This document shows positions 1-64,000 of a stretch of DNA of 64,000 nt, one piece after another. The notes under the pieces are model-generated. The model did not search any database, was not told where the DNA came from, and saw only the letters and a program-made list of their open reading frames with translations. Positions within the stretch are counted from its first letter, which is position 1. Each line of letters begins with the position of its first letter. The stretch lies in the NCBI GenBank assembly GCA_038851755.1, contig JAWCKR010000002.1, positions 1 through 64,000 on the forward strand, written 5' to 3'. This stretch comes from Candidatus Hadarchaeales archaeon (GTDB lineage Archaea > Hadarchaeota > Hadarchaeia > Hadarchaeales > WYZ-LMO6). The position numbers and the translations under genes were made by a program.

Positions 1-899
1 CCAGGGAACCTGAGCACCCCGTGGGTGTGTATTCCCGACTCGTGGGAGAAGGCGTTATCCCCCACGATGGCCTTGTTGGGCGGCACGGGCACCCCCGTGA
101 GCCTCTCCACCAGCTCCGAGGTACCGTAGAGCTTCTTCAGCTTGATTCCCGTCCTGAACCCGTGGAGGTAGTGGAGAGAGGTCACCACCTCCTCCAGGGA
201 GGCGTTCCCCGCCCTCTCCCCCAGACCGTTCACCGTGACGTGGACCTCTTCCGCCCCACCCCTCACCGCTCCTACGGTGTTGGCAGTGGCGAGACCGAAG
301 TCATCGTGACAGTGCACGCTGATGGGAAGGTGAAGGCTCCCGGTGAGATCCGAAAAGAGCTCATAAATTCGGTCTGGGGTCATCACCCCCACCGTGTCGC
401 ACACGCACAGGCGATGCACCCCCTCCTCCTCACCCACGGAGAAGAACTCCTTCAGGAAGGCCAGGTCGGTTCTGGTCCCGTCCTCTGCCGAGAGTTCCAC
501 CTTTAAACCGTGATCCAGCGCGTACCGGCAGGCCTCCCTGGCCATTTCCTTCAGCTGGGTGCGGGACTTCCTGAGCTTGTACTTCAGGTGGATGTCCGAG
601 GTAGGGAGGACGAGATGAACGCTGTCCACCTCGCACGCTAGGGCTGCATCTACATCCTCCTTCACCCCCCGGCTGAAGCTGCAAACCTCCGCCTTCAGCC
701 CCTGCTTCACCACCGCTCTGAGGGCCTCCCTCTCCCCCTCGGAGACTATGGCCGATCCAGCCTCTATGATGTCCACCCCCAGCTCGTCGAGGGCCACCGC
801 TATCTGGAGCTTCTGCTCGGGCGTGAGGGCGAGCCCGGGCATCTGCTCCCCGTCCCTCAGGGTGGTATCCAGAACCCTTATCCTCCTGCCGGGTTTCAT
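1..899 (-). CDS. LeuA/CimA/AksA-family alpha-keto-acid synthase (DRE-TIM metallolyase); 3' end runs off the window
   Basis: ATG at 899 reads [22 protein letters not shown]; later [17 protein letters not shown] and [18 protein letters not shown]. Absent from the ORF track because no stop lies in the window. Confidence 0.9.
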
Positions 900-911
900 C
901 CTAAGAGTTCA

Positions 912-927
912 ACCTTATAATATATGA
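912..927. promoter_or_regulatory. Probable shared bidirectional TATA element between the divergent synthase genes
   Basis: AT-only run TTATAATATAT (915-925) in a 44-bp gap between two divergent start codons on a GC-rich background. Confidence 0.55.
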
Positions 928-943
928 AGCCAAGGGGGGAACG

Positions 944-2506
944 ATGCAACCCATCCTCGTAAGCGGCCTCAACCGGGAGATAGCCAGGGGGCTCAGGCTC
1001 CCCAAGTACGTGAGGATCTTCGACACCACCCTCAGAGACGGGGAGCAGACCCCTGGGGTTTCTCTCACCCCCGAACAGAAGGTGCGCATCGCCCGCCAGC
1101 TGGATAAGCTGGGGGTGGATTGCGTGGAGGCAGGCTTTCCCGTGGTCTCAGAGGGGGAGTACCAGGCTGTGAAGGCCATCGCCCAGGCTGGGCTGAAATC
1201 GGAGGTCTGCGCCCTGGCCAGGTGCTCCAAGGAGGACGTGGACCTGGCAGTAGAGTGCGGGGTGAAGTCCATCCACCTCTTCATAGCCACCTCGGACATC
1301 CACCTGAAGTACAAGCTGAAGATGACGAGGAAGGAGGTGCTGAAGAGGGCGGTAGAACACGTGAGGTACGCCAAGCGGAAGGGGGTGCTGGTGGAGTTCT
1401 CGGCAGAAGATGCCACCAGAACGGAGCTGGAGTTCCTGAAGGAGGTCTACAGGGAGGTGACCAGGGCAGGGGTGGACAGGATAAACGTACCCGACACGGT
1501 GGGGGTCATCACCCCCAGGGCCATGTACCAGTTGATCTCCTCCCTGAAGCAGGAGATAAAGGTCCCCATCTCTGTACACTGCCACGACGACTTCGGTCTG
1601 GCCGTCTCCAACTCCCTGGCTGCGGTGGAGGCGGGAGCGGAGCAGGTCCACGTCACGGTGAACGGTCTGGGGGAGAGGGCGGGGAACGCCTCCCTGGAGG
1701 AGGTGGTGATGTCCCTTCGGGCCCTTTACGGGATAAAACCGAAAATCAAGACCCGCCTGCTCGTGGAGACCTCGGAGCTGGTGGAGAGGCTCACGGGGGT
1801 GCCCGTGCCGCCCAACAAGGCCATCGTGGGGGATAACGCCTTCTCCCACGAGTCGGGAATACACACCCACGGGGTGCTCAGGTTCCCTGGGACCTACGAG
1901 CCCCTCTCCCCGGAGCTGGTGGGGCAGAGGAGAAGGTTCATCTTCGGGAAGCACGTGGGGGCGGCTGCCATCCGAACCGAGCTGAAGAAACTGGGGATAA
2001 AGGCCTCGGAAAAACAGGTCAGGGAGATCTTCTCCCAGGTGAAGGCGCTGGGGGACAAGGGCAAGATGGTCACGGACGTGGAGTGGAGGGCCATCGTGGA
2101 CTCGGTCCTGGGTCGCTCCTTCGAGGAGATCGTCAAGCTGCAGGAGCTGACGGTGGTGAGCGGGAACAGGGTGACCCCCACCGCTTCCGTGCGTCTGCAG
2201 GTGGAGGGTAAGGAGCTCCTGAACTCGGGGACGGGGGTGGGCCCCGTGGACGCCGCCATGAACGCCATCAGGAAGGTGGTGGAGGGCGTGTCCAACGTGA
2301 GGCTGCAGGAGTACCATGTGGACGCCATCTCGGGGGGGACCAACGCCGTGGTCAGCGTGGTGGTGAAGCTGACGGACGGGAGGAGGATCATAACGGCCAG
2401 GGGTACCTCGAGCGACATCATCATGGCGAGCGTGCAGGCCATGCTGGCGGGGGTCAACAGGTTCCTCTGGGACAGGAGGATGAAGAATGCCAGAAAAACC
2501 AAATGA
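944..2506 (+). CDS. leuA: 2-isopropylmalate synthase / (R)-citramalate synthase with C-terminal regulatory domain
   Basis: [29 protein letters not shown] and the C-terminal GVGPVDA regulatory-domain motif. LeuA versus CimA cannot be resolved by eye. Confidence 0.85.
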
Positions 2507-2777
2507 GGAGGGCAGGCTGCGTCTGCCCAAGGAGAAGGAGGTGCTCGGGGTGGTGGAGCAGATAGTGGGCTTCGACAGGCTGAGGGTGAGGTGCAGGGAC
2601 GGTCACGTGAGGATATGCAGGATTCCGGGGAAGATGAAGAAGAGGAACTGGGTGAGGGTGGACGATGTGGTGATAGTGGTTCCGTGGGAGGTGGAGGGGG
2701 ACAGAAAGGGGGACCTCGTCTACCGCTACACGGGGACCGAGGTGGAGTGGCTCAAGAAAAAGGGACTGTGGGAGTGA
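2487..2777 (+). CDS. eif1A: Translation initiation factor aIF-1A
   Basis: [34 protein letters not shown]; conserved aIF1A-Rio1-KH-top6 gene order. Confidence 0.95.
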
Positions 2778-3550
2778 GGTTGCCGGAGGACTTCCAGGAA
2801 TTTCTGCGCAAGGGCGAGGGCTGGAAGTACGAGAGGCTTGAGAAGGATTCTGAGATGCGCAAGGTGGTGGAGAGGGTCTTCGATGCTTCCACCCTCCTCA
2901 CCCTCTACCACATGATCAACCGAGGGACCATAGACAGGTTCGGAGGTGCGGTGAGCACGGGTAAGGAGGCTCATGTCTTCAGGGCCCTGAATCCGGAGGG
3001 GGAGTACGTGGCAATCAAGATTTATCGGGTGGCCACCTCCGATTTCAAGAACATGTACCGATACCTGGTGGCGGACCCCAGGTTCAAGGGGATTCACAGG
3101 GACAGGAGGCAGGTGGTATACTCCTGGGCCTCCAGAGAGTACAAGAACCTGCAGAGGGCGGGGGAGGCAGGGGTCTCGGCGCCCAGAGCGCTGGATTATG
3201 AGAAGAACGTGCTGGTGATGGAATTCATGGGGGAGGAGGGGCTGCCTTATCCCAGGATGAAGGATTTTCCTCCCAAGAATCCTGAGAGGACCTTCGAGAA
3301 GCTGCTGAAGGAGGTGGAGCTCCTCTACCGGGAGGCCAAGCTGGTCCACGCTGACCTGAGCGAGTACAACGTGCTCCTCTCCCCCGATCCCGTGCTGATA
3401 GACTTCTCCCTGGGGACGGATGTTTCCAGCCCCATGGCGGAGGAACTCTTGAGGAGGGACCTCTCAAACCTCTCCAACTTCTTCAGGAGGCATGGTGTTC
3501 AGGTTCCACCCGTGGAGGAGCTCCTGGAGGCGGTGAAGGGTGAAGGCTGA
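2774..3550 (+). CDS. rio1: RIO1-family serine kinase
   Basis: [30 protein letters not shown]; GTG start at 2774 overlaps the aIF1A stop. Confidence 0.93.
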
Positions 3551-4100
3551 GAGGCACTCGGAGAGCCTGAGGTTGCCCAAGGACAGAGTGGGCGTGGCCA
3601 TAGGTAAGAAGGGCAGCGTGAAGAGGGAGATTGAGCGCAGGACGGGGGCCAAGCTGGTCTTCGACAGCGAGGAGGGACTGGTGCAGATCTTCCCAGGGGA
3701 GGATCCCCTCTCCCTGCTGAGGGCCAGGGAGGTCCTGAGGGCCATAGGCAGGGGCTTCAATCCGGAGAAGGCTTTTACCCTGCTCGAGGAGGACCATTAC
3801 CTGGAGGTGATAGAGCTGGAGGATTACGGTGGGTCCGAGAAGGCCATGGTCAGGCTTAGGGGAAGGGTGATAGGGGAGGAGGGGAAGGCCAGGAGGGCCA
3901 TAGAGGAACTCTCCGGCGCCATGGTCTCCGTTTACGGAAAGACGGTGGCCCTGATAGGCACCCCTGAGCAGCTCAGGAGGGCCAGGAAGGCCGTGGAGAT
4001 GCTGCTGGGAGGGGCGGAGCACTCCACGGTATACAGGTTCCTGGAGAGGTTGCAGGCCGAGGAGGGCAGGAAGGAGGTGGGCCGGGAGGTGAAGGAGTGA
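3540..4100 (+). CDS. KH-domain rRNA-processing protein (Dim2/Pno1 type)
   Basis: Two GxxG KH loops (IGKKG, IGEEG), AIGRGF, GAEHSTVY. Confidence 0.92.
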   Translation: MKAERHSESLRLPKDRVGVAIGKKGSVKREIERRTGAKLVFDSEEGLVQIFPGEDPLSLLRAREVLRAIGRGFNPEKAFTLLEEDHYLEVIELEDYGGSEKAMVRLRGRVIGEEGKARRAIEELSGAMVSVYGKTVALIGTPEQLRRARKAVEMLLGGAEHSTVYRFLERLQAEEGRKEVGREVKE

Positions 4101-5653
4101 AGACCCTGGCGGATGAGCTCTTCAGGGAGTTCAGGGAGCACAGCGTCAGCGAGTTCTTCAGGAAGAACGCGGCCATGCTCGGGTACACCGGGAAGGTGCG
4201 CTCCCTCACCACCGTGGTCCACGAGGGCGTGACCAACTCCCTGGACGCCTGCGAGGAAGCTGGCATCCTTCCCGACATCAAGGTGGAGATAAAGAGGGTG
4301 GATGAGGATCCCGAGCACCTGAGGGTGGCGGTGGAGGACAACGGTCCCGGGATTCCCGAGAAGTTCATACCCAGCGTCTTCGGGAAGATGCTGGCGGGGA
4401 CCAAGCTGCACAGGCTCCTTCAGCAGAGGGGTCAGCAGGGGATTGGTATCTCCGGGGCGGTGATGTTCGCGCAGATCACCTCCGGGAAGCCCGCCGTGGT
4501 GAGGACCTCCACGGGCGACGGTAAGGTGGTGGAGGTGGAGGTCTCGATAAACGTGGACAGGAACGAGGGTGAGGTGCACAGCAGGAAAGTGGTGGAGGGC
4601 AAGTGGAAGGGAACCAGGGTGGAGCTGGAGCTGAAGGAGGTCACCTACCAGCGCTCCCGCTACAGCCCCTTCCACTATCTGGAGATGACCTCCGTCGCCA
4701 ATCCTCACGCCAGGATTACCCTGGAAGAGCCCGACGGGACGAAGACGGTCTTCGAGAGGGTGGTGAAGGAGGTGCCCGCCCCCCCGGAGCCCATGCCCCT
4801 CTATCCCAAGGGACTGATGGCCGACGACCTCCTGATCCTCTGCAGGGCCTCGAAGAGCAGGACGGTGGCAGGTGCCCTCACCACGGAGCTCTCCAGGATG
4901 ACCAGGCAGAAGGTGGAGGAGGTGGAGCGCCTCTCGGGGGTGAAGCTGGACAAGAAACCGCAGGAGCTGACGTGGGAGGAGGCGGAGAGAATAGTGAAGG
5001 CCTTCAGGCAGATGAAGTTCATGGCGCCCTCCTCCAGCGGGCTGAGGCCCATAGGTAAGGAGCACATAGAGAAGAGCCTGAAGCAGATGTACGAGCCTGA
5101 GTTCGTGGCGGCCGTGACCAGGGAGCCCAAGTTCTACCGTGGTGGCATACCCTTCGTGGTGGAGGTGGGGATGGCATACGGGGGAAAGGCCGGGAAGAAG
5201 GAGGAGGGCGAGGTGGCGGAGGGGATGGAGCTCCTGAGGTTCGCCAACAGGGCTCCCCTGGTTTTCGACCAGGGAGGCTGCGTGATCACCTCAGCCCTCA
5301 GGGACATAGACTGGGGGAGGTACGGCCTGAACCCCGATGCCTCCCCCCTCACGGTCTTCGTGAACTTCTGCTCCGCCTATGTCCCCTACACTTCCGCTGG
5401 TAAGCAGTCCATAGCGGACGAGCCGGAGGTTTACGAGGAGCTCAGGTTCGCGGTGATGGATGTCGCCAGGGAGCTTCGCTTCTACCTGTACCGCAAGACC
5501 AAGCAGAGGGAAAGGGAGCAGAGGGCCGGGGTCTTCGAGAAGTTTTTGCCCATCATAGCGCAGAAGGCCTCCTCCCTGGCGGGGGAGGAGCCTCCTGACA
5601 TAAAGCCCGTGCTGAAGAGGGTAACGGGGTTGGAGCTTGACGGGGGAGAGTGA
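4097..5653 (+). CDS. top6B: DNA topoisomerase VI subunit B
   Basis: [41 protein letters not shown] motifs, RFANRAPL. Confidence 0.97.
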
Positions 5654-6725
5654 AAAGGGAAGCAGGAAGCAGAGGGCCCTGGAGGAGCTCAGGAAACTGG
5701 GTAAGGGTGTGCTGCATGAGCTGAGGGAGGGGAAGCCGCCCAAGCTGAGGGTTCCCTCCAGGGGGACCTCCAACATAGTGTACGACGAGAAACACGGGTA
5801 CTACGTGTTGGGGCCCAGGTACGAGGTGCGCTCGGCCTCCAGCATGGCGCAGGTGAAGAAGTTCGCCCAGACCCTCTGCGTGGCGGACTTCTGCCGTGAG
5901 CTGGTGACGAGGGGAAAGTTCGCCACCCTGAGGGAGATGTACTACACCGCTGAGGGGTGGGAACCAGGGCCCTTCAAGGACCAGGACGAGTCCGACCTGC
6001 TGGTGGAGGATCTGGAGGCCATGCTGGGGGTGAAGAGGGAGGACCTGGCCCTCATGCCCGAGGAGGACGGGGCGGCGGTCTTCGGTGACCTGACGGTGAG
6101 GGAGGAGGGGGTGACGATCAACGCCCTGAAGGCGGGAAGGGGAGGGTACACCATTCCACCCACCATAGACGAGGTGGAGTTCGTGAAGTGCGGGGCCAAG
6201 AGGGTGATAGCCGTAGAGACCATGGGTATGTACCACCGCTTCGTGCAGGAGGAGGCCTGGAAGAAGTTCAATGCGCTGATCGTGGGGCTGAAGGGGCAGG
6301 CGGCCAGGGCCACCAGGAGATTTCTGAAGAGGGCACGGGAGGAGCTGGATTTGCCGGTTTACCTCTTCTGCGATGGGGATCCTTTTGGGTACCACATAGG
6401 CATGGTCATCATCTCCGGCAGTGCCAAGCTGGCATACATCAACCACGAGCTCGCGGTCCCAGACGCGAAGTACATAGGTGTGACGGCCAGCGACATCATC
6501 AACTACAAGTTGCCCACCGACAAGCTGCGCGAGCTGGACATCGCCCGTCTCAAGCAGCTGCAGAAGGACCCCAGGTACAACACGGAGTTCTGGCAGAGGG
6601 AGATCAAGAAGATGCTGGAGCTGGGGAAGAAGGCCGAGCAGCAGGCCTTCGCCAAGTACGGGCTGGAGTACGTGGTGAAGGAGTACCTCCCCGCCAAGCT
6701 GAAGGAAGTGGAGGGGTCCAGTTAA
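5637..6725 (+). CDS. top6A: DNA topoisomerase VI subunit A
   Basis: TLREMYY catalytic Tyr; TOPRIM motifs VET and DGDPFG; KKAEQQA. Confidence 0.97.
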
Positions 6726-6765
6726 GCCTTTATGGAGGGCTGCCCTAGAAAGGGTGCCGGGGAGT

Positions 6766-6919
6766 GCCGGGGTACTGCTCAGGCAGCCCGAAAGCTCAGC
6801 AGGTAGAGCGCTCGGCTGTTAAACCCGGTGTGGATGAAGAACGAGCCTCAAGAGAAAAGGACGACGCACCGGGTGCTGCGACCGAGCGGTCAGAGGTTCG
6901 AGTCCTCTCCCCGGCGCCA
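6766..6919 (+). tRNA. tRNA-Asn(GUU) with two introns: 6774-6792 (position 8/9, 19 nt) and 6822-6880 (position 37/38, 59 nt); CCA encoded
   Basis: The spliced sequence GCCGGGG-TA-GCTC-AGCAGGTA-GAGC-G-CTCGG-CT-GTT-AA-CCGAG-CGGTC-AGAGG-TTCGAGT-CCTCT-CCCCGGC-G-CCA folds into a standard cloverleaf. Both inserts are bounded by BHB motifs. Confidence 0.9.
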
Positions 6920-8385
6920 AAAAGTTCCACAAGAACCCACGGCGTGGGAGACGGGGGACCTTTATAGGAACAAGCCCACAAGATGGCCATCCGAGGCTTC
7001 AGATAACTCGACTTTTGATTTTACCACATTTTTCGCAGATGTACTTTTGTACGAATTTTCCTTTTCCAAGCCTGCTTGGTCCACCCACCTTTGTCCACCG
7101 GTGGATTCCCAATATGCACTTTAGAGTCCTTCTCGCTTTTCGTGGCACTTCCCTTTTGGGTTTGGAGTGAGGGGGTTCATCTCTCCCGGCAGGCTTCGAC
7201 CGTAGTTTCTCCAAGGCTCGCCAGTACCCGTTAGATTCTTCTTTCTTTTTACTTTGCAGGTAGTCGTAATACGGAGGGCAAGGGTGAGATTGCCCTTCTC
7301 TCCACTTTTCTCTTTCTAGCTTGCTCATAACGCCTGAGGAGTCAAAATCAGGAAGGTAGGGGGGCATAGGCTGAGCATGTTCCTCACAGAAACGTTTGTG
7401 GCAGTGGGGACACTCGACCTTTGCTGGTTTGTCGCATGAGTGGTAAGAGCATTCTCCCTCTCTAATCTTCCTTGGTTCAAGCCCTTTTGCCTTCCACATC
7501 CTCATAGGCAACTTGGCACACTCGTGCTTTTCAGGCAGCCGGTGCTCGGAGCAGTAGTACAAACCGCAGTAGTGGCAGTAGAAGGGCAGAACCTCTTCCC
7601 TGCCACAGTAGGCGCACTTATCCTTAGCCCCTGGTTCTATCCTCACCGTGCCTGTGAAATTGCTCCAAGCGAAGCTTTTCATGCTCAGGAAGGTTTGGAT
7701 TTTTTCATGCTCCACCCCGTGGTGAGGAGCCCACACATGCGCTACTTCGTGGCGGGCCACCTCTTCGATATCGTCTAGGTTGAGGGACATCAACCTTCCC
7801 TTCGAGATACAGATGATTCCTTCCTCTAGGTGTATATGGGCGATGTCGTCGCTGGAGGAGTTCGGGCATGGGGTTTCTGCAACTCTCACTATTAGTGGAG
7901 CAATCCCCATCATCTGGCAGTACCTCAGGACAGCGTTCGCGAGCGCGACCTTCTTTGCCTCGAAGAATGAATCATCCGTGCTCGAATTTTTGTTCATAAG
8001 CTCACGCTCTTGCTTCTTCTTTTCGCTCCTCGGGGGAGTCGCTCACTCCCACAATTTCAGGTTCCTTTTAATCTGGTTCTAATTTGATTTTTCATGTACT
8101 CATCTTGCGCGTGAGAGGTAAAGAGGATTATGTCGTACACACTATCTCAGAATATTTTGAATTTTTAAAGTTAGGGTTACTCTTGGAGGATGTGAAGTCC
8201 CTAAAGTGGATGGCATATTCAGGAAAAGAAACATGTTTTCGGGAATTTCCTAGTAATGCGCGTGTACTCTGACGACGCGAAGAGGCGAATGTTTTTTTTG
8301 CGGTCTAGGAAATCATTTTTGACTTTTTATTGATTGGTCAGAAGTCGAATCTTGTAATTTTCCTAGGTTCTCCCCCCTGGCGCCA
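6920..8385. mobile_element. Small low-GC island remnant at the tRNA-Asn 3' end
   Basis: Abrupt AT enrichment after the tRNA. The region ends with TCTCCCCCCTGGCGCCA (8369-8385), a degenerate copy of the tRNA 3' end TCTCCCCGGCGCCA, followed by a T-rich run. No integrase is present. Confidence 0.55.
6999..7997 (-). CDS. Hypothetical multi-domain protein: HExxH metallopeptidase-like domain, AN1-like zinc finger and further Cys/His fingers
   Basis: ARHEVAHVWAPHH; CAYC..PFYCHYCGLYYCSEHRLPEKHEC (AN1-like); CSYHSC..CPHCHKRFCEEH; C-terminal CILGIHRW..CEKCG. Confidence 0.75.
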   Translation of the reverse strand: MNKNSSTDDSFFEAKKVALANAVLRYCQMMGIAPLIVRVAETPCPNSSSDDIAHIHLEEGIICISKGRLMSLNLDDIEEVARHEVAHVWAPHHGVEHEKIQTFLSMKSFAWSNFTGTVRIEPGAKDKCAYCGREEVLPFYCHYCGLYYCSEHRLPEKHECAKLPMRMWKAKGLEPRKIREGECSYHSCDKPAKVECPHCHKRFCEEHAQPMPPYLPDFDSSGVMSKLEREKWREGQSHPCPPYYDYLQSKKKEESNGYWRALEKLRSKPAGRDEPPHSKPKREVPRKARRTLKCILGIHRWTKVGGPSRLGKGKFVQKYICEKCGKIKSRVI

Positions 8386-8417
8386 TCTCTTTTTATCTTT
8401 CTTCCCAGAGGGTTTTG

Positions 8418-9398
8418 ATGAGGGTTCTCCTCCTCAGGGAGAAAGAGATAGAAGAACTCCTCTCCATGCGCGAGACCATCGCCGCTGTGGAGGAGGCCTT
8501 CAGACAGAAGGGGGAGGGAAAAGTGCAGATGCCTCCCAAGTCCTACATCTTCTTCCCCAGATACGAAGGGGACTTCAGGGTGATGCCCGCCTACCTCGAA
8601 GCCGGGGAGGAGGCCGGGGTCAAGGTGGTAAACGTTCACCCGGAAAACCCCAAAAGGGGGCTGCCCTCGATAATGGCCACCATCCTGTTGCTCGATCCCT
8701 CCACGGGGGTACCGCTGGCCCTCATGGGCGGGACCTTGATCACCGCCCTCAGAACGGGTGCGGCGGGAGGGGTGGCGGCCAGGTATCTGGCCAGGAAGGA
8801 CAGCAAGGTGGTGGGCATGGTGGGGGCAGGGGTCCAGGCCAGGGCCCAGCTGAGGGCCCTGAGAGAGGTGTTGGAGGTGGAGAAAGTGAAGGTGGTATCC
8901 GCTCACCCATCGGAGATGAGGAAGTATGCGGAGGAGGTGAGAAAGGAGCACGGTATAGAGGTGGAGGAGGTGAAAGGGGTGGAGGAGGCGGTGAGGGGCA
9001 GTGACATCGTGGTGACCACCACCCCCTCCCGCGTTCCCCTGGTGAGGAGCGAGTGGGTATCGGAGGGGACCCACCTCAACGCCATAGGCGCCGACGCTCC
9101 GGGGAAGCAGGAGATGGAGCCGGAGCTCCTCAGGCGCGCCAAGGTGGTGGTGGATGATCTGGAGCAGGCCCTCCACTCGGGGGAGGTGAACGTTCCCTTC
9201 TCGAAGGGTCTCTTCAGGAGGGAGGACATATACGGGGAGCTCGGGGAGATCGTGGTCGGGAAGAAGCCGGGCCGCACCTCTCCCAGTGAGATCACCCTCT
9301 TCGACTCCACAGGTCTGGCCATCCAGGACATAACAGTGGCCTGGATGGTCTACCGGAAGGCCAGCAGGCTGGGGAAGGGCGAGGAGATAGAGCTCTAG
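8418..9398 (+). CDS. ala: Alanine dehydrogenase (ornithine cyclodeaminase/mu-crystallin family)
   Basis: QMPPKSY, GDFRVMPAY, GVKVVNVHPEN, LRTGAAG, GAGVQA, IGADAPGKQE, FDSTGLAIQD. Confidence 0.88.
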   Translation: MRVLLLREKEIEELLSMRETIAAVEEAFRQKGEGKVQMPPKSYIFFPRYEGDFRVMPAYLEAGEEAGVKVVNVHPENPKRGLPSIMATILLLDPSTGVPLALMGGTLITALRTGAAGGVAARYLARKDSKVVGMVGAGVQARAQLRALREVLEVEKVKVVSAHPSEMRKYAEEVRKEHGIEVEEVKGVEEAVRGSDIVVTTTPSRVPLVRSEWVSEGTHLNAIGADAPGKQEMEPELLRRAKVVVDDLEQALHSGEVNVPFSKGLFRREDIYGELGEIVVGKKPGRTSPSEITLFDSTGLAIQDITVAWMVYRKASRLGKGEEIEL

Positions 9399-9399
9399 C

Positions 9400-10392
9400 T
9401 CATCTCCTAAGACTGGTGTCCCTGGCCAGGATGGGAGAGATCTCCTTCTTGAGGGTCTCCAGGAAGGTGTCGAAGAGGTCCACGGGAACGGAGGCACCCG
9501 CGGCCCCCTCGTGCCCTCCACCGGACCCCCCTATTCTTTCCACTATGCCCCTCAGGAGCTCGTTGAGGTCGATCTTCACCCCGGCCTTCCTCCTGAGGCT
9601 CATGTCCACCTCCTTCTCACCCCTCCTGGTGGCCATACCTATGTCGGCACCAGTGACCCCGATGCAGTGGAAGGCGGCCTTGCTCAGGGAGCCCGAGGGG
9701 AGGTCGAGCACCATGGCCAGGTTTCCCTCCCTCACCACGTGCTTCTTCACGTACTCCCAGGTCTCCCACTCCCTCTTGGTGGCCTTGGTGGCCCTCTCCA
9801 GTATCTCAGGGATTTCCATGGGTGGCGTGTTCTTGGCCAGTAGCTCCACCACATCCCTCTTGTAATGATAGTCCCCCGGCACCTCCCCCAGCGCCTGGCT
9901 CAGGAGGCCGGCTTCCATGTAGATGGTGTGCCGGTTGTACTTGTTCAGGGTCTCCAGCACGAACTCGGTCTCCTCGCAGTAGTCCCCTATGGCGCCCCAG
10001 AGGGCCACCCGGTCCAGATAGGGGTCGAGGAAGGGCTGGAAGAGCCTGAAGGTGAGCTCTGAGGTGCTGGCCCCGATCTCGTGCACGAACTGGGTACAGG
10101 AGACGTCCTTCTTGAGGGTGCGGGGCGGGAGGGGGTGATGGTCGATGTAGAGGACTTCCCCCTTGGAGGAGAGTTCCCCCATCCGCTTGAAGATGGCATC
10201 CTTCTGGGTCTCGTTGATGGCGATGTCCAGGACGATGACGGTGCTCCCCTCCTCGGCCTCCTCCAGGTCCTTCAGGAGGGTCACGGGCCTCGTGAACCAG
10301 ACCTCCGCCTTGGGGAAGCGCGCCTTGGCAAGGGCGGCGGAGCAAACCCCGTCCGTGTCCCCGTGGGCCAGGATTTTGAAGTTCATCATCAT
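9400..10392 (-). CDS. DHH/DHHA1 phosphoesterase
   Basis: HGDTDG, LDIA, IDHH and C-terminal GGGHEGAAG. Confidence 0.88.
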   Translation of the reverse strand: MMMNFKILAHGDTDGVCSAALAKARFPKAEVWFTRPVTLLKDLEEAEEGSTVIVLDIAINETQKDAIFKRMGELSSKGEVLYIDHHPLPPRTLKKDVSCTQFVHEIGASTSELTFRLFQPFLDPYLDRVALWGAIGDYCEETEFVLETLNKYNRHTIYMEAGLLSQALGEVPGDYHYKRDVVELLAKNTPPMEIPEILERATKATKREWETWEYVKKHVVREGNLAMVLDLPSGSLSKAAFHCIGVTGADIGMATRRGEKEVDMSLRRKAGVKIDLNELLRGIVERIGGSGGGHEGAAGASVPVDLFDTFLETLKKEISPILARDTSLRR

Positions 10393-10455
10393 ACTTCTCC
10401 TCCCGGGATTTAACACTCGGGCTCAAGGTTAAATCGGCGTTTACCGAGGATAATT

Positions 10456-10568
10456 GGGCCCGTAGCTCAGCCAGGTTAGAGCGCCCGACGACCCTCGGGT
10501 CGGGCGAGGCTCATAGGCTTGGCTGGGAGACCGGGTGGTCGGGCGTTCGAATCGCCCCGGGCCCACCA
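10456..10568 (+). tRNA. tRNA with CAU anticodon, most likely tRNA-Ile2, with two introns: 10488-10508 (position 30/31, 21 nt) and 10516-10529 (position 37/38, 14 nt)
   Basis: Spliced: GGGCCCG-TA-GCTC-AGCCAGGTTA-GAGC-G-CCCGG-CT-CAT-AA-CCGGG-TGGTC-GGGCG-TTCGAAT-CGCCC-CGGGCCC-A-CCA. The GGGCCCG acceptor is typical of archaeal tRNA-Ile. Both introns have BHB motifs, and TTAAAT lies about 27 nt upstream. Confidence 0.9.
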
Positions 10569-10606
10569 GCTCAGGACCCTTATAGGGGAGAGGGAGAGGT
10601 TTCTTG

Positions 10607-11842
10607 ATGCCGGACTGGGGGAGGGGGGTTTCCGCTGATCTGCATCTTCACTCCAAGTACTCGGGGGGGACCTCTTCCAGGATGGAGGTGGACACCATCT
10701 CCCAGCAGGCATCCCTGAAGGGCCTGGGCCTGGTGGGCACGGGTGACATCCTGCATCCAGGCTGGAGGAAAGAGGTCAGGGAGAGGCTGGAGGAGGTGGA
10801 GGAGGGAACGCTGGAGCATCCACGTTACCGCACGAGGTTCCTCCTCACCGGGGAGGTGGAGGACAGCAGGAGGGTCCACCACCTCCTCCTTTTTCCTTCC
10901 TTCTCCGCCGTGGAGGAAGTGGAGAGGCTCTTCTCCCGGAGGTCGGAGGACCTGGGGAGGGAGGGGAGGCCGCACGTGGACCTCTCCCCCCCTGAGGTGG
11001 CGGAGGCGGCCCTCTCCGCGGGATGCCTGGTGGGGCCCTCCCACGCCTTCACCCCCTGGACCAGCCTGTACAAGGAGTTCAACAGCCTGAGGGAATGCTA
11101 CGAAGACCAGGCGGACAAGATTTCCTTTCTGGAGCTGGGATTGAGCGCGGACACCTCCATGGCGGACCGCATCTCCGAACTGTCCGGCCTGACCTTCCTC
11201 TCCAACAGCGATTCCCACAGCCCCTGGCCGGAAAGACTGGGAAGGGAGTTCAACAGGTTCGGCATCCAGGAGCCCACCTTCGAGGAGGTGAGGAAGGCGG
11301 TGGAGAGGAGGGAGGGCAGGAAAGTGGTCCTCAACGTGGGCTTCGATCCCAGGCTGGGGAAGTACCACCGCACCGCCTGCTCCCGCTGCTTCAAGCAGTT
11401 CGAGCTGGAGAAGGCCAGAGAGCTTGGATGGAAATGCGACGAGTGCGGTGGATGGGTGAAGAAGGGGGTCTGGGACAGGGTGAACGAGCTGGCCGATCTG
11501 CCCGAGCCTTCCTCCCCTCCCCATCGCCCCCCCTACCTCCGCGTGGCGCCCCTGGCCGAAATCCTGGCCCTGGGCTGGGGGACTGAGGTCCGTGATCCCA
11601 GGGTGAGGGAGACCTGGAGGAAGCTGGTGGAGAGGTTCGGGTCGGAGATAGAGGTGCTGGTGGACGCTCCGCCCGAGGAGATGGAGAAGGTGGTGGAGAA
11701 GAGGGTCTCGGACCTGATCATGGCCTTCCGGAGGCAGGAGCTGAGGGTCTTCCCGGGGGGTGGAGGCAGGTACGGCAGGCTGGAGCTGCCTCCCCACCTC
11801 TCCAGACGGGTGGGGCAGCGCACCCTGGGGGATTTCACCTGA
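10607..11842 (+). CDS. Endonuclease Q family (PHP domain plus Zn finger; TIGR00375-like)
   Basis: DLHLHSKYS, GTGD, HAFTPW, ELGLSAD, SNSDSHS, GKYHRTACSRC, GGGGRYG. Confidence 0.85.
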   Translation: MPDWGRGVSADLHLHSKYSGGTSSRMEVDTISQQASLKGLGLVGTGDILHPGWRKEVRERLEEVEEGTLEHPRYRTRFLLTGEVEDSRRVHHLLLFPSFSAVEEVERLFSRRSEDLGREGRPHVDLSPPEVAEAALSAGCLVGPSHAFTPWTSLYKEFNSLRECYEDQADKISFLELGLSADTSMADRISELSGLTFLSNSDSHSPWPERLGREFNRFGIQEPTFEEVRKAVERREGRKVVLNVGFDPRLGKYHRTACSRCFKQFELEKARELGWKCDECGGWVKKGVWDRVNELADLPEPSSPPHRPPYLRVAPLAEILALGWGTEVRDPRVRETWRKLVERFGSEIEVLVDAPPEEMEKVVEKRVSDLIMAFRRQELRVFPGGGGRYGRLELPPHLSRRVGQRTLGDFT

Positions 11843-13133
11843 GCCAGGGTGGAAGTAGGTCCAGCCTGGTGAGGTCCCTGAAGGTCTCCCTTCTCCTGAT
11901 CAGGGCGGCCTTCCCCTTCCTCACCATCACCATGGCCGGGCGGGGCTTGGCGGTGTGCTGGTTGGACATGGCGAGCCCGTAGGCCCCCACATCGAAGACC
12001 ACGGCCAGGTCCCCCCTCTCCGCCCTGGGCAGCAGCCTCTCTTTCCCGAGGAAATCTCCGGACTCGCACAGAGGACCGGCCACGTTGGTGAGGGTATCGT
12101 TCTTCAGGTTCATCTTGTTGGCCAGCTCTATGTGGTGGTAGGCACCGTAGAGGGCAGGCCTTATCAGGGCGTTCATCCCGGCGTCCAGAGAAATCCAGCG
12201 CGGGAGACCCCTGCGCTCCTTGGTGTACTCCACCCTGGCGAGGAGGATTCCGGCGTCTCCCACGATGTACCTGCCCGGCTCGAATACCAGGAGATGTTCC
12301 CCCATTCCCCTCTCCTCCTCCACCCTCTCCACGGTGGAGATCACCCTCTCGGCCAGCTCCCCCAGGTTGATCTCCCTGTCCTCGGGCCGGTAGGGGATGC
12401 CCACCCCTCCCCCCAGGTCCACGAACTCGAGTTCTATCCCGAGCCCTTGCAGTTCGGCCACCACCCCCATGACCTTCTCCGCTTCCTCCACGAAGGGAGA
12501 GGGGTCGAGGATCTGTGAACCTATGTGGGCGTGGATCCCCACGATTCTCACGTTCTTCATCCCCTTGGCCCTGCGGTACGCGTCCAGGGCCTCCCCGCTC
12601 CCCACCTCGAAGCCGAACTTGCTCTCCCTGAGCCCGGTGGCGATGTAGGGGTGGGTAGGGGCCTTGACGTCGGGGTTCACCCTGAAGCTTATCCTGGCCT
12701 CCGTTCTCATCCTCTCGGCCAGTTTCCCCACCACCTCCAGTTCCTGCAGGTTGTCGATGTTGATGGTCACCCCATGCCTGAGGGCCAGCTTCAGCTCCGC
12801 CTCGGTCTTCAGGTTCCCGTTGAAGACCATCTTCTCTCCCTCGATCCCCGCCCGCAGGGCTATCCTCAGCTCGTTTTCCGAACTCACGTCGGCCCCCGCC
12901 CCTTCCCTCGCCAGCACCCTGACCACGGCGGAGTTGGAGTTGGCCTTCAGCGCGTAGCAGAGGCGCACCCTCCTGCGGGAGAAGGCCTTCAGGAACCTCC
13001 GGTAGTTGTCCCTCATGCGCTCTTCATCCATCACGTACAGGGGGGTCCCGAACTCCTCGCAGAGCTCGACGGCATCCACCCCCCCGCAGACGAGGTGTCC
13101 CGCGGGGTTCACCCTGAAGTGCGGTTTCAGCAT
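11835..13133 (-). CDS. lysA: Diaminopimelate decarboxylase
   Basis: FGTPLYV, YALKAN (PLP Lys), SKFG, HIGSQI, EPGRYIV, GPLCESGD, GAYG. Confidence 0.95.
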   Translation of the reverse strand: MLKPHFRVNPAGHLVCGGVDAVELCEEFGTPLYVMDEERMRDNYRRFLKAFSRRRVRLCYALKANSNSAVVRVLAREGAGADVSSENELRIALRAGIEGEKMVFNGNLKTEAELKLALRHGVTINIDNLQELEVVGKLAERMRTEARISFRVNPDVKAPTHPYIATGLRESKFGFEVGSGEALDAYRRAKGMKNVRIVGIHAHIGSQILDPSPFVEEAEKVMGVVAELQGLGIELEFVDLGGGVGIPYRPEDREINLGELAERVISTVERVEEERGMGEHLLVFEPGRYIVGDAGILLARVEYTKERRGLPRWISLDAGMNALIRPALYGAYHHIELANKMNLKNDTLTNVAGPLCESGDFLGKERLLPRAERGDLAVVFDVGAYGLAMSNQHTAKPRPAMVMVRKGKAALIRRRETFRDLTRLDLLPPWLR

Positions 13134-14488
13134 CAGCACTTCTTCGCTACCTCCTCCACGGCCTCCCTCAGGATGGCAAGACCCTTCTCCAGTTCCTCCT
13201 CCGAGATGATCAGCGGCGGGGCTATCCTCAGGGAGGACCTCCCCCCGCGGAAGAAGATGGCCCCCCTCTTGAGGGTGGCCTGGATGACCATGTCCCTCTC
13301 CTTCGTCCCGTCCTTCTTGTTCCCCTTCTCCTTCACGAATTCCACCGCCAGCATCAAACCCTTTCCCCTCACCTCCCCCACGATGGGGATCTCCTCCTCC
13401 ATCTCCTTGAGGTAGCGCAGGGACTGCTCGCCCAGCTTCCTTGCCCTCTCCACCAGCTTCCCCTCCTCCAGCAGCTTCAGACCCTCTATGGCGGCCGCGC
13501 AGGCCACCAGGTTGCCTCCGAAGGTGGAGGCGTGGGCACCAGGCTCCCAGTCCATCACCTTGGAGCTGGCGATGGTGGCACCTATCGGCGCTATCCCCCC
13601 TGAGAGGGCTTTGGCCACACAGACGATTTCTGGCACGACCTTCCAGTGCTCCACGGCGAACATCTTACCGCTCCTCCCCAGCCCCGTCTGAATCTCGTCG
13701 GCTATCAGCATCCACCCGTATTCGTCACACATCTCCCTGAGCATGGGAAGGTACTCCGGGGGAGGGATGATGTACCCGGAGTTGCCCTGGATGGGCTCTA
13801 TGATCACCCCCGCCACCTCCTCGGGGGGTATGACCCTCTTCAGGTACTCCCTTATGAACTCCACGCAGAGGAAGTCGCATCCGGGGTAGCTCTGCTTGAA
13901 GAGGCATCTGTAGCAGTAGGGATAGGGCATGAAGCTCACGCCTGGCACCAGGGGGAAGAAGTACCTGTGGTGGAGCACGTTGGAGGAGGAGAGGCTCATG
14001 GCCCCGTAGGTCCTCCCGTGGAAGGCCCCTAGGAAGGAGATGATCCTGGGACGGCGGGTGTGCCACCTCACGCACTTGAGGGCGGCCTCCGTGGCCTCCG
14101 CCCCAGAGTTGGCCAGGTAGACCCTCTTGGGGAAGCTTCCCGGTGTGATCCGGGCCAGACGCTCGGCCAGTTCCACCTGGCTTTCGTAATAGAAGTCGGT
14201 CCCGGCGAAGTGGGTGAGCTTTTCCAGCTGTCTTTTCACGGCCCGAATCAGGCGTGGGTTGGAATATCCGTAGTTGAGGACGAACATCCCGGAACTCATG
14301 TCCAGGAACACGTTGCCGTCCACATCCTTCACGTAGCACCCCCACCCTTCTTGGGCCACCACGGGTTCCGATCGGGTATAGGAGGGTGACATCACACGCT
14401 CGTCCCTTTCGATGATGGCCTTAGCTCGGGGACCGGGTATGGGGCCCTTCACCCTGGGTTCTTTAGCCCACTTGGGACGGGAAGCCAT
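13133..14488 (-). CDS. Class-III PLP aminotransferase (4-aminobutyrate/acetylornithine aminotransferase-like)
   Basis: DVDGNVFLD, NSGAEA, FHGRTYG, EPIQG, DEIQTGLGRSG, AKALSGG, STFGGN. Confidence 0.9.
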   Translation of the reverse strand: MASRPKWAKEPRVKGPIPGPRAKAIIERDERVMSPSYTRSEPVVAQEGWGCYVKDVDGNVFLDMSSGMFVLNYGYSNPRLIRAVKRQLEKLTHFAGTDFYYESQVELAERLARITPGSFPKRVYLANSGAEATEAALKCVRWHTRRPRIISFLGAFHGRTYGAMSLSSSNVLHHRYFFPLVPGVSFMPYPYCYRCLFKQSYPGCDFLCVEFIREYLKRVIPPEEVAGVIIEPIQGNSGYIIPPPEYLPMLREMCDEYGWMLIADEIQTGLGRSGKMFAVEHWKVVPEIVCVAKALSGGIAPIGATIASSKVMDWEPGAHASTFGGNLVACAAAIEGLKLLEEGKLVERARKLGEQSLRYLKEMEEEIPIVGEVRGKGLMLAVEFVKEKGNKKDGTKERDMVIQATLKRGAIFFRGGRSSLRIAPPLIISEEELEKGLAILREAVEEVAKKC

Positions 14489-14542
14489 CAGGCTAACTTT
14501 GGACCTTCCCTTTAAAAATAGTTCAGAGAAGCAGGAAAGAGG

Positions 14543-15142
14543 ATGCGGAAGAGGGTGGCTGTCCTGGATTACGGGATGGGCAACCTCAGGAGCGTCTATA
14601 ACGCCCTGAGGGGGGTGGGAGCGGACCCCTTCTGGTTGACCTCACCGGAGGAGGGGGGGAGGGAGGAGTACATGGTCATCCCCGGGGTTGGCGCTTTTGG
14701 CAGGGGCATGGAGCGGCTGGCCCCCTTCGCGCGGAGGATAAGGGAGGCGGTCGAAGAGGGGGTGCGCTTGCTGGGGATATGCCTGGGCATGCACGTGATG
14801 TTCGAGGGCTCCGAGGAGGCCAGGGAAAGCAGGGGACTGGGTCTCCTGGGGGGGAGGGTGGAGAGGGTGCCCACCACCGAAAGACTCCCCCACATGGGGT
14901 GGAACTACGTGAGGAAGGTGGCGGAGTCACCCCTCCTCAAAGGATTGGAAGGGGGCTATGCTTACTTCGTTCACTCCTACCATCCCGTACCCAGGGAGAG
15001 GGAGGTGGTGGTGGGTGTGGCCGACTACGGGGCGGAGGTGTGTGCAGCGGTCTGGAAGGACAACCTCTTCGGGACCCAGTTCCATCCCGAGAAGAGCGGT
15101 CTTTTTGGTCTCAGGGTGCTCAAGAATTTCTTGGGGATTTGA
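14543..15142 (+). CDS. hisH: Imidazole glycerol phosphate synthase, glutaminase subunit
   Basis: DYGMGNLRS, PGVGAF, GICLGM, PHMGWN, YFVHSY, QFHPEKS. Confidence 0.96.
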   Translation: MRKRVAVLDYGMGNLRSVYNALRGVGADPFWLTSPEEGGREEYMVIPGVGAFGRGMERLAPFARRIREAVEEGVRLLGICLGMHVMFEGSEEARESRGLGLLGGRVERVPTTERLPHMGWNYVRKVAESPLLKGLEGGYAYFVHSYHPVPREREVVVGVADYGAEVCAAVWKDNLFGTQFHPEKSGLFGLRVLKNFLGI

Positions 15143-15961
15143 GTGCTCTGCAAGAGGATAATCCCTTGCCTGGACTGCGACTTGGCCGTTCCCATGGGAA
15201 GGGTGGTGAAGGGGGTGGAGTTTGAGCAGATAAGGTACGCAGGGGTGCCCTGGGAGCTGGCGGCGAAGTACTACAAGGAGGGGGCGGACGAGATCGTGTT
15301 CCTGGACATCACTGCCAGCAGGGAGAGGAGGGAAACGATGGTGCATGTGATCGAGAGGACCTCGGAGGAGGTCTTCGTTCCCCTCACGGTGGGGGGAGGT
15401 ATAAGGAGCGTGGAGGACGCCCGCAGGGTCTTCAACGCGGGGGCGGACAAGATAGCGGTGAACACGGCAGCCCTTCAGGACCCCGACCTGATTTCCAGAT
15501 TGGCAGAGACCTTCGGGAGCCAGGCCTGCGTGGTGGCAATAGACGCGAAGAGGAGGAGGGCCTCGCAGGATGACCGGGACAGGGTGGTGGTGGAGGCCCC
15601 TGAGGGGCCCGTCTGGTTTGAGTGCTCCATCTACGGGGGAAAGAAGTTCACGGGGGTCGATGCCGTGAGGTGGGCAATGGAGGTGGAGAGGAGGGGGGCG
15701 GGTGAAATCCTCCTCACGAGCATGGATCGGGATGGAACCACCGAGGGCTACGACCTGCTCCTCACGAGGGTGGTAAGCGAGGTCGTGGGCATCCCGGTAA
15801 TAGCCTCGGGGGGTTGTGGGTCGCCAGAACACATGTACGAGGTTTTCAGGGGCACGGGGGCAAGCGCGGCCCTCGCTGCCAGCATCTTCCACTACGGGAA
15901 GCATGGAATTCGGGAGGTCAAGGAGTACCTGGCGGGAAAAGGAATCCCCGTTCGCCTGTAA
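15143..15961 (+). CDS. hisF: Imidazole glycerol phosphate synthase, cyclase subunit
   Basis: [44 protein letters not shown]. Confidence 0.96.
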
Positions 15962-15962
15962 C

Positions 15963-17300
15963 TCACAGGGTGGGGAGCAGGTTCTGAAGTTCCCAATCCG
16001 TTACCTGTGAGCGGTAGGACTCCCACTCCTGGGTCTTGATGTACAGGAAGTGTTCGAAGAGGTGGTCCCCTATCGCCTCCCTCACGAGCTTGCTCCTTTC
16101 CATGTGCTCCAGGGCCTCTCCGAGGTTGGAGGGGAGGGGTTCTATCTGAAGCTCCCTCTTCTCCTCCGGGGTCATCCTGAAGATGTTCCTCTCCACGGGC
16201 TCGGGGGGATAGATCTTCTCCTCTATCCCCTTCAGCCCGGCGGCCAGCATCACGGAGAACTGGAGGTAGGGGTTGCCGGCAGGGTCCGGGCTCCTGAGCT
16301 CTATCCTGGTCCTCAGCTCCCTCCCGGAGGGGACCCTTATGTATGCACTCCTGTTCCTGTTGGCCCAGGAGATGTACACGGGTGCCTCGTACCCGGGCAC
16401 CAGCCTCTTGTAGGAGTTGACCGAGGAGGCGAGGATGGCGCACATCTCCCTGGCGTACTTCAGCAGCCCACCTATGAAGCACAGGGCGAGTTCGCTGAGC
16501 TGGTATTTGCCCTTGGGGTCGTAGAAGAAGTTCTTGGTGCCGTCAGGGCTCATCAGGGACATGTGGGTGTGCATGCCCGATCCGTTGACTCCGTAGATGG
16601 GTTTGGGCATGAAGGAGGCGAAGAGCCCGTGCCTGTGGGCTATGAGCTTGGTGGTGTACTTCATCATCATCACCCTGTCGGCGGAGGTGAGGGCATCGGC
16701 GTACCTCAGGTCGATCTCGTGTTGGCCAGGCGACACCTCGTGGTGGGAGGCCTCCACCTCGAACCCCATCTCGCTCAGGTGCATCACGATCTCCTTCCTT
16801 ATCTCGTCCCCCCTGTCTCTCATCAAATCGAAGTACCCCCCCAGGTCGGAGGGCTGGGTAGTGGGTCTTCCGCGCTCGTCCACCTGGAGGAGGAAGAACT
16901 CGTACTCCGGAGCCGTGTTGAACACGTATCCTTCCTTTCTGGCCCTTTCGGAGAGCCTCTGCAGGGCGTACCTAGGATCCCCCTCGAACCTGTTGTTCTT
17001 GTGGTCGTAAACGTCGCAGACCATGCAGGCGGTCTTGAGGTTTCCGTTGGTCCAGGGAAGGATGGTGAAGGTCTTGGGGTCAGGCATCAGGCGCATGTCT
17101 GATTCCTCCACGGTGGCGTAGCCCAGCACGGAGGATCCATCGAAGAAGACCCCTTCGGAGAGCGCCCTCTCCAGCCGCTCCACAGGCAGGGTGATGTTTT
17201 TTACCGTCCCCAGGATGTCCATGAACTGCATCTGGATGAACTTTACCCCGGCGTTCTGGGCCTTCTCCACCACTTCCTTCCTTTCCCTCACCGGCATCAC
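15963..17300 (-). CDS. glnA: Glutamine synthetase type I
   Basis: FDGSSV, HHEVSPGQHEI, FMPKP, NGSGMHTH, NSYKRLVPGYEAP, NRSAYIRVP, RIELRSPD. Confidence 0.97.
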   Translation of the reverse strand: MMPVRERKEVVEKAQNAGVKFIQMQFMDILGTVKNITLPVERLERALSEGVFFDGSSVLGYATVEESDMRLMPDPKTFTILPWTNGNLKTACMVCDVYDHKNNRFEGDPRYALQRLSERARKEGYVFNTAPEYEFFLLQVDERGRPTTQPSDLGGYFDLMRDRGDEIRKEIVMHLSEMGFEVEASHHEVSPGQHEIDLRYADALTSADRVMMMKYTTKLIAHRHGLFASFMPKPIYGVNGSGMHTHMSLMSPDGTKNFFYDPKGKYQLSELALCFIGGLLKYAREMCAILASSVNSYKRLVPGYEAPVYISWANRNRSAYIRVPSGRELRTRIELRSPDPAGNPYLQFSVMLAAGLKGIEEKIYPPEPVERNIFRMTPEEKRELQIEPLPSNLGEALEHMERSKLVREAIGDHLFEHFLYIKTQEWESYRSQVTDWELQNLLPTL

Positions 17301-17397
17301 CCTTCTTGGAGGAGGGGCTTATTTAGCTTATTTAACCCCGGGAGCTCCACGGTGTAGTTCTATAAATCGGTATCGAGCGGAAAAGAAAAGGGTAATC

Positions 17398-18321
17398 ATG
17401 AGGAGGTATCTGCTCCTGGTCTTGCTCTTGGTCCTGCCCCTTTTCTGGAGCCTGGGGAGTCCGGTGGCTGGGGAAGAAGCGCCGGCGAAGGTGAAGGTGG
17501 GTGTGTGGATAAACTCTATCGAGAAGGTGGATGTACCCTCCCAGACCTTTACCGTCGACTTCTACGTGTGGTTCAAGTACGGGGGGGAGAAGCCGGACAT
17601 TGAGTTCATGAAGGGAACTCCCACCACCATGACTCTCATCCAGCAGGAGGAGAGAGGAGGGGAGAACTACCTGGAGTACAGGGTCAAGGGTGTTTACGTG
17701 AGCTCCCTGAACTTCAGAAACTTTCCCTTCGACGAGCATCTCCTCACGGTGGAACTCGAGGACAAGCATCGTGGAGTCTCCAAGCTGGTTTTTGAACCGG
17801 ACGAGGAGGAAAGCGGTCTGGATCCCAATCTCACGGTTCCTGGGTGGGAGGTGAAGGACTTCAGGCTCTACGTCGACCAGCACGTTTATCCCGACGAGAA
17901 CTATTCCAAGTTCATCTTCGGGGTGACGGTGTATCGTTCAAAGACCTCAGCTTTCTTCAAGTACTTCTTCCCCATCCTCATCATCACCCTCATCTCCCTC
18001 CTAACATTTTCCATCTCGGTCAAGAATTTTGGACAGAGGGTGGGGATCTGCGTCACCACCCTCATGTCTGCGGTGGCCTACCACCTGGCGGCCCTGAGCG
18101 GCCTTCCCTCCCTTGGATACCTCACCCTCTTCGACAGGATTATGCTGGTTGTCTACACCCTCTTCCTCTACAACCTCGTGGTTTCGGTTCAGGCGATGAG
18201 GCTGGTGGAGGCGGGGAGGGTGAAGGAGGCGGAGGGCTTCGAGACCAGGATGCAGAATCTCCTGCCTTTCCTGGCTTTGGGGCTCTTCCTGGTTTACGTA
18301 CTGGTTCTCGGTCTGCTGTGA
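17398..18321 (+). CDS. Prokaryotic pentameric ligand-gated ion channel (Pro-loop/Cys-loop superfamily)
   Basis: Signal peptide; beta-strands VKVGVWINSIEKVD..TFTVDFYVW; loop A PDIEFM; Pro-loop NFPFDEH; four TM helices with M1 Pro (FFPIL) and M2-M3 loop LPSLGYLTLFD. Confidence 0.85.
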   Translation: MRRYLLLVLLLVLPLFWSLGSPVAGEEAPAKVKVGVWINSIEKVDVPSQTFTVDFYVWFKYGGEKPDIEFMKGTPTTMTLIQQEERGGENYLEYRVKGVYVSSLNFRNFPFDEHLLTVELEDKHRGVSKLVFEPDEEESGLDPNLTVPGWEVKDFRLYVDQHVYPDENYSKFIFGVTVYRSKTSAFFKYFFPILIITLISLLTFSISVKNFGQRVGICVTTLMSAVAYHLAALSGLPSLGYLTLFDRIMLVVYTLFLYNLVVSVQAMRLVEAGRVKEAEGFETRMQNLLPFLALGLFLVYVLVLGLL

Positions 18322-18845
18322 GCTCTCTTTCCAGCTTCAAACCTTGAGGCGAAGTACAGGATGGTGGCTATGGTTTTTGCGTCCTCTATTTTGTTGGATC
18401 TGATCATCTTCAGGGCCCTGGGCAAGGTGGTCTTCACCACCTTTATCTCCTCCCCCCAGTCCCGGTGCGGAGAGGTGGGATGGAGCTCAGAAGCCAGGAA
18501 AGAGTGGAGCTTCTCCGTGCTGTACCCGGGTGCGAGGTACATCTCGAAGAGTTTCTCCATTCTCTCCGCCCTGTATCCCGTTTCCTCCTCCAGCTCCCTT
18601 CTGGCGCACGCCAGGAGGTCTTCTCCCTTCTCCAGGGTTCCCGCCGGTATCTCGTAGATCCACTTGCCTATGGCAGGACGGTACTGTTTCAGCAGGAGGA
18701 TCCTCTTACCTCCAAGGAAAGGAAGAATGGCCACGGCTCCCGGGTGCTCCACCACTTCCCTGAACACCCGTTTCCCCGAGGGGAGGGGGAGATGAGCCAG
18801 CTTGATGGAAACGCGTCTTCCCCTGAAGACATAGCGCGCCCTTAA
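18294..18845 (-). CDS. NUDIX hydrolase (ADP-ribose pyrophosphatase-like); start uncertain
   Basis: REVVEHPGAVAI, QYRPA, EIPAGTLEKGE..ARRELEEETG Nudix box, IEDAKT. Confidence 0.85.
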   Translation of the reverse strand, partial: LRARYVFRGRRVSIKLAHLPLPSGKRVFREVVEHPGAVAILPFLGGKRILLLKQYRPAIGKWIYEIPAGTLEKGEDLLACARRELEEETGYRAERMEKLFEMYLAPGYSTEKLHSFLASELHPTSPHRDWGEEIKVVKTTLPRALKMIRSNKIEDAKTIATILYFASRFEAGKRAHSRPRTST

Positions 18846-20161
18846 GGTGTTAGCCTCTTTCTGTCCCTTGGGAAAAGTACCACCTCCCTTATGTTGCTCA
18901 CCCCCGTTATGACCATGGTGAGCCTGTCCAGCCCCAGTCCCCATCCTGCGTGTGGGGGCATGCCGTACCTGAAGTTCTTCAGATGTGACTCGAAGCTTTC
19001 AGGTTTCAGGCCCTTTTCCCTCAATCTCTGGACGAGCAGTTCCTCCTGATGAATCCTCGTGCCTCCGGAGGCCAGCTCCACCTCTCCGTACATGAGGTCG
19101 AAGGCCTCGCAGATCTCTTTCCTGTCTTCCCGGGGCATGATGTAGAAGGGTTTGATGGAGGTGGGCCAATCGGTTATGAAGTAGGGACCCTTTATCAACT
19201 CCCCCAGTTTCCTTTCTGCGGGTGTGGACAGGTCCTCCCCCCACCTTAGCTTCAATCCGCTTTCCTCCAGCCTCCGCAGGGCTTCGTCGTAGGTGAGTCT
19301 GGGAAAGGGTTTACCGGGCACTTCCAGGGTCCTCTCTAAGGTTTGTAACTCCTTTCCACACCTTTCCTTTATGCCGGCGAAGATTTCGACCAGCATCTCC
19401 TCCAGTATTCCCATCACCTCTTCCTGGGAGACGAAGGCGGCTTCCAAGTCGATGGAGGTGGTTTCGTTGAGGTGGCGTGGCGTATCGTGTTCCTCCGCTC
19501 TGAAGATGGGACCTATCTCGAAAACCCTGTCGAAGCACCCTGTGAGCACCTCCTTGTAGAGCTGGGGGCTCTGGCTGAGGAAGGCCTCCCTCTCGAAGTA
19601 GGTCACCGGGAAGAGGGCGGCACCGCTCTCCGTGGCCGTAGCCACTATCTTCGGCGTTTGCACTTCTAGGAACCCTTTACCGGTCAGGAAGTCTCTCGTG
19701 ATTCTCACGATTTCGTGCTTTATCCTGAAGATGGCCAGCTGTCTGGGATGGCGGAGGTCCAGGAGTCGGGAATCGAGTCTTGTGTCGAGATTCGATTTGA
19801 TTTTTCCGGTGGGTTCTAGGGGAAGCGGGGAGAGGGCCGGGTTGAGGAGTCTCAGCTCGGAGGGCAAGACCTCCACTCCCCTGGGGGCCTGCCTGGCCCT
19901 GACTACCTTTCCCCTGACGGCCACGCAGGACTGAGGGGTCAGCTCGTTTATTCCGCCCAGGATCTCCCCGCTCACTTTTTCCCTGGGTGCTGTTATCTGA
20001 AGGGAACCCTCGCGATCGTGCAGTATGAAGAACTTCAGGCCCCCCAGGTCCCTGATGGTGCCCACGTACCCCATCACCACCACTTCCTTCCCCTCGAGTT
20101 CGGGAGTTACCTGGGAGGTGAAGTGCGTCCTTCTCCAGTCACCAAGTCTGGAAGTCTTCAT
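18842..20161 (-). CDS. aspS: Aspartyl-tRNA synthetase, archaeal type (probably non-discriminating)
   Basis: RRTHFT, RDLGG, LSQSPQLYK, FRAEEHDTPRHLNE, PPHAGWGLGLDR, FPRD; QAPRG has the Pro typical of non-discriminating enzymes. Confidence 0.95.
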   Translation of the reverse strand: MKTSRLGDWRRTHFTSQVTPELEGKEVVVMGYVGTIRDLGGLKFFILHDREGSLQITAPREKVSGEILGGINELTPQSCVAVRGKVVRARQAPRGVEVLPSELRLLNPALSPLPLEPTGKIKSNLDTRLDSRLLDLRHPRQLAIFRIKHEIVRITRDFLTGKGFLEVQTPKIVATATESGAALFPVTYFEREAFLSQSPQLYKEVLTGCFDRVFEIGPIFRAEEHDTPRHLNETTSIDLEAAFVSQEEVMGILEEMLVEIFAGIKERCGKELQTLERTLEVPGKPFPRLTYDEALRRLEESGLKLRWGEDLSTPAERKLGELIKGPYFITDWPTSIKPFYIMPREDRKEICEAFDLMYGEVELASGGTRIHQEELLVQRLREKGLKPESFESHLKNFRYGMPPHAGWGLGLDRLTMVITGVSNIREVVLFPRDRKRLTP

Positions 20162-20228
20162 GCAGACTTCTTTCACCCTATAGGGTAAAAAACCGAAGGA
20201 AAAAAAGAAAAAATCTCGGAAAAAGCCT

Positions 20229-20525
20229 TCAGCTCTTTCCGAGAACTATTTCGATGGTAGATACATTGATTTTTTCGCCGCCTTCTGTCTGGAGTTCTTC
20301 CGTGCCGATGGTTATGTTTTTGGGGACCAGTCCCTGTATGAAACGGTTCCTGAGGATTTCCGCCACATCCACGGCCCTGCTTATCGCCTTTCCCCTGGCT
20401 TTGAGTACCACTTCGTTGCCCCCTTGGTTGAACTGCGTGATGGCTGCCAGCACGTAGTTCATCACGGGTTTGGTCCCCACGAACACGGCGTTATCAGCGG
20501 CGCTTTTCTTTGGGTTTTCTGCCAT
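20229..20525 (-). CDS. albA: Chromatin protein Alba
   Basis: [36 protein letters not shown]. Confidence 0.97.
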
Positions 20526-20564
20526 ATCATGCCTCCTGTTTTTTTAGATGGTCCTTTCCCCCCG

Positions 20565-20972
20565 TTAAATACTTTTCCCCTCCCTTCTCAGGGCTAGGAG
20601 CATCCTCCTCTGCAGGTTCTCCTGCACTTCTTGTGCAGTCTTCTTTCCCTTTCGCATGTCTAGGTAATCCGCCAGGTCTTCCAGCACCAGTTGCGCGATT
20701 TCCTCCTCCAGCAGCCCTAGGTAGAGGGCCAGTTCCAGCGTATAGAAAGCCCGCATCAGGCTTTCCTTCCCTCTCTTCCACCTTTTCCAGACCCCCGATC
20801 TCCCCATTCCCATTTTTTTGGCTATTCCCTCGAAGCTTCGAGCCCTTTCTGAGTAGTACAGGAGGAGAATTTGAAGGGTTTTTTCGTCAAATAAGGATTT
20901 TTTTAGGAGTATTTTTGCTAGGGGACTGTTTTTTACTTCTTTTATTCCGTAATCGCTTTTTTTCTTGGTCAT
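20565..20972 (-). CDS. Hypothetical helix-turn-helix protein
   Basis: SFEGIAKKMGMGRSGVWKRW HTH-like segment; AT-rich 5' half; directly upstream of alba. Confidence 0.65.
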   Translation of the reverse strand: MTKKKSDYGIKEVKNSPLAKILLKKSLFDEKTLQILLLYYSERARSFEGIAKKMGMGRSGVWKRWKRGKESLMRAFYTLELALYLGLLEEEIAQLVLEDLADYLDMRKGKKTAQEVQENLQRRMLLALRREGKSI

Positions 20973-21133
20973 TTTCCCCCTGAAAAAGATTCTTCCTTCC
21001 ACCTAATAATGTTTCCATTATGAGGAAACAAGCGCGCGTGAGGGAAAGAAGGATGGAGCTTTGGATGCGTACTGGGTGCCCTCTTTCCCCCGCAGATTCT
21101 TGCCCCAAGGGGATCCGGGCAAAGCTTTTTAAT

Positions 21134-21255
21134 GTAGGCCACAAGCCTACTCTTGTAGGAAAAAAGCCTACGCAGTAGGACGGGGGCCTACATGGCGTGG
21201 GAAAAAAGCCTACGAGGTGTAGGCTTTCGTCCCTCGGCGTAGGCCGGAGGCCATC
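21134..21255. repeat. Array of six 17-bp palindromic sites GTAGG-N7-CCTAC with 20-22-bp period
   Basis: Starts at 21134, 21155, 21175 (perfect), 21197 (GTGGG..CCTAC), 21219 (GTAGG..CCCTC) and 21239 (GTAGG..CCATC). The array lies between a TATA-like TTTTTAAT (21126-21133) and the GTG start at 21258. Confidence 0.9.
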
Positions 21256-21257
21256 AC

Positions 21258-21827
21258 GTGAAAATCGCCGGGTTCTTCCCCTCCGAGATGCGGGTGGAGA
21301 TGGTGCGGGAAATGGTGGAGAAGATGGGGATTCGCCCGGTTTCCAATTCTATAGGTGTGAACTCCAAGACCGTCTACAAGTACAAGCTAGGGGAGGCAGT
21401 CCCCAGAGATGAAACTCTTGTCAGGCTCCTCGAGGTTTTGAGAGAGAGGGACCCGGGCACTTTCTGGATGTACGTGGAGAAACTCCAGAAGGGGTTCGAA
21501 GAGGCTCTTTCTTCCTTGAGGGGTGGAGAAGAACCCAGAGCCCCTCAGGGAGAGACCCCACCCCCCCTCCTGGAGGAAGGTGCGGAGATTTCCAGGTTCG
21601 AGGTCTACGAGAGGCTGGGGATAGAGAACCCGTCCGAGCGTGTGAGGCTGGCCAGGATTCTCTCCTTCTTGGCCACATGTAACGAATTCAGGGAGGAGGA
21701 GCTGGAAGAGAGGGTGATGCTCCCTGCGGAGGAAGTGGAGGACTACCTCAAGAAGCTGGCGCAGCACGGAATTTTGGAGAGGGCTAAAAGCGGGATTTAT
21801 CGGGTGAAGATCAAATGCAGACTGTGA
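21258..21827 (+). CDS. Two-domain DNA-binding protein (N-terminal Xre-like HTH, C-terminal winged helix)
   Basis: IRPVSNSIGVNSKTVYKYKLGEAVPRDE; Pro-rich linker; EELEERVMLPAEEVEDYLKKLAQHGILERAKSGIYRV. Confidence 0.75.
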   Translation: MKIAGFFPSEMRVEMVREMVEKMGIRPVSNSIGVNSKTVYKYKLGEAVPRDETLVRLLEVLRERDPGTFWMYVEKLQKGFEEALSSLRGGEEPRAPQGETPPPLLEEGAEISRFEVYERLGIENPSERVRLARILSFLATCNEFREEELEERVMLPAEEVEDYLKKLAQHGILERAKSGIYRVKIKCRL

Positions 21828-22789
21828 GGGAAGAGCAGGCTGAGCTGAGAGGCTTCGGAATGGACTCCTTCGAGCGCAAGAAAGCCTCCTTCTTCAGGAG
21901 GTGGGGCTGGAGGTTTCTCCCGTTTGCACAGACGGACCCCCTCCCCCATCCCAAGCTCATGGTGCCGCACCAGAAGGAGGAAGTGGTGAAGCTGGTGGAC
22001 CTCATAAGGGAAGGAGACCTCGTGACTTTCGTGGTCTCAGATCTGGGGATGGGAAAAACCACTCTCTGCAAATACCTGTCGGAGGTTCTTCCCCTTCAGG
22101 ACCCACAGCTTCTAACGGTTTTCGTCCCGGCTCAGTCCGTTCAAACCCCGGAGCAGATGCTGCGCATCCTCCTGAACAGGCTGGAGATAGAGGCGGGAGG
22201 CGACCTCACCGAGGAGTTCGAGAAGTTCTACCGGTGGCATCAGGCCTATCCCGAATCCAAGTTGGTCGTTTTCGTGGACGAGTTCCCGGAGCTGGATGTG
22301 AAGGTGGCGGAGATGATAAGGGCGTTGGCAGACCTGAAGAACATCACTTGGGTTTTGAACGGGAGGAAGGACCAGATTCTGGACTATCTGCAGGAGCACG
22401 TGCCATCTCTCCTCAGCAGGAAGAGGTACATGATGGAGATGAAACCTCTTTCCCTGGAGGAGGTGCGCGAACTGCTCCTCCTCCGCATGGCTTGGGCGAG
22501 GGGGGAAGTCAACCCGAGGGGCGACTCCCTCCTTCCCTTCACCCCTTCCAGTCTCAGGAGGATCCACAGGCTTTCCGGGGGAATCCCCCGCGAGGTTCTC
22601 AAGCTGGCGAGCGATGCGGTTTACTCGGCCATAGAGAAAAACGCCACCAGGATTCAGGCTTCTCTCGTGGGGGAGAGGAAGAAAAGGAGTCCTAGGAAGA
22701 AAGCGAAGCGTAAGCCCAGGCCGAGGCGCAGGCGCGTCAGGAAGAGGAGGAAGAAGGCCAAGAGAAGGTTCAGCTTTTTTGGGAGGTAG
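21815..22789 (+). CDS. ExeA/AAA_22-like AAA+ ATPase with a very basic C-terminal tail
   Basis: Walker A SDLGMGKTT, Walker B VVFVDE, lid IHRLSGGIPREV; tail RKKRSPRKKAKRKPRPRRRRVRKRRKKAKRRFSFFGR. Confidence 0.85.
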   Translation: MQTVREEQAELRGFGMDSFERKKASFFRRWGWRFLPFAQTDPLPHPKLMVPHQKEEVVKLVDLIREGDLVTFVVSDLGMGKTTLCKYLSEVLPLQDPQLLTVFVPAQSVQTPEQMLRILLNRLEIEAGGDLTEEFEKFYRWHQAYPESKLVVFVDEFPELDVKVAEMIRALADLKNITWVLNGRKDQILDYLQEHVPSLLSRKRYMMEMKPLSLEEVRELLLLRMAWARGEVNPRGDSLLPFTPSSLRRIHRLSGGIPREVLKLASDAVYSAIEKNATRIQASLVGERKKRSPRKKAKRKPRPRRRRVRKRRKKAKRRFSFFGR

Positions 22790-22819
22790 CTATAAACCCA
22801 CTCCTTTCCTTCTCTTCTG

Positions 22820-23503
22820 ATGGTGCCCAAATTCGACTTTCACGTTCACACGGTTTACTCCGATGGTTCCACGCCCCTCGAGCTGGTTCTGGAGGAGGCC
22901 CAGAGCAGGGGACTGGAAGCGGTTGCCGTGACCGACCACGGTCCTGGCTTAAGCGTGGGGGCTGAGGCTCCGAAGTTTTTGCGGCTCTCCGAGGAGGTGC
23001 GGAAGATGCGGGAGGAGAATGGCTTCAAGATCCTTGCCGGTGTGGAAAGCAACATAACCCCCGTGGGGGCTCTGGATTTGGGTAAAGAAGTGCTGGTGAA
23101 GCTGGACCTGGTAACGGCCGGAGTGCATTACCTGGACTCCAAGGACTGCAAGGCTCAGGCCGGAGAATATCTCAGGGCGGTGAGGAGAGCCCTCTGTTCC
23201 CGCTCCTTTAAGGTTCTGGTGCATCCCCTTTACTACAACAAGTCCCTCCTTCCCTGGATTCCGCGGGAGGAGATGGAGGAGTTCGTGGAAGAGCTGGCGG
23301 AAGCGGGAGTGGCAGTGGAACTCAACTCCAAGTACCGAGCTCCGGATAAGGAATTTCTCCAAGAGTGCCTCAGGAGGGGGGTGAAGTTGAGCATAGGGAC
23401 AGACGCTCACCATGCAAAGGAGATAGGAATGGTGGACTGGCAGCTTTCCCTGCTGAGGCGTCTGGGGGCGAGAAGGGAGGATTTGATCTTGGACTCCCTC
23501 TGA
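22820..23503 (+). CDS. PHP-domain phosphoesterase
   Basis: DFHVHTVYSDG, VTDH, GVESN, ELNSKY, GTDAH. Confidence 0.9.
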   Translation: MVPKFDFHVHTVYSDGSTPLELVLEEAQSRGLEAVAVTDHGPGLSVGAEAPKFLRLSEEVRKMREENGFKILAGVESNITPVGALDLGKEVLVKLDLVTAGVHYLDSKDCKAQAGEYLRAVRRALCSRSFKVLVHPLYYNKSLLPWIPREEMEEFVEELAEAGVAVELNSKYRAPDKEFLQECLRRGVKLSIGTDAHHAKEIGMVDWQLSLLRRLGARREDLILDSL

Positions 23504-23506
23504 GGT

Positions 23507-24112
23507 TTATTCACCTATTTTGCGTTCCTCCACTCTTCCCCCTGGCTCAACCTCGGAAAAGATTTGGGCCGTGAACTTGCTTATCTTCACATCCCTCCTG
23601 AGCCAGCAATCGGCACCCAGACCCGCTTTCATGCAGGTCTGGGAAAGGAATTCCTCGGAGTCCCAGTTCCACTCCACCGCCACCTGGGGCAGGAGGAGGC
23701 CTGAGAAGCCCCTCCACTCCACGATCAGCCCATCCCTGCCCACCTTCACGTGAGAGGGGTACTCGCGCGGGCTTTTCACCACTATGGGTTCTGGAGGGCT
23801 CAAGACACTGATTTCGATGCAGACCTCTTTCATCTCCTCCATTTCCAGCGGTGGGAACCTGGGATCGGAAGTGGCGGAGGAAATGGCGGCCTTGATGGTG
23901 GCCTCTGCGAGGGGGAAGGTGGGAAAGGGAAAGCCTATGCATCCCCTCAGTTCCCCCTGTTTCGTGAGGGTAACAAAAACCCCTCTGGGCTTCTTCAGTT
24001 CCTCCGGTGCTTCGCTCTCTTCCAGGACCTCCCCCTTCGACAGGTATTGCCTTATGCTCCTCCTGGCAAGCTTCACCAGAAAGGTGCCTTCCTCCAGCGT
24101 GAGGGGTCTCAG
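23507..24112 (-). CDS. AMMECR1-domain protein; probable CTG start
   Basis: GVFVTL, LRGCIG, DPRFPP, GLLLPQV. The family N-terminus (LTLEEGTFLVKLAR) extends in frame to a CTG at 24112 that sits 4 nt after GGAGGTGA. Confidence 0.9.
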   Translation of the reverse strand: MRPLTLEEGTFLVKLARRSIRQYLSKGEVLEESEAPEELKKPRGVFVTLTKQGELRGCIGFPFPTFPLAEATIKAAISSATSDPRFPPLEMEEMKEVCIEISVLSPPEPIVVKSPREYPSHVKVGRDGLIVEWRGFSGLLLPQVAVEWNWDSEEFLSQTCMKAGLGADCWLRRDVKISKFTAQIFSEVEPGGRVEERKIGE

Positions 24113-24116
24113 GGTT

Positions 24117-24596
24117 TCACCTCCGGATTTCCTCCGCGGTCTTCAGGATGTTTTCCCAGTGCTTGCCTCTCCAGTATATCTTGCCACATCCGGAGCAGAC
24201 CCAGAAGGTTTTCTTGCCCCTTCTAACGCCTGCAGGCAAAACATCCTCCACTTCTTCCGCTTTTTTCTTCCTCAGGGTGCCATTGCACACAGGACACCTG
24301 GATTTTTCTTGATTTATCTCTATCCTGCTGCCACACTCGGAGGAAATCTCGCGGAGCAGGGAAGGGATGGTAGTCCCTCTCAGGAGCACGGCTCTGACTC
24401 CCTCCTTGCAGGCCCTGCGGTAAAGCTCCACATCTTTGGTAAGCAAAATCCGGCGTTCGGTTCTCGCCCTCCTCACCAGATAAGGATCCTGTTCTCCTGC
24501 CGGGACCTTCAGTTCTCCCACGTACACCACGTCCTGACCGGCCAGGCGTAGCCATCTCGTCAGCTTCCCCAGCATCCCGTCAGCCAAGAACCTCAT
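24117..24596 (-). CDS. Mut7-C RNase domain protein (PIN-like plus Zn ribbon)
   Basis: FLADGMLGKLTRWLRLAGQD, RILLTKD, RCPVCNG, CSGCGKIYWRGKH. Confidence 0.92.
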   Translation of the reverse strand: MRFLADGMLGKLTRWLRLAGQDVVYVGELKVPAGEQDPYLVRRARTERRILLTKDVELYRRACKEGVRAVLLRGTTIPSLLREISSECGSRIEINQEKSRCPVCNGTLRKKKAEEVEDVLPAGVRRGKKTFWVCSGCGKIYWRGKHWENILKTAEEIRR

Positions 24597-24678
24597 TCAC
24601 TCCCTTGTCCCCCCTTCGTGATGGTGTGGGGAGGATTTGATTTTTTCCTTAATAAAAGGCTCCCGAGAAAGGGAGCAG

Positions 24679-25887
24679 GTGGAGCACTACGATGTGGTGG
24701 TAATCGGGGCAGGCCCGGCGGGTTGCTCCGCGGCCAGAAAAGCGGCGGAGGAGGGCGGCAAGGTTCTCCTCCTTGAGCTTCAGCCCCAGATAGGGGGCCC
24801 CACGAAATCGGCCGCCTGGGTGCCGGAGAATTTCTTGGGGCACGAGTTCAGAATGGCGGAAGTTTCAGAGGTGGGTTCCCTGAACCTCCACGCTGTGGGG
24901 GAAGAGCTGGTTCTCCCCGCTGGGGGGAAGGTGATTAACAGGCAGGTTCTGGAGAAGCTTCTGGCGGCGAAGGCGGCGGAGGCCGGAGCCGAGGTCTGGT
25001 TGGGGAGTCCTGTGAGGGAACTCCTGATGGAGGGCGGGAAGGTGAGGGGAGTGCTGGTGGAGAGTGGTGGATGGAAGGAAAAGGTGGAGAGCGAGGTGGT
25101 GATAGACGCCAGCGGGAGCGGGTGGGAACTCTCCGGAATCTTTCGCCGCCGCTTCAGGGAATGGAAAAAGGAAGAGATGATGTTTTTCAGCGAGTACACG
25201 ATGGCCAATGCTCTTCCCCGGAAGGAGGTGGAGATATGGTTTACCTCTTATTTTGCGCCCGGGGGGAAGGTTTGGATTTATCCGCTGGGAGACGGGTTCG
25301 CCCAGTTTGGCATAAGCGGGCTGCGCCTCCATCCAGAGGCCGCACTCGATGAGTTCCTGGGGGTGGAGAATCCCAGGAGGCTGGAGCGTTCGGTTCCCGT
25401 GGCCTCTTCCAGGGGACAGTTCCCCATAGGGGACCCCCTCCTCCCCTCGTGCGGTGATGGCGTGCTTTCGGTGGGTGGGGCTGCCTCCCAGACGAGGATT
25501 TTCTCCAGCGGGCTGTCCCTTGCCCTGGAGTGCGGGGAGATGGCGGGAGAGGCGGCGGTGGACGGGATAACGGAAGGGGACACCAGCAGGGAGGGGCTCC
25601 TGTCCTACGAGAGGAGGTGGAAGGAAAAGTTCTTGGGTGAGCTGAGGGCGGAGAGGACCTTCCACCGGTCCCTCTCCGTGGCCTGGGACAGGAAGCTCAG
25701 GGAGCTGTTTGGGCTTGCCAGGGAGGATGCGGAACTTCAGCGCTCCCTGCTCTGTCTGATGCAGGGGAAGGAGGTGGGGAAGGCCCTGATGGGAATGGTG
25801 GAGAAGGACGGGGTAAGGGAAATCCTTGGTGAGGAGGAGGCCGGGCGCGTGAAGGCCTTCCTACGGGGTGAGGGGGTGGAGGAGTGA
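24679..25887 (+). CDS. Geranylgeranyl-reductase-family FAD oxidoreductase (divergent)
   Basis: YDVVVIGAGPAG, VIDASG, APGGKVWIYP; the GDAA motif reads GGAA. Confidence 0.75.
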   Translation: MEHYDVVVIGAGPAGCSAARKAAEEGGKVLLLELQPQIGGPTKSAAWVPENFLGHEFRMAEVSEVGSLNLHAVGEELVLPAGGKVINRQVLEKLLAAKAAEAGAEVWLGSPVRELLMEGGKVRGVLVESGGWKEKVESEVVIDASGSGWELSGIFRRRFREWKKEEMMFFSEYTMANALPRKEVEIWFTSYFAPGGKVWIYPLGDGFAQFGISGLRLHPEAALDEFLGVENPRRLERSVPVASSRGQFPIGDPLLPSCGDGVLSVGGAASQTRIFSSGLSLALECGEMAGEAAVDGITEGDTSREGLLSYERRWKEKFLGELRAERTFHRSLSVAWDRKLRELFGLAREDAELQRSLLCLMQGKEVGKALMGMVEKDGVREILGEEEAGRVKAFLRGEGVEE

Positions 25888-26756
25888 AATGTCCCTCCTG
25901 TGGGAGCCTCAGGGTGGTGGAGGACGCCACCAGGGGAGAGAGGATTTGCACTTCCTGCGGTCTCGTGCTGATGGAACACCTGGTACATCAGAGTTTACCC
26001 TACTCCGAAGGCGAGGAGCCCACCGGCTTTTCGGAGCTGGACGTGGCCCTTCACGATCTCGGTTTGGGCACCACCTTCAGGGTGGGAAGGGATCTCCCTC
26101 CCAGCGAGAGGGCCAGGCTGAGGAGGATGCGCTTTCTCCACGAGCGCTCCAGGGCCGTGAAGTGGCACGAAAGGAGCCTGAGGGAGGCCCTCATCCAGGT
26201 GGAAAGGGTGTGCGAGGACCTCTCCCTTCCTGGGGAGATCAGGAGAGAAATGAGCCAGCTTTACCGCAGATGCAGGAAGGAGGGCCTCACCAAGGGGCAG
26301 AGGACGGGTCTCCTCTCGGCTTCCCTGGCCTTCGTGGTGTGCAGGCTCCGCGGTTTGCCCAGGACGGAGAGGGAGGTGGTGAGGGTCTTGGTGGAAAGAG
26401 AGGGAATGGGGGAGGGAGAAGCGCTGAGGGGCCTGAGGAGGGTGACGAAGATGTTGATGCGCAGGCTGAACCTCAAGCTTCCGCCCTCTTCACCCAGGCT
26501 TTACGTGGACAGGTTCGCTTCCCAGCTCCACCTGCCTGCGGAGGTGGTGAGGAAAGCCCATGAACTCTGTGCCGGGCTTGAAAGGAGCGGAAAGCCGGCG
26601 AACCTGGTGGCCGCCGCCCTCCTTTACAACGCCGCCAGGGAGATGGGGGTAAAGCTCACCCTCAGAGAGGTCGCCAGGGAAGTGGGGGTGGGAGTTTCCA
26701 GTCTGTGCAGGCTCTCGCTTCAGGGCAGGGAACCCAAGAGGTCGCAGGGAGGGTGA
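25884..26756 (+). CDS. tfb: Transcription initiation factor B paralog
   Basis: CPSCGS..GERICTSCG Zn ribbon, HDLGLGT, two cyclin repeats (PRTERE, YVDRFASQL, SGKPANLVAAALL). Confidence 0.85.
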   Translation: MKCPSCGSLRVVEDATRGERICTSCGLVLMEHLVHQSLPYSEGEEPTGFSELDVALHDLGLGTTFRVGRDLPPSERARLRRMRFLHERSRAVKWHERSLREALIQVERVCEDLSLPGEIRREMSQLYRRCRKEGLTKGQRTGLLSASLAFVVCRLRGLPRTEREVVRVLVEREGMGEGEALRGLRRVTKMLMRRLNLKLPPSSPRLYVDRFASQLHLPAEVVRKAHELCAGLERSGKPANLVAAALLYNAAREMGVKLTLREVAREVGVGVSSLCRLSLQGREPKRSQGG

Positions 26757-27276
26757 TCTTGCCCCCCTTCTCCCCCACCTCCACGGTTTTACCCTTCAGG
26801 TGGAGGAGACCCGTGAGGGCAGAGACGCAGGCATCCAACTCATGAACTCCCATTCCCCCCCTAACCACCCATCCCTTTCTCGCCAGGAGCCTGGCCCATT
26901 CCTCCCTGCACGGAGTGCCGAAGAGGATGCGTCCGGAGGTTCTGGGGTGGACTTCGATTACTTCTATTCCCCTCCTCCCGAGTTCATGTTTCAGGGAGAT
27001 TCCCCGGAGGGTGAGGCTTCGCATCCCCGAGAAGGTGGGAGGAAAGACCCTGAATCCCATCCGGATGAGGAGGAGGTCGGAAGGACGGAGGGAACCGCGG
27101 TCGGGAAGGGAGAGTGGTGCGTCCACGGCCAGCAGTTTCACCCTTTCCCACTTGCACAGTTCTTCTATTTCCTGATCTTCATACACCAGCGAAGTGCGCA
27201 GGGTGTGTCCCCTGAGGAGCGCCACTCCGCTGGGGTTTTTGGGCACTCCGGCCAGGTCCAGACCCATCACCACCAC
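26662..27276 (-). CDS. DUF429-like predicted RNase-H-fold nuclease
   Basis: GLDLAG, VDAPLSLP, MRSLTLRG, IEVHP, HELDA. Confidence 0.8.
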   Translation of the reverse strand: MVVMGLDLAGVPKNPSGVALLRGHTLRTSLVYEDQEIEELCKWERVKLLAVDAPLSLPDRGSLRPSDLLLIRMGFRVFPPTFSGMRSLTLRGISLKHELGRRGIEVIEVHPRTSGRILFGTPCREEWARLLARKGWVVRGGMGVHELDACVSALTGLLHLKGKTVEVGEKGGKITLPATSWVPCPEARACTDWKLPPPLPWRPL

Positions 27277-27280
27277 CTTC

Positions 27281-28567
27281 TCAGTACTCCCTGTGGATTT
27301 CCCTGACCAGGGGCTTGGCCAGGTGCCTCCTGCAGCGCGGGGGCACCTCGAAGGATCCCCTCTCCACCTTTCTCTTCTCCCGGACTAGCTCTGGTTTGGC
27401 CTTGGGAAAGCGCAGACCGCACTTCTTGCACGAGTATCCCTTATTCCTCCCCTCCGACTTCAGGCTCTTCCCGCACTTGGGGCAGCGTGGATTTCTTTTC
27501 CTGAAGAGAGGGGCCAGCTCCAGGATGGAGAGCTTCTCCAGGTTGATGGTGCGCGGAATCCCCGGTTCCTCCCTCACCCCCCCGAAGACCCTGACCCTGT
27601 CCCCCTCCCTCAGGCCCCTCACCACCTCTCTGAAGCCACGCGTGGGCTCGTAGGCGGCGCAGTCTATAGCCCCCGTCCCGTCGTCCAGGGTGAAGACCAC
27701 GTGCCCGCCCGGTATGGTGCGGGGGGTGCTCACCACCCTTCCCTCCAGGATCACGGAGGTGTAGGGACGTACTTCGGAGACCCTGCTTTCCCTCAGGTGC
27801 TCGTCCGTTCCCTGGTTGGTCTGATAGATCATCACCAGCTCCACGGGTTCCATCGCCTTCACGAGCTCGTGGGCCCTCAGCACCGCCTCGGGACTTTCAC
27901 CCCGGATGCCGTAGAGAACAGGACAGGGAGTGTGGGGGGTTATCCTTATCTCCCCCGTGCCGTGGTCCAGGTTGTCGAAGGTGTGCGGGTACGTCAGGCG
28001 GTCCATCAGGAGGACGGAGGCGGGATCGATTCGTCTTGGTTTTCCCCAGTACTCTCGACTGCGATAGGCGATGAGCTCGTACGTCCGATCCTTCTCCAGG
28101 GTGTGCCCGATGGCCGCCAAGGCCCCTATGATGCCTCTGCCCAGCTTGAACTTGTGTACCTCCGCCCCCAGCTTCCTGGCCAGGGCCTCCGCTTCCTCCA
28201 GTTCCACCACTTCCTGCACCACCCTCTTGGCGTAGGCTTTCAGCTCCTCCGGGATTTTCTCCGAGGCGTAGAAGACCACCCCGGGGTTGGTGGTCTCCAC
28301 TTCCATTTCCGCCAGCGAACTCACGGTTTGGAGCACCCTCTCCTTCACCGCCTGGACCCTGGAGGAGGGAACCTCTACGGTGAAGGACACCGCGCAGTTG
28401 CCCCTGGTTTTGTAGGGCCACATGGGATTCAGCCTTATGAGCTTGGGGAAGCCCTTTACTTCCACTCCCTCCTCCCGCAGGGAGTGCACGGCCACGGCTC
28501 CGACGTAGGTGGTGCACATACCGCGCTTTGAGTCCGTGTCGTCTATTCCCACATGGAGTTCCATCAT
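27281..28567 (-). CDS. tiaS: tRNA(Ile2) agmatinylcytidine synthase
   Basis: GIDDTDS..GMCTTY, LIRLNP..KTRGN, TNQGTD, AYEPT, C-terminal Zn ribbon, RRHLAKPL. Confidence 0.95.
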   Translation of the reverse strand: MMELHVGIDDTDSKRGMCTTYVGAVAVHSLREEGVEVKGFPKLIRLNPMWPYKTRGNCAVSFTVEVPSSRVQAVKERVLQTVSSLAEMEVETTNPGVVFYASEKIPEELKAYAKRVVQEVVELEEAEALARKLGAEVHKFKLGRGIIGALAAIGHTLEKDRTYELIAYRSREYWGKPRRIDPASVLLMDRLTYPHTFDNLDHGTGEIRITPHTPCPVLYGIRGESPEAVLRAHELVKAMEPVELVMIYQTNQGTDEHLRESRVSEVRPYTSVILEGRVVSTPRTIPGGHVVFTLDDGTGAIDCAAYEPTRGFREVVRGLREGDRVRVFGGVREEPGIPRTINLEKLSILELAPLFRKRNPRCPKCGKSLKSEGRNKGYSCKKCGLRFPKAKPELVREKRKVERGSFEVPPRCRRHLAKPLVREIHREY

Positions 28568-28638
28568 CTCATAAGGTGTTTGGAATACTTTGAGGTTGCG
28601 AGGGGCCAATCCTTATGGGAGGGGAAGGGTGTAGAGAG

Positions 28639-30474
28639 ATGAAGGCCATGGACCCGTGGGGGAAGCTGAAAGAGGAAGTGGTGGGGGCCATAGAGGAAGG
28701 GTTGCGTTCGCTGGAGTGGGAACCGCCCCGAAGGGTGGAGGAGACCCTCTCCCAGCCTCCGGACCCGGAGCTGGGGGATTTGAGCTCCACCCTCTGTCTG
28801 GAGCTTTCAAAGAAGCTGGGAAAGCCCCCGCAGGAGGTGGCCCAGCAGATGGCGGAGAGGATGAGGTGCGGAGGGCTGCTGGAGAGGGTGGAGGTAGTGA
28901 GAGGGTATTTGAACTTCTTCATCAACCTCCCTTCCTTCGCCAGCCTCACTCTGGGGGAGATAGAGAAGAGAGGGAAGGATTATGGAAAGGGGGAGGAGGG
29001 GAGAGGGAGGAAGGTGGTGATAGAGCACACGAGCGTGAACCCCACCAAACCCCTCCACATCGGGCACGGCAGGAACGCGGTTCTGGGGGACACCATGGCA
29101 AGGGTACTCAGGGAGAGGGGATACGAGGTGGAGGTGCACAACTACATCGACGATTTGGGGAGACAGATGGCGGAGACCCTGGTAGCCCTGTCCGAGATAG
29201 AGAAGAAGCCTGAAGGAAAGTTCGATCATGTTTTGGGCAAGCTCTACGCGGAGTTTCACCAGTTGCTGGAGGGCCACCCGGAGCTGGAGGAGAAGGTCGG
29301 GGAGGTGCTCCGGGAGCTGGAGAGGGGTGGAGGGATTTCTAAGAGGGCAAGGGAGGTGGCGGAGAAGTGCATAAAGGCCAACCTTTTCACCACCGACAGG
29401 CTGGGAGTGGGGTATAACCTGCTGGTCTGGGAGAGCGACCTGGTAAGGTCAGGTATCCTGCACGAGGTGCTGGAACGGCTGAAGGGCACCCCCTATCTCG
29501 TGAAGGGGGAGGGGGAAAAAGCCGGAACCTGGGTTTTGCGCCTCCCTGGGGAAGAAGAGAAGGTCCTGATCAGGTCTGACGGGACGGCGGTCTACACGGC
29601 CAGGGATATCGCCTACCAGGTCTGGAAGTTCGGATGCACCGAGCGGACTTTGAGGTTCAAGTTCCACTCCAAGAGGAGCGACGGAACCAGAACCTACACC
29701 ACCTCAGAGAGGGGGAGGGTGGTGAGACGCTTCGGGCATGCGGATGTGGTCATCAACGTGATCGGAGCCGAGCAAAAGTTTCCCCAGAGGGTGGTTTTCT
29801 CAGCCTTGAAAGCCTTGGGCCTTCAGAAACAGTCCGAGAACTCCTACCACCTCGCCTATGAGCATGTGCGCCTCCCCGAAGAGAGGTTCTCGGGGAGGAA
29901 GGGTACCTGGATAGGCTTCACCGTGGACGAGGTGGTGGAGGAGGCCGTTTCCAGGGCCGGGGAGCTGATGAAGGATCGCTCGGTCAGGGGAGCCCTCCGG
30001 AAGAAAATCCCTGAGGGGGTGGGGGTGGGGGCCGTGAGGTTCTCCCTCCTCAGCACCTCCCCGGAGAAGGAGATAGTCTTCAAGTGGGAGGAGGCCCTCA
30101 ACTTCGAAAGGAACAGCGGTCCAGCCGTTCAGTACTCTTACGCCAGGGCCTGCAGCATCCTCCGGAAGGCCAGGGGGCACAGGATTGAGCCAGTTTCCCT
30201 CTTCGAGCTGAGGGAGGAAAGGGAGCTCCTGAAGCTGCTGGCTCAGTATCCCGAAGCGGTGCGCCTGGTGGGCGAGAAGCGTCAGCCGAGCCTTCTCGCC
30301 AGGTACGCGGCAGATCTTTCCATGTGCTTCAACAAGTTCTACGAGGTGGCCCCCGTTCTGGAAGCCGAAACGGAAGAACTCAGGAGTTCACGCCTGAGAC
30401 TGGTGAGAGGCACCAAGGTAGTCCTGGGAAACGCCATGCGCCTGCTGGGGGTTCCCGTCCTCAGGAGGATGTAG
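28639..30474 (+). CDS. argS: Arginyl-tRNA synthetase
   Basis: EHTSVNPTKPLHIGHGRN, RSDGTAVYTARDIAY, FSGRKG, QYSYAR, ends RM. Confidence 0.96.
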   Translation: MKAMDPWGKLKEEVVGAIEEGLRSLEWEPPRRVEETLSQPPDPELGDLSSTLCLELSKKLGKPPQEVAQQMAERMRCGGLLERVEVVRGYLNFFINLPSFASLTLGEIEKRGKDYGKGEEGRGRKVVIEHTSVNPTKPLHIGHGRNAVLGDTMARVLRERGYEVEVHNYIDDLGRQMAETLVALSEIEKKPEGKFDHVLGKLYAEFHQLLEGHPELEEKVGEVLRELERGGGISKRAREVAEKCIKANLFTTDRLGVGYNLLVWESDLVRSGILHEVLERLKGTPYLVKGEGEKAGTWVLRLPGEEEKVLIRSDGTAVYTARDIAYQVWKFGCTERTLRFKFHSKRSDGTRTYTTSERGRVVRRFGHADVVINVIGAEQKFPQRVVFSALKALGLQKQSENSYHLAYEHVRLPEERFSGRKGTWIGFTVDEVVEEAVSRAGELMKDRSVRGALRKKIPEGVGVGAVRFSLLSTSPEKEIVFKWEEALNFERNSGPAVQYSYARACSILRKARGHRIEPVSLFELREERELLKLLAQYPEAVRLVGEKRQPSLLARYAADLSMCFNKFYEVAPVLEAETEELRSSRLRLVRGTKVVLGNAMRLLGVPVLRRM

Positions 30475-30543
30475 CGCGTAACTTCGTGCCATCTCCCTCT
30501 CTCGGCTCAAGGCTTAAGGGCTGGGCGCGGGAGGGGGGATTGG

Positions 30544-30777
30544 ATGAAGGGAATCAGGGTCTTCAAGAGGAGGCTCGACGGGGAGGGTAGGCTCGCTCTC
30601 CCCCGCACCCTCCTGAAGCTTTTCCCAGGCGAAGTGAAGGTGCTGGGCTCCAATCCCATCACCGTGCTCTGTCCGTCCGACATGGACCTGGAGGAGGCGG
30701 AGAAACACCTCTCCCACCTTCTGGTAGAGCTGAGGAGGAAACTCAGCGGGATGGAGTTCACCTACATCACTCACTGA
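30544..30777 (+). CDS. Small AbrB/MraZ-like DNA-binding protein
   Basis: KRRLDGEGRLALPR resembles the AbrB/SpoVT D-x-x-GR-x-x-P signature. Confidence 0.55.
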   Translation: MKGIRVFKRRLDGEGRLALPRTLLKLFPGEVKVLGSNPITVLCPSDMDLEEAEKHLSHLLVELRRKLSGMEFTYITH

Positions 30778-30846
30778 AGGAACCTCACTTTCGGGCAGTT
30801 TGCGTAGGTCGGAAAATTTTTTATACCATGATTTAAGAGAAAGAGG

Positions 30847-32463
30847 ATGCCGGAGGATTTCCTGATAGTAAAAGACCTCACCAAAGAGTTCACCCCAGGT
30901 CTCCCAGTGATTAGGAATATTTCCTTTACCCTCAAAGAGGCCAAAACCTTTGGACTATTGGGAAAAAGCGGGCAGGGAAAGTCCGTAACCATGCAGGCCA
31001 TTCGTGGGATTCCCGAATATGAGCCCACCAGTGGGGAGGTGATTTTCAGGATAGCCTATTGTCCAAACTGCCACTGGGTGGAGTACCCCTCCAAAGTGGG
31101 GGAAGCATGTCCCAAGTGCTCCACCAGGATGGAGTTCAGGGAGGTGAATTACTGGGAGGAGCTGAACAAGCAGAGCAGGATTGGGAAGTCGCTGCACGAC
31201 AGGATAGCCATTATGCCCCAGAGAGGCTTCTCCCTTTACAGCGAGTTCCCGGCCGTGGAGAACATCAGGAGGATCCTCCTGAGCATAGGGTACCCTGAGG
31301 GGGAGGTGGACCTCAGGGCGGTTGAGCTGCTTTCCAGCGTGAGACTACAGCACAGGCTCCTCCACCTGGGAAGGGACCTCTCGGGGGGAGAAAAGCAGAG
31401 GGTTATCTTCGCCATGTGCTTGGCCAGGAATCCCCTGCTCTTCTTGGCGGACGAGCCCACGGGGACCCTGGACCCCATCACCAGCGTGGTGGTTTCTGAC
31501 GTGATAAAGGAGGCCGTGGAGAAGGACAAGATCTCTCTCCTGCTCACCTCCCACTGGCCCGAGGCCATAAAGATGCTCACGGAGGAGGCCATCCTCATGG
31601 AGAACGGTGAAGCCGTCATGAAGGGTAATTCGGAGGATGTTTACAAGGCTTTCATGGAGAAGGTCGAGAAGCTGGAGGTTCAGAGGTTCAAGGGCACCAA
31701 TCCCATGGTGAAGTGCGAGAGCGTGAGGAAGTGGTACTATACCTTTGACAGGGGGTTGGTGAGGGCGGTGGACGGTGTGGACCTGGAGATTTACGAAGGG
31801 GAGATCTTCGGGATAGTGGGGCTCAGCGGGAGCGGTAAGACCACGCTGGCGCACATGATAATAGGCCTGAAGCCCGTTACGCAGGGGAAAATCTCTGTGC
31901 GGATAGGGAATGAGTGGATAGACATGGGCATACCCGGTCCTGACGAGAGGGGCAGGGCCACCGTTTACATGGATATCCTGCACCAGGAGTATACCCTCCA
32001 CGCGGGGAGGATCATTCTGGAGAATCTCACGGGTGTGGTGACGGAGCCCCTTCCCGAGGAGGTGAAGACGCAGAGGGCTTATGAGGTCCTCAGGGCCGTT
32101 AACTTCACCGATCCGGAGATAGATTATCTCCTCTACAAGCTTCCCGACCAGCTGAGCGAGGGTGAGAGGCACAGGGTCTGCATAGCCAGATCCCTCATGA
32201 AAAAGCCAAAGCTCGTGCTACTGGACGAGCCCACGGGCACGGCGGATCCCATCACGAGGGTGGAGATAGCCAAGAGCATAAGGAGTGCCAGGGACACTCT
32301 CGGTCAAACCTATCTGATTATAAGCCATGACATAGACTTTATGAAGCTGGCCTGCGATAGGGCGGTGTACATGAGGCACGGAAAGATACAGGCGATGGGG
32401 GACCCCGACGAAATGATTGACCTGATGGTCAAGACAGAGAGAGCGGCCATGGAGAGTGGTTAG
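30847..32463 (+). CDS. atwA: Methyl-coenzyme M reductase system component A2 (twin ABC ATPase with Zn motif)
   Basis: GKSGQGKS, EYEPTSG, CPNC..CPKC Zn motif, RDLSGGEKQR, ADEPTGTLD, TSHWPE, VRAVDGV, LSEGERHRV; no TM partner genes. Confidence 0.92.
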   Translation: MPEDFLIVKDLTKEFTPGLPVIRNISFTLKEAKTFGLLGKSGQGKSVTMQAIRGIPEYEPTSGEVIFRIAYCPNCHWVEYPSKVGEACPKCSTRMEFREVNYWEELNKQSRIGKSLHDRIAIMPQRGFSLYSEFPAVENIRRILLSIGYPEGEVDLRAVELLSSVRLQHRLLHLGRDLSGGEKQRVIFAMCLARNPLLFLADEPTGTLDPITSVVVSDVIKEAVEKDKISLLLTSHWPEAIKMLTEEAILMENGEAVMKGNSEDVYKAFMEKVEKLEVQRFKGTNPMVKCESVRKWYYTFDRGLVRAVDGVDLEIYEGEIFGIVGLSGSGKTTLAHMIIGLKPVTQGKISVRIGNEWIDMGIPGPDERGRATVYMDILHQEYTLHAGRIILENLTGVVTEPLPEEVKTQRAYEVLRAVNFTDPEIDYLLYKLPDQLSEGERHRVCIARSLMKKPKLVLLDEPTGTADPITRVEIAKSIRSARDTLGQTYLIISHDIDFMKLACDRAVYMRHGKIQAMGDPDEMIDLMVKTERAAMESG

Positions 32464-32464
32464 G

Positions 32465-33307
32465 ATGGCTTACGATGAGGCCCTGACGGAGGAGGTAAAG
32501 CGGCTGGCGCTCAGCCTGGGAGTGGACAAAGTGGGGATTGGAGAGGCAGAAAGAGCGGACAAGACCCCCATGTTCTTTGCTTCTCCCTTCTCCTTCATGA
32601 AGGACGCGAAGACGGTGGTTTCCCTTTGCATGAAGTACCCGGAGGGTGCGCTGGAGTTCTCAAAGGACGACTTCTTCGTTATCCTGTCCTCCTACGCTTC
32701 TGTCAGGGAGGCCATGCTGAAGAAGCTCGACGAGATAGCCCTGGCCATCTCCAGGGAGCTCGAGAAGAAGGGATACAAGGCCACCCCGCTGGAGGCTAAC
32801 CTGCCGGTGGATGAGAGGCGCTGGGTGAGCTGTTTGCTTTCACACAGGTACCTCGCCCAGATTTCCGGTCTTGGTGACATAGGTGCCAACAACATGCTCA
32901 TCACGCCGGAGTGGGGGCCGAGGGTGGAGCTGGCGAGCGTCATCACCAACGCCCCCCTGAAGCCGGACGGTCCGAAGCTGGCAGGCAAGATCTACGAAGA
33001 AACATGCAAAGCCTGTTTCAAGTGCGTGGAGGCGTGTCCCACGCAGGCCATCACCAGAGAGAAGATGCCACCTTACAACTTCGAACTCAACAGGTGCCTG
33101 TGGGCCACCCAGGGATGGATGATGCTCTCCAAGATAGAGATCCCGCCTGAGGAGTGGATAACAGCCAGACCCACTTCCATGGTAATGGTTCCCAAATACA
33201 CCGCCAAGTACCCCTTCATCAAGGTCTACCAGGAGTGGCAAAAGAGAAAAATGGACTTCCCCTGCTGCATTGAGTGCACGCTGGCATGTCCGGTGGGAAA
33301 AAAGTGA
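32465..33307 (+). CDS. QueG/reductive-dehalogenase-like cobalamin, 2x[4Fe-4S] protein
   Basis: SHRYLAQISGLGDIGANNMLITPEWGPRVELASVITNAPL, CKACFKCVEACP, CCIECTLACP. Confidence 0.8.
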   Translation: MAYDEALTEEVKRLALSLGVDKVGIGEAERADKTPMFFASPFSFMKDAKTVVSLCMKYPEGALEFSKDDFFVILSSYASVREAMLKKLDEIALAISRELEKKGYKATPLEANLPVDERRWVSCLLSHRYLAQISGLGDIGANNMLITPEWGPRVELASVITNAPLKPDGPKLAGKIYEETCKACFKCVEACPTQAITREKMPPYNFELNRCLWATQGWMMLSKIEIPPEEWITARPTSMVMVPKYTAKYPFIKVYQEWQKRKMDFPCCIECTLACPVGKK

Positions 33308-33316
33308 GGTGAGACT

Positions 33317-33553
33317 CTGCTGGAATGCACCTCTTGTGGCTGGAAGGGACGGGAAGAGGAGACAGTCAAGGTCTACGTGTGCCCGGATTGCGGCACAGGG
33401 CATCTGAAGCTTTTCCGCCTCCTCAAGAGGAGGGATGGAAAGCTCCAGTGCCCAAAGTGTACTTGGATAGGTTCACCAGAGGAGGCGCTTAAGGAGCCCG
33501 AGTGCCCCAAGTGCGGCAACCCTTACCTGAAGGAAGTGGCTGCGACCGCCTGA
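33317..33553 (+). CDS. 78-aa protein with four CxxC motifs (double Zn ribbon/rubredoxin-like); CTG start; not in the ORF track
   Basis: LLECTSCGWKG..VCPDCGTG..QCPKCTWIG..ECPKCGNPYL. An in-frame TGA at 33305 precedes it; GAGGTGA-GACT-CTG. Confidence 0.8.
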   Translation: MLECTSCGWKGREEETVKVYVCPDCGTGHLKLFRLLKRRDGKLQCPKCTWIGSPEEALKEPECPKCGNPYLKEVAATA

Positions 33554-33605
33554 AGGGCTTGCTCTTTTACCAAATCGTTTCAGAGCAGTGAAGTTCCGGG
33601 AGCCC

Positions 33606-34832
33606 TCACATCGCCCTTGCTACGAGTTCTGTGAGGTCGTAGATCTGCAGGGGCAACTTGGAGGCATCCACGGCGTCACTCAGGTTCCTCCGGCAGAAGG
33701 GACAGGTGGAGACGATGGCTTGGGCGCCGGTTTCCTGAGCTTCTTTCAACCTCTCCGTGGCAGTCCAGATGGCCCAATCGGGGTAGGCTGACTTGGCCCC
33801 ACCCCCAGCGCCACAGCACCATGAAAGCTCCCGGTTGCGGGGCATTTCGGTGAGTTTCACGCCTGGCAGAGCCTTCAGGACATTCCTGGGAGGTTCGAAG
33901 ACCTTCTCTTTCTCCAGCTCTGGGAGGTAGATGGAAACATGCCTGCCAGAGTGGCAAGGGTCGTGATAAGTCACGTGAAGGTTCAGGGGCTTGGAGAAGC
34001 TGATTTTTCCCTCCCTCAGGAGGGAATCGAGGAGGTCTGCTGTGGTCATGATTTCGAACTCGGGCTTTATCCCGAACATTTTGGGATAATCCAGCTTGAG
34101 GGTTTTGTAGCACCCCGCGCAGGAGGTTATGACCCTCTTCGCACCGGCGTCTTTTATGACGTCCACGTTGTGCTTTGCCACCTCTTCTGCCAACTTCCTC
34201 TGTCCGGTGCGGAGGAGGGGAGAACCACAGCACCACTCGTCCTCCCCCAGCAGACCGAATTCTATCCCCAGCTTCTTGAAAATCTGCACGGTGGATTGAG
34301 CGATCATCTGTTGTCGGTAGGAAGCGGTACACCCCACGAAGTAGATGGTTTCCGCTTTCTTAGGATACTTGCTCCCGTTGGCCCAGGCTGCCCTGTTTTG
34401 GGAGGGCTCGTAGTAGGGGTTGTGGTTGTTCTTTATGCTCTCGCCGTATTTGGCCTGCACGGGCATGGGTCCCCACCCTATCTCCGCCAGGTAGGCGCGG
34501 AGATCCTCCATGATTTTCACGGTGTCTTCGGCCTTGTATCCCAGCCCGGAGTGGTCCTTGCAGTTCACCGAGCAGGAACCGCAGAGCGTGCATCCGTAGA
34601 CGACGTTGAGGAGTCCCTCGGTGGGCCTGGTGATGATGTCTTCGTTTAGCCCCCTCACTAGCTCCATCTTTCCGTAGGAGTAGAAGGCTTCATGCCCGAA
34701 GTAGGTGCCGCTGGGGCAGTTGTTCATCACCCTGCCGAGCTTGTGGTAGTCGCCCACGCTGCATGCTCTGCAGTGGGCGCAGAGATAGCTTAACTTATGC
34801 CACTTCGTTATTGTTTCAGTTTTCGGAGGCAC
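33606..34832 (-). CDS. HdrD/GlpC-like Fe-S protein (ferredoxin part plus two CCG domains)
   Basis: CAHCRAC, CTLCGSCSVNC, VGC..WCCGSP..SCAGC, HDPCH..WCCGAGG..TCPFC. Confidence 0.9.
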   Translation of the reverse strand: MPPKTETITKWHKLSYLCAHCRACSVGDYHKLGRVMNNCPSGTYFGHEAFYSYGKMELVRGLNEDIITRPTEGLLNVVYGCTLCGSCSVNCKDHSGLGYKAEDTVKIMEDLRAYLAEIGWGPMPVQAKYGESIKNNHNPYYEPSQNRAAWANGSKYPKKAETIYFVGCTASYRQQMIAQSTVQIFKKLGIEFGLLGEDEWCCGSPLLRTGQRKLAEEVAKHNVDVIKDAGAKRVITSCAGCYKTLKLDYPKMFGIKPEFEIMTTADLLDSLLREGKISFSKPLNLHVTYHDPCHSGRHVSIYLPELEKEKVFEPPRNVLKALPGVKLTEMPRNRELSWCCGAGGGAKSAYPDWAIWTATERLKEAQETGAQAIVSTCPFCRRNLSDAVDASKLPLQIYDLTELVARAM

Positions 34833-34975
34833 AAGAATATGGGGTCAGTGCTCTTTATAAGTATTTCGCTTTATGTGTTTGACGATAGGCACAAAGAGGA
34901 AGAAAAAAGCTCTCTCACAGGACAGAGAGGAAGAACATCCGATAAATTTATAAACATCCGCGGTGAAGAAGAGGT

Positions 34976-35662
34976 ATGCCCTCGGAGCAAGAGCTGCTTC
35001 AGGAAATAGAGCGCAGGGCTATAGACAACAAGGAAAACGCTCTCCAGGTTCGTGCCGGGAAACTTTCCGGCGATACCGTGATCTACATCGCCTTCTCCCC
35101 CTACCTCCCCTGCCTCATAAGAACGGGCGCCGCAGAGGCCAGAACCCTCTTTGGGATGAAGGCCGAGATGGCGTGCCATGTTTTGAACGAAGCCAACGAG
35201 ATTATTTTCTCGTACCTGATAAGGTTCGATGAGGGGTATGTCACTGATTATCAGAGGTTGGATCTCAACCTCACCCATCCCACCACCGGTACTCCACTGC
35301 GCGACGCCATCAAGGGGAAGAGTGTTTACTGGAAGAACCCCACCGGACCGGCCTTCGCGGGGGAAATAGTGGACTCTATCCGGAAGGACAAAAGTTATAA
35401 ACTGTTTAGCGGAGTAGGCTACCTGAAGGACTTCGAGGAGGGTATGGCCATACCGGATGAAAACCTGGACGCGAAGTGCACCCTGAACTACGATCTTTTG
35501 GAGATAAGGAAGAGAGCGGCCATCCATCCCATGCCTGCCACCATGAGGGGCTTTCTCCTGATGGGGAGAGCAGACTTCACCGATTGGCTGAAGGAGATCC
35601 TGGGAGGAGAGGATCTTCTCCCGGTGGTCCACACCGTGAGGGAGAGGTTGGGGAGGAGATAG
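34976..35662 (+). CDS. Hypothetical protein (228 aa)
   Basis: ATG after a TTTATAAA box; typical composition; first gene of the FAD oxidoreductase/CoA-transferase run; no motif recognised. Confidence 0.75.
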   Translation: MPSEQELLQEIERRAIDNKENALQVRAGKLSGDTVIYIAFSPYLPCLIRTGAAEARTLFGMKAEMACHVLNEANEIIFSYLIRFDEGYVTDYQRLDLNLTHPTTGTPLRDAIKGKSVYWKNPTGPAFAGEIVDSIRKDKSYKLFSGVGYLKDFEEGMAIPDENLDAKCTLNYDLLEIRKRAAIHPMPATMRGFLLMGRADFTDWLKEILGGEDLLPVVHTVRERLGRR

Positions 35663-35663
35663 C

Positions 35664-37139
35664 ATGGAAGCCGAAGTTCAAAAGGACAGGATTCTGGGGC
35701 TCCTGCAAGACATCGTGGGACCGGAGCACGCCTCTGCGGACCCTGCCCTGCTCATCCCCTACTCCAGAGACCAGCACTGGCCCATAGCAGGCACTCACAT
35801 GCCCGACTACGTGGTCAGGCCCAAGACGGTGGAAGAGGTCCAAAAGATCCTGAGGGTGGCCAACAGGTACAGGATTCCCGTCATACCGGTCAGCAGTAAC
35901 ACCAACATCAGGGGGCTCACCATCCCCCACCATGGTGGAATAATAATGGACCTGAAGAGGATGGACCACCTCGAGATAGATGTGAAGAACAGGGCGGCCG
36001 TGATAGGTCCTGGCATCAGCTGCGCCAAGCTGGCGGACGAGGCTGAGAAGTACGGGCTCAGGCCCATCATCCCCGGTGCGCCCTCCACGGTTAACATGCT
36101 CTCCAATTGCCTCCTGAGAGGAGTTTCCAACATAGGCCCCAGATACGGTCACACCGGTGATCAGGTCCTGGGTATGGAGGTGGTCCTGCCCACGGGAGAG
36201 ATCCTGTACACCGGAGCGGCAGCCTTCCCCAATGTGGGACCTTACTTCAGGTACTTCGGTCCCGACTGGGCCGGTCTCTTCCAGGGTCAACCGGGGATTA
36301 TGGGAGTGGTGACCAAGATGGCGGTCAGGCTCTATCCCCTGCCCGAGCGCCAGGAGATGTTCATGTGCGGTTTCAACCAGAGGGAAGGCGAATCGGAGGA
36401 GGGCCCCCTGCGCAGGGCCATGGCCTTCATGCACGACCTCATGCTCCACGATCCACCCGTCATAACGTTCGGGGTGATTCTCCACTGGGTGGCGGCCGCC
36501 ATCACCATGGTGGAGAAGAGGGAGGACATAGACTCCTTCAAGGGGACCCTGGGAGACTGGGTGGTGCTGGGTTCCATCGAGGGCTCCAAGGACTTCGTGA
36601 AGTACGGCAGGTCGGTGGTGGAGAAGGAGATCAAGAAGCACTGGGACAACATAGACGAGGGGAGGGAAGTGGTGCTCATGTCGAAGATGCTCAAGGATGA
36701 GCTGAAGGCGGCGCGCAGGATCTTCAGGTGGTTCAGGCTCGGGAACTACTACGCCCTGGCCTGGTGGGGACCGCTGGACAGGTTCGACCAGTACTACTTC
36801 GAGGCGCTGAAGATCTGGAGGGAACTCGGGATCACGGAGGAGCTCTCCATCGTGGGTATTCCAGCCTACCCCTACGTGGGGCAGCTGACCTACTACGAGT
36901 TCGACAGCTTCTGGGACTCCACAGACGAGAGGAACACCGAGAAGATCAAGAAGTTCACGGAGCTCATGTACCAGAAGATGATCGACCTGGGGATCTACTG
37001 CTGGTTCAGACCCTATCCGGGGGTGTACGAGAGCACCATCCCCAGGCTGAAGGGATGCATGGGAGAGCTCTGGTACAAGGTCAAGAAGCTCCTGGACCCC
37101 AACAACATCATGAACCCTGGCAAGGTGTTCCCAGAGTAG
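35664..37139 (+). CDS. FAD-binding oxidoreductase (VAO/PCMH family)
   Basis: PDYVVRPKTVEEVQKIL, GGIIMDLKRM, GMEVVLPTGEILYTG, GIMGVVTK, KKLLDPNNIMNPGK. Confidence 0.9.
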   Translation: MEAEVQKDRILGLLQDIVGPEHASADPALLIPYSRDQHWPIAGTHMPDYVVRPKTVEEVQKILRVANRYRIPVIPVSSNTNIRGLTIPHHGGIIMDLKRMDHLEIDVKNRAAVIGPGISCAKLADEAEKYGLRPIIPGAPSTVNMLSNCLLRGVSNIGPRYGHTGDQVLGMEVVLPTGEILYTGAAAFPNVGPYFRYFGPDWAGLFQGQPGIMGVVTKMAVRLYPLPERQEMFMCGFNQREGESEEGPLRRAMAFMHDLMLHDPPVITFGVILHWVAAAITMVEKREDIDSFKGTLGDWVVLGSIEGSKDFVKYGRSVVEKEIKKHWDNIDEGREVVLMSKMLKDELKAARRIFRWFRLGNYYALAWWGPLDRFDQYYFEALKIWRELGITEELSIVGIPAYPYVGQLTYYEFDSFWDSTDERNTEKIKKFTELMYQKMIDLGIYCWFRPYPGVYESTIPRLKGCMGELWYKVKKLLDPNNIMNPGKVFPE

Positions 37140-37151
37140 GTCGGTGTTAGG

Positions 37152-38186
37152 GTGGCGGAGCCCGACAAACTGATGACGGCCAAAGAGGCCGTTAAAAAGT
37201 TTGTGAGGGACGGTTGCAGCATCACGCTGGCCAACTTCGCCACTTCCGAACCCTTCGCCCTTGTTCACGAGGTGATAAGGCAGGGGAAGAAGGACCTCTA
37301 TCTCATCAAGTCCTCTGGCTTCATGGCCTCGGATCAGCTCCTCGCCGCCGGGTGCCTGAAGAGGATTTTGACCTCCTGGCACCTTCGCATGTCCCCCACC
37401 TCCTACTACTCCCCCATCGACAAGTTGCTGAAGGAGAAGAAGGTGGAAATAGAGGACTACAGCAACTGGACGGTGGCCGCCAGGCTCCTGGCGGGGGCCT
37501 GGGGCCTTCCCTTCTTCCCCGTGAAGGGGAACTCCCTCCTCTGCAGCGACATCTCGAGGATCAGGAGCTTCGAGGGGGAGAACAAGATGAAGGTGGTGGA
37601 GAACCCCTTCAACCCGAAGGAGAAGGTGGTCCTGGTTCCCGCCATCAACCCGGACGTGGCCCTCATCCATGCCCAGCGCGCCGACAAGAACGGCAACGTG
37701 CAGCTCTGGGGACCCCTGGGGGACACGGTGTATGCCGCCCTGGCGAGCAAGGTGATCATCGCCAGCGTGGAGGAAATCGTGGAGGAGGAAAACATAAGGA
37801 GGTCCCCCTTCCTCACCATTATCCCGGAGTTCAGGGTCAACGCGCTGGTGCACGAGGAGTGGGGGGCACATCCCATGGAGTGCCTTGGATACTACGACAT
37901 GGATGAACCCTTCCTGCTCATCTGGTACGCCCTGCTCACCAGGAAGATGATGGAGAGCTTCATGGATGAGTGGATTTTCGGGGTGGAGAATCGCACCGAG
38001 TACATAGAGCACTACGTGGAGAGGTTCGGGATTGAGAAGCTCAACAGCCTGAGGGCCAAGAAGTACCTTTCCGACACCGTGAACCTCGGGTCCACCTTTG
38101 AGGGAGACATGAAGAGGTGGGGGATAGACTGGGACCTCTTCGAGCAGCCCATCTCGGAGATGGTGGAGTGGGAGGTGGAGGAGTGA
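37152..38186 (+). CDS. CoA-transferase subunit A (glutaconate CoA-transferase-like)
   Basis: KLMTAKEAVKKFVRDG, ALVHEVIRQG, PDVALIHAQRADKNGN, WGAHP..GYYD. Confidence 0.88.
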   Translation: MAEPDKLMTAKEAVKKFVRDGCSITLANFATSEPFALVHEVIRQGKKDLYLIKSSGFMASDQLLAAGCLKRILTSWHLRMSPTSYYSPIDKLLKEKKVEIEDYSNWTVAARLLAGAWGLPFFPVKGNSLLCSDISRIRSFEGENKMKVVENPFNPKEKVVLVPAINPDVALIHAQRADKNGNVQLWGPLGDTVYAALASKVIIASVEEIVEEENIRRSPFLTIIPEFRVNALVHEEWGAHPMECLGYYDMDEPFLLIWYALLTRKMMESFMDEWIFGVENRTEYIEHYVERFGIEKLNSLRAKKYLSDTVNLGSTFEGDMKRWGIDWDLFEQPISEMVEWEVEE

Positions 38187-39139
38187 AGGTCAGGATCACC
38201 CCCCTGGAGATGCTCGCCTACTCCCTCGGTCGGGAGCTCAGGGACGGGGAGATAGCCTTTGTGGGGCAGGGACACCCCATCGTGGCGGCTTGCCTGGCAA
38301 AGAAGTTCTTCGCTCCACGTCTGAAGATTCTGATGGAGGGAGGGATCTATGGCTCCGAACCCTACCGTCCCCCCTGGCACATAGCGGACCTGACGGCCAC
38401 CAGGGGGTGCCTGATGCTCACGGATTTCGCCGGGGTCTTCCTGGCGACTCTGTCGAGGGGCTTCGTGGACGTAGGGATCCTGGGCTGCTCCCAGGTGGAC
38501 AAGTACGGAAACATCAACACCACCGTGGTGGGGGACTATTTCAACCCCGTTCTGAGGCTCCCGGGAAGCGGTGGAGCGCACGAGGTCGGTAGCTTCTCCA
38601 AAAGGCTCATCATCACCATGGCGGGGGGAAGGTTCGTGGAGAAGCTGGACTACGTGACCACCCCGGGCTGGCTGGAGGGCGGGGATTCCAGGGAGAGGGC
38701 GGGCCTGCCAGGTGGCCCTGCGGCCCTGATAACCAAAAAGGCGATTTTCAGGTTCCATCCCGAGACGAAGGAGATGTACCTGGACGCGAGGTATCCCTGG
38801 GTCTCGGTGGAGGAGATAAAGAAGGAGATCCCCTGGGAGCTGAAGCTGGCCGAGGACGGCGTGAAGGTGGCCCCCCTTCCCAGTCCCGAGGAGCTCAGGT
38901 TCATAAGGGAGTTCTCCCCCCTCACCGCCCTCAGGAGGGACTACTACATCGTGGAGAAGATCACGGAGAAGCACTGGATGCTGGAGGCCTCGGACGAGCC
39001 CCTCCTCACCAGGATAGTGGAGATAAGGGACGAGGAGAGAGAGGCCATAAGAAGAAGGATCGCGATGAAGAGGGAGGCAAGGGGAAGCTTCTTCAAGAAG
39101 GAGATAGAGAAGTGGAAGGGCGGTTCAGCGCAGGGGTAG
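38183..39139 (+). CDS. CoA-transferase subunit B (glutaconate CoA-transferase-like)
   Basis: ELRDGEIAFVG, MEGG (catalytic Glu position), QVDKYGNINTT, RLPGSGGA, FVEKLDYVTTPG. Confidence 0.88.
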   Translation: MKVRITPLEMLAYSLGRELRDGEIAFVGQGHPIVAACLAKKFFAPRLKILMEGGIYGSEPYRPPWHIADLTATRGCLMLTDFAGVFLATLSRGFVDVGILGCSQVDKYGNINTTVVGDYFNPVLRLPGSGGAHEVGSFSKRLIITMAGGRFVEKLDYVTTPGWLEGGDSRERAGLPGGPAALITKKAIFRFHPETKEMYLDARYPWVSVEEIKKEIPWELKLAEDGVKVAPLPSPEELRFIREFSPLTALRRDYYIVEKITEKHWMLEASDEPLLTRIVEIRDEEREAIRRRIAMKREARGSFFKKEIEKWKGGSAQG

Positions 39140-40990
39140 GAACTCCTCCAGTCCCAGCTCCCTCATCTTTTCCTCCTTGGGTATCCCCTTCTCGTCCCAT
39201 CCCACCATCCGGTAGTAGGCGTCGAGCATCTCCTCGAAGGTCTTCCTGTCCAGCACTTGTCCCTGGGAGAAACCGTCTGGCAAGGGTTCGGTGAAGAACC
39301 TCTCCGGCAGGGTGTCGTCCTTCCTCGTTATTCCCTCCCTCACGTTGAAAAACCTCTGAAGGGTCCAGATCCTCTCCCCTATCTGGTCCACCTCCTTCTC
39401 CTCGATCTCCCATCCGGTGACGGCGGAGAGGGCGGAGGCCATGAGGGAGGGTGTGAAAACTATGCCGGCGAAGAACTTGCAGAGCACGGCGGACTCCACC
39501 ACGGTATACCTGCGTTCAAGGGCCACCTCGGCCTTCACCTTCTCCAAGTCCAGGACCTGTGGGTCGAGCGGGGAGTCTAGCGGGTACATCCAGGTCATCG
39601 TCCCTATATCCAGATAGAGCATGCCGGTGGTGATGTGGCACCCACCCCTGTTGCCCAGCGCGTAGGTGAGGGCCATTCCCTTCATCCCCCTGGGCTCATA
39701 GCCGGCGTACTCGAGTCCTTTGGTTTGCATGGAGTACTTTTCTGACCCCCTTCCGAGCTTCCTGGCGGCCAGCCTGGTGCCCTCTGCCAGCAAATCCCCT
39801 ATTCCCCTCCTTTCCCCTATCCTCTTCACCAGCTCCACCAGGGTCTCCTTGTTCCCCCAGCTGAGGTCAAGTCCGTCAGCTTCCTCCTTCCTGAGCACCC
39901 CCTTCTCATAGCACTCCATGGCGAAGGAAATCGCCCGCCCGCAGCTTATCCCGTCCATCCCGTATTCGTTGACGAGCTGGTGGCAGACCGACACGGTTTC
40001 CAGATCGGAGTTCCCGCACCCTGCTCCGAAGGTGTTGACGTGCTCGTATTCCGGGCCCCAGACCACCATCCCCCGGTATGGACCAGCTTTCACCACCGAG
40101 ACCCTGCCGCAGGCTATCGGGCACCCGAAGCAACCCGCTTTCTTCACCAGGAGGGTCTTGGAGAGGGTGGGACCGGAGAGCTTCTCCCATTCCTCGAACC
40201 AGCCACTCTGAAAGTTCCTGGTGGGAAAGGCGGCGATGCCGCTGGTGAAGGAGGTCATGGCATCCGTGCCGTAGAGGTAGAGGGAGCGTACGAAGGGTTC
40301 GGACTTCCATACCTCGTACATCCGCTTCACCGCTTCCGAAACCTTCTCTGGGTCCGCTACCCTCACCCCCCCGTGTCCCCTCACGGCTATCGCCTTCAGC
40401 TTCTTGGAGCCCATCACCGCTCCCGCTCCGCACCTCCCCGCTGCCCTTCCTTCGTCGTTGATGATGGAAGCGAACCTTACCAGCCTCTCCCCGGCCGGTC
40501 CTATGCAGGCCACCCTCACCTCCTCGTCGCCCACTTCCTTCCTTATCCTCTTCTGCGTCTCGCTGGTGGTGGCACCCCACAGGTGTTGTGCTTTCCTCAC
40601 CTCCACCGAATCGTCGTCTATCCAGAGGTAGACGGGTGAGGGTGAGGCCCCCTCCACGATCAGGGCATCGTATCCTGCGAACTTCAGCTCGGGTCCCCAG
40701 TGACCGGCCGAGCTTGACCAGCCCAGGATGGAGGTGAGAGGTGACTTGAAGGTCACGACGTACCTCCCAGTCGGTATCCTGGTACCGGTGAGGGGACCCG
40801 TGCAGAAGAAGAGCTTGTTTGACTCGCCCAGGGGGTCCGCTCCGGTGGGGACCTCTTTCGTGAGGAGGTAGCTCCCCAACCCCACCCCTCCCAGGAACCT
40901 CCTGGCTAGCTCGGGGGGGAGATTTTCCTTCACGATTTTTCCCGTGGAGAGGTTCACCCTCAGCATCTTCCCCGTGTATCCGCCCTTCAT
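39125..40990 (-). CDS. aor: Tungsten-type aldehyde:ferredoxin oxidoreductase family protein
   Basis: MKGGYTGKMLRVNLS, KSPLT, IGPAGE, GRCGAGAVMGSKKLKA, CFGCPIACG, GPEYE, RGGCH, DDTLPERF. Confidence 0.93.
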   Translation of the reverse strand: MKGGYTGKMLRVNLSTGKIVKENLPPELARRFLGGVGLGSYLLTKEVPTGADPLGESNKLFFCTGPLTGTRIPTGRYVVTFKSPLTSILGWSSSAGHWGPELKFAGYDALIVEGASPSPVYLWIDDDSVEVRKAQHLWGATTSETQKRIRKEVGDEEVRVACIGPAGERLVRFASIINDEGRAAGRCGAGAVMGSKKLKAIAVRGHGGVRVADPEKVSEAVKRMYEVWKSEPFVRSLYLYGTDAMTSFTSGIAAFPTRNFQSGWFEEWEKLSGPTLSKTLLVKKAGCFGCPIACGRVSVVKAGPYRGMVVWGPEYEHVNTFGAGCGNSDLETVSVCHQLVNEYGMDGISCGRAISFAMECYEKGVLRKEEADGLDLSWGNKETLVELVKRIGERRGIGDLLAEGTRLAARKLGRGSEKYSMQTKGLEYAGYEPRGMKGMALTYALGNRGGCHITTGMLYLDIGTMTWMYPLDSPLDPQVLDLEKVKAEVALERRYTVVESAVLCKFFAGIVFTPSLMASALSAVTGWEIEEKEVDQIGERIWTLQRFFNVREGITRKDDTLPERFFTEPLPDGFSQGQVLDRKTFEEMLDAYYRMVGWDEKGIPKEEKMRELGLEEFLPLR

Positions 40991-41499
40991 CCTTTCACCT
41001 CCTTCAGGGCCTCGCTGGAAAGCATGAGCCCCGTCAACAACTTCTGGGCGGCGGAAATCCTGTTCTTCAAGCTCGTTGTCTCCGAGACCACCAGTTCCAG
41101 GGCCCCCGTGGGGCAGGCCTTTGCGCATTCCGGGTCTCCGTCACAGAGGTCGCAGATCCTGACCACGTTGGTCTCCTCGTCGAGCACGATGGCCCCGAAG
41201 GGGCACACGTTCAGGCACCAGGTGCATCCTATGCATTTCTGGGGGTCCACCTTTATCCTGTGCTTCTCGTCCATCTCCAGCGCCCCTTCCGGGCAGGAAC
41301 TGACGCAGGGCGGTTTGTCGCAGAACTGGCAGTTGAGGGGCAGGAAAAAGTAGGGTGGAACGAAGGTCACCCTTATCAGGGCCTTTTTGGGGTTGTACTC
41401 CTTCTTTTTGGCGTCCAGACAAGCGAGTTCACACGTTCTGCAGCCCGTGCACTTGTCCAGGTCCACCCTGAGGTATAGGCGCATTTTCCTTTTTTCCAT
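40987..41499 (-). CDS. Multi-[4Fe-4S] ferredoxin subunit coupled to the AOR gene
   Basis: CTGCRTCELAC, CQFCDKPPCVSSCP, CIGCTWCLNVCP, CDLCDGDPECAKACP. Confidence 0.92.
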   Translation of the reverse strand: MEKRKMRLYLRVDLDKCTGCRTCELACLDAKKKEYNPKKALIRVTFVPPYFFLPLNCQFCDKPPCVSSCPEGALEMDEKHRIKVDPQKCIGCTWCLNVCPFGAIVLDEETNVVRICDLCDGDPECAKACPTGALELVVSETTSLKNRISAAQKLLTGLMLSSEALKEVKG

Positions 41500-41506
41500 C
41501 CGAGGG

Positions 41507-43258
41507 TTAAAAACTTATCCCTCTTCCACCCTCGAGTTCAGAGAGGAATTCAGCGCCGGGCGTTTCCTTGAAGCTCCTCACCACCTCCTCCGGGCTTCCC
41601 TCCTTCACCAGCTTTCCGTCCAGCATGAGGAGGGCCCTGTGAGAGATCTCACGGACGAAGTCCAGATGGTGGCTCACCACGATCATGGTGAGTCCCGTCT
41701 CTTTGTTGAGGAGCTTCAGCACGTTGGTCACCCCCCGCAGGGTGAGGGGATCCAGGTCCCCGAAGGGTTCGTCCAGGAAGAGGAGGGAGGGGCGGAAGAG
41801 GAGCTCGAGGGCTATGGCGAGCCTTATCCTCTCCCCCCAGGAGAGTTCGAAGGTCTTTCTCTCCACGACCTCCTCCGGTAGCTGACAGAGCTTCAGCGTG
41901 GGCTTTATCACCTTCGAGACGGCTTCCCAGGGAGCCACGGGAAAGAGTTCCCTCACCAGGTTCTCCTCCAGCCCCAGCTCCCTGAGCCTGGCCTCCGCCT
42001 CCTTCTCTGGATAGTCCGTGAGCCTGTAGAGGGCATCCACCACCTCCTCCCTCAGCCCCAGCTCCCTAGCCTTAAGCCTGGCATGGGCGAGAGCCCTCTC
42101 CCCCTTCACCCCCATCCTGGACATGGCGAGTTCCTTCACCGTGGCGTGGTAGGGCAGGTCCAGCTCCTGGTGAATCCTCCCCATCCTCCTCCTCACCTCC
42201 ATCGACCTGTAGCTCAGCCTGGTGATGTCCACCGTCTTCCCTCCCATCCGGTACAGGACCTCCCCCTCGTCGGGGAGTTCCATGCCGGAGAGCAGCCTGA
42301 GCAGCACGGTCTTTCCCACACCGGAGGGTCCCACGATGGAGAGGATCTCTCCTTCCCTGACCTCGAAGCTCACTCCCTTCAGCTCGAAGGTCTCCCTGAG
42401 GATTTCGGCGTGGTATCTCTTCCTGAGGTTCCTCACCTTGAGGAGGATTCTGCGTTTGGGGCTGGAGAGGGGGAGGGGGGGTTCCAGCTGGGAGAGGAAG
42501 CGTGAGATCACCTCCCTGGGGGGCCCTATCGTGATCACCCTCTTTTCCAGCCACATCACCCTGTCGGAGAGAGCCAGCAGGAGGGAAGGGAGATGGGAGG
42601 CCACGAGGACCGAGACCCCCAGTTCTTCCCTGGTTCTCCTTATCTCGTCCACCGCCTGCTTCTTGGTGGCAGGGCAGGTCATGGTCACGGGCTCGTCCAG
42701 CAGAAGGAGGAGGGGTCTCTCCCCCAGGGCCAGCTGCCTGGCCAGCACCAGCCTCTGCTTCTCCCCCCCGCTGAGGGTGAAAGCCGGATGCTGGGCCTTC
42801 CGAGCCAACCCCACCTTCTCCAGGATCTCCCTGCCCTTTTCCTGGAGCCTCTCAAAATCCTCGGAGTCCTCGGGGGGGAGGGGGGCGGCCTCGTCCCCCG
42901 TTTCGAGCGCGTTGAGCCTCCTCATCACGTTCTCCAGCACGGTTCCTTCCCAGAGGCCGAAGGAGCGCTGGAGGTGGAGGGCGGTCAGCTCCCTCAGCTT
43001 CCTGAAGGTCTCGGGAGGGGAGGAGGGAGTAACGGTGATCTCCCCCATCCTTATCTCCCCTTTCTCGAAGGGTAGCGAGCCCCTGAGGACGCGGATGAGG
43101 GTGCTCTTTCCCCCCCCGCTCCTTCCTATGATGCCCAGGATCTCTCCCCTCCCCAGGTCGAAAGAGAGGTCCTCCAGAGCCTCCACCCTCCCCCCTCCCT
43201 CGAGCGGATAGCTCTTGTGCAGCCCCCTGACGCTGAGGAGGGTACCCTCGGGCTCCAT
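41507..43258 (-). CDS. AtwA-like twin ABC ATPase lacking the Zn motif
   Basis: GRSGGGKST, HLQRSFGLW, LSGGEKQR, DEP, GPSGVGKT, IHQE, LDEPFGDLDP, VSHH; no permease nearby; divergent from the mmp operon. Confidence 0.8.
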   Translation of the reverse strand: MEPEGTLLSVRGLHKSYPLEGGGRVEALEDLSFDLGRGEILGIIGRSGGGKSTLIRVLRGSLPFEKGEIRMGEITVTPSSPPETFRKLRELTALHLQRSFGLWEGTVLENVMRRLNALETGDEAAPLPPEDSEDFERLQEKGREILEKVGLARKAQHPAFTLSGGEKQRLVLARQLALGERPLLLLLDEPVTMTCPATKKQAVDEIRRTREELGVSVLVASHLPSLLLALSDRVMWLEKRVITIGPPREVISRFLSQLEPPLPLSSPKRRILLKVRNLRKRYHAEILRETFELKGVSFEVREGEILSIVGPSGVGKTVLLRLLSGMELPDEGEVLYRMGGKTVDITRLSYRSMEVRRRMGRIHQELDLPYHATVKELAMSRMGVKGERALAHARLKARELGLREEVVDALYRLTDYPEKEAEARLRELGLEENLVRELFPVAPWEAVSKVIKPTLKLCQLPEEVVERKTFELSWGERIRLAIALELLFRPSLLFLDEPFGDLDPLTLRGVTNVLKLLNKETGLTMIVVSHHLDFVREISHRALLMLDGKLVKEGSPEEVVRSFKETPGAEFLSELEGGRGISF

Positions 43259-43310
43259 CCTCTATTTAAACCCTCGATGGGACTAAAAGGGAAACTCCCC
43301 CATTCTGGTT

Positions 43311-44663
43311 GTGAAGACGGTTACTCTGGCTTCCCCTGAGGTCTACTCCTACGGGGCCATGCTCATCGGAGGGGTTCTGAGGGAGAAGGGTTACCGAGTC
43401 AGGTTAGTCCGAGGACTGGAAGGGCTGGAGGGAGAGCTGGTGGGCCTTAGCCTGACCTCCCTTTCCCATCTCCGCGGGGCGAGGAAGGTGGTTCCCCTCC
43501 TGAAAAGGAGAGGAGCCAGGGTGGTGGTGGGGGGGTCCATCACGCAGGTGCCCGAGCTGGTCCTGAGGTCCCTCCCGGAGGTGGATGCGGTGGTGGTGGG
43601 GGAGGGTGAGCGGTCGGCTCCCGAGCTCTTCGAGGTCCTACTCTCGGGAGGGGAGCTGGAGGAGGTGGAGGGACTGGCTTTCGTGAGGGAGGGAGAGGAG
43701 GTGAGGACCCCTCCGGGTACTCCCCCCGAGCTCTCGGGGAGGCCCCTCCCCGAGATACCACCGGACATCTGGACACAGGACATAAGGGGTGCCCAGGTGT
43801 ACCTGGAGACCCACAGGGGATGTCTTGGCGGTTGCGGTTTCTGCCAGGTTCCATGCTTCTTCGGCCGCAGGGTGAGGTCAAGGCCGCTGGAGGAGATCGT
43901 GGGGGAGGTGAAGGCCTTCAGGGAGAAGGGAGTGCGAAGGATTTCCCTCTTCGGGGGCACCTCCACCCAGTACGGCAGGGGGAGGGAGGAAAGGGGGAGC
44001 TTCGTGGAACTCCTGGAGAGGGTGGGCGGGCTGGTGGGGCCGAAGAACCTCTCCGTTCCCGACCTGAGGGTGGACGAGGTGAATAAGGAGGTGCTGGAGG
44101 CCCTGAAGAGGTACACCATAGGCTTCGTGCTCTTTGGCATAGAATCGGGAAGCGAGCGGATGCTCAAGAAAATGAGGAAGGGGATCACGGTGGAGAAGAT
44201 ACGGGAGGGGGTGGAGAGCGCCAGAGAGAAGGGGCTGGAGGTGGGTGGGGCCTTCATCGTGGGCTACCCGGGTGAGACGGACGAGGACTACAGGGAGACC
44301 AGGGAGATGGTGGAGGAGCTGATGCTGGACGAATACACCATCAGCCTGGCCGACCCCCTGCCCGGAACCCCGCTGGCGGAGGAGGTGTGCAGGCTGCCGG
44401 AGGAGGAGAATCCGGTGTTCAGGAGGGAGGAGGGGAAGTGGAGGAACCTGGGCCTCACGGTGGCCGAGGCCAGGGCCCTGGACCTCATGCTCACCGCCTC
44501 CTGCGCCCGTTCCAGACCCCTTCCCCTCACGGACGAGTTCTACCGGAGGCTGGTGGAGGAGGTGAGGAGGCAGGGGGAGGAGATAAGGACCAACACCAGG
44601 GAGCTGAAGAGGCTCCTCGGGAACCCTGGAACCGTTTTTAGGGAAGAAAGGGGAAAGGGATGA
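43311..44663 (+). CDS. B12-binding radical SAM enzyme, MCR glutamine C-methyltransferase (MJ0865-like) family
   Basis: N-terminal SPEVYSYGAMLIGG, GEGE, DIRGAQVYLETHRGCLGGCGFCQVP (CxxxCxxC), GIESGS. Confidence 0.8.
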   Translation: MKTVTLASPEVYSYGAMLIGGVLREKGYRVRLVRGLEGLEGELVGLSLTSLSHLRGARKVVPLLKRRGARVVVGGSITQVPELVLRSLPEVDAVVVGEGERSAPELFEVLLSGGELEEVEGLAFVREGEEVRTPPGTPPELSGRPLPEIPPDIWTQDIRGAQVYLETHRGCLGGCGFCQVPCFFGRRVRSRPLEEIVGEVKAFREKGVRRISLFGGTSTQYGRGREERGSFVELLERVGGLVGPKNLSVPDLRVDEVNKEVLEALKRYTIGFVLFGIESGSERMLKKMRKGITVEKIREGVESAREKGLEVGGAFIVGYPGETDEDYRETREMVEELMLDEYTISLADPLPGTPLAEEVCRLPEEENPVFRREEGKWRNLGLTVAEARALDLMLTASCARSRPLPLTDEFYRRLVEEVRRQGEEIRTNTRELKRLLGNPGTVFREERGKG

Positions 44664-46183
44664 TGGTCAGGGTCTTCATAAACGGGGAGGGGAAGGAGGT
44701 CCCCCCCAAACTCTCGGTTCTGAAGGCCCTGGAGCTCTCGGGGGCTCCCTACCGCGGGGACTGCAAGGTTCTGATAAGGAAGAGGGTGGAGGAGCGGGAG
44801 GAGCCAAGGGAGTACGTGCTGGAGACCAACAGGGGAGCCATCACCGTGGGGATAGAGGAGGGGGCCCTTGCCTGGTGGAGGGAGCGCTTCCCCCTCTTCT
44901 CCGGGAAAGGGATGTGGTGGGAGACCAACCATGCCGTGGTCTTCGGTCCCGTCGACCTGAGGGGAGCCGGAGTGAAGCCCAGCAGGGTGAAGAAAAGGTT
45001 CGAGGAGGGGGAGGTCTTCTTGGGGTTTGGGGGCTTCGACCTCTCCCAGGCCTTTCTGGGCTTCAGCAGGAGGAGTCACGAAGGTCTCTACGGAGTGCCC
45101 GAGGAAGTTCCTTCTCTCGGCAGGGTGGTGAGGGGTGGCCACCTCCTCGGTAGAGTGGGGAGGGGCGACCTGCTGTTGAGGGTGTACCCGCGGACGAAGG
45201 AGAGATGGGAGCCGGTGCAGGGGAACCCGGCGAGGGTGGAGGTGGAGGAGGGAATGGAGATTTTCACTTACCTGAAGGTGGTGCTCCTTCCCGAGGCCAA
45301 GGTTGGGGCCGAGCACCTTCTGGGGCTGAGTAAGGAGGGGGTCTGGAGGGTGAGCCAGACGGGCTCCGCCTTCCTCTCGGTGGAGGGCCTCCCCGTGGAT
45401 ACCCTGCCTCCCGAGAACACGACCATGAGGTTCAGGGGAACGGTAACGGTGAGGAACTCGGGTAAAAGGGTGGGCTCTCTCTACCTCTATCGCAAGGACT
45501 CCCCTCCCTCACCCCATCACAGCGTGGTGGGGAGAGTGGAGGTGGGCACGGAGATGCTTGACCATTCAGTCAAGGGTGACAGGTTCCTCGTCATGACAGT
45601 CCCCAAGAGAATGGTGGTGGTGGGGATGACGCAGGGGGAGGCCTCACGCTTCCTGCGGGAGGAGGGAGTGAGGCACCTGAGGGTGGGGGACGAGAGGGAC
45701 GAGGCCGTGATCATAGAGCAGAGACCGGAACTGACGCTGGAGGTCAAGGAGGAGGGGATGGTGGCGACCTTGGGGGTGGACCCCGGTGCGGTAATTCGCG
45801 TGAAGCTCTGGGAGGAAAAAGCACCTAAAAGCGTGGCCCACTTCAGGACGGTGGCGGAGATGGTCACCTCACGCGTGGGGAAGCTGAGCGTCATCGCCCT
45901 CACGGACGAGGTTCTCCTCCTGTCGAGCGTCAGGGGCAAGACCTTCAAGACCCTTCCCGCGGAGAACGTGCCGGAGGCGGAGGTGGGGGAGGGGACGCTG
46001 GGCGTTACCAATTCCTTCCGCAGGCTCACAGGCCTGCTCGGGGTGAGGCTGAAGCCCAGCAAGGTCTTCGGCCCCACCGGAGAGGCTTTAGAGGCCACCA
46101 ACCTCATAGGAGAGGTGATCGGGAGCTTGGAGAACCTGAAAAACAGGGAAGTGGGTGATGTGATATACGTGATGGAGGAGTGA
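44660..46183 (+). CDS. mmp3: Methanogenesis marker protein 3
   Basis: Cyclophilin-like repeats, GTVTVRNSG, SPHHSVVGRV, APKSVAHFR, GVTN, FGPTGE..TNLIG. Confidence 0.88.
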   Translation: MMVRVFINGEGKEVPPKLSVLKALELSGAPYRGDCKVLIRKRVEEREEPREYVLETNRGAITVGIEEGALAWWRERFPLFSGKGMWWETNHAVVFGPVDLRGAGVKPSRVKKRFEEGEVFLGFGGFDLSQAFLGFSRRSHEGLYGVPEEVPSLGRVVRGGHLLGRVGRGDLLLRVYPRTKERWEPVQGNPARVEVEEGMEIFTYLKVVLLPEAKVGAEHLLGLSKEGVWRVSQTGSAFLSVEGLPVDTLPPENTTMRFRGTVTVRNSGKRVGSLYLYRKDSPPSPHHSVVGRVEVGTEMLDHSVKGDRFLVMTVPKRMVVVGMTQGEASRFLREEGVRHLRVGDERDEAVIIEQRPELTLEVKEEGMVATLGVDPGAVIRVKLWEEKAPKSVAHFRTVAEMVTSRVGKLSVIALTDEVLLLSSVRGKTFKTLPAENVPEAEVGEGTLGVTNSFRRLTGLLGVRLKPSKVFGPTGEALEATNLIGEVIGSLENLKNREVGDVIYVMEE

Positions 46184-46608
46184 AGAAGGAAGGGCGCATC
46201 CTCGTGATCTCACCGGGCTCGGAGCTCACTCCCGAGGCCCTCTGCCGGTACCTGGTGGAGCGGGGGGTGAGGGCCAGGATCAAGGAAACGTGCTTCGGGG
46301 TGGTGCTGGAGGGAGAAGAGGAGGCGTTGCGTGAGGCCGTGAGGAGTGCCAGGGAGCTGGACCGATACGGTGTCTTCTCGAAGCCCAGGGGTTATCCCCC
46401 TGGGGATCCCAGGATATGCAGGGCCCACCGGGGAGGGAGCCCCAGGATGGGCTTTCACTTCCTGGACTACGAGCTCGAAAAGCTTCCCCTGATAGGTGAG
46501 GCCCTGAAGGACCTGGAGGAGGGGAGGGAAGCGGGGTTGAAGAGGGAGGAAAGGAGGAAACTCCCCGTGGGGGAACTCAAGCGGGTGCTGGCGGAGGAGG
46601 TACCTTGA
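46180..46608 (+). CDS. mmp6: Methanogenesis marker protein 6
   Basis: IKETCFG, RGYPPGDPRICRA..GGSPRMGFH. Confidence 0.9.
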   Translation: MKKEGRILVISPGSELTPEALCRYLVERGVRARIKETCFGVVLEGEEEALREAVRSARELDRYGVFSKPRGYPPGDPRICRAHRGGSPRMGFHFLDYELEKLPLIGEALKDLEEGREAGLKREERRKLPVGELKRVLAEEVP

Positions 46609-47042
46609 AGGTCTTCATCTTCCCTCCCAACAGCCTGATCCTCTCCGACCTGGTGGAGAGGTTTGGCCACACCCCCCTCTCGCTGGGGAAGGAGATAGGC
46701 GAGAGGGTGAGGGACCCGGGTCTGGACAACCCGCCCCTCAACCTCACCGAGGAGGACCTGGTGAGGGGGCTCAGGTACGTTTCCATAGAGGCCCCCTCGG
46801 GGGTGAGGGGGAGGATGGGGGTGCTGGGTCCTCTGGTGGACCAGGCGGAGGCGGCCGTGGTGGTGAAGAACACCTCCTATGCCTTCGGTTGTTCCGGATG
46901 CGCCAGGGCCGGTCTTCAGGTCCTCTACCTGCTGAAGAGGAGGGGAATTCCCGTGCTGGAGGTGGAGTATCCCAACACTCGCGAGGAGGCCAGGGAGATG
47001 GTGAGGAGGATAGCGGAGTTCCTGGGGGGACTGAAGGGATGA
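46605..47042 (+). CDS. mmp5: Methanogenesis marker protein 5
   Basis: KVFIFPPNSLILSDLVERFGH, PSGVRGRM, FGCSGCAR. Confidence 0.93.
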   Translation: MKVFIFPPNSLILSDLVERFGHTPLSLGKEIGERVRDPGLDNPPLNLTEEDLVRGLRYVSIEAPSGVRGRMGVLGPLVDQAEAAVVVKNTSYAFGCSGCARAGLQVLYLLKRRGIPVLEVEYPNTREEAREMVRRIAEFLGGLKG

Positions 47043-48259
47043 CCAGGATAGCCCAGCTTTCCTGCGGGACCGAGTGGAGCGGGATTCAGGCCATGCTGGA
47101 GAAGGCGGCCGGGATGGTGGGGGCGGAGCTCTTCTTCCCCGAGGTGGACCTGGAGAGCATCGACAGGGCGGTGGAGGAGGTGGGGCTGGAGGTGCAGAGC
47201 CCCAACCTCAGGCTCATGATCGCCAGGGCCAAGGCCCTGGCGGAAGGTGTTCCCGCGGACGCCGCCCTCATCCTCACTTGTTTCAGGTGTGCGGAGGGGG
47301 TGCTGGCCAAGCACGCGGTGAGGAGGTACCTCCAGGAGCACACCAACCTTCCCCTGGTGATGTACTCTTTCACGGAGAAGCCCAAGCTCGGGGAGCTCCT
47401 CATCAGGATGGAGGCGCTGGTAACGCTCGCGGAGAAGAAGACCCTGCTGGCGAGGGAGAGGCAGGAGGGGCTCACCCTGGGCATAGACTCCGGCTCCTCC
47501 ACCACCAAGGCGGTGGTGATGAGGGACAACGAGGTGATAGGCACGGGGTGGACCCCCACCACTGAGGTGGTGGAGGCGGCGGAGAGGGTGAAGAGGGAGG
47601 CCCTGGCGCAGGCGGGGGTGAAGGAGGGGGAGATAGAAGGGGTGGGGGTAACGGGCTACGGGAGGTTCCTGCTGGGAGAGCTCCTGAAGGCTGACCTGGT
47701 GCAGGAGGAGCTCACGGTGGTCTCGAAGGGGACGGCCTTCCTCTCCGGAGTGCAGAGGGGGGAGGCCACCGTGATAGACATAGGGGGACTGGACAACAAG
47801 GTGATGACCCTCCTCAACGGCATACCGGACAGCTTCACGATGGGGGGTGTGTGTGCGGGCTCGTCCGGAAGGTTCCTGGAGCTTGCGGCCTCCAGGCTGG
47901 GTGTGGATGTCCCCACCCTGGGCAAGCTCGCGCTGAGAGGGGATCCCGAGAAGGTGAGGATGGACAGCTACTGTGCCATCTTCGGGATCCAGGATCTGGT
48001 TTCGGGGCTGGCGAGCGGGAGCGCCAGGGAGGACATCGCCGCGGCCGCCTGCAGGAGCGTGGCCAGGCAGGTCTTCGAGACCCAGCTGCAGGAGATAGAC
48101 CTCAGGCTGCCCGTGATAGAGGTGGGGGGGACGGCCCTGGTGGAGGGTCTGGTGAAGGAGATGAGGGAGATTCTGAAGGTGGACATCAGGGTGCCCAACC
48201 TGCCTCAGTTCGGGGGAGCCGTGGGAGCGGCCCTCCTGGTGTCGGGGGTCAAGGGTTGA
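47039..48259 (+). CDS. mmp15: Methanogenesis marker protein 15 (ASKHA activase-like ATPase)
   Basis: RIAQLSCGTEWSG, TCFRCAEG, GIDSGSSTTK, IDIGG.DNK, FTMGGVCAG, SYC. Confidence 0.93.
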   Translation: MTRIAQLSCGTEWSGIQAMLEKAAGMVGAELFFPEVDLESIDRAVEEVGLEVQSPNLRLMIARAKALAEGVPADAALILTCFRCAEGVLAKHAVRRYLQEHTNLPLVMYSFTEKPKLGELLIRMEALVTLAEKKTLLARERQEGLTLGIDSGSSTTKAVVMRDNEVIGTGWTPTTEVVEAAERVKREALAQAGVKEGEIEGVGVTGYGRFLLGELLKADLVQEELTVVSKGTAFLSGVQRGEATVIDIGGLDNKVMTLLNGIPDSFTMGGVCAGSSGRFLELAASRLGVDVPTLGKLALRGDPEKVRMDSYCAIFGIQDLVSGLASGSAREDIAAAACRSVARQVFETQLQEIDLRLPVIEVGGTALVEGLVKEMREILKVDIRVPNLPQFGGAVGAALLVSGVKG

Positions 48260-48933
48260 CCGAGAAGGTGTTTGTGGAGTCCCTGGACCCCTCCTACCAG
48301 TACGGCTACGGTGTCCTCATGTCCAAGGTGATAGCGGAGCACGCCTTGTCCGAGCTGGCCCTGGGGGGGGCGCTGGAGGAGCTGAGGATCTTGGTGGACA
48401 TGAGGAAGCCCCTCTTCGCGGTCAGTGTTCGGCTGGGTCCCCCTCTTCCCCCCGTGAGGGTGGGGGACTGCGCCAGGGTGCAGGAGGGTCCGGACGGGAT
48501 CCACGTGGTCCTGCTGGACGAGGGTCAGGCCCCCTTCCTGGCCAGGCTCCTGAGGGAGAGGTTCGGGGGGAGTCTGGAGCAGCTGGACCGGTGGGAAGTG
48601 GTGGTGCCTTCCCGGGTGATACCGGTGAAGGAACTGGAAAAGCTGGTGGTCTCTCATCCCCAGGAGAGAACGATGGGGAGGATCATGGACGCGCTCGACA
48701 GGATTATACCGGTGGGCTTCAGGGTGCGCTATGCGGAGAGGGGGGAGAACTCCCTGCTCCTGATGGCATCGGAGAACCCCATCAAAGAAGGGTGGGTGAG
48801 GGAGGTGAAGGAGGCCCTGAAGAAGCCTCCCGTCCCGGTCCCACCCGAGAAGATGGAGGGGATAAGGAGGAAGGTGGAAGCGGCCGAAATAGCTCCCAAG
48901 TTCAAGGAAGGGGCCATGCCCTGGAGGCTGTAG
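48256..48933 (+). CDS. mmp17: Methanogenesis marker protein 17
   Basis: TTG overlapping the mmp15 stop; RIIPVGFRVR, MASENPI; position between mmp15 and mmp7. Confidence 0.8.
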   Translation: MTEKVFVESLDPSYQYGYGVLMSKVIAEHALSELALGGALEELRILVDMRKPLFAVSVRLGPPLPPVRVGDCARVQEGPDGIHVVLLDEGQAPFLARLLRERFGGSLEQLDRWEVVVPSRVIPVKELEKLVVSHPQERTMGRIMDALDRIIPVGFRVRYAERGENSLLLMASENPIKEGWVREVKEALKKPPVPVPPEKMEGIRRKVEAAEIAPKFKEGAMPWRL

Positions 48934-48936
48934 AGC

Positions 48937-49887
48937 TTGCCCGGGTTCCTCTTCGAGGGGGGAGGTTACAGGCACCAGGAGCTGCTCGAGCTGGTGGAGG
49001 ACCTGGGAGGCTCCATCCTCCAGGTGAGGGTGGTGGGAACGGAGGTCACCATCACCTTCTCCGTCCCAGAAGAGGATGTGGCGGAGGTGGAGGACCTGGT
49101 GAGGGACCTCCAGGGGAAGCTGAAGAAGCTTCCCCTGCTGGGCTCCGAGATAGCGGTGGTCTCCCCCACCATCACCCGCCATCACCTCCCCCACCCCCTC
49201 TGCGACGTGGCCGAGTACCTGCGCAGGGAGGGAGCCAAGACCAACATGATCGGGCTGGCGAGAGGCCCGGGGCAAAGAACCTGTCAGATCAGCGTGGAGG
49301 AGAGGAGGTTGATAGAGGAGCACGACGCCGCGGTCTTCGTGCTCGGGAACTTCGAGTACTGTCTGAGGGAGCACAAGTGGAAGCTCTTCAAGGACCTGTC
49401 GGTGCCGGTGGTGGTGGCGGGCGGTCCGGAGCTTTCCTCCCTCCCCTACGCCTTCTCCTACATCTCGGGGATGGGGAGGCTGCCCTACAGGGCCAGGACC
49501 TTCACGGAGATAGGGAAGCTGGATGAGGTGGCAAGGGCCGTGGAGAGGGCGCTTGAAGAGAGGAGGAAGAGGCTTTCCCTCGATCCTCCCCTCCTCTCCC
49601 CCCTGGTCCTGAAGGGGGAGATAGAGCACAGGCTTGAGGAGGTCAGGAGGTGCGGGGCACCCTTGCCCGTCACCCCCAGGCTGGGAGGGGTGAGGGTCAA
49701 GCTCCCCTACGACAGGTTCGCGGGAGTGTTGTCGGAACTGGAGGTGGCGGGGTACAGACTGGGAGAGATAGCGGAGATCCGCAGGTCCCTGATGAGGGAC
49801 TACATCCTGGTCGACCTCCTTCCCCTCTCGAGGCTGGAGCTTCCCCGAAAGGGACTCAGGGCTATAAGCGGTGGGGTGGAGGTTTAA
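48937..49887 (+). CDS. mmp7: Methanogenesis marker protein 7
   Basis: FEGG..ELVEDLGG, HHLPHPLCDVAEYLRREGAKTNMIGLARG, IEEHD, GNFEYC, GVRVKLPY. Confidence 0.93.
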   Translation: MPGFLFEGGGYRHQELLELVEDLGGSILQVRVVGTEVTITFSVPEEDVAEVEDLVRDLQGKLKKLPLLGSEIAVVSPTITRHHLPHPLCDVAEYLRREGAKTNMIGLARGPGQRTCQISVEERRLIEEHDAAVFVLGNFEYCLREHKWKLFKDLSVPVVVAGGPELSSLPYAFSYISGMGRLPYRARTFTEIGKLDEVARAVERALEERRKRLSLDPPLLSPLVLKGEIEHRLEEVRRCGAPLPVTPRLGGVRVKLPYDRFAGVLSELEVAGYRLGEIAEIRRSLMRDYILVDLLPLSRLELPRKGLRAISGGVEV

Positions 49888-49889
49888 GG

Positions 49890-50267
49890 GTGGAGACCGG
49901 GAAGCCAGAGGTGGAGGTCTTTCCGTACAGGCTGCCGAGCGATGAGACCGTTTCCAAGTTCCTGAACCTGCTCAGGGGGATAAAGGGGGTGTCCAGGGTG
50001 ATGATGCATGGGCCCTCCATCTACTACCGCAGGTTCATCGAGGTGGGCGGGAAGAAGATCGTCCTGCGCATCCAGGTGGGGAAGTTCTGGGTGGAGATGG
50101 AGACCCTGGAGGAGCTGGAGACCCTGAAGGAGGTTTGCAGGCAGGTCTTCCCCTACGGCTTCGAGCTCAAGGTTGGGAGGTTCACGAGGGAGAAGGAGCC
50201 CCTGAGCGGGAGGAGGCTGGTGCTCAGGATGGACACCTGCTTCCTGGAGGGCGGTGAGGAAGAGTGA
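49890..50267 (+). CDS. mcrD: Methyl-coenzyme M reductase operon protein D
   Basis: VEVFPYRL..ETVSKFLN, HGPS, RRFIEVGG..LRIQVGK, CRQVFPYGF..GRF. Confidence 0.8.
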   Translation: METGKPEVEVFPYRLPSDETVSKFLNLLRGIKGVSRVMMHGPSIYYRRFIEVGGKKIVLRIQVGKFWVEMETLEELETLKEVCRQVFPYGFELKVGRFTREKEPLSGRRLVLRMDTCFLEGGEEE

Positions 50268-50905
50268 GGCTGGGGAGAAAGTGCAGGGTGGTGGACTGCA
50301 GGGAGACGGCCGGGTTGGGTCTGGGAGGAGGTCTGGCCCAGAGGGGGACGCTGGCGGAAGCGGCAGAGCCGGACATCATCGTGCTCTCGATGGGTCCCAG
50401 TCCCAGGCACATCACCAAGCCCGTGTGCGAGATCACCTACGGTCTGAGGGAGGCAGGGTTCAACGTCAGCGTGCTGGTGCTCAAGATGGGGATAGGACCG
50501 CCCGAGGAACTCATGGATCAGGTGATAGGCGCGGCCTACTCCAACCTCTTCCCCGAGGAGGAGGAGCAGATACGCAGGCACAAGCTGGCCCTCATCCACG
50601 TGGGCAATGTCCCCAGGCACTTCATACCCAAGATCAAGGTCTTCCTGAGAAACGTCTCCCTCCCCGCGGTGGTGGTCTCGCAGGCCCCCGTGACCATGAA
50701 GGACTTCGCCGAGGCGGGAATAAGGACCAGGGAGTTCGAGCCTGAGGCACCGGAGACGAAGGGAGTGGTGGTGGAGGTGATAACGGGCGTGATAAGGGGA
50801 CAGACCTGTCCGCAGGAGAAGCTGGATGAGATCATCGGGAAGGTCAAGTACTGGATGGAGAGGTTGAGGGATGGACAGGCACGTCTGGGAAGTGGCCAAG
50901 GCTAA
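50264..50905 (+). CDS. mcrC: Methyl-coenzyme M reductase operon protein C
   Basis: VDCRETAGLGLGGGLAQRGTLAE, RHITKPVCEIT, HVGNV, GVIRGQTCP. Confidence 0.93.
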   Translation: MRLGRKCRVVDCRETAGLGLGGGLAQRGTLAEAAEPDIIVLSMGPSPRHITKPVCEITYGLREAGFNVSVLVLKMGIGPPEELMDQVIGAAYSNLFPEEEEQIRRHKLALIHVGNVPRHFIPKIKVFLRNVSLPAVVVSQAPVTMKDFAEAGIRTREFEPEAPETKGVVVEVITGVIRGQTCPQEKLDEIIGKVKYWMERLRDGQARLGSGQG

Positions 50906-51716
50906 GGTGGTGGTGGAGGGGGGCAGGATCACCCACGTGGGGGAGCCCCTCACCCAGTTCTGTCCCGTGATCGAGGCCCTGAGCGGGAGCGGGGAGAGGA
51001 GCAGGGAGGGGGTGAGGGAGTCCATGGAGAGGAGGATGGAGCTCCTGGGCCTCTCCACCCCCAGGAGGGTGCTGGAGCTGGAGGTCCCCGGGGTGGGCTT
51101 CGGGGCCTCGGAGTGCCTGGCCACCGCCCTGGAGAGGGGGGTGATAGAGACCACGGTGACGGTGTGCGACGGGGCGGGGACGGTGCTCACGGACAGACCG
51201 GAGCTGGTTCAGGGTATAGGGATGGCCATGAGCGCTCTGCTCGAGACCAGCCCCCTCCCCGAGGTGATCCGAAAGCTGGAGGAGAGGGGTGCGGTGGTCC
51301 TCGACCCCTCCACGGCCAGGATGGACCAGGTGGAGGGGGTGAGGAAAGCCCTCTCGCTGGGGTACCGGAAGATAGGGGTGACGGTGATGGGTCCTGAGGC
51401 CCCCCTCATAGAGGAGCTGAGGAGGATGGAGAAGGAAGCGGGAGCCACCCTGCTGATCATCGTGATCCACACCACAGGGGTGGGGGAGGAGCTCGTCCCG
51501 CATCTCCTGAAGGCGGACATGGTTCATGCCTGCGCCTCGAAGGTGGTGAGGGAGAGAATAGGTCCGCTGGCCAGGGCCTCCTTCGGGAAGAGCATACCTG
51601 CCTACGCCCTGACGGAGCTGGGGGAGAGGGTGCTGAGGATGCAGGAGGAAAAGCTGGGGAAGAGCGAGCGAGCGGTGAAGGTGGAAACCCCCCGTCCCCC
51701 CTCCCCCCTGCGCTGA
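50871..51716 (+). CDS. mmp8: Methanogenesis marker protein 8 (DUF2099)
   Basis: DRHVWE, CP, FGASE, VCDGAGTV..PELVQGIG, MDQVEGV, HTTG, CASK. Confidence 0.88.
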   Translation: MDRHVWEVAKAKVVVEGGRITHVGEPLTQFCPVIEALSGSGERSREGVRESMERRMELLGLSTPRRVLELEVPGVGFGASECLATALERGVIETTVTVCDGAGTVLTDRPELVQGIGMAMSALLETSPLPEVIRKLEERGAVVLDPSTARMDQVEGVRKALSLGYRKIGVTVMGPEAPLIEELRRMEKEAGATLLIIVIHTTGVGEELVPHLLKADMVHACASKVVRERIGPLARASFGKSIPAYALTELGERVLRMQEEKLGKSERAVKVETPRPPSPLR

Positions 51717-51720
51717 GAAC

Positions 51721-52305
51721 ATGAGGATAAGGGATGGGATCTATCTGGTGAAGCCGGGGAAGGTGGTTTACGACGAGGTCTCCGTGCAGTACGCCTCCTC
51801 CTCCGTGGTGCTGATCGACGACGGGAAGCTGATCCTGGTGGACACGGCTCTGGAGGAGGACTGGCCCCTGGTGGAGGAGGGAATAAGGAGGGCGGGCTTT
51901 CATCCCTCCGAGGTGTGTGCGGTGGTGAACACCCACCTCCACCCGGACCACACGGGGTGCAACGACAAGTTCGAGGCGGAGCACTACGCCCACCCCCTGG
52001 AGATAGAGAGGACGGGTTTGAGGCACTACCTCCCATGCCCATCCAGGCTCTCGGAGAGGGTGAGGATCATGGAGACCCCCGGTCATGTGGAGGGGCACCT
52101 CTCCGTGGTTTTCGGGGGGGTGGTGGTGGCAGGCGACGCCATTCCCACCAGGAAACATCATGAGGAGGGGATCATCCCCAGGATTCACACGGATGCCGGT
52201 AAGGCCAGGGAGAGCATGAGGAGGATAGCCGAGGTGGCGGAGGTGATCGTGCCCGGGCACGACCTTCCCTTTGAAGTGAGGCGTCCGTCCGGGGGGATGG
52301 GATGA
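51721..52305 (+). CDS. Metallo-beta-lactamase-fold hydrolase
   Basis: VDT, THLHPDHTG, TPGH, AGDA, PGH. Confidence 0.9.
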   Translation: MRIRDGIYLVKPGKVVYDEVSVQYASSSVVLIDDGKLILVDTALEEDWPLVEEGIRRAGFHPSEVCAVVNTHLHPDHTGCNDKFEAEHYAHPLEIERTGLRHYLPCPSRLSERVRIMETPGHVEGHLSVVFGGVVVAGDAIPTRKHHEEGIIPRIHTDAGKARESMRRIAEVAEVIVPGHDLPFEVRRPSGGMG

Positions 52306-53459
52306 AGGAGGAGAAGAGGGGCTTTTCCACGAGAGCGGTGCACGGCGGTGAAGAGCCCTGCCCGGCGACGGGGGCCCATGCCCCGCCCATCTACCAGACC
52401 TCCACCTTCGTGCTGGGCAAGGAGCTCCCCCCCAAGTACGTCTACACCAGGCACGGGAACCCCACCCAGGAGGTACTGGAGAGGAAGGTGGCGCTGCTGG
52501 AGGGAGGGGAAGCCGCCCTGGCCACGGCCTCGGGGATGGCGGCCATCCTGGTCTCCCTCCTTGCCCTGGTGAGGAAGGGGGAAAAGGTGGGTTGCTCCTT
52601 GGCGGTCTACGGGGGCACCTACAACCTGGCGAGGAACCTCCTCCCGAGGCTGGGGATGGAGGTCCTCATGTTCGATCCCAGGAAGAGGGAGGAGGTGGAG
52701 AGGGTGCTGAGGATGGGGGCCGGGGTCCTCTTCCTGGAGACCCCCACCAACCCCACGCTGGATGTGGTGGACCTGGAGGAGGTGTGCGGGCTGGCGGAGG
52801 ACCGCGGTGCGAAGGTGGTGGTGGACAACACCCTCATGACCCCCTACTACCAGAGGCCCCTGGAACTGGGCGCAGAGGTGGTGGTCCACAGCGCCACCAA
52901 GTATCTGTGCGGCCACGGGGACGCGCTGGGGGGAGTGGTGGTGGGCAAAAAGGACTTCGTGGAGGAGGCCAGGAGGATGCTGGTCCTTACGGGAGGAGCG
53001 ATAAGCCCCTTCAACGCCTGGCTGATCGCCAGGGGCATCAAGACCCTCCCCCTCAGGATGGAAAGGCACAGCCAGAACGCCCTCAAGGTGGCGGAGTTCC
53101 TCTCCTCCCATCCCAGGGTGAGGAGGGTGAGCTACCCCGGCCTTCCCAGCCACCCCCAGCACGGGCTGGCGAGAAGGCAGATGAGGGGCTTCGGGGGAAT
53201 GCTGGCTTTCGAGCTGGAGGGCGGAATGGAGGAGGCCTACAGGATGATGGAAAGGCTGGAGCTCGTGAAGCGTGCGGTGAGCCTGGGTGATGTTTCCTCC
53301 CTCATAGAGCATCCCGCCTCCATGACCCACCGTTCCCTCCCGGAGGAGGAAAGGGAGAGGATAGGGATAGGGGAGGGTCTGGTGAGGATGTCGGTGGGGG
53401 TGGAGGATGCGGAAGATATAATAGAGGATTTGGAAAAGGCGTTAGGTACCTCCGGGTGA
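52302..53459 (+). CDS. PLP trans-sulfuration enzyme (methionine gamma-lyase/cystathionine gamma-synthase family)
   Basis: PIYQTSTF, YTRHGNPT, SGMAA, ETPTNP, VDNT, HSATKYLCGHGD, AVSLG..SLIEHPASMTH. Confidence 0.93.
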   Translation: MKEEKRGFSTRAVHGGEEPCPATGAHAPPIYQTSTFVLGKELPPKYVYTRHGNPTQEVLERKVALLEGGEAALATASGMAAILVSLLALVRKGEKVGCSLAVYGGTYNLARNLLPRLGMEVLMFDPRKREEVERVLRMGAGVLFLETPTNPTLDVVDLEEVCGLAEDRGAKVVVDNTLMTPYYQRPLELGAEVVVHSATKYLCGHGDALGGVVVGKKDFVEEARRMLVLTGGAISPFNAWLIARGIKTLPLRMERHSQNALKVAEFLSSHPRVRRVSYPGLPSHPQHGLARRQMRGFGGMLAFELEGGMEEAYRMMERLELVKRAVSLGDVSSLIEHPASMTHRSLPEEERERIGIGEGLVRMSVGVEDAEDIIEDLEKALGTSG

Positions 53460-53463
53460 GGGG

Positions 53464-54915
53464 ATGAGGAAGGAGGACTTCGACCGCGTGTTCTGCCCCA
53501 GGGGAGTGGCGGTGGTGGGTGCCTCCAGCAACCTCTCCAAGTTCGGCTTCATCTTCTACTACGGTCTGAAGAACTCGGGTGCCCCGGTGTATCCCGTCAA
53601 CCCCAAGGAGGAGGAGGTGCTGGGCGACAGGGCCTATCCCACCGTGGACGCCATCCCCCACCCCGTGGACTACGCGGTGATCTCCATCCCCGCATCTTCC
53701 GTGCCCAAGGTGATCGAGGACTGCGGGAAGAAGGGGGTGAAGGCGGTCAGCATCTACACCGCGGGCTACGGGGAGGAGGGGACGGAGGAGGGGAGGAGGA
53801 GGGAGAGGGAGCTGGCGGAAACGGCCAGGAGGAGCGGGGTGAGGGTGATAGGGCCCAACTGCATAGGGGTCTACTGCCCCAAGGGCAGGCTCTCCTTCTT
53901 CGCCGGCCTTCCCCTGCTGGAGGGGGACGTGGCCTTCCTCTCCCAGAGCGGGGGGCACGCGGAGGAGTTTGCCTACAAGGCCGAGAACTGGGGGATAGGT
54001 TTCAGCAAGATCGTGAGCTTCGGGAACTCGTGCGATGTCACGTGCGAGGAGCTGCTGGAGTACCTGGAGGTGGATCCGGACACCAGGATCATAGGGATCT
54101 ACGTGGAGGGGTCCAGGAACGGGAGGAAGTTCTTCGAGGTGCTCAGGAGGGTGGCGGCGAAGAAGCCCGTGGTGGTGTGGAAGGGGGGCGAGACCGAGGC
54201 GGGGGCGAGGGCCGTGGCCTCCCACACGGGGTCGATGGCCGGATCCACCCAGGTGTGGAGGGCCGCCCTGAGGCAGGCGGGGGCCATACCGGTGGATGAT
54301 TTCGAGGAGATGGCGGATGTCATCTCGGCCCTGAGGCTTCTCCCCCTCCCCAAGGGAAGGAGGGTGGCGGTGGTGGGGGCCGGAGGGGGGGCAGGCGTGG
54401 CCTCCACGGATGCCTGCGAGAAGAACGGCCTGAAGGTGGCACCACTGCAGGAGGAGACCATGGAGAAGCTGAGGAAGGTGGTCCCGCCGCTGGGCACCTC
54501 CGTGAGGAACCCGGTCGACCTCTCCTACTTCGTGCTCTTCAACTTCTCCCTGATGGAGGAGTGCGTGAGGATTCTGGCCGCCGACCCGGGGGTGGACATG
54601 CTGATAGCGCACGTGAGCCACCTGGACATGATGATGAAGGCCCTCCCCACTCCCGAGGAAGAGGTGCTCCGCGTCCTCGCGAGGGTGAAGGAGGACACGA
54701 AGGCCTTCCCGGACAAGCCCCTCGCCGTCGTGCTCGCCCTGGAGTCGGACTTCGAGGTCCAGAGGAGGAAGGTGGAGGTGAGGGAGAGACTGGTGAAGAG
54801 CGGCATGTGCGTCTTCCCCACCACCGCCAGGGCGGCCAGGACCCTCTCCCACCTGGCCTTCCTGAGGGAGGTAAGGGAGAGGAGGGCTAGAAGGGAGGCT
54901 TCCCAGGGTTCATGA
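53464..54915 (+). CDS. ADP-forming acyl-CoA synthetase alpha-type subunit (CoA-binding)
   Basis: PRGVAVVGAS, PVNPK, GPNCIG, SQSGG, VSFGN, ASHTGSMAG (phospho-His), NPVD. Confidence 0.9.
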   Translation: MRKEDFDRVFCPRGVAVVGASSNLSKFGFIFYYGLKNSGAPVYPVNPKEEEVLGDRAYPTVDAIPHPVDYAVISIPASSVPKVIEDCGKKGVKAVSIYTAGYGEEGTEEGRRRERELAETARRSGVRVIGPNCIGVYCPKGRLSFFAGLPLLEGDVAFLSQSGGHAEEFAYKAENWGIGFSKIVSFGNSCDVTCEELLEYLEVDPDTRIIGIYVEGSRNGRKFFEVLRRVAAKKPVVVWKGGETEAGARAVASHTGSMAGSTQVWRAALRQAGAIPVDDFEEMADVISALRLLPLPKGRRVAVVGAGGGAGVASTDACEKNGLKVAPLQEETMEKLRKVVPPLGTSVRNPVDLSYFVLFNFSLMEECVRILAADPGVDMLIAHVSHLDMMMKALPTPEEEVLRVLARVKEDTKAFPDKPLAVVLALESDFEVQRRKVEVRERLVKSGMCVFPTTARAARTLSHLAFLREVRERRARREASQGS

Positions 54916-56314
54916 TGTGGCGGGGGTCGATCAGGTCCTTCAGGGCCCTCCACAGCCTGCCGTACTCGCCCAGCTTCCTGCCCTCCACCACTCCCGGGAA
55001 GGGCCTGAACCAGCCGTAGATCCCCACCTTCAGCAGGCCCCTCATGATCTCCCGGTGCATTCTCCTCATCTTCCTGACCTGCTCGGGGTCGCCGGCGTCC
55101 CAGAGGATGCAGGGGTCGTTGTAGGCCAGCTGGCCGTGGAAGGGCGCCACGGGCACGGCCTCGTAGTGGAACTCGTCGAAGCCGTACCTGAAGCTGATCT
55201 CCCTGCAGACCCTGTAGTACTCGGGGGCGAGCTTCATCACCCCGTAGAAGGAGCACCCGTAGAGGTTCCCCTTCTTCCATCCCCTCACGCTCGTCCTCTC
55301 CCAGATCTCGTCCTTGATCATCTCCTCCTCCGTCTCCGGGGGCAGGGGGAGGAGGCTCCCTCCGTTCTCCTCCACGATCTTCCTCATCCTCTCCTCATCC
55401 TTCTCGGCCTTCCACCTCTCCCCGGCCACGTAGAGCCACATGCTGAAGAAGTCCCTCTCGAAGAGGTCGGCCAGTCCCTCCAGCCTTCCCCCGCTGGTGA
55501 GGGTGCGCAGGGAGGAGGGGGTGAAGGTCATGGTCCAGCAGGCCTCCACCACGTCCCTCACGGTCAGCTCGATGGCCGGCTTCACCATGGACTCGTAGTC
55601 CGGGAAGGAAGCCATGAAGGGCTTCATCACCTCGGGCATGGGATAGAGCCTTATCGTCCCCTTCGTGAGCACCCCCATCGTCCCCGGGTTGGCCTGGAAG
55701 AGCTTGCACAGGTCAGGTCCGTTGACCAGGTTGCAGTAGGGGAGGGGGTGAGAGGTGGGGGTGTTGATGGATCCCGTTCTGAGGAGCCTGCCGTCCGGGA
55801 GGACCACCTCGATGGAGATGAGGTGGTCGGTTCCGTAGCGGGTGGCGGGCCCGTAGATCCCCCGTAGCATGTAGTTGGCCAGGACGGAGGCGGTGGAGGG
55901 GGCCCAGGGGGTGATCACCCTCAGCCCGGTCTTCTTCACCTCGTTCACGAGCTGTCCGAAGCTCACCCCCGGCTCTATGGTCGCCGTCATCATCTCCTCG
56001 TTGATCTCCAGGATGCGGTTCATCCTCCTCAGGTCGAGCAGGATTCCCCCCTTCGAGGGAATGCAGAGACCCTTCCGGTTGATGCCCGAGGCGAGGGGGA
56101 TCACGGGCACCCTCAGACGGTAGGCCAGCCTGAGGACCTCCTGCACCTCCCTGGCGGATCCGGGCCTCACCACCAGGTCGGGCCGGTGGGGCGGGACCAG
56201 GAAGAACTGATCGTCCCTCTCGAAGGGGATGAGGTCGGTGGGGTCGGAGGAGACGTTTTCCTCCCCCACCAGGTCCGCCAGCTTCTTCTCCAGGCTTTTG
56301 ATCCCGGCGCTCAT
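54887..56314 (-). CDS. FAD-binding oxidoreductase (VAO/PCMH family), paralog of 35664-37139
   Basis: PDLVVRPGS, GGILLDLRRMNRI, EVVLPDGRLLRTG, GTMGVLTK, DLIDPRHIMNPG. Confidence 0.9.
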   Translation of the reverse strand: MSAGIKSLEKKLADLVGEENVSSDPTDLIPFERDDQFFLVPPHRPDLVVRPGSAREVQEVLRLAYRLRVPVIPLASGINRKGLCIPSKGGILLDLRRMNRILEINEEMMTATIEPGVSFGQLVNEVKKTGLRVITPWAPSTASVLANYMLRGIYGPATRYGTDHLISIEVVLPDGRLLRTGSINTPTSHPLPYCNLVNGPDLCKLFQANPGTMGVLTKGTIRLYPMPEVMKPFMASFPDYESMVKPAIELTVRDVVEACWTMTFTPSSLRTLTSGGRLEGLADLFERDFFSMWLYVAGERWKAEKDEERMRKIVEENGGSLLPLPPETEEEMIKDEIWERTSVRGWKKGNLYGCSFYGVMKLAPEYYRVCREISFRYGFDEFHYEAVPVAPFHGQLAYNDPCILWDAGDPEQVRKMRRMHREIMRGLLKVGIYGWFRPFPGVVEGRKLGEYGRLWRALKDLIDPRHIMNPGKPPF

Positions 56315-57465
56315 GCGAGGGCCTCCGCCAGCAGCTCGCTCAGGTCCTTCACCTCCATTCCTCCCCTCTCCCTGCTGGCGTCTTCAAGGTTCCTCTTGCA
56401 GAAGGGACACGAGGAGACCAGCACCTCGGCCCCCGTCCTCTCAGCCTCCTCCAGGCGCCTGGAGGCCGACCAGAGGGCGAAGTCCGGGAAGGCGGCCTTC
56501 ACCCCGCTCCCTGCCCCACAGCACCAGGAGTTCTCCCTGGACCTCTTCATCTCCACGAAGTTGCCGGAGAGCCTGCGCAGGAGTTCCCTGGGGGGATCGT
56601 ACACCCCCATCCCCCTCCCCAGGTGGCAGGGATCGTGGTAGGTGACCTTTGCACCGTTCCCCCGCAGTCCCCTGCCTGCGAGGACCCTCAGGAGGTACTG
56701 GCTCGTGTGCAGGAGTTCGAGCCCGAGTTCTCCCCCCAGGAGCTTCGGGTAATCCCTGGAGAAGGTCCGGTAGCAGCCGGCGCAGGAGAAGACCACCCTT
56801 CGGGCACCCGCCTTCCTGAGCGCCTCCAGGTTGTGCTCGGCGAGCTCCCTGGCCAGCTTTCTCTGCCCGGTGCGGAGGAGGGGGGAACCGCAGCACCACT
56901 CCTCCTCCCCCAGCAGGGCGAAGGGCTCCCCGGAGCGGAGGAGCACCTCCACCGTGGCCCTCGCGATCTCCTTCTGGCGGTAGGAGGAGGTGCAGCCCAC
57001 GAAGTAGACCGTCTCTCCCCGGGTGGGCACCTCTTGCTCGAGCCAGGAGGTCCTCTCCCCGTGTTTTTCCCCGTAGGGGTTCCGGTTCTTTTCGATGCTC
57101 CTGGCGTAGGACTTCTGCTTGGGCAGGGGGCCGTATCCCCTCTCCACGAGCCTGGCCTTCAGCTCCTCGAAGACCTCCACGTGGTCCACCTTCAGACCGG
57201 TGAGACCATGGCACTGGGCGTGGCAGGCTCCGCACCCTAGGTCGCTGAAGAGGATCTGGAGGGTTCGGTCGGAGGGCTTCAGCTCGCCGGACAGGAGGGC
57301 CCTGGCCACCTCCATCTTCCCGGAGGCGGAGAAGGACTCGAACCCGAAATAGGCGTAGGAGGGGCAGAGGGGCAGCCACTCGTCCAGGGCGTGCCAGTCG
57401 GCGAAGTTGCAGAGGTGGCAGTGAAGGCAGTGGTAGAGCTCCCTGAGAAGCTCCGCGGGCTTCAT
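56311..57465 (-). CDS. HdrD/GlpC-like Fe-S CCG-domain protein, paralog of 33606-34832
   Basis: CLHCHLC, VGC..WCCGSP..SCAGC, HDPCH..WCCGAG..SCPFC. Confidence 0.9.
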   Translation of the reverse strand: MKPAELLRELYHCLHCHLCNFADWHALDEWLPLCPSYAYFGFESFSASGKMEVARALLSGELKPSDRTLQILFSDLGCGACHAQCHGLTGLKVDHVEVFEELKARLVERGYGPLPKQKSYARSIEKNRNPYGEKHGERTSWLEQEVPTRGETVYFVGCTSSYRQKEIARATVEVLLRSGEPFALLGEEEWCCGSPLLRTGQRKLARELAEHNLEALRKAGARRVVFSCAGCYRTFSRDYPKLLGGELGLELLHTSQYLLRVLAGRGLRGNGAKVTYHDPCHLGRGMGVYDPPRELLRRLSGNFVEMKRSRENSWCCGAGSGVKAAFPDFALWSASRRLEEAERTGAEVLVSSCPFCKRNLEDASRERGGMEVKDLSELLAEALA

Positions 57466-57573
57466 CCGCCTTCCTTCCCCCTCTTGCCTAAAAAGATTTG
57501 GTTAGTTTCACGTTCGGGAAAACATAGGGAGGTGCCTGGACGCTGGGGAAAAGGTCAGGGTCGGCGAGTCCTT

Positions 57574-58905
57574 TCAGGCCGTCACCACTTCCTGCACCAG
57601 CTCTCCCAGGGTCTCCAGCACCCTCCTCTTCACTCCTTCCGGGTTCCCCCTCATCCTTATCCAAGTCCTGCCCCTGAAGAGTCTCTCCCTCAGGATCCTT
57701 CCGGCCTCGTCGTCCATGCCTGGACTCACCCTCACCAGGTAGAGTCCGGAACTTTCCTCCCTTCCCCCAGACTTCTCCAGCAGTCCATCGGCGTCCCCGT
57801 CCACCAGCCCCAGCACGGGGATGCCCAGCCTGGAGAGGATTTCGTGCGTTATGGTGGTGGTGTCGTCCCCCACCGCCACCACCAGTCCTGCTCCCTGGGC
57901 CCTTTCCAGCGCGGTGTCGGCCCTCTCCACCAGAACCACCCTGTCTCCCTTCTTCCCCAGCTTGGCCCTGGCAGAGGGGATGTGGAGGGTGCGCAGGGTC
58001 TTGACGGTGGCTCTGGTCAGGTCCACCTTCCCCACCTTCTGGATACCCCTGGGATACTTCTTCCCCCCCACTATCTCCTCCAGCCTGCCCCCCCTGGCCA
58101 CCAGCGTTACCTCATGGGAGAGGCTCTCGCCCACCACGTATCCGTTCACCAGGATTTTCTCACCGGGACGAACCCCCACCAAAGCTCGGTAGATCCTTCC
58201 TCCCTTCCTCTCGATCCCCCCGGTGAAGGGAGGGGGGAGCCTGAAGTCGAGAGAGAGGGAAGCGGCCAGCTTCCTGCTCAGGGAGGGGTCCCCCGCCCAG
58301 TGAATGACCGCCCCCTTTCCCGCCACCTCCACCTGGGTGAGGGGGATTCGGAGGAGCCTCACCAGTCTGGCGTTCTCCACGATTTTCCTCCCCATGTGAA
58401 ACCCGTTCTCGAGGGACTTGCACCCCGTGAGGAGGATGAGGAGGTCGGGGTTCTCGAGACTCAGCTCGTCCAGCGCCTGGCTGGGCAGAAGGGAGGTGCC
58501 TATCTCCCCCCTTTCACCCCAGCCGCGGTCGAGGGCGGCCACCCTTCCCATGGCCCCGCTGATCCGGATTTTTGTCCTGACACCCCACTCCTCCAGCAGG
58601 TGTAGGATCCGATCGGCCATACCCTCGTCTATGGGTTTCGGTCCCTGGAGCACCATCCCCGCCTGAAGGATTTCCCCTGAGGTTCTCACCCGGTGCAGGG
58701 GGATGGGCTTCCACTCGCACAGGAAGACCGCTCCTCCCTCCGCCCTTATCTCGTCCAGCAGGCGGAGGAGTTCCTCGTCGACCGCGGGGAGGAGCCAGGT
58801 GGAGCGCTGGATGGGAAGGCCGCCCTTCCTGCGGAGGAGCCTGACGAGGCGCACCCTGGCCCCCCGCCTGTCGATCTCCGGCCTTATGTCGTAGAAGAGG
58901 AGCAA
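57574..58905 (-). CDS. DUF2117-family protein with an extra N-terminal Cas2/ChrB-N/PaaX-like domain
   Basis: N-terminus LLFYDI..RVRLVRLLRRKGGLPIQRSTWLLP, then GPKPIDEG, GAMGRVAALD, PSQ, CKS, PGEKILVNG, GDDTT, VDGDADG. Confidence 0.7.
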   Translation of the reverse strand: MLLFYDIRPEIDRRGARVRLVRLLRRKGGLPIQRSTWLLPAVDEELLRLLDEIRAEGGAVFLCEWKPIPLHRVRTSGEILQAGMVLQGPKPIDEGMADRILHLLEEWGVRTKIRISGAMGRVAALDRGWGERGEIGTSLLPSQALDELSLENPDLLILLTGCKSLENGFHMGRKIVENARLVRLLRIPLTQVEVAGKGAVIHWAGDPSLSRKLAASLSLDFRLPPPFTGGIERKGGRIYRALVGVRPGEKILVNGYVVGESLSHEVTLVARGGRLEEIVGGKKYPRGIQKVGKVDLTRATVKTLRTLHIPSARAKLGKKGDRVVLVERADTALERAQGAGLVVAVGDDTTTITHEILSRLGIPVLGLVDGDADGLLEKSGGREESSGLYLVRVSPGMDDEAGRILRERLFRGRTWIRMRGNPEGVKRRVLETLGELVQEVVTA

Positions 58906-58943
58906 ACCCCCACCCTTTTTTCCCAGGTCCTCTACTCTTCAGG

Positions 58944-59423
58944 ATGGGGGCGGAGATAAAGGTTGAGCGGCTTCTCCCCTCCGATGCTCCCGAGATAGAG
59001 AGGCTCTTCAGGGAAGTCTGGCCCAAAGCCACGGAGTACCCGGAGGAGTGGAGGAGGAAGAGGACCCTCCCGAAGGAAAAGATTTTAGAGGAGATGGAAA
59101 AAGGAGTTTATTATTTCGGCGTCAGGAAGGAGGGAAAGCTCGTGGGAGTGTACAAGGCGGTGCCGCTGGGCGAAGAGGTGCTCGGGGAGCACCAGGCGGT
59201 GGCCCCCGAGTGGAGGGGGAAGGGACTCGCCATCGCCATGTACCGTCAGCTGCTCGAGTTCGCGAAGGAGAGGGGCTTCAAGAGGGTGGTGGTGAACATC
59301 CTCCCCGACCAGGTCCCCAGCAGGAAGTGCGTGGATCAGCTGGGGTTCAGGAAGAGGGGAAGTCCCTGGGAGCAGGAGAAGGGGATGTGGGTGCAGACCT
59401 ACGAGAAGGAGGTGGAGGGTTGA
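58944..59423 (+). CDS. GNAT acetyltransferase
   Basis: AVAPEWRGKGLA acetyl-CoA loop, QLGF. Confidence 0.88.
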   Translation: MGAEIKVERLLPSDAPEIERLFREVWPKATEYPEEWRRKRTLPKEKILEEMEKGVYYFGVRKEGKLVGVYKAVPLGEEVLGEHQAVAPEWRGKGLAIAMYRQLLEFAKERGFKRVVVNILPDQVPSRKCVDQLGFRKRGSPWEQEKGMWVQTYEKEVEG

Positions 59424-59977
59424 GGAGGGAGGCCAGGAAAGGGCTCAAGGACCTCTTCTCCATGCAGGGGGAGGATCCGGAGTTCCTGCGGGGGCTGAGG
59501 GAGGAGATCGGGGACCAGGAGCCAGATGTCTGCTTCCAGTGCATGAGGTGCACGAGCGGCTGTGATGCCTTCAAGTTCCAGAAGGGATACAAGCCCCACC
59601 AGCTCGTGGGCTTCGCCAGGCTTGGGCTGAAGGAGAGGATGGTGGGCTCGGAGGTGATATGGAACTGCACCACCTGCTCCTACTGCAAGGAGGTCTGTCC
59701 GCAGCGCGTGGCGCCGGTGGATGTGGTGAAGGCGGCCAGGAGGATGGCCGTGAGGGAGGGGAGAGCGGTGGAGGACCACAGGAAGATCGCGGGCTACCTG
59801 ATCAAGACGGGCCACCTGGTGCCCGTGAACGACACGGTGAGGGGGTTGAGGGAGAAGCTGGGTCTGCCCGGCACTCCACCCACCACCCACGCCTCCCAGA
59901 AGGCCCTGGAGGAGGTGAGGGAGCTGGTGAAGCGCACGGGCTTCGTGAAGCTGCTGGGGGAGGGAAAGGATGGTTAA
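59420..59977 (+). CDS. hdrC: Heterodisulfide reductase subunit C
   Basis: CFQCMRCTSGC, WNCTTCSYCKEVCPQ, TGHLVP, PPTTH; TTG overlaps the GNAT stop. Confidence 0.88.
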   Translation: MRREARKGLKDLFSMQGEDPEFLRGLREEIGDQEPDVCFQCMRCTSGCDAFKFQKGYKPHQLVGFARLGLKERMVGSEVIWNCTTCSYCKEVCPQRVAPVDVVKAARRMAVREGRAVEDHRKIAGYLIKTGHLVPVNDTVRGLREKLGLPGTPPTTHASQKALEEVRELVKRTGFVKLLGEGKDG

Positions 59978-60857
59978 GGGAGAGTACGCTTTCTACCTGG
60001 GCTGCATCACCCCCAACAGGTATCCGGGCATAGAGGCCGCCACCAGGAAGGTCTTCGAGCGGCTGGGGATAAGGCTCAGGGATATGGAGGGTGCTTCCTG
60101 CTGTCCTGCCCCCGGGGTGGTGGGGTCCTTCGATGCTCTCACCTGGCTCGTGCTGGGGGCGAGGAACCTCTCCATCGCCGAGGGGATGGGACTGGACGTG
60201 CTCACCGTGTGCAACGGTTGCTTCGACACCCTCTTCGAGGTGAACAGGGTGCTGAAGGAGGATCCGGAGCTCAGACGCAGGGTGAACGAGCTTCTCGCGG
60301 GGGTGGGGAGGAGCTACGGGGCCACGATAGAGGTTCACCACTTCACGAAGGTACTCCACGACTACGGGGTGAAGGAGCTCAAGAAGCATGTCAGGAGACC
60401 CCTTGGCCTGAAGGTGGCGGTGCACTACGGCTGCCACCTCCTCCGTCCCTCGGAGCACAAGGGCATAGACAACCCCCTGGCGCCCAGGCTGGTGGACGAG
60501 CTGGTGGAGGCGCTCGGATGTGAGAGCGTGGACTATCCGAGCAGGCTCATGTGCTGCGGTGCGGGGGGAGGGGTGAGGTCGGCCTTCCTGAAGTACTCCC
60601 TGGAGTTCACCAGGAAGAAACTGCAGGAGCTGAAGGAGAGGGGGGTGGACTGTCTGGTGGATGTCTGTTCCTTCTGCCACCTGCAGTTCGACAGGGGACA
60701 GAAGGAAATAGAGAACCTCTTCGGGGAGACCTTCGGGATGCCGGTGGTGCACTACTCCCAGCTCCTAGGTCTGGCCATGGGGATGGCCCCCGCCGAGCTG
60801 GGGATGGATGCCCACGCCGTTTCCTGTGAGCCCCTCCTCAAGAAGCTGGGTCTCTGA
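59970..60857 (+). CDS. hdrB: Heterodisulfide reductase subunit B
   Basis: GCITPNRYPGIE, SCCPAPG, CNGC, HYGCHLLRP, CCGAGGGVRS, CSFCHLQFD. Confidence 0.93.
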   Translation: MVKGEYAFYLGCITPNRYPGIEAATRKVFERLGIRLRDMEGASCCPAPGVVGSFDALTWLVLGARNLSIAEGMGLDVLTVCNGCFDTLFEVNRVLKEDPELRRRVNELLAGVGRSYGATIEVHHFTKVLHDYGVKELKKHVRRPLGLKVAVHYGCHLLRPSEHKGIDNPLAPRLVDELVEALGCESVDYPSRLMCCGAGGGVRSAFLKYSLEFTRKKLQELKERGVDCLVDVCSFCHLQFDRGQKEIENLFGETFGMPVVHYSQLLGLAMGMAPAELGMDAHAVSCEPLLKKLGL

Positions 60858-60894
60858 GGAAAAACTTTTTAGCGGAGGAGGGAGGGGAGAGAGA

Positions 60895-62085
60895 ATGCGC
60901 GAAGTGGCCGTGGTGGGGATAGGACACACCAAGTTCGGGAAGTGGGAGAACAGGACGGGGATAGAGCTCTTTTGCGAGGCCGCCCAGCAGGCCATGGAGG
61001 AGGCGGGGGTTGAGGGAGGGGAGGTGGAGGCTCTCTTCGTGGGCTCGGCCCTGGGCGATTTCGAGGAGGGCCAGGCCATGATCCAGGCCCAGTGCCGCGC
61101 GGAGCTGGGCCTCGGCCTCATCCCCTGCACGCGCTTCGAGGGAGCCTGTGCCTCCTCCACGGTGGCGGTGAGGGACGCCTGGATGTGGGTGGCCTCCGGG
61201 GCCTACGACCTGGTCCTGGTGGGTGGGACGGAGAGGGTCCTGCCCATGGGTACTCCCCTGGCCACCCGGACCTTCGCCATGGCCATGCACTCCACCTACG
61301 AGGTGCCCGCCGGTCTGACCTTCCCCGGGGTCTTCGCGCTGGTGGCGAGGCTCTACTCCAGGGTCTACGGCCTGCCCCTGGAGAGGCTCAGGGAGCAGAT
61401 GGCCCATGTCTCCATCCAGAACCACAGGCACGGCGCCAGGAACCCGCTGGGTCAGTTCTACGGGAAGTACGAGAACCTGAAGGTGGAGGAGGTCCTGAAC
61501 TCCAGGATGGTCTGCGATCCCATCACCCTCCTAGACTGCTGCCCCTTCACGGATGGGGCCGCGGCCCTCCTGCTTTGCGCCGGTGAGAAGGCCAGGAAGT
61601 ACACGGACACCCCCGTTTACGTCCTGGGTACGGGACAGGGGGCGGGAGGTCCCATGGCCCTCTTCGAGGAGGAGCTGGTGAAGCCGCCCTCGAGGGTCTC
61701 CTCGGCCAGGATGGCCTTCAAGCAGGCTCGCCTGGAACCGAAGGACATCCAGGTGCTGGAGCTCCACGACTGCTTCACCACCGCGGAGATCGTGGCCCTG
61801 GAGGCGATGGGGTTCTTCCCCGAGGGGAAGGCGGGGGAGGCCGTGGTGGAGGGGCAGACGGAGGTAGGTGGGAAGATCCCCACCAACATGTCTGGCGGCC
61901 TGCTGGGAAAGGGGCATCCCATAGGGGCCACGGGGGCCTCGCAGGTGTGCATGATCGTGCAGCAGCTGAGGGGAGAGGCGCCGAAGGGGAACCAGGTGGA
62001 TCCCGTCCCCGAGGTGGGGATGGTGGACACCATGGGCGGAGCCTACGGTACCCTCTGCCACCTCATCCTGGGGAGGAGAGGATGA
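60895..62085 (+). CDS. Archaeal-type thiolase
   Basis: GIGHTKFG, EGACASS, CCPFTDGAAA, ELHDCFT, SGGLLGKGHPIGATG. Confidence 0.93.
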   Translation: MREVAVVGIGHTKFGKWENRTGIELFCEAAQQAMEEAGVEGGEVEALFVGSALGDFEEGQAMIQAQCRAELGLGLIPCTRFEGACASSTVAVRDAWMWVASGAYDLVLVGGTERVLPMGTPLATRTFAMAMHSTYEVPAGLTFPGVFALVARLYSRVYGLPLERLREQMAHVSIQNHRHGARNPLGQFYGKYENLKVEEVLNSRMVCDPITLLDCCPFTDGAAALLLCAGEKARKYTDTPVYVLGTGQGAGGPMALFEEELVKPPSRVSSARMAFKQARLEPKDIQVLELHDCFTTAEIVALEAMGFFPEGKAGEAVVEGQTEVGGKIPTNMSGGLLGKGHPIGATGASQVCMIVQQLRGEAPKGNQVDPVPEVGMVDTMGGAYGTLCHLILGRRG

Positions 62086-62480
62086 GACTCTACTCCGTGG
62101 ATTACGAGCGGGGACTGAAGGAGGGGAAGCTGCTGGGACTGAAGTGCCAGGACTGCGGTGCCGTCACCTGCCCTCCCATGGCGGCATGCCGCAAGTGCGG
62201 GAGCAGGAGGCTGGAGGCGGTGGAGCTGAGCGGCAGGGGTGAGCTGATGACCTTCACCGTGATAAGGGTCCCACCGGAGGGCATGGAGGGTCCGTACATC
62301 GTCTGTCTGGTGAGGACGGAGGAGGGGCCCTGGGTGATGGGAAGGCTGGAGGCGGAAGGAGAGGCGGAGCAGGAGTGGCTGGGGAGGAGGGTGAGGCTGT
62401 CCGGGGCATACGTCTGGTCGGATAAGTACTCTTCCGGGGAGAGGGTGAGTCCAGTCTTCAGGCTGGAGGGGGGGAGATAA
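62082..62480 (+). CDS. DUF35 Zn-ribbon/OB-fold thiolase partner
   Basis: KLLGLKCQDCG..CPP..CRKCGS, SGRGEL.TFTVI, PY. Confidence 0.9.
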   Translation: MRLYSVDYERGLKEGKLLGLKCQDCGAVTCPPMAACRKCGSRRLEAVELSGRGELMTFTVIRVPPEGMEGPYIVCLVRTEEGPWVMGRLEAEGEAEQEWLGRRVRLSGAYVWSDKYSSGERVSPVFRLEGGR

Positions 62481-62529
62481 CCCCCACGATAAGGTTAAAT
62501 ATGGGTCGAGAGTAATAAGTCGGTCCAAA

Positions 62530-63057
62530 ATGGCGGGCATAACCGATCAGCTCAGGGCAACCAAACCCCAACCGGAGCTGGTGGATAAGTTCTATGGGGT
62601 GGTGGAGAAACTCAAGCTGGAAAACCCCTTCCACTGCTTCCAGTGCTTCAAGTGCACCAGCGGTTGCACCTCCTTCAGGCTCACGGAGATCATGCCTCAC
62701 TCCTTCGTGAACTTCGTCAGGCTGGGGTTCGTGGAGGACATGATGAGGTCGGAGCTCCTCTGGGCCTGCTGCCAGTGCCTGAAGTGCAAGGAGAGGTGCC
62801 CGCAGGAAGTTGCTCCCGTGGACGTGATCTTCCTCCTGAGGAGGATGACGGTGAGCTCGGGGGCGGAGATACCCGAGGACCTCTCCAAGATCATCATGAG
62901 CGTGACCGAGACGGGCTTCATCCAGGGGATCCAGAAGGTGAAGGTGGGAGAGGCTTCCGTGGACAGGGAGCAGCTCGGTCTGCCACCGATAGACCTGCCC
63001 GATCCCGCCAAGTTCAGCTCCGTCCTCATGAAGGCCATGGAGGAGCAGATAGAATGA
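62530..63057 (+). CDS. hdrC: Heterodisulfide reductase subunit C-like (second copy)
   Basis: CFQCFKCTSGC, WACCQCLKCKERCPQ. Confidence 0.85.
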   Translation: MAGITDQLRATKPQPELVDKFYGVVEKLKLENPFHCFQCFKCTSGCTSFRLTEIMPHSFVNFVRLGFVEDMMRSELLWACCQCLKCKERCPQEVAPVDVIFLLRRMTVSSGAEIPEDLSKIIMSVTETGFIQGIQKVKVGEASVDREQLGLPPIDLPDPAKFSSVLMKAMEEQIE

Positions 63058-63923
63058 AGATCGCCCTCTACCCCGGGTGCGTGGCGGCCACCGAACAGTA
63101 CGCCTGCGAGCTGGCCACCCGCGAGGTCCTCCGCGAGCTGGGAGTGGAGGTGGTGGAGGTCCCCGGCTTCTCCTGCTGCGGCTGGCCCCTGCAGAACGTG
63201 GGAACGGTGGGGTGGGTGTACCTGGCGGCCAGGAACATGGCCCTGGCGGCCGAGAAGGGAGTGGGTCTGGTCACCCTGTGCAACGTGTGCAACAGGATGT
63301 TCTACGAGGCCAAGGCCCTGATGGCGGCGAATCCCGAGCTCCGCGAGAAGATTTCCTCCCTCCTGAAGGAGGAGGGCAGGAAGCCCCTCGACGGGGTGGA
63401 GATCCTTCACCCCCTCGAGCTCTTCCACGACAAGATAGGGGTGGAGGAGATAAAGAAGAGGGTGAAGAAGCCCCTGAAGGGGCTGAAGCTGGCGGCGCAC
63501 ACGGGATGTCAGGCCATCCGCCCCAGGCAGCTCAGGTCCATCGACGATCCCGAGCATCCCCAGAAGCTCCCCAGGCTGGTGGAGGCCCTGGGGGCCCAGA
63601 GTCCCCACTACCCCGAGTCGCTCGATTGCTGCGGGGCCTACCTCTTCTACACCAGGAAGGACGCCTCCCTCACGCTGGCCGGGGAGAAGGTGGAGGCGGT
63701 TCAGAACTGGGGATACGACGGTCTGGTGACGGTGTGCTCGAGCGGACACAGGATGCTGGACGGCAAGCAGGATGCCGCGGCCACCACGATAGGGAAGGCC
63801 CTGAACCTGCCCGTGGTCTACTACACCCAGTTGCTCGGTCTGGCCATGGGTCTGGCCCCGGAGAAGCTGGGCCTGCAGCTGAATCGCAGTCCAGTGAAGA
63901 ACCTGGTGGGAAAGATAGGCTGA
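63054..63923 (+). CDS. hdrB: Heterodisulfide reductase subunit B-like (second, divergent copy)
   Basis: YPGC, SCCGWP, CNVC, HTGCQAIRP, DCCGAY, CSSG, YYTQLLGLAMG. Confidence 0.85.
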   Translation: MKIALYPGCVAATEQYACELATREVLRELGVEVVEVPGFSCCGWPLQNVGTVGWVYLAARNMALAAEKGVGLVTLCNVCNRMFYEAKALMAANPELREKISSLLKEEGRKPLDGVEILHPLELFHDKIGVEEIKKRVKKPLKGLKLAAHTGCQAIRPRQLRSIDDPEHPQKLPRLVEALGAQSPHYPESLDCCGAYLFYTRKDASLTLAGEKVEAVQNWGYDGLVTVCSSGHRMLDGKQDAAATTIGKALNLPVVYYTQLLGLAMGLAPEKLGLQLNRSPVKNLVGKIG

Positions 63924-63930
63924 TGGGCTT

Positions 63931-64000
63931 CTGAGGGAGAGCACGGATCCTCAGGAACTCGATGGACTCCTCAGTCCCCGAAGTGTGGCCCTGGTGGGGG
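63931..64000 (+). CDS. 5' fragment of a probable second CoA-binding/acyl-CoA synthetase gene
   Basis: In-frame ELDGLLSPRSVALVG, like the N-terminus of 53464-54915; runs off the window. Confidence 0.55.
   Translation, partial: MRESTDPQELDGLLSPRSVALVG

Follow-up and report, generated by a model that had tools for sequence, protein, structure and literature searches.

How can a tRNA intron be removed when its splicing signal is built from the same nucleotides as the acceptor stem? The question is raised by the tRNA-Asn(GUU) gene of a hot-spring archaeon of the Hadarchaeota, whose MAG comprises 1.25 Mb with 62% G+C and is 93% complete. The gene lies between a topoisomerase VI-A gene and a zf-AN1 gene in the window, the whole stretch of 64,000 nucleotides that was analysed, and is the single tRNA-Asn gene of the genome, no second Asn gene having been found. 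Besides an intron at the canonical position 37/38 it carries one at position 8/9, and a second copy of its 5' acceptor strand stands directly upstream of the mature 5' end (Table 1). The initial annotation proposed that this upstream copy is a cis-acting switch that holds the 3' end of the tRNA and so frees nucleotides 1-6 for splicing.

Table 1. Features of the tRNA-Asn(GUU) gene and its leader, numbered from the first nucleotide of the window.
Feature	Position	Strand	Basis or remark
TATA-like box CTTTATGG, presumed tRNA-Asn promoter	6728-6735	+	Sequence reading; A/T peak in other tRNA genes
Putative leader decoy: GGU + GCCGGGG (6756-6762) + AG	6753-6764	+	Repeat analysis, orthologs, folding
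Spacer AGU, from decoy core to mature 5' end	6763-6765	+	Variable among orthologs
Exon 1, tRNA nt 1-8, GCCGGGGU	6766-6773	+	U8 follows this copy alone
Intron 1, 19 nt, position 8/9	6774-6792	+	BHB with exon nt 1-8 and 9-11; predicted splicing
Exon 2, tRNA nt 9-37: D arm, anticodon stem, anticodon GUU	6793-6821	+	Rfam alignment, ARAGORN
Intron 2, 59 nt, canonical position 37/38	6822-6880	+	Joined-exon call; Rfam insertion of ~60 nt
Exon 3, tRNA nt 38-76	6881-6919	+	3' acceptor strand 6909-6915, G73 6916, encoded CCA 6917-6919
Putative decoy target: T-stem nt 64-65, 3' acceptor strand, discriminator, C74-C75	6907-6918	+	Inverted repeat

The gene is poorly seen by tRNA finders. Nothing in the window is called as a tRNA by ARAGORN without its intron mode. 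The Rfam tRNA model covers 6793-6908 through its positions 9-63, at 31.5 bits, and places an insertion of about 60 nt within the anticodon loop. When the three exons are joined by script, ARAGORN calls the resulting 76 nt as tRNA-Asn(gtt) with a full cloverleaf and an encoded CCA. With the -i option ARAGORN instead starts at the upstream copy and gives a tRNA-Arg(gcg) at 6756-6919 with a 94-nt intron, which is a wrong model. The upstream copy is ruled out as the true exon 1, since U8 follows the downstream copy only; the upstream copy is followed by A or G, and three orthologs have it in truncated form. Of the 37/38 intron, the 5' part is conserved throughout the order, and a scan of 6740-6930 at E values up to 5 returned no Rfam match for it. 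The resemblance of GCUCAGGCAG to GCUCAGCAGG could suggest that the intron is a duplicate of the D arm; the likeness is confined to family f1 and is therefore probably due to chance. Nor is the repeat an att site duplicated by an integrated element, as it is formed by the 5' strand at a spacing of 10 nt and not by the 3' part of the tRNA; the last 25 nt of the tRNA occur once in the window with up to 3 mismatches allowed, with no att-type repeat.

The intron at 8/9 is a member of the archaeal bulge-helix-bulge (BHB) class at an unusual position. Read in order, with a slash at each splice site, the motif consists of G1C2, C3GGG6, the bulge G7 U8/A, the hairpin CUGC-ucag-GCAG, CCCG, the bulge A A/A9 and G10C11, which bears out the reading that it needs tRNA nucleotides 1-6. 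Its central helix of 4 bp, between C3GGG6 and the intron CCCG, is flanked by two 3-nt bulges; the outer helix (H1) has 2 bp, G1-C11 and C2-G10, and the inner hairpin (H2) has 4 bp. As tRNA nucleotides 1-8 are all used in this structure, the BHB and the acceptor stem are mutually exclusive. The geometry (H2 ≥2 bp, central helix ≥3 bp, H1 2 bp) is kept in 23/24 orthologous introns, and H2 covaries, with 10 distinct stems among the 24 introns (CUGC/GCAG, CCGC/GCGG and CCACC/GGUGG among them); H1 is invariant and hence uninformative on covariation. For the BHB class at a non-canonical position we thus find the motif, the covariation of H2, a canonical tRNA after joining and an encoded endonuclease. 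The last is a single EndA gene (C4:40300-40554), an open frame of 184 aa matching PF01974 at 122.9 bits.

The same two 3-nt bulges and 4-bp helix, formed at the expense of the cloverleaf, are found in archaeal BHB introns at other non-canonical positions, as in the multiple-intron tRNAs of the Thermoproteales and others. The positions listed in PMC4090602 are 3/4, 20/21, 22/23, 25/26, 29/30, 30/31, 45/46, 53/54, 56/57, 59/60 and "etc."; 8/9 and 9/10 are not named in that list, which its closing "etc." leaves incomplete. An alpha4-type EndA with an L3 loop in Hadesarchaea has been associated with more tRNA gene disruption (Kaneta et al. 2018, PMC5829648).

The tandem duplication described in the initial annotation is present: the 9-mer GTGCCGGGG forms a direct repeat at 6754-6762 and 6764-6772, with 10-nt spacing. 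As a word it is not rare, since it occurs 3 times in the window against 1.45 expected and 22 of 100 shuffles reach 3. What chance does not account for is that it stands in tandem at a tRNA gene's 5' end and that relatives conserve this arrangement. The complementarity of 12 nt between leader and 3' end was likewise recovered, as an inverted repeat that is 92% Watson-Crick, the twelfth pair being the wobble U6755-G6916. Two bases of the spacer, A6763 and G6764, take part, as they are able to pair with U65 and C64. Background values are given by the 37 other tRNA genes of the genome, in which leader/3'-end complementarity spans 2-8. In most of the genome's tRNA genes +1 is preceded by GG(U), able to pair with N73-C74-C75, and the same GGU stands before the leader copy. 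An ordinary pre-tRNA leader of this kind extends the native acceptor stem by about 3 bp, whereas the decoy would replace the native 5' strand entirely. A genome-wide scan for tandem acceptor copies, under a spacing rule that excluded copies 6 nt apart, found the Asn gene only.

For the copy to act in RNA it would have to be transcribed, and its position relative to the promoter suggests that it is. Across the 37 other tRNA genes A/T frequency is highest between -28 and -25 relative to the mature 5' end. Where a TTTAT box is present, the mature end follows its first T at a distance of 27-31 nt, the offset being 27 for the mature +1 of the Val and Cys genes. From the first T of TTTAT in the Asn gene (6729) it is 27 nt to G6756 and 37 nt to G6766. 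Similarly, from the TTAT core of the orthologs it is 26-33 nt to the decoy and 36-41 nt to the mature end; in genes without a decoy the latter distance is mostly 29-35 nt. The copy thus occupies the normal position of a tRNA 5' end relative to the TATA box, and the start most likely falls at 6754-6756. Initiator-like pyrimidine-purine steps are present at U6755-G6756 and also at C6758-G6759. If transcription starts at G6756, the RNA helix has 9 bp (6756-6764 with 6907-6915) instead of 12, and the switch is still predicted by folding; a start at G6759 would reduce the decoy to 6 nt, which would count against the proposal. Cleavage of the leader by RNase P would presumably fall between 6765 and 6766. 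The genome encodes the RNase P protein Rpp29; a search for RNase P RNA gave no hit in this assembly, which is 93% complete, and was successful in 25/25 relatives. In the roughly 12% examined of one raw RNA run, 0 reads fell on the locus, and read placement gave one contig each from X1 and X2. Two runs labelled "metatranscriptomic" are probably DNA.

Is the copy tied to the intron in relatives? Genomes reached through the neighbouring topoisomerase VI-A gene carry the labels Hadarchaeota or Hadesarchaea. We searched 65 genomes of the order Hadarchaeales, and a tRNA-Asn gene was found in 60 and parsed in all 60. The 8/9 intron is present in 24/60 genes, which belong to families f1, f2 and f4. 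All 24 have a leader copy of the form GC(C/U)GG..., 1-4 nt before the mature 5' end, so that an uninterrupted run of 8-12 pairs joins leader and 3' end. Orthologs with the 8/9 intron and no leader complementarity, which the initial annotation had named as evidence against its proposal, are thus absent among the 24. The 36 genes without the 8/9 intron (35 distinct loci) include 34 with 2-7 pairs; the leader copy occurs in 2/36, those of genomes L027 and L032 of family f5. These two indicate that the copy can exist without a role in splicing, and they count against the decoy. Among the genes without the 8/9 intron, 16 have an intron in the D loop and 0/16 have the leader copy, which argues that the copy is specific to an intron that consumes the acceptor strand.

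Phylogeny limits how far this association can be taken. States with and without the intron are mixed inside five genera, and the tree of the downstream gene part is poorly resolved, with 14 state changes on the best tree and 2 forced by supported branches. We therefore do not take the 24 genes as independent observations. As copy and intron are at most 30 nt apart, their co-occurrence alone could reflect co-inheritance, which also counts against the decoy.

A second, independent intron family provides a comparison with another acceptor. Partial Rfam hits in one relative led to a tRNA-Lys(CUU) gene with the acceptor GGGCCCG, an intron at 9/10 and GGGCCC directly before the mature end. In its BHB the central helix rests on tRNA nt 4-7 and the outer helix on nt 1-3. 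The same Lys(CUU) gene is present in the genome studied here (C7:20379-20574) and was missed by every finder. A 9/10 pattern whose first position is tRNA nt 2, so that the leader has no influence on the match, retrieved 17 genes from 15/65 genomes, for Lys(CUU) and CAU tRNAs, with 0 matches to the reversed-pattern control; the pattern would miss diverged introns. A leader copy of the GGGCCC(G) type, 0-1 nt upstream, is present in 17/17. Most of these copies are GGGCCC abutting +1, and some are the full GGGCCCG with a 0-1 nt spacer; three have the wobble-compatible change of C4 to U and one an altered first base. The promoter offset, judged by eye, is similar to that of the Asn genes. Six intron-less Lys(CUU) orthologs were seen, none with the leader copy; they are a sample and not a census, as the T arm and acceptor are common to many tRNAs and make the homology search noisy. 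Since the Asn and the Lys/CAU copies each match their own acceptor, the leader copy follows the acceptor of the intron-bearing tRNA. We propose a class of leader decoys defined by at least 8 nt of complementarity in genes whose BHB consumes the 5' acceptor strand; such complementarity was found in 24/24 Asn and 17/17 Lys/CAU genes.

The substitutions in the copy also bear on its role. Columns 1-5 of the decoy have a mean pairwise identity of 0.94, against 0.31-0.44 in the 20 nt upstream when the alignment is anchored on the copy, and the spacer varies in length (1-4 nt) and sequence among orthologs, in 11 architectures. The sole internal change in the Asn copy is C3 to U, in 4 genes, which retains a G·U wobble with G70; no internal G to A was seen in the copies. 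Each of the four GCUGG decoys has a GGC in front of it that pairs with G73-C74-C75, and the 3'-truncated decoys of L011, L012 and L133, shorter by one or two bases at that end, each follow a GG(C/U) that pairs in the same way. Where the upstream context is A/U-rich, the copy is complete and the next base, A or G, pairs with position 65. The base before the copy is a pyrimidine in 24/24 genes, and the first base of the copy is G. Judged from these alignments, the leader copy is under purifying selection, and the pattern of substitutions fits selection for a helix with the 3' strand, unlike selection for identity with exon 1. The acceptor stem is invariant, so the core helix offers no classical two-sided covariation, which counts against the decoy.

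Nearest-neighbour folding was used to obtain the minimum free energy (MFE) structure of the window gene, and ensemble probabilities were computed for 14 Asn orthologs at 37 °C and 70 °C. With the RNA starting at 6753 or 6756, the MFE structure of the window gene contains the decoy helix and the BHB hairpin; with a start at 6760 or 6766 it has the native acceptor stem and no BHB. The switch is thus predicted in the way the initial annotation proposed for the precursor with and without its leader. For the two upstream starts P(BHB) is 0.79, and the ensemble probability of the decoy helix in this gene is 0.99-1.0. Among the orthologs, absence of the leader gives P(BHB central helix) of 0.000-0.001 and P(native acceptor) of 0.88-1.0 in 14/14. 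When the leader is included, P(decoy helix) reaches 0.92 or more in 14/14 at 37 °C, and P(BHB) is at least 0.2 in 9/14 at 37 °C and 11/14 at 70 °C. The Lys(CUU) precursor of this genome behaves similarly, with P(BHB) of 0.95 with its leader and 0.004 without it.

Other predictions fit the decoy less well. P(BHB) stays below 0.1 despite the leader in 3/14 orthologs (L012, L024 and L028), and the decoy helix of L009, L012, L024 and L028 requires that GGY or the preceding bases be transcribed; both count against the decoy. Shuffled G-rich leaders give mean P(BHB) of 0-0.36, so that the shuffle control is not clean. When the 8/9 intron is removed the decoy helix is still favoured, the median P(native acceptor) over 18 genes being 0.001 at 37 °C and 0.007 at 70 °C. 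For the decoy to be released after splicing, tertiary structure, rapid strand exchange at high temperature or capture by RNase P would therefore be needed.

Taken together, comparative and thermodynamic grounds make it likely that the leader copy is a cis-acting RNA decoy, a mimic of the acceptor strand that enables the 8/9 BHB to form. The proposal of a switch that frees nucleotides 1-6 accordingly gains support from co-occurrence in orthologs, the Lys/CAU family, the signs of selection and the substitutions, and predicted folding. We infer that the decoy is transcribed, that splicing depends on it, that processing follows a set order and that RNase P removes it. As the initial annotation further suggested, the leader might also keep the ends from being matured or charged too early. 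Under this scenario transcription probably begins with the copy or slightly ahead of it, around 6754-6756. The BHB would arise by local folding of exon 1 with the 19-nt intron, drawing on tRNA nt 1-8 and 9-11. The 3' acceptor strand, made about 130 nt later, would pair with the free decoy, over 9-12 bp here; so bound, it could neither invade the BHB nor form the 7-bp G+C-rich acceptor stem. This would allow the splicing endonuclease to act at both 8/9 and 37/38 and the exons to be ligated, after which the true 5' strand would displace the decoy and RNase P would remove the leader of 10-13 nt. Removal of the leader by the splicing endonuclease itself, through a BHB at -1/+1, was rejected by inspection, as the second cut would fall inside the 3' acceptor strand.

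The copy might instead be a functionless relic, either an ancestral 5' strand left in place when exon 1 and the intron arrived or a slippage duplication, that is co-inherited with the intron. Its distance from the TATA box is that of an ordinary tRNA 5' end, as expected of an ancestral exon end; a single recombination event could move copy and intron, which lie within 30 nt of each other; two f5 genomes retain the copy without the intron; and the tree is unable to show many independent events. A relic is nevertheless unlikely, given that identity is 0.94 for the copy but 0.31-0.44 for its flank over three families with 11 spacer architectures, that changes are limited to the pairing-compatible C to U, and that truncated copies are compensated by GGY. 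The same arrangement moreover recurs in a separate intron family with another acceptor, in 17/17 genes, and the copy is absent from 34/36 intron-less genes. An origin as a relic would also be compatible with later recruitment as a decoy.

Two further explanations give the copy a function of another kind. It could act in RNA mainly on the order or quality of end processing, by masking the 3' end or the RNase P site or by shielding the 3' strand from exonucleases until splicing. The helix does cover G73 and C74-C75 where GGY precedes the copy, and the predicted decoy conformer puts the -1/+1 site at the foot of the BHB hairpin. Such a role leaves the restriction to acceptor-consuming introns unexplained, however, as 0/16 genes with only D-loop introns have the copy, and the helix falls short of C74-C75 in several genomes; as the main function it appears improbable. 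A role in end processing is compatible with the decoy and may be its secondary effect. The copy could also work at the level of DNA, as an initiator or an initially transcribed promoter element with no functional RNA structure. It overlaps the expected start site, and the pyrimidine that precedes its first G in every one of the 24 genes resembles the archaeal initiator step. Against this, other tRNA genes of the genome have quite different sequence at that position, the Lys/CAU copies differ and match their own acceptor, and the strand-specific C to U pattern with GGY compensation is a signature of RNA pairing, so that we regard a DNA-level role as very improbable.

The RNA decoy has partial counterparts in known systems. 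In the split and tri-split tRNAs of Nanoarchaeum equitans and Caldivirga maquilingensis, pairing of complementary leaders and trailers lets the endonuclease substrate form (PMC4090602, PMC4033280). These extensions join two transcripts and build the helix beside the BHB, and it is the splicing endonuclease that cuts them off. Unlike split tRNAs, the exons of the tRNA-Asn gene are contiguous in 6766-6919 behind one TATA-like box, and the leader copy, unlike the extensions, pairs with nt 64-75 of its own tRNA, outside the BHB, and is presumably removed by RNase P. The likeness to split-tRNA leaders noted in the initial annotation accordingly holds for the purpose, as an analogy; it does not extend to the means, as the leader here sequesters a competitor of the BHB and builds no BHB. 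In transcription attenuators, one strand has two exclusive partners and a third segment decides between them, as with the anti-terminator and anti-anti-terminator. The decoy resembles them by analogy in its competing helices; it would work without ligand or ribosome, its output would be a substrate for the splicing enzyme and, unlike an attenuator, it would presumably be reset by cleavage of the leader. We found no description in the literature of an acceptor-strand copy in the leader of contiguous tRNA genes, as far as main texts go, in which position strings such as 8/9 are not searchable; the Hadesarchaea tRNA tables of Kaneta et al. (2018) may list such introns.

A broader reading, to which we give even chances, is that decoys are an obligatory folding device that lets BHB introns settle by the acceptor stem of essential single-copy tRNAs: the mimic would park the 3' strand, splicing would precede 5' trimming, and RNase P would discard the mimic. 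If so, an intron at 8/9 or 9/10 without a decoy would be unspliceable, and the duplication must therefore precede or accompany intron gain. The decoy-only alleles of f5 would, on this obligatory reading, represent either a pre-adapted state or a remnant after intron loss.

If the decoy acts as proposed, it would be a new element of archaeal tRNA maturation, in which a leader serves as a transient stand-in for part of the tRNA and thereby lets a splice signal form despite a competing helix of greater stability. Introns at 8/9 and 9/10, positions at which BHB and acceptor stem are incompatible, would be accounted for; an obligatory order of processing would be predicted, and models of intron gain and loss would be constrained. 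As both ARAGORN and the Rfam tRNA model failed on these genes, tRNAs that appear to be missing from MAGs of the phylum may be artefacts, and a decoy-aware search may recover the "missing" tRNAs of Hadarchaeota MAGs.

The leader copy of the 5' acceptor strand can be followed beyond the tRNA-Asn gene of the window. The tRNA-Lys(CUU) gene of the same genome, which was picked up by neither ARAGORN nor the Rfam tRNA search of that genome, carries such a copy (GGGCCC) as well as an intron at position 9/10 and two more introns in the anticodon arm. Within family f5 of the Hadarchaeales, two tRNA-Asn genes (L027 in genome G009 and L032 in genome G012) have the leader copy without an 8/9 intron, and in a third f5 genome the tRNA-Asn gene (L031) has neither. 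The copy-only state of L027 and L032 is either one that followed loss of the intron or a pre-adapted one. Many Hadarchaeales tRNA-Asn genes (L025, L028, L033-L036, L039 and others) harbor extra introns. One of these sits in the D loop and another within the T loop after GGTTCGAG; in some genes the intron count is as high as four (L028).

Coordinates of the tRNA-Lys gene and of features at and around the tRNA-Asn gene
Feature	Contig	Position	Strand	Remark
tRNA-Lys(CUU) gene	C7	20379-20574	-	L146/L147; outside the window
Inverted repeat, left arm	window	6737-6744		between TATA box and decoy
Inverted repeat, right arm	window	6782-6789		3' half of intron 1
Intron 2 (37/38)	window	6822-6880	+	same intron in L002-L140
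Next ORF after tRNA-Asn	window	6999-7997	-	zf-AN1 the only domain recognised

Across the genome, many tRNA genes have GG or GGU immediately 5' of +1. These bases complement N73-C74-C75 at the encoded CCA end, and ordinary tRNA precursors may therefore have an acceptor stem lengthened by about 3 bp. No match to archaeal RNase P RNA was found in the whole assembly; the RNA was found in all 25 relatives searched, and the Rpp29 gene is present in the assembly. The missing RNA probably reflects an assembly gap.

A perfect 8-nt inverted repeat has one arm between the TATA box and the decoy and the other in the 3' half of intron 1. As the repeat is not seen in the closest ortholog (L002), and its left arm probably lies upstream of the transcript, it is likely due to chance.

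Over 6600-6919, contigs from two hot-spring runs show 2 differences from the window sequence; they part from it at 6919/6920, directly 3' of the tRNA-Asn CCA, and the DNA to the right therefore differs among strains. This may point to an insertion at the tRNA-Asn 3' end; a repeat of that end was looked for within the window and none was found.

In the canonical 37/38 intron, both the 5' segment around GGATGAAGAACGAGCCTCAA and a GACGAC motif are conserved throughout the order, and their conservation far exceeds that of the intron 1 loop. An Rfam search returned no match for this intron. The conserved parts may constitute a K-turn-like motif to which a protein binds, or else an element resembling a guide RNA.

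Follow-up and report, generated by a model that had tools for sequence, protein, structure and literature searches.

A single-copy genetic module that joins a phased DNA array to an HTH-winged-helix protein (hthB) and an AAA+ ATPase, alongside a second HTH protein (hthA), is vertically inherited and nearly universal in the archaeal order Hadarchaeales. The combination of array, adaptor, and ATPase matches no described system, and a literature search found no paper describing this module. Our analysis covered a window of 64,000 nucleotides from a Candidatus Hadarchaeales archaeon (contig JAWCKR010000002.1 of GCA_038851755.1, positions 1-64,000), with the module located at 20229-22789. The features of the locus are as follows:

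20229-20525, minus strand: alba, chromatin protein Alba (Pfam Alba, 78.8 bits; TIGR00285, 135 bits)
20565-21002, minus strand: hthA, small HTH protein, putatively of the LuxR/sigma-70-region-4 type, ending in a helical hairpin
21011-21029: palindrome GTTTCC-N7-GGAAAC in the hthA promoter, putative hthA operator
21120-21133, plus strand: AAGCTTTTTAAT, putative BRE/TATA of the hthB-ATPase operon, directly 5′ of the array
21134-21255: phased array, six 17-bp units of GTAGG-N7-CCTAC
21258-21827, plus strand: hthB, N-terminal HTH and C-terminal winged helix
21815-22789, plus strand: ATPase (AAA_22; AAA+ of the ExeA/GspA clade), overlapping hthB by 13 nt
22820-23503, plus strand: PHP-domain phosphoesterase (PHP, 55.7 bits)

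All five elements named in an earlier, sequence-only reading of this DNA (alba, an HTH gene, a phased array, an HTH-winged-helix gene, and an overlapping ATPase gene) were recovered at these coordinates. Its remark that secretion, transposase, and integrase genes are missing from the vicinity was borne out for the families that Pfam recognizes, with none found among 27 window ORFs between 5.6 and 38 kb (7 + 20 ORFs; 8 of the 20 had no match at E ≤ 1e-5). The ATPase gene was detected in 38 of the 41 genomes of the order, as a single copy, and an hthB-type ORF was directly upstream of it in 32/32 loci. In 24 of the 31 loci with a complete hthB (L005 was excluded, its hthB being cut by a contig end), the end of hthB runs past the ATPase start, the overlap being 4 nt in 20 loci and 13 nt in the other 4. 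The co-occurrence of both genes holds. The hthA gene, found in 61/66 genomes of the phylum, adjoins in 30 of the 32 loci, the exceptions being a contig end and a 5.6-kb separation. The trees of the ATPase and hthA have their main clades in common (patristic r = 0.75 over 435 pairs, in which related sequences are not independent), and in two families hthB and the ATPase gene have flipped together with respect to hthA-alba but remain adjacent to it. Alba is a conserved co-directional neighbor of hthA, with the same orientation and a downstream position in 13/20 fetched loci and in the window. The PHP phosphoesterase, encoded in 18/32 loci by a gene that follows the ATPase or diverges from hthB, is a possible accessory of the module.

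The ATPase is a truncated AAA+ protein of the ExeA/GspA clade without a transmembrane or periplasmic part. It matched Pfam AAA_22 (PF13401) over residues 66-185 (41.4 bits; E, 2.2e-10; gathering threshold, 27) and possesses a Walker A motif (GMGKT, 78-82), a Walker B motif (D155-E156), and a sensor-2 motif (P258-R259). P36, F37, P51, G78, G80, K81, T82, D155, R202, P258, and R259 were invariant across 31 homologues and N182 was nearly so; the Walker-B glutamate was replaced by aspartate in 20 of them, so that rapid ATP turnover may not be a trait of the whole group. Outside the phylum, the closest relatives were canonical bacterial ExeA/GspA proteins (COG3267; 25-31% identity), the inner-membrane AAA+ proteins of type II secretion and MSHA-pilus assembly, in which the chain continues through a transmembrane helix into a long C-terminal part; word-based matches of this kind bear PG_binding_1 or SPOR. 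Both groups share the N-terminal [FW]G-x(3)-PF...P motif (W-G-x(3)-P-F in the window's ATPase), Walker A GxGKT, an arginine finger, sensor-2 G-x-PR, the length of the ATPase domain, and a basic-aromatic segment after the lid where ExeA enters the membrane, and the same motifs were visible in nine bacterial ExeA sequences. In contrast, the archaeal protein lacks a transmembrane helix (homologue L025 excepted) and a GspB-like partner, Pfam detected neither PG_binding_1 nor SPOR on it, it is accompanied by a DNA array and a pair of DNA-binding proteins, and its host has no secretins. In the 32 archaeal loci, the ATPase neighbors were hthB, hthA, alba, PHP, and aspS, and no GspB, type II secretion operon, or pilus operon was observed. 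The expectation that ATPase homologues stay clear of secretion operons thus stood within Hadarchaeales, where the partners are always DNA-binding, and failed for the nearest outside relatives, which are bacterial ExeA/GspA.

Structural modeling placed the same ATPase among AAA+ proteins that assemble on DNA. Its AlphaFold2 (AF2) model (pLDDT, 83.6) matched Orc1/Cdc6 (1w5t; E, 1.5e-10 in Foldseek), along with 2qby, 1fnn, MuB (8xvc), TnsC (7m99), and 7plh, at TM-scores of 0.5-0.68, confirming the structural kinship with Orc1/Cdc6, MuB, and TnsC that had been proposed from the sequence. Initiator-type AAA+ proteins have two helices between beta-2 and beta-3, and two helices occupy this position in our model; a site-specific DNA-binding partner or domain is a further feature in common with the Orc1/Cdc6, MuB, and TnsC/TniB group. 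Fusion of the ATPase to a C-terminal winged helix, as in Orc1, even occurs in a sister lineage within the phylum and in one additional metagenomic protein, although homology between the sister-lineage domain and the hthB winged helix could not be demonstrated (hhalign probability, 2%). The window's ATPase differs from these proteins in that no winged helix was found within its chain by Pfam or in the AF2 model, the winged helix of the module being on a separate protein encoded upstream, in that no transposase accompanies it, and in that the locus is not at an origin. Its sequence scored far under the family cut-offs (Orc1/Cdc6 TIGR02928, 15.2 bits against 181.3), TniB was not hit, and the score for the PEP-CTERM-associated ATPase family TIGR03015 was 37.8 bits against a cut-off of 324.5. 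Pfam gave no match to CbiA or AAA_31, the deviant-Walker-A families to which the ParA/SegA/MinD partition ATPases belong, and the fold is AAA+.

Downstream of the lid domain, the ATPase ends in a disordered tail (residues 286-324; 22670-22786) whose 39 residues after V285 have a net charge of +24 and terminate in RRFSFFGR (22763-22786). A terminal aromatic/hydrophobic motif was kept in nearly all of the 31 aligned homologues, typically as KRSFLKRIFSFL, SFWRRLFG, SFWSFLPFVED, or RRFSFFGR, which rules out that the tail is a read-through artefact. The net charge of the tail varied from +13 to +24 in the window's family, from -19 to +2 in the sister family, and from +4 to +8 elsewhere. Of the basic and aromatic tail originally pointed out, the aromatic end is therefore conserved and the Arg/Lys tract is not; being limited to the window's own family, the tract cannot be a conserved DNA-binding element. 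By eye rather than by alignment, the terminal motif looks similar to RPWYRRLGWG, the juxtamembrane segment ahead of the ExeA transmembrane helix, and its position after the lid domain is equivalent to that of ExeA membrane entry. The membrane-targeting sequences of MinD and FtsA are short basic, aromatic/hydrophobic C-terminal peptides after a flexible linker, a description that also fits the ATPase tail, with a best 11-residue helical hydrophobic moment of 0.33-0.80 across the 31 tails. Unlike those targeting sequences, no helix was predicted by AF2 (pLDDT < 50), and the sister-family variants contain proline and acidic ends, so that a protein-docking peptide fits as well as a membrane helix. 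One of the 31 homologues (L025) has a hydrophobic 20-residue stretch at the tail position, and at least one protein among the next-nearest relatives (P0206) has an N-terminal hydrophobic, transmembrane-like segment. Judged from these sequence features, the tail is a probable candidate for membrane binding.

The phased array upstream of hthB was found to be unique in the 1.25-Mb genome. A repeat finder listed five 17-nt units with start-to-start distances of 21, 20, 22, and 42, and a sixth, degenerate unit at 21219 occupies the 42-nt gap, giving about 11 half-sites at a spacing of roughly 10-11 bp. Seven of the 31 GTAGGC hexamers of the window are concentrated in 111 bp here, and the density of GTAGG/CCTAC pentamers per 125 bp reached nine in the array compared with four in the best segment elsewhere in the assembly. 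Across five relatives from the window's family, the half-sites were kept whereas the spacers were free. The array stood out statistically only in the window's genus (all four genomes, with 11-12 hexamer sites per 130 nt against at most 8-10 in controls), in a small number of loci of the sister family (L010 and L012, with nine sites against at most seven in controls), and in L033; for the majority of the other 29 loci tested, a crude repeat count did not rise above that of control segments. Directly 5′ of the array, AAGCTTTTTAAT was kept in four of five aligned relatives of the family and, on the basis of the archaeal promoter consensus, is the putative promoter (BRE/TATA) of the hthB-ATPase operon. 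We regard the array as a putative cooperative binding site of hthB.

The array motif and the hthB HTH type change jointly between lineages. The hthB of the window, whose GTG start is ATG in a strain variant, begins with a weakly matching HTH of the XRE type (HTH_3; E, 0.016), continues through a low-complexity linker, and ends in a winged helix just over the DnaD_N cut-off (28.1 bits against 27; TrmB, MCM_C, and IclR were sub-threshold). Across lineages, the winged helix is kept and the N-terminal HTH is exchanged: in other families it is of the HTH_17/MerR type (42-49 bits), with or without an HNH insert, and its nearest outside relatives are the N-termini of IS607 transposases (E, about 1e-17). 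XRE-type hthB pairs with GTAGGC/GTAGTC palindromes, and HTH_17/MerR-type hthB with direct repeats at 9-10-nt spacing (12 copies of TTGTTA in L033; eight copies of AGATAA in L038). About 10 of the 31 hthB homologues carry an N-terminal insert, eight of them with a CxxC...CxxC pattern; the sole insert scanned (L032) scored above the cut-off of Pfam HNH (24.0 bits), and the window's own hthB lacks this insert.

The hthA protein probably starts at the ATG at 20972, which is conserved in relatives and gives 135 aa. It matched no Pfam family at its cut-off (Sigma70_r4, 17.2 bits against 24.1), and its AF2 model (pLDDT, 84) had a best Foldseek E-value of 0.055, whereas comparison with the DNA-binding domain of EsrB and the archaeal factor 8hno gave a VIA-align Z of 7.8, middling for this tool, at an rmsd of 0.9-1.6 over 52-61 residues. 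W62-K63...G68 in its recognition helix were invariant in an alignment of 30 homologues. The palindrome GTTTCC-N7-GGAAAC occurs once in the genome and was present at the hthA 5′ end in 22/30 loci, which include both gene arrangements. Most loci of the co-directional type and several sister-family loci have a TATA-like box immediately 5′ of the palindrome; in the window's own genus, one is found immediately 3′ of it. It is likely that hthA is a dimeric regulator of its own promoter, with the palindrome as its putative site.

The layout of the locus recalls partition cassettes. The parC and tubC sites are phased repeat arrays at the promoter of the partition operon. As in ParMRC, TubZRC, and SegAB, the module consists of a phased array at its own promoter followed by adaptor and NTPase genes in one operon, with adaptor and site co-varying between lineages; SegB is reported to bind a centromeric site next to segAB (PMC12139799). 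Unlike in those systems, the NTPase is AAA+ rather than actin-, tubulin-, or ParA-type, the adaptor is an HTH-winged-helix protein, and a third, separately regulated HTH protein is present.

For each binding step, the membrane association, the oligomerization, and the cellular role, we infer the following model. At a single place in the chromosome, the module would assemble a site-specific nucleoprotein complex, in which hthB dimers may use their lineage-specific N-terminal HTH to coat the helically phased array that spans or abuts the hthB promoter; this coating may also autoregulate the operon. The C-terminal winged helix of hthB would engage the translationally coupled ExeA-clade ATPase, which may oligomerize with ATP, as Orc1/Cdc6, MuB, and TnsC do on DNA, and whose C-terminal aromatic/amphipathic motif would keep it at the cytoplasmic membrane. 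hthA would act as a separate LuxR/sigma-4-type regulator on GTTTCC-N7-GGAAAC at its own promoter. We put the chance of hthB coating the array and recruiting a membrane-associated AAA+ at only slightly short of even. The most likely net effect would be ATP-controlled membrane attachment of a loosely origin-proximal locus, serving chromosome organization or segregation. The broader proposal of a previously unrecognized anchoring or segregation machine, with an adaptor on a centromere-like array and a membrane-bound ExeA-clade AAA+, is a tentative one that we consider unlikely as a whole.

The same observations can be read as a pure transcriptional circuit without chromosome mechanics, in which both HTH proteins repress their own genes and the AAA+ serves as an ATP-dependent co- or anti-repressor, possibly sensing membrane or energy state, that tunes its own operon and perhaps hthA-alba. 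We hold this to be a serious alternative, though an unlikely one. Both cis elements are at promoters, the palindrome between or beside TATA-like boxes and the hthA start and the array right after a conserved TATA-like box, a promoter overlap that simple autorepression also predicts; each site is unique in the genome, as expected of autoregulation; the fold of hthA resembles that of LuxR/sigma-4-type regulators; and non-initiator Orc1 paralogues have been reported to act as regulators (PMC9738581). However, autorepression needs far fewer than eleven phased half-sites, no target beyond the module itself was visible in the genome, and the conserved membrane-type tail, the near-universal single copy, and the DNA-filament class of the AAA+ suggest a structural output. 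A domesticated mobile-element, addiction, or defense module, in which an excisionase/IS607-like HTH (with HNH in some lineages) and an AAA+ became fixed in the chromosome, seems quite improbable. The kinship of HTH_17/MerR-type hthB with IS607 transposases, the CxxC...CxxC and HNH inserts, and the PADLOC matches to mad1 and ZorE (on HTH/HNH-type domains only) speak for it, as do the domain swapping and fast-evolving sites reminiscent of conflict systems. Yet the module keeps the same chromosomal position by alba and aspS across the order, is single-copy, and co-diverges with hthA; no PADLOC system model fits the ATPase or hthA, no recombinase, transposase, or other defense gene was found among the Pfam-scanned window ORFs, and the hthB of the window is free of the HNH insert.

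Partition, condensation, and replication initiation by a non-ParA system had all been suggested as possible functions. Replication initiation is disfavored by our data, and we consider it very improbable that the array consists of iterons, that hthB is a Rep/WhiP-like winged-helix initiator, and that the AAA+ loads in the manner of Cdc6. Plasmid iterons do resemble 17-bp units at ~21-bp spacing, the fold of the ATPase is closest to Orc1/Cdc6, and the winged helix of hthB passes the DnaD_N cut-off. Against this, other contigs of the genome carry two genuine Orc1/Cdc6 genes (scores of 449 and 263 bits), the ATPase falls far below the Orc1/Cdc6 family cut-off, and no AT-rich unwinding element was found adjoining the array. 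In two relatives, the cumulative GC-skew minimum is about 40-95 kb from the module (~785-790 kb versus a module at ~832 kb in G013; ~345-365 kb versus 266 kb in G002), with no skew switch at the module there or at 21 kb in the window. The distance between the module and the main orc1/cdc6 gene is 28 kb in G013 and 51 kb in G002, a proximity that is weak evidence because synteny between related genomes is inherited. A non-ParA mechanism is likewise not compelled by any want of ParA, as the genome has 12-15 ParA/MinD-family matches, which might themselves carry out segregation. Lastly, we give hardly any credence to the idea that the array works as RNA, forming a structured leader at the 5′ end of the hthB-ATPase transcript. 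The array would be transcribed if the TATA-like box at 21126 is used, and 21128-21262 folds at -69.3 kcal/mol (z = -7.6 versus shuffles), but this strong fold is a trivial product of the palindromic units. Among five relatives, the covariation term was unfavorable (+2.17), double changes occurred in 3/40 pairs, and the consensus structure was unlike the single-sequence fold; the direct repeats of other families cannot pair, and there was no Rfam match (best E-value, 0.64).

Chromosome organization and segregation are still largely unexplained in most archaea; the ParA-based SegAB, studied in Sulfolobales, is the only such archaeal machinery known to have been characterized. The near-universal module of Hadarchaeales, joining a unique phased array, a co-evolving adaptor, and a probably membrane-tethered AAA+, offers a concrete and experimentally simple candidate for a non-SegAB solution. 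The enigmatic cytoplasmic ATPase domain of bacterial ExeA/GspA also gains a DNA-linked relative that is easier to study, and, should the anchoring model be true, the cytoplasmic engine of these bacterial proteins would have been re-used on DNA in archaea. Even if the module were only an autoregulatory circuit, it would still add two new families of archaeal DNA-binding proteins together with their operators.

Our analysis of related loci bore out the pairing of hthB, an adaptor gene with HTH and winged-helix domains, with an AAA_22 ATPase gene, a co-occurrence on which the sequence-only reading had relied. A same-strand ORF with a C-terminal winged helix abuts the ATPase start in all 32 loci read (12 from the ATPase genome survey and 20 more). 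In the window, which belongs to an assembly of 1.25 Mb in 26 contigs (93% complete), the features are arranged as follows.

20229–20525, minus strand: alba, at the start of the interval
20565–21002, minus strand: hthA, an HTH gene (145 aa)
Between hthA and hthB: intergenic region of 255 bp
21011–21029: palindrome GTTTCC-N7-GGAAAC, adjoining the hthA start
21258–21827, plus strand: hthB (189 aa)
21815–22789, plus strand: ATPase gene (324 aa), with a 13-nt overlap with hthB
22820–23503: PHP-domain gene, starting 30 nt 3′ of the ATPase gene

Among the 31 loci in which hthB is complete, this gene and the ATPase gene overlap by 4 nt in 20 and by 13 nt in 4, are separated by 2–4 nt in another 4, and overlap further by the longest-ORF call for hthB in the remaining 3; locus L005, whose hthB is truncated at the edge of its contig, was excluded from the alignments. 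Thirty of the 32 loci have hthA next to the pair, the exceptions being a contig end and a separation of 5.6 kb. The hthA-alba pair is divergent from hthB-ATPase in the window's family and its sister family, and the other families carry hthB-ATPase-hthA-alba-aspS on one strand. The ATPase was present in 38 of 41 sampled genomes of the order Hadarchaeales (Hadesarchaea), in which homologue source names place the window (23 of 25 high-quality genomes), and a profile search added one further genome plus the phylum's only genome from beyond this order, with no ATPase found by that search in G012 (92% complete) and G007 (75% complete). Of 66 genomes from the phylum, 61 yielded hthA (25 of the 26 high-quality ones), and none was detected in the genome lying outside the order. 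Trees of the ATPase and of hthA have their main clades in common, with patristic distances correlated at r = 0.75 over 435 pairs in which kin are not independent, a pattern that fits vertical co-inheritance. All records in which hthA or the complete hthB architecture turned up carried a Hadarchaeota label, and no publication describing such a module appeared in a full-text literature search, as judged from listings and abstracts.

Housekeeping genes occupy both flanks (Nudix, AspRS, AMMECR1, Mut7-C, TFB, TiaS, ArgRS, and topoisomerase VI A, together with glutamine synthetase, recognized by eye from its translation). The earlier statement that secretion, transposase, and integrase genes are missing nearby agreed with a Pfam search of 27 ORFs, which returned none of these families, with 8 of the 20 ORFs in one set having no match. 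A stand-alone PHP phosphoesterase gene (best NCBIfam match PRK08392, under its cut-off) adjoins the module in the window and in 18 of the 32 related loci, in both arrangements, either 3′ of the ATPase gene or divergent from hthB. ORFs that gave no Pfam match at E ≤ 1e-5 include three large ones, at 35577–38009 (minus strand, 810 aa), 8313–9518 (minus strand, 401 aa), and 10604–11839 (plus strand, 412 aa), and one at 17191–18321 (plus strand, 376 aa), which begins with a signal-like stretch, continues with a large soluble domain, ends in hydrophobic helices, and recalls, by eye, a pentameric ligand-gated channel. Contigs in two libraries labeled metatranscriptomic, flagged as probably DNA, fully covered 20200–23500, and the RNA run with a small share covered alba alone. 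The alba contigs (20200–20550; sequencing runs X4 and X6) had a word depth 3–40 times that over hthA, hthB, and the ATPase gene, although such depths cannot rank genes.

The array upstream of hthB is real and unique in the genome. The repeat finder located five 17-nt units of GTAGG-N7-CCTAC, starting at 21134, 21155, 21175, 21197, and 21239, and the gap among them is filled by a sixth, degenerate unit at 21219; a half-site therefore falls on roughly every helical turn, the orientation switching from one to the next. Of the 31 GTAGGC hexamers in the window, seven fall inside 111 bp, and the array holds nine GTAGG/CCTAC pentamers against four in the densest other 125-bp window of the whole genome. 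It lies directly 3′ of a BRE/TATA-like box, the conserved AAGCTTTTTAAT, and stops 2 nt short of the hthB start codon, a start call supported by a strain variant in metagenome contigs in which GTG is replaced by ATG. Counts of the best hexamer (up to one mismatch, 130 nt) reached 11–12 in the four genomes of the window's genus (control maximum, 8–10), 12 in locus L033 (control maximum, 8), and 9 in loci L010 and L012 (control maximum, 7). For the other 29 loci tested, many of them AT-rich and from other families, this crude test mostly gave counts no higher than those of control windows; we are therefore confident of the array in the window's genus and otherwise claim it for some lineages only, rather than for every lineage.

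The adaptor and its upstream repeats shift together between lineages. The C-terminal winged helix of hthB (~85 residues) was kept in all 31 aligned sequences, while its N-terminus takes an XRE-like form in both the window's family and its sister family and is of the HTH_17/MerR type elsewhere (42–49 bits). Upstream of hthB, the window's genus carries GTAGGC/GCCTAC palindromes and the sister family GTAGTC...GACAAC-type palindromes, and MerR-type hthB genes are preceded by direct repeats at 9–10-nt spacing (e.g., TTGTTA, GTTAGA, and AGATAA).

A second candidate site, unremarked in the sequence-only reading, is the palindrome at the hthA start, which is single copy in the genome and recurs at the hthA 5′ end in 22 of 30 loci taken from across the order. 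A TATA-like box stands just 5′ of it in most co-directional-type loci and several sister-family loci, and for the window's genus just 3′ of it, a promoter-operator position that makes it a putative operator. The AF2 model of hthA (pLDDT 84) comprises a four-helix HTH (residues 25–87) followed by a helical hairpin, and the HTH matched LuxR/GerE, sigma-70 region 4, and an archaeal transcription factor with a middling Z of 7.8 (rmsd, 0.9–1.6 over 52–61 residues). Foldseek returned no hthA match at E ≤ 0.001, and an atlas search recovered its own Hadarchaeota cluster plus sub-0.9 leads (Nitrososphaerota hypotheticals, Tfx, and GerE). Because of the HTH fold match and the unique promoter palindrome, hthA is most simply predicted to be an autoregulated dimeric regulator.

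The ATPase motifs are intact: Walker A G78, G80, K81, and T82, D155, the candidate arginine finger R202, and sensor-2 P258-R259 were invariant among 31 homologues, with N182 nearly so. Residue 156, after D155, was Glu in 11 and Asp in 20, all Asp forms being of the co-directional type, and Asp in place of the Walker-B Glu hints at slow or regulated hydrolysis in those homologues. The N-terminal motif W-G-x(3)-P-F...P...Q and the G-x-PR motif match bacterial ExeA/GspA, the nearest relatives outside the phylum (25–31% identity). The ATPase belongs to AAA_22 and has its core in common with ExeA/GspA but is without their transmembrane and peptidoglycan-binding part and without a secretion context. 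Its AF2 model (pLDDT 83.6, tail disordered) matched Orc1/Cdc6 (1w5t; E, 1.5e-10), MuB, TnsC, and RuvB, and the kinship with DNA-filament ATPases proposed earlier thus holds at the fold level. By sequence, the protein fell far under the Orc1/Cdc6 and PEP-CTERM ATPase cut-offs and, among solved structures, matched only ClpB fragments (E at least 0.09); the modeled fold suggests a working mode like that of Orc1/Cdc6, MuB, and TnsC rather than membership in those families.

When 1.84 billion representatives were searched with a profile, 24,468 ATPase matches came in at E ≤ 0.001, 38 of them reaching 1e-30. Roughly the top 15 form the Hadarchaeal family, including N-terminal zinc-ribbon forms and a C-terminal winged-helix fusion, followed by proteins that combine TPR repeats with a zinc ribbon and AAA_22 (one of them, P0206, has a transmembrane-like segment at its N-terminus) and then by ordinary ExeA. 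In the metagenomic family members P0193, P0194, and P0201, the conserved PF motif is preceded by one CxxC...CxxC zinc ribbon or a pair of them. The fused form (AAA_22 + HTH_24) occurs in G041, a sister lineage of the phylum without hthA (L120:1399-2574; 391 aa), and the same ATPase-clade fusion recurs in P0211 (367 aa); both end after the winged helix in W/F-x-RR-L-like sequences recalling the tail motif. Cluster look-up of the nearest non-family matches gave one organism label, "Methanobacteriota archaeon," for the fused form. The fused winged helix has no detectable homology with that of hthB (hhalign probability, 2%), and all that can be read from the fusion is a pairing of this ATPase clade with winged-helix domains.

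The basic/aromatic tail described earlier stood in part. Its terminal aromatic/hydrophobic peptide is conserved across lineages and its Arg/Lys tract is not.

ATPase tails by lineage (residues after the lid; net charge; endings)
Window's family: 30–42 residues; +13 to +24; RRFSFFGR, RRFGFFGR, RRFFWR, RFLRFFGRK
Sister family: 22–59 residues; −19 to +2; SFWSFLPFVED or similar
Other families: 14–20 residues; +4 to +8; e.g., KRSFLKRIFSFLI, KVSFWRRLFG

The tail of one homologue has an inserted hydrophobic stretch of 20 residues. In seven of nine bacterial ExeA proteins, the lid leads through a basic-aromatic segment (e.g., RPWYRRLGWG) to a transmembrane helix with a long extension C-terminal to it, with PG_binding_1 or SPOR on word-based ExeA-type matches, and the archaeal ATPases end at the basic-aromatic segment. 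Given this membrane-entry position in ExeA, the amphipathic character of the peptide, and the membrane anchors of related groups, a membrane-interface role is our best guess, and the peptide could alternatively serve in protein docking.

Several other explanations of the locus were weighed. Replication initiation, one of the outputs proposed from the sequence alone, did not hold up: the two bona fide Orc1/Cdc6 genes lie on other contigs of the genome, and no skew switch occurs at the module in G013, G002, or the window. The main orc1/cdc6 gene is 28 kb away from the module in G013 and 51 kb away in G002 of the window's genus; for the minimum of cumulative GC skew, the distances are ~40 kb and ~80–95 kb, respectively. 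On this evidence, the module is not an origin, and we consider that explanation highly improbable. Its position is loosely origin-proximal and carries little weight, since synteny is inherited. An RNA leader is scarcely credible: the array region folds strongly as a single RNA sequence (z = −7.6), with no covariation support in the window's family and a best Rfam match of E 0.64, nothing being lower. Since half-sites are kept within this family while spacers vary, the comparison argues for protein-DNA binding rather than a structured leader.

A domesticated mobile or defense module draws on the domain-level matches returned by PADLOC (RmrA N-terminal HTH, mad1, and ZorE HNH) and on an N-terminal insert in ~10 of 31 hthB sequences, in which CxxC...CxxC is kept in 8 and L032, the only sequence scanned, passes the Pfam HNH cut-off. 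PADLOC left hthA unmatched and matched the ATPase weakly at the domain level (E, 0.002–0.008); with the co-inheritance with hthA also in view, we regard this explanation as improbable. A purely transcriptional circuit, in which the putative operator and the promoter-proximal array would find a place, is somewhat unlikely, albeit the most serious of these alternatives.

We tentatively favor, at not quite an even chance, a dedicated nucleoprotein assembly built at a single site of the chromosome. In such an assembly, hthB would occupy its phased array and be coupled to the ExeA-clade AAA+ ATPase, probably at the membrane, with hthA acting as a linked regulator beside them. The genome also has 12–15 ParA/MinD-family matches. 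The layout is like that of ParMRC- and TubZRC-type cassettes, whereas the NTPase is of a different class. Segregation or tethering would be the output in roughly half of the cases covered by the nucleoprotein-assembly reading.

What the first reader, a model, noticed from the sequence alone, without database searches (positions are those of the whole stretch)
21134..21255. Six palindromes GTAGG-N7-CCTAC phased at two helical turns: an iteron- or centromere-like array
Seen: site starts at 21134, 21155, 21175, 21197, 21219 and 21239 (spacings 21, 20, 22, 22, 20; mean 21 bp). The 7-bp spacer length is invariant while its sequence varies (twice AAAAAAG), and match quality declines toward the gene. 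The array fills the whole space between a TATA-like box and the start codon. Established: such phasing puts dimers on one DNA face, as in plasmid centromeres, iterons and cooperative operators. Inference: a nucleation site for a cooperative nucleoprotein filament of the downstream HTH-wHTH protein, more elaborate than simple autoregulation needs.
Basis: partly seen in the sequence, partly recalled or inferred. Interest (0 to 1): 0.8.

Follow-up and report, generated by a model that had tools for sequence, protein, structure and literature searches.

The report
Phased operator array before an archaeal regulator
Six evenly spaced palindromic DNA sites sit between the promoter and start codon of an uncharacterised regulator gene in a hot-spring archaeon; they are real, conserved in relatives, and most likely let the regulator switch off its own operon.

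Summary
The array is real. Three exact, one 1-mismatch and two 2-mismatch copies of GTAGG-N7-CCTAC lie at 21134-21255, spaced 20-22 bp. They fill the gap between a BRE/TATA-like box and the GTG start at 21258. It is the only such cluster in the 1.25-Mb Hadarchaeota assembly.

All 39 distinct upstream regions of orthologs carry related 17-bp palindromes. More distant relatives have only two sites, placed directly after the TATA box. This genus has expanded them to 6-7. Half-sites are conserved while spacers and linkers drift, and the arm mismatches do not fit RNA stems.

The downstream protein has an Xre-like N-terminal HTH and a C-terminal winged helix. Its gene overlaps that of an ORC/Cdc6-like AAA+ ATPase lacking a winged-helix domain.

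Best reading (about 0.6): a cooperative, one-face autorepression operator for this operon.

An origin or iteron reading is not supported. Canonical orc1/cdc6 genes lie elsewhere, there is no GC-skew turn at the locus, and the repeats are inverted, not direct.

A centromere-like or ATPase-loading role is not excluded. No binding, transcript or protein-complex data could be obtained.

The parts
20565..20972 (-). Divergent gene for a 135-aa small HTH protein (weak Sigma70_r4 / YlxM-UPF0122 likeness) with an invariant RSGxWKR helix. Likely binder of palindrome P2 (inferred).
   Evidence: ORF. Pfam Sigma70_r4 E 0.0037, below cut-off. Profile against PDB hits 1s7o, E 0.006. Alignment of 8 orthologs. 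Divergent position conserved.
21002..21009 (-). TATA-like box (CCTAATAA on the + strand) for the divergent gene, abutting P2.
   Evidence: Read. An A/T box sits in the same place in every locus that reaches this far. Assignment inferred, no transcript data.
21010..21030 (.). Palindrome P2, TGTTTCC-N7-GGAAACA. A second operator-like element with identical half-sites across all families seen.
   Evidence: The only GTTTCC-N7-GGAAAC in the assembly; 2 other hits have N5 spacing.
21120..21133 (+). BRE/TATA-like box CAAAGC-TTTTTAAT for the downstream operon, directly abutting site 1.
   Evidence: By a strict rule, an A/T-rich box abuts a site in 26 of 39 upstream regions. The misses include 6-of-8 A/T boxes such as GGTTTAAAT. 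The neighbouring Alba gene has a similar AAAGTATTTAAC box. Inferred, no TSS data.
21134..21150 (.). Site 1, GTAGGC-CACAA-GCCTAC (exact). Lies between the TATA box and the expected transcription start.
21155..21171 (.). Site 2, GTAGGA-AAAAA-GCCTAC (exact for the 10-position motif). The A-tract spacer is conserved in the genus.
21175..21191 (.). Site 3, GTAGGA-CGGGG-GCCTAC (exact for the 10-position motif).
   Evidence: A strain variant has GTCTAC in the right arm.
21197..21213 (.). Site 4, GTGGGA-AAAAA-GCCTAC (1 mismatch).
   Evidence: A weaker or variant site at this slot in orthologs.
21219..21235 (.). Site 5, GTAGGC-TTTCG-TCCCTC (2 mismatches). The only site with a T-rich spacer on the + strand.
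   Evidence: A perfect palindrome at the same slot in L006, L008 and L056.
21239..21255 (.). Site 6, GTAGGC-CGGAG-GCCATC (2 mismatches). A conserved variant whose spacer holds the Shine-Dalgarno-like GGAGG (21246-21250).
   Evidence: GTAGGC-N5-GCC(A/G)(T/A)C is the last site before the start codon in f1 and in the 36-39% identity relatives.
21258..21827 (+). Gene for a 189-aa protein: Xre-like five-helix HTH domain (1-88), disordered linker (90-104), winged helix (110-188). Proposed binder of the array.
   Evidence: The GTG start is confirmed by ATG in orthologs and by a G>A variant at 21258.
21815..22789 (+). Gene for a 324-aa ORC/Cdc6-like AAA+ ATPase with no winged-helix domain, a K/R-rich tail and a conserved C-terminal F-x-F-F motif. 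It overlaps the upstream gene by 13 nt.
   Evidence: The overlap or abutment is conserved in orthologs.

Best explanation
The array is a cooperative multi-operator that controls the operon just downstream. That operon encodes an Xre-HTH/winged-helix protein followed by an ORC-like AAA+ ATPase.

Proposed mechanism (inferred):
- Dimers of the 189-aa protein, probably through its conserved N-terminal HTH, bind each 17-bp palindrome GTAGGC-N5-GCCTAC.
- The 21-bp spacing (two helical turns) puts all six dimers on one face of the DNA, so neighbours can touch and binding is cooperative.
- Site 1 lies between the TATA box and the expected transcription start. Sites 2-6 cover the start region and leader, and the last site covers the ribosome-binding site.
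- A filled array would therefore block RNA-polymerase recruitment or passage, shutting the operon off once its product has accumulated.

Shown: the sites, their phasing, their uniqueness in the genome, their conservation and clade-specific change, and their position relative to the TATA-like box, the SD and the start codon.

Inferred: which protein binds, the cooperativity, and repression rather than activation.

The ancestral design has two operators after the TATA box. This genus multiplied them to 6-7, which would sharpen the switch.
For: (1) The sites are real and non-random.

(2) This is a single-locus motif. At <=1 mismatch over 12 positions, 3 of 3 copies in the assembly are in the array. 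In relatives, exact copies genome-wide lie at the orthologous array in 3 of 3 (G003), 1 of 1 (G002) and 2 of 3 (G005) cases.

(3) All 39 distinct ortholog upstream regions have at least 1 site and 38 have at least 2, against 0.05 per shuffled region. 52 of 88 intervals are 20-22 bp. 9 are 42-45 bp and 4 are 61-63 bp, which are multiples of 21.

(4) In 7 genus loci, invariant columns number 53/72 for half-sites, 10/30 for spacers and 4/22 for linkers.

(5) The layout is that of archaeal repression. A TATA-like box abuts a site (26 of 39 by a strict rule). Relatives at 36-39% identity show TATA, site, 4-5 nt, site, SD, ATG.

(6) Proteins with the helix NSKTVYKYK (22 loci) go with GTAGGC half-sites. 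Those with NPKSVYKYK (11 loci) go with GT(A/T)G(T/A)C.

(7) The N-terminal domain is Xre/controller-protein-like: VIA Z 7.7 to 3eus and 7.3 to C.EcoT38IS, Atlas leads at 0.89, and HTH_3 in 3 of 12 family members.

(8) Known precedents exist. Ss-LrpB binds three regularly spaced 15-bp palindromes in its own operator (PMC1802622, passage read). [quoted passage not shown]
Against: - There is no binding, footprint or transcript-start evidence. No RNA run was usable.
- The TATA and TSS assignments are by sequence only. If they are right, this genus has an unusually long leader of about 100 nt full of palindromes.
- Six to seven sites are more than repression needs, since relatives manage with two.
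- The helix/half-site correlation rests on a single split in the tree, so it counts as one evolutionary event.
- The HTH_3 match of the window protein is below Pfam's cut-off (15.7 against 23 bits).
- The winged helix has an acidic recognition helix, so its role is unclear.
- In some relatives sites also lie upstream of the TATA box (G001/L059 has 3 distal sites; f4 has 1-2), which could mean activation.
- The divergent small HTH protein could be the binder instead.
Confidence: 0.6

Rival explanations
1. Loading or nucleation platform. The array is, besides or instead of an operator, the unique chromosomal site where the HTH/winged-helix protein forms a one-face filament. That filament recruits the co-translated ORC/Cdc6-like AAA+ ATPase onto DNA. 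This would be a centromere-like, chromatin-organising or non-canonical initiator site.
For: - The motif is unique to this locus in each genome checked.
- There are 6-7 phased sites where 2 suffice in relatives.
- The genes overlap by 13 nt, and overlap or abutment is conserved.
- The closest structures to the ATPase are DNA-bound initiators and loaders: A. pernix ORC2 at 1.3e-10, S. solfataricus Cdc6-1 at 9e-10, then MuB and TnsC filaments (profile hit 2qby_A at 2.1e-7).
- The ATPase lacks its own winged helix, and in this family it has a K/R-rich tail.
- The three-gene module is a syntenic chromosomal core next to Alba and AspRS.
- Archaeal centromere-like sites also lie upstream of their own operons and double as possible regulatory sites (SegB S1/S2 and the AspA 23-bp site; PMC8682754 and PMC5120986, passages read).
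Against: - No known partition system uses an AAA+ partner.
- The K/R tail is absent or acidic in family f4.
- The ancestral two-site layout needs no such role.
- No interaction data exist; the complex prediction could not be run.
Confidence: 0.17
2. The array is an operator, but it is bound by another protein: the divergently encoded small HTH protein or an unlinked factor. The downstream product would then bind P2 or nothing here.
For: - Two HTH genes flank the region and two palindrome types lie in it.
- Assigning each protein to a palindrome rests on conservation patterns only.
Against: - The small protein's recognition helix is invariant across families, as P2 is, whereas the array half-site changes.
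- The array abuts the promoter and start of the downstream gene, not those of the divergent gene.
Confidence: 0.12
3. RNA leader. The palindromes act as hairpins in the 5' untranslated region, affecting mRNA stability or occluding the ribosome-binding site, rather than as DNA sites.
For: - The region folds far better than shuffles: -69.7 kcal/mol, z -7.1 on the + strand.
- If the TATA assignment is right, sites 2-6 are transcribed.
- The SD lies inside site 6.
Against: - The minus strand folds almost as well (z -6.3), as any palindrome array would.
- Of 528 arm pairs in 88 distinct sites, 103 cannot pair on either strand, against 17 G-U and 10 A-C. The conserved asymmetries, such as right arms GACAAC and GCCATC, break stems.
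- Sites also lie upstream of the TATA-like box in several relatives.
- There is no Rfam match.
Confidence: 0.06
4. Replication origin or iteron array used by the neighbouring ORC-like ATPase.
For: - There is an ORC/Cdc6-like AAA+ gene next door.
- The repeat cluster is unique in the genome.
- A 160-bp stretch of 25-37% GC lies at 20860-21020.
- Archaea can have extra origins with their own initiator (WhiP/oriC3; PMC3607249, search listing only).
Against: - Two canonical Orc1/Cdc6 genes above the family cut-off lie on other contigs.
- The neighbouring ATPase scores 15.2 bits against a cut-off of 181.3.
- There is no GC-skew turn at 21 kb.
- In a 440-kb contig of a congener the cumulative skew minimum is at about 340-360 kb. 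That is nearer the canonical orc1 gene (318 kb) than the array (267.5 kb).
- The repeats are inverted, not direct.
- The AT-rich stretch is mostly the coding start of the divergent gene.
- The array itself is 43-65% GC.
Confidence: 0.03

Closest known systems
Ss-LrpB autoregulatory operator of Sulfolobus solfataricus (three regularly spaced 15-bp palindromic boxes, cooperative binding)
   Same: [quoted passage not shown] Each palindrome has conserved half-sites and a 5-bp central spacer (PMC1802622, passage read).
   Different: - The protein family differs: Lrp/AsnC with a RAM domain against an Xre-like HTH plus winged helix.
- There are three sites against six, and the half-site sequence is different.
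- The sites here lie downstream of the TATA-like box and reach the start codon.
Controller (C) proteins of restriction-modification systems with adjacent OL/OR operators
   Same: - An Xre-type HTH dimer binds adjacent palindromic operators before its own gene.
- A second dimer bound next to the first switches the genes off (PMC2504287 and PMC1885659, abstract starts in the search listing).
- The N-terminal domain aligns to C.EcoT38IS at Z 7.3 over residues 8-81.
- The two-site layout of the more distant relatives matches.
   Different: - C proteins are bacterial, have a single domain, have two operators, and are linked to an endonuclease gene.
- Here the setting is an archaeal promoter, with an extra winged-helix domain, an ORC-like ATPase as the co-transcribed gene, and expansion to 6-7 sites.
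- A structural Z of 7-8 is in the range of common folds (note).
Archaeal centromere-like sites: SegB S1/S2 upstream of segAB, and the AspA 23-bp site of pNOB8
   Same: - Palindromic sites lie upstream of the operon that encodes the binding protein and an NTPase.
- Multiple dimers assemble into extended or superhelical complexes, and gene overlaps occur.
- The authors note such sites may also be regulatory (PMC8682754 and PMC5120986, passages read).
   Different: - The partner NTPase there is a ParA Walker ATPase; here it is an ORC-like AAA+.
- SegB is ribbon-helix-helix and AspA is a PadR-like wHTH that spreads from one site. Here there are six discrete phased sites.
- AspA appears only among generic wHTH matches, at Foldseek E 0.2.
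Archaeal Orc1/Cdc6 initiators at ORB-containing origins
   Same: The neighbouring ATPase has the Orc1/Cdc6 AAA+ fold, and a sequence-specific winged-helix-bearing protein is encoded beside a unique repeat cluster.
   Different: - There is no C-terminal WH on the ATPase, and its score is far below the family cut-off.
- The canonical orc1/cdc6 genes lie elsewhere.
- No AT-rich unwinding element is flanked by the repeats. That origin layout was read only from the abstract start in the search listing for PMC4010727.
- There is no GC-skew turn.

Membership tests
Autoregulatory multi-operator of an HTH regulator | Palindromic sites in the control region of the regulator's own gene, overlapping core promoter elements | tested here: met
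   The array abuts a BRE/TATA-like box and runs to 2 nt before the start codon. The same layout is seen in relatives. The promoter is assigned by sequence only.
Autoregulatory multi-operator of an HTH regulator | Sites conserved with the gene, and changing with the regulator's DNA-reading helix | tested here: met
   39 of 39 upstream regions carry sites. Half-sites have 53/72 invariant columns against 10/30 for spacers. Helix type tracks half-site type in 33 loci, but this is one split on the tree.
Autoregulatory multi-operator of an HTH regulator | Binding by the gene's own product and a resulting change in transcription | not testable with these tools
   Needs EMSA or footprinting and in vitro transcription.
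Partition centromere (parC/parS, SegB or AspA type) | Repeated binding sites upstream of an operon encoding the binding protein and an NTPase | tested here: met
   (met in form only).
Partition centromere (parC/parS, SegB or AspA type) | Partner NTPase of ParA (Walker), ParM (actin) or TubZ (tubulin) type | tested here: not met
   The partner matches AAA_22. Its closest structures are ORC/Cdc6, MuB and TnsC. The classification by NTPase type comes from a PMC8682754 passage.
Partition centromere (parC/parS, SegB or AspA type) | Segregation function | not testable with these tools
   The lineage is uncultured, so no genetics is possible.
Iterons / archaeal oriC | Direct repeats (iterons), or ORB repeats flanking an AT-rich unwinding element | tested here: not met
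   The repeats are palindromes with alternating half-site orientation. The array is 43-65% GC. The only AT-rich stretch, 20860-21020, is mostly coding sequence.
Iterons / archaeal oriC | Adjacent canonical orc1/cdc6 gene | tested here: not met
   TIGR02928 matches above the cut-off occur only at C17:26742-27833 and C15:31440-32501. The neighbouring ATPase scores 15.2 bits against a cut-off of 181.3.
Iterons / archaeal oriC | Strand-composition turn or coverage peak at the site | tested here: not met
   No GC-skew turn at the locus. In G002:C2 the skew minimum is at about 340-360 kb while the locus is at 267.5 kb. The skew is weak and follows gene orientation. Coverage could not be tested because only contigs were available.
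Orc1/Cdc6 family (for the neighbouring ATPase) | AAA+ module of the initiator type | tested here: met
   Top Foldseek hits are 1w5t_A at 1.3e-10, 2qby_A at 9e-10 and 1fnn_A at 5e-9, with TM about 0.55. The profile hit to 2qby_A is 2.1e-7.
Orc1/Cdc6 family (for the neighbouring ATPase) | C-terminal winged-helix DNA-binding domain and a family-level score | tested here: not met
   The model ends with the lid domain at about residue 275, followed by a disordered tail. TIGR02928 gives 15.2 bits against a cut-off of 181.3.
Xre / HTH_3 family (N-terminal domain of the 189-aa protein) | Five-helix Xre/cro-type HTH recognised by the family model | tested here: inconclusive
   HTH_3 scores E 0.016 and 15.7 bits against a cut-off of 23. 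3 of 12 family members reach <=0.01. VIA gives Z 7.7 (3eus) and 7.3 (2ef8) over residues 6-81. Atlas leads score 0.89.
Structured RNA leader / known RNA family | Pairing kept by compensatory or wobble changes on the transcribed strand; a match to a curated model | tested here: not met
   103 of 528 arm pairs are non-pairable, against 17 G-U and 10 A-C. No Rfam hit falls in the array, and the only row is an unrelated pRNA match at 20306-20400 with E 0.13. Both strands fold equally well.

The most novel reading that the evidence does not exclude
The array is the single chromosomal docking site of a two-part, ORC-like machine found so far only in Hadarchaeota. An Xre-HTH/winged-helix adaptor coats one face of 120 bp of DNA and loads a winged-helix-less Orc1/Cdc6-type AAA+ ATPase there. 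The site would then act as a centromere-like, chromatin-organising or non-canonical initiation site, with autoregulation as a by-product.
Probability: 0.12. Interest if true: 0.85.

Novelty: new variant of a known kind. Interest (0 to 1): 0.45.

Why it matters
Hadarchaeota have no cultured member and no characterised transcription factor. This locus offers a complete, testable cis/trans pair:
- a defined 17-bp operator;
- a natural series of 2 to 7 copies across relatives;
- a dedicated regulator apparently with a single-locus regulon;
- a second, invariant palindrome with its own candidate binder.

It is a clean system for studying how operator multiplication tunes cooperativity at an archaeal promoter.

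The co-transcribed ORC/Cdc6-like ATPase without a winged helix is found in every f1 genome searched (5 of 5) and in 7 of 9 f4 genomes. Its function is unknown. Finding out what the array-bound protein does to it could reveal a new use of the initiator-type AAA+ fold.

Tried and rejected
- **Protein-protein prediction not run.** The job (ATPase plus HTH/wH protein) was never accepted.
- **No RNA evidence.** No RNA holder was listed for the locus. The four runs laid were contigs only, so no transcript start, strand or level could be read. Two runs labelled metatranscriptomic bridge the intergenic region and are probably DNA or mixed.
- **Rfam:** nothing in the array.
- **PADLOC:** only weak HTH-level rows (RmrA at 1e-4, PDC-S27 at 2e-3), so no defence system was recognised.
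- **Fold searches of the 189-aa model.** Foldseek against PDB gave only generic wHTH rows at E 0.07-0.2. The VIA wide search gave common winged-helix and Xre folds at Z 7-9.
- **ORB-like repeats near the canonical orc1/cdc6 genes:** nothing clear apart from a tandem 14-mer near the C15 gene.
- **Earlier notes of this scan:** none on this locus or protein. The genome-wide notes concern other loci.
- **Literature.** 'Hadarchaeota' plus 'transcriptional regulator' gave 8 papers (7 listed), none relevant by title or abstract start. 'Hadesarchaea' plus 'palindromic' gave 2 papers, neither relevant by title or abstract start. I found no description of this array or protein family in print. Supplements were not examined.
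- **Rejected ideas.** A CRISPR-like array, because the repeats are 17 bp with 3-5 bp between them. A mobile element, because synteny with AspRS, Alba and PHP is conserved across the order.
- **Loci dropped before the counts.** L069 and L086 had too little upstream DNA, and six were exact duplicates. Several retained regions are near-identical pairs (L008/L058, L021/L059), so the 39 are not independent.
Full report
**What is there**

The window is part of contig C2 of a 1.25-Mb, 62% GC, 26-contig assembly. It belongs to an uncultured Hadarchaeota/Hadarchaeales archaeon, judged from record titles and source names of near relatives.

Between 21134 and 21255 lie six 17-bp sites of the form GTAGG-N7-CCTAC:
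- exact at 21134, 21155 and 21175 (3 found, 0.03 expected, 0 of 100 shuffles reach 3);
- one mismatch at 21197;
- two mismatches at 21219 and 21239.

Two-mismatch copies alone are at chance level in the window (29 seen, 30.3 expected), so the last two sites stand only on context. Across the assembly the rate of sites with up to 2 mismatches is 6.2e-4 per bp. Six within 110 bp compares with at most 3 elsewhere, and two such sites falling within 1 bp of the phased slots has a probability near 3e-6.

The motif is better written GTAGGC-N5-GCCTAC. At up to 1 mismatch over those 12 positions the whole assembly holds 3 copies, all in the array. Nine half-sites fall within 130 bp here, against at most 4 anywhere else.

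Centre-to-centre spacings are 21, 20, 22, 22, 20. Phase coherence for a 10.5-bp helical repeat is R = 0.94, which 0.05% of random six-phase sets reach.

**Context on the DNA**

Directly 5' of site 1 lies CAAAGC-TTTTTAAT (21120-21133). This is a BRE/TATA-like box similar to the one I read before the neighbouring Alba gene. Site 6 ends 2 nt before the GTG at 21258, and its spacer holds GGAGG (21246-21250), 7 nt from the start.

The GTG is the true start. Orthologs begin with ATG at the same codon, and a 97-99% identical population variant carries G>A at 21258.

With a TATA centre near 21130, the transcription start is expected near 21155 (inference from the usual archaeal spacing, recalled and not tested). 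Site 1 would then sit between TATA and start, and sites 2-6 in a leader of about 100 nt.

A second palindrome, TGTTTCC-N7-GGAAACA (P2, 21010-21030), abuts the TATA-like box of the divergently transcribed gene 20565-20972. It is the only copy with that spacing in the assembly.

**The genes**

*The 189-aa product of 21258-21827.* It has weak HTH_3 and several winged-helix Pfam matches. DnaD_N at 2.4e-6 is just above its cut-off.

An AlphaFold model (pLDDT 81) shows three parts:
- a five-helix N-domain (residues 1-88);
- a disordered linker (90-104);
- a winged helix (110-188).

The C-domain aligns to Fur, TFE-alpha and MarR winged helices (Z 7.5-9.1). The N-domain aligns to Xre-type proteins, including the controller protein C.EcoT38IS (Z 7.3-7.7). 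These Z values are in the range of common folds. Foldseek gave only generic wHTH rows. The Atlas gave XRE/CI-type leads at 0.89.

The family is very small. A profile search of 1.84 billion representatives found 25 clusters at E <= 1e-10. All named close relatives are 'hypothetical protein' from Hadarchaeales.

*The next gene, 21815-22789.* It overlaps the first by 13 nt and encodes an AAA_22 ATPase. Its profile best matches S. solfataricus Cdc6-1 (2.1e-7), then TnsC and A. pernix ORC2. Its model (pLDDT 82) is closest to archaeal and eukaryotic ORC/Cdc6, then to MuB, TnsC and RuvB.

It has no winged-helix domain. It ends in a disordered tail that is K/R-rich in this family, plus a conserved F-x-F-F/L motif. 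It scores far below the Orc1/Cdc6 family cut-off (15.2 against 181.3 bits). Public sources call it ExeA-like or 'ATP-binding protein'.

*The divergent 135-aa protein.* It has a sigma-70 region-4/YlxM-like HTH.

**Comparative evidence**

Orthologs of the 189-aa protein occur in 16 of 41 related genomes by single-sequence search (f1 5/5, f3 1/1, f4 7/9, f2 2/22, f5 0/3). By profile they occur in 16 of 66 genomes of the phylum (f2 2/46).

The gene order AspRS, (Alba), small divergent gene, HTH/wH gene, AAA+ gene, (PHP) is conserved across families. This is therefore a chromosomal core, not a mobile element.

I collected 14 upstream regions from genomes and 25 distinct ones from metagenome contigs. 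Two loci with too little upstream DNA and six exact duplicates were dropped, and some retained regions are near-identical pairs.

- All 39 carry related 17-bp palindromes and 38 carry at least two. Shuffled regions give 0.05 per region.
- Of 88 intervals, 52 are 20-22 bp, 9 are 42-45 bp and 4 are 61-63 bp, so the two-turn phase persists even across gaps. Family f4 uses 24-26 bp.
- In seven loci of the genus, invariant columns number 53 of 72 in half-sites, 10 of 30 in spacers and 4 of 22 in linkers.
- Exact copies of the motif in three relatives' whole genomes lie at the orthologous array in 3 of 3, 1 of 1 and 2 of 3 cases.

**The key comparative result**

Relatives at 36-39% identity have only two sites, in a fixed layout: AAGTTTAAAT, site, 4-5 nt, site, AGAGG, about 10 nt, ATG. 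Family f4 has two sites after a TATA-like box plus one or two before it. G005 has one distal and three proximal sites. The window's genus has six, and one member (G001/L059) has three distal and four proximal sites with the TATA-like box in a 62-bp, in-phase gap.

The basic device is therefore a two-operator autoregulatory promoter, and the six-site array is a lineage-specific expansion of it. By a strict rule, a TATA-like box abuts a site in 26 of 39 regions. Most misses have slightly weaker boxes visible.

**DNA site or RNA hairpin?**

Both strands fold far better than shuffles (z -7.1 and -6.3), as any palindrome array must.

In 88 distinct sites, the 528 arm pairs break down as 398 Watson-Crick, 17 G-U, 10 A-C and 103 that cannot pair on either strand. 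The mismatches are conserved asymmetries such as right arms GACAAC or GCCATC. What is conserved is the half-site identity G1 T2 W3 G4 N5 C6, not pairing. Sites also occur upstream of the TATA-like box in several relatives. No Rfam family matches. This favours protein-DNA recognition. One caveat: my site finder allowed the asymmetric consensus forms.

**Who binds?**

This is inference only.

P2 is identical in all families, and the recognition helix of the small divergent protein (RSGxWKR) is invariant. I therefore pair those two.

The array half-site changes from GTAGGC (f1, f3 and the 36-39% group) to GT(A/T)G(T/A)C (f4). In parallel, the N-terminal HTH of the 189-aa protein changes from ...SN(S/A)IGVNSKTVYKYK... 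(22 loci) to ...AR(E/Q/K)(I/L)DVNPKSVYKYK... (11 loci). That is one split on the tree, so it is weak evidence.

The C-terminal winged helix is poorly conserved and its putative recognition helix is acidic. I therefore assign DNA reading to the N-domain. I suggest the winged helix makes dimer-dimer contacts or contacts the ATPase.

**Mechanism proposed**

Dimers bind each palindrome, with half-site centres one turn apart. The 21-bp period aligns six dimers (twelve half-sites, R = 0.93 at 10.5 bp) on one face, which allows neighbour contacts and cooperative filling. Occupancy of site 1 and the start region blocks polymerase recruitment. Downstream sites act as roadblocks and cover the ribosome-binding region on the DNA. 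The result is sharp negative feedback on the operon.

Close precedents are:
- Ss-LrpB, with three regularly spaced palindromes in its own operator (PMC1802622, passage read);
- the Xre-type controller proteins, in which a second adjacent dimer turns the genes off (PMC2504287, abstract start in the search listing).

**Origin or iterons**

This reading is not supported.
- Two canonical Orc1/Cdc6 genes lie on contigs C17 and C15.
- GC skew in the window and in the whole 119-kb contig tracks gene orientation and shows no turn at 21 kb.
- In the 440-kb contig of a congener, the cumulative skew minimum is at about 340-360 kb. The canonical orc1 gene is at 318 kb and the array at 267.5 kb.
- The repeats are inverted, not direct.
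- The array is 43-65% GC.

**Centromere-like or loading platform**

This reading is not excluded. Points in its favour:
- the motif's uniqueness per genome;
- the excess of sites in this genus;
- the translationally coupled ORC-like ATPase that lacks its own DNA-reading domain;
- the precedent of SegB and AspA sites upstream of their own operons (PMC8682754 and PMC5120986, passages read).

Points against:
- no partition system is known with an AAA+ partner;
- the basic tail is not conserved in f4;
- the two-site ancestors need no such role.

The one computation that could have moved these odds, a controlled complex prediction, could not be run because the queue was full.

**Verdict**

It is a new variant of a known kind: a cooperative autoregulatory operator array in a new protein family, in a phylum without any characterised regulator, coupled to an unusual ORC-like ATPase.

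I found no description of it in print (searches; supplements not examined).

Noticed in passing
window 21010-21030: A second palindrome, TGTTTCC-N7-GGAAACA, abuts the TATA-like box of the divergent gene. Its half-sites are identical in every Hadarchaeota locus that reaches this far, and it is unique in the assembly at this spacing. The divergent 135-aa protein has an invariant RSGxWKR helix and is the obvious candidate binder.
   Followed up: partly
window 21815-22789: An ORC/Cdc6-fold AAA+ ATPase with no winged-helix domain. It has a conserved N-terminal F..RKK..FF..W.F.PF..DPLP.P motif and a conserved extreme C-terminal F-x-F-F/L motif. The tail between them is K/R-rich in this family but acidic or short in family f4. 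Public sources label it ExeA/GspA-like.
   Followed up: partly
L050 1172-1213 (G000:C15): Three tandem 14-mers (TTATAACC-TTTTGG type, also forming an 18-nt palindrome) lie about 290 bp beyond the 3' end of the second canonical orc1/cdc6 gene. This is possibly an origin-associated element.
   Followed up: no
window 20229-20525: The Alba gene shows roughly 8-40 times higher contig word depth than its neighbours in two runs labelled metatranscriptomic, but flat depth in a DNA run. This is consistent with high expression, or with reads from other organisms' Alba genes. Contig depth cannot decide.
   Followed up: no
L034 8790-8940 (G013, family f2), minus strand: Upstream of the distantly related HTH-plus-AAA+ gene pair of family f2 there is a different repeated motif (TTGTTAAC/TTGTTAA type, at least five copies). 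This suggests the multi-operator design persists with a changed half-site.
   Followed up: partly
window 21183, 21187, 21223, 21245, 21258: A 97-99% identical population variant in hot-spring contigs changes position 5 of two half-sites (GCCTAC to GTCTAC, and GTAGGC to GTAGTC) and two spacer bases. It also turns the GTG start into ATG. Position 5 is also the variable half-site position between clades.
   Followed up: partly
G001:C6 and G001:C2 (L021, L010): In one congener the ortholog is split across two contig ends, which is an assembly break inside the gene. Its upstream region has seven sites in two clusters of three and four.
   Followed up: no
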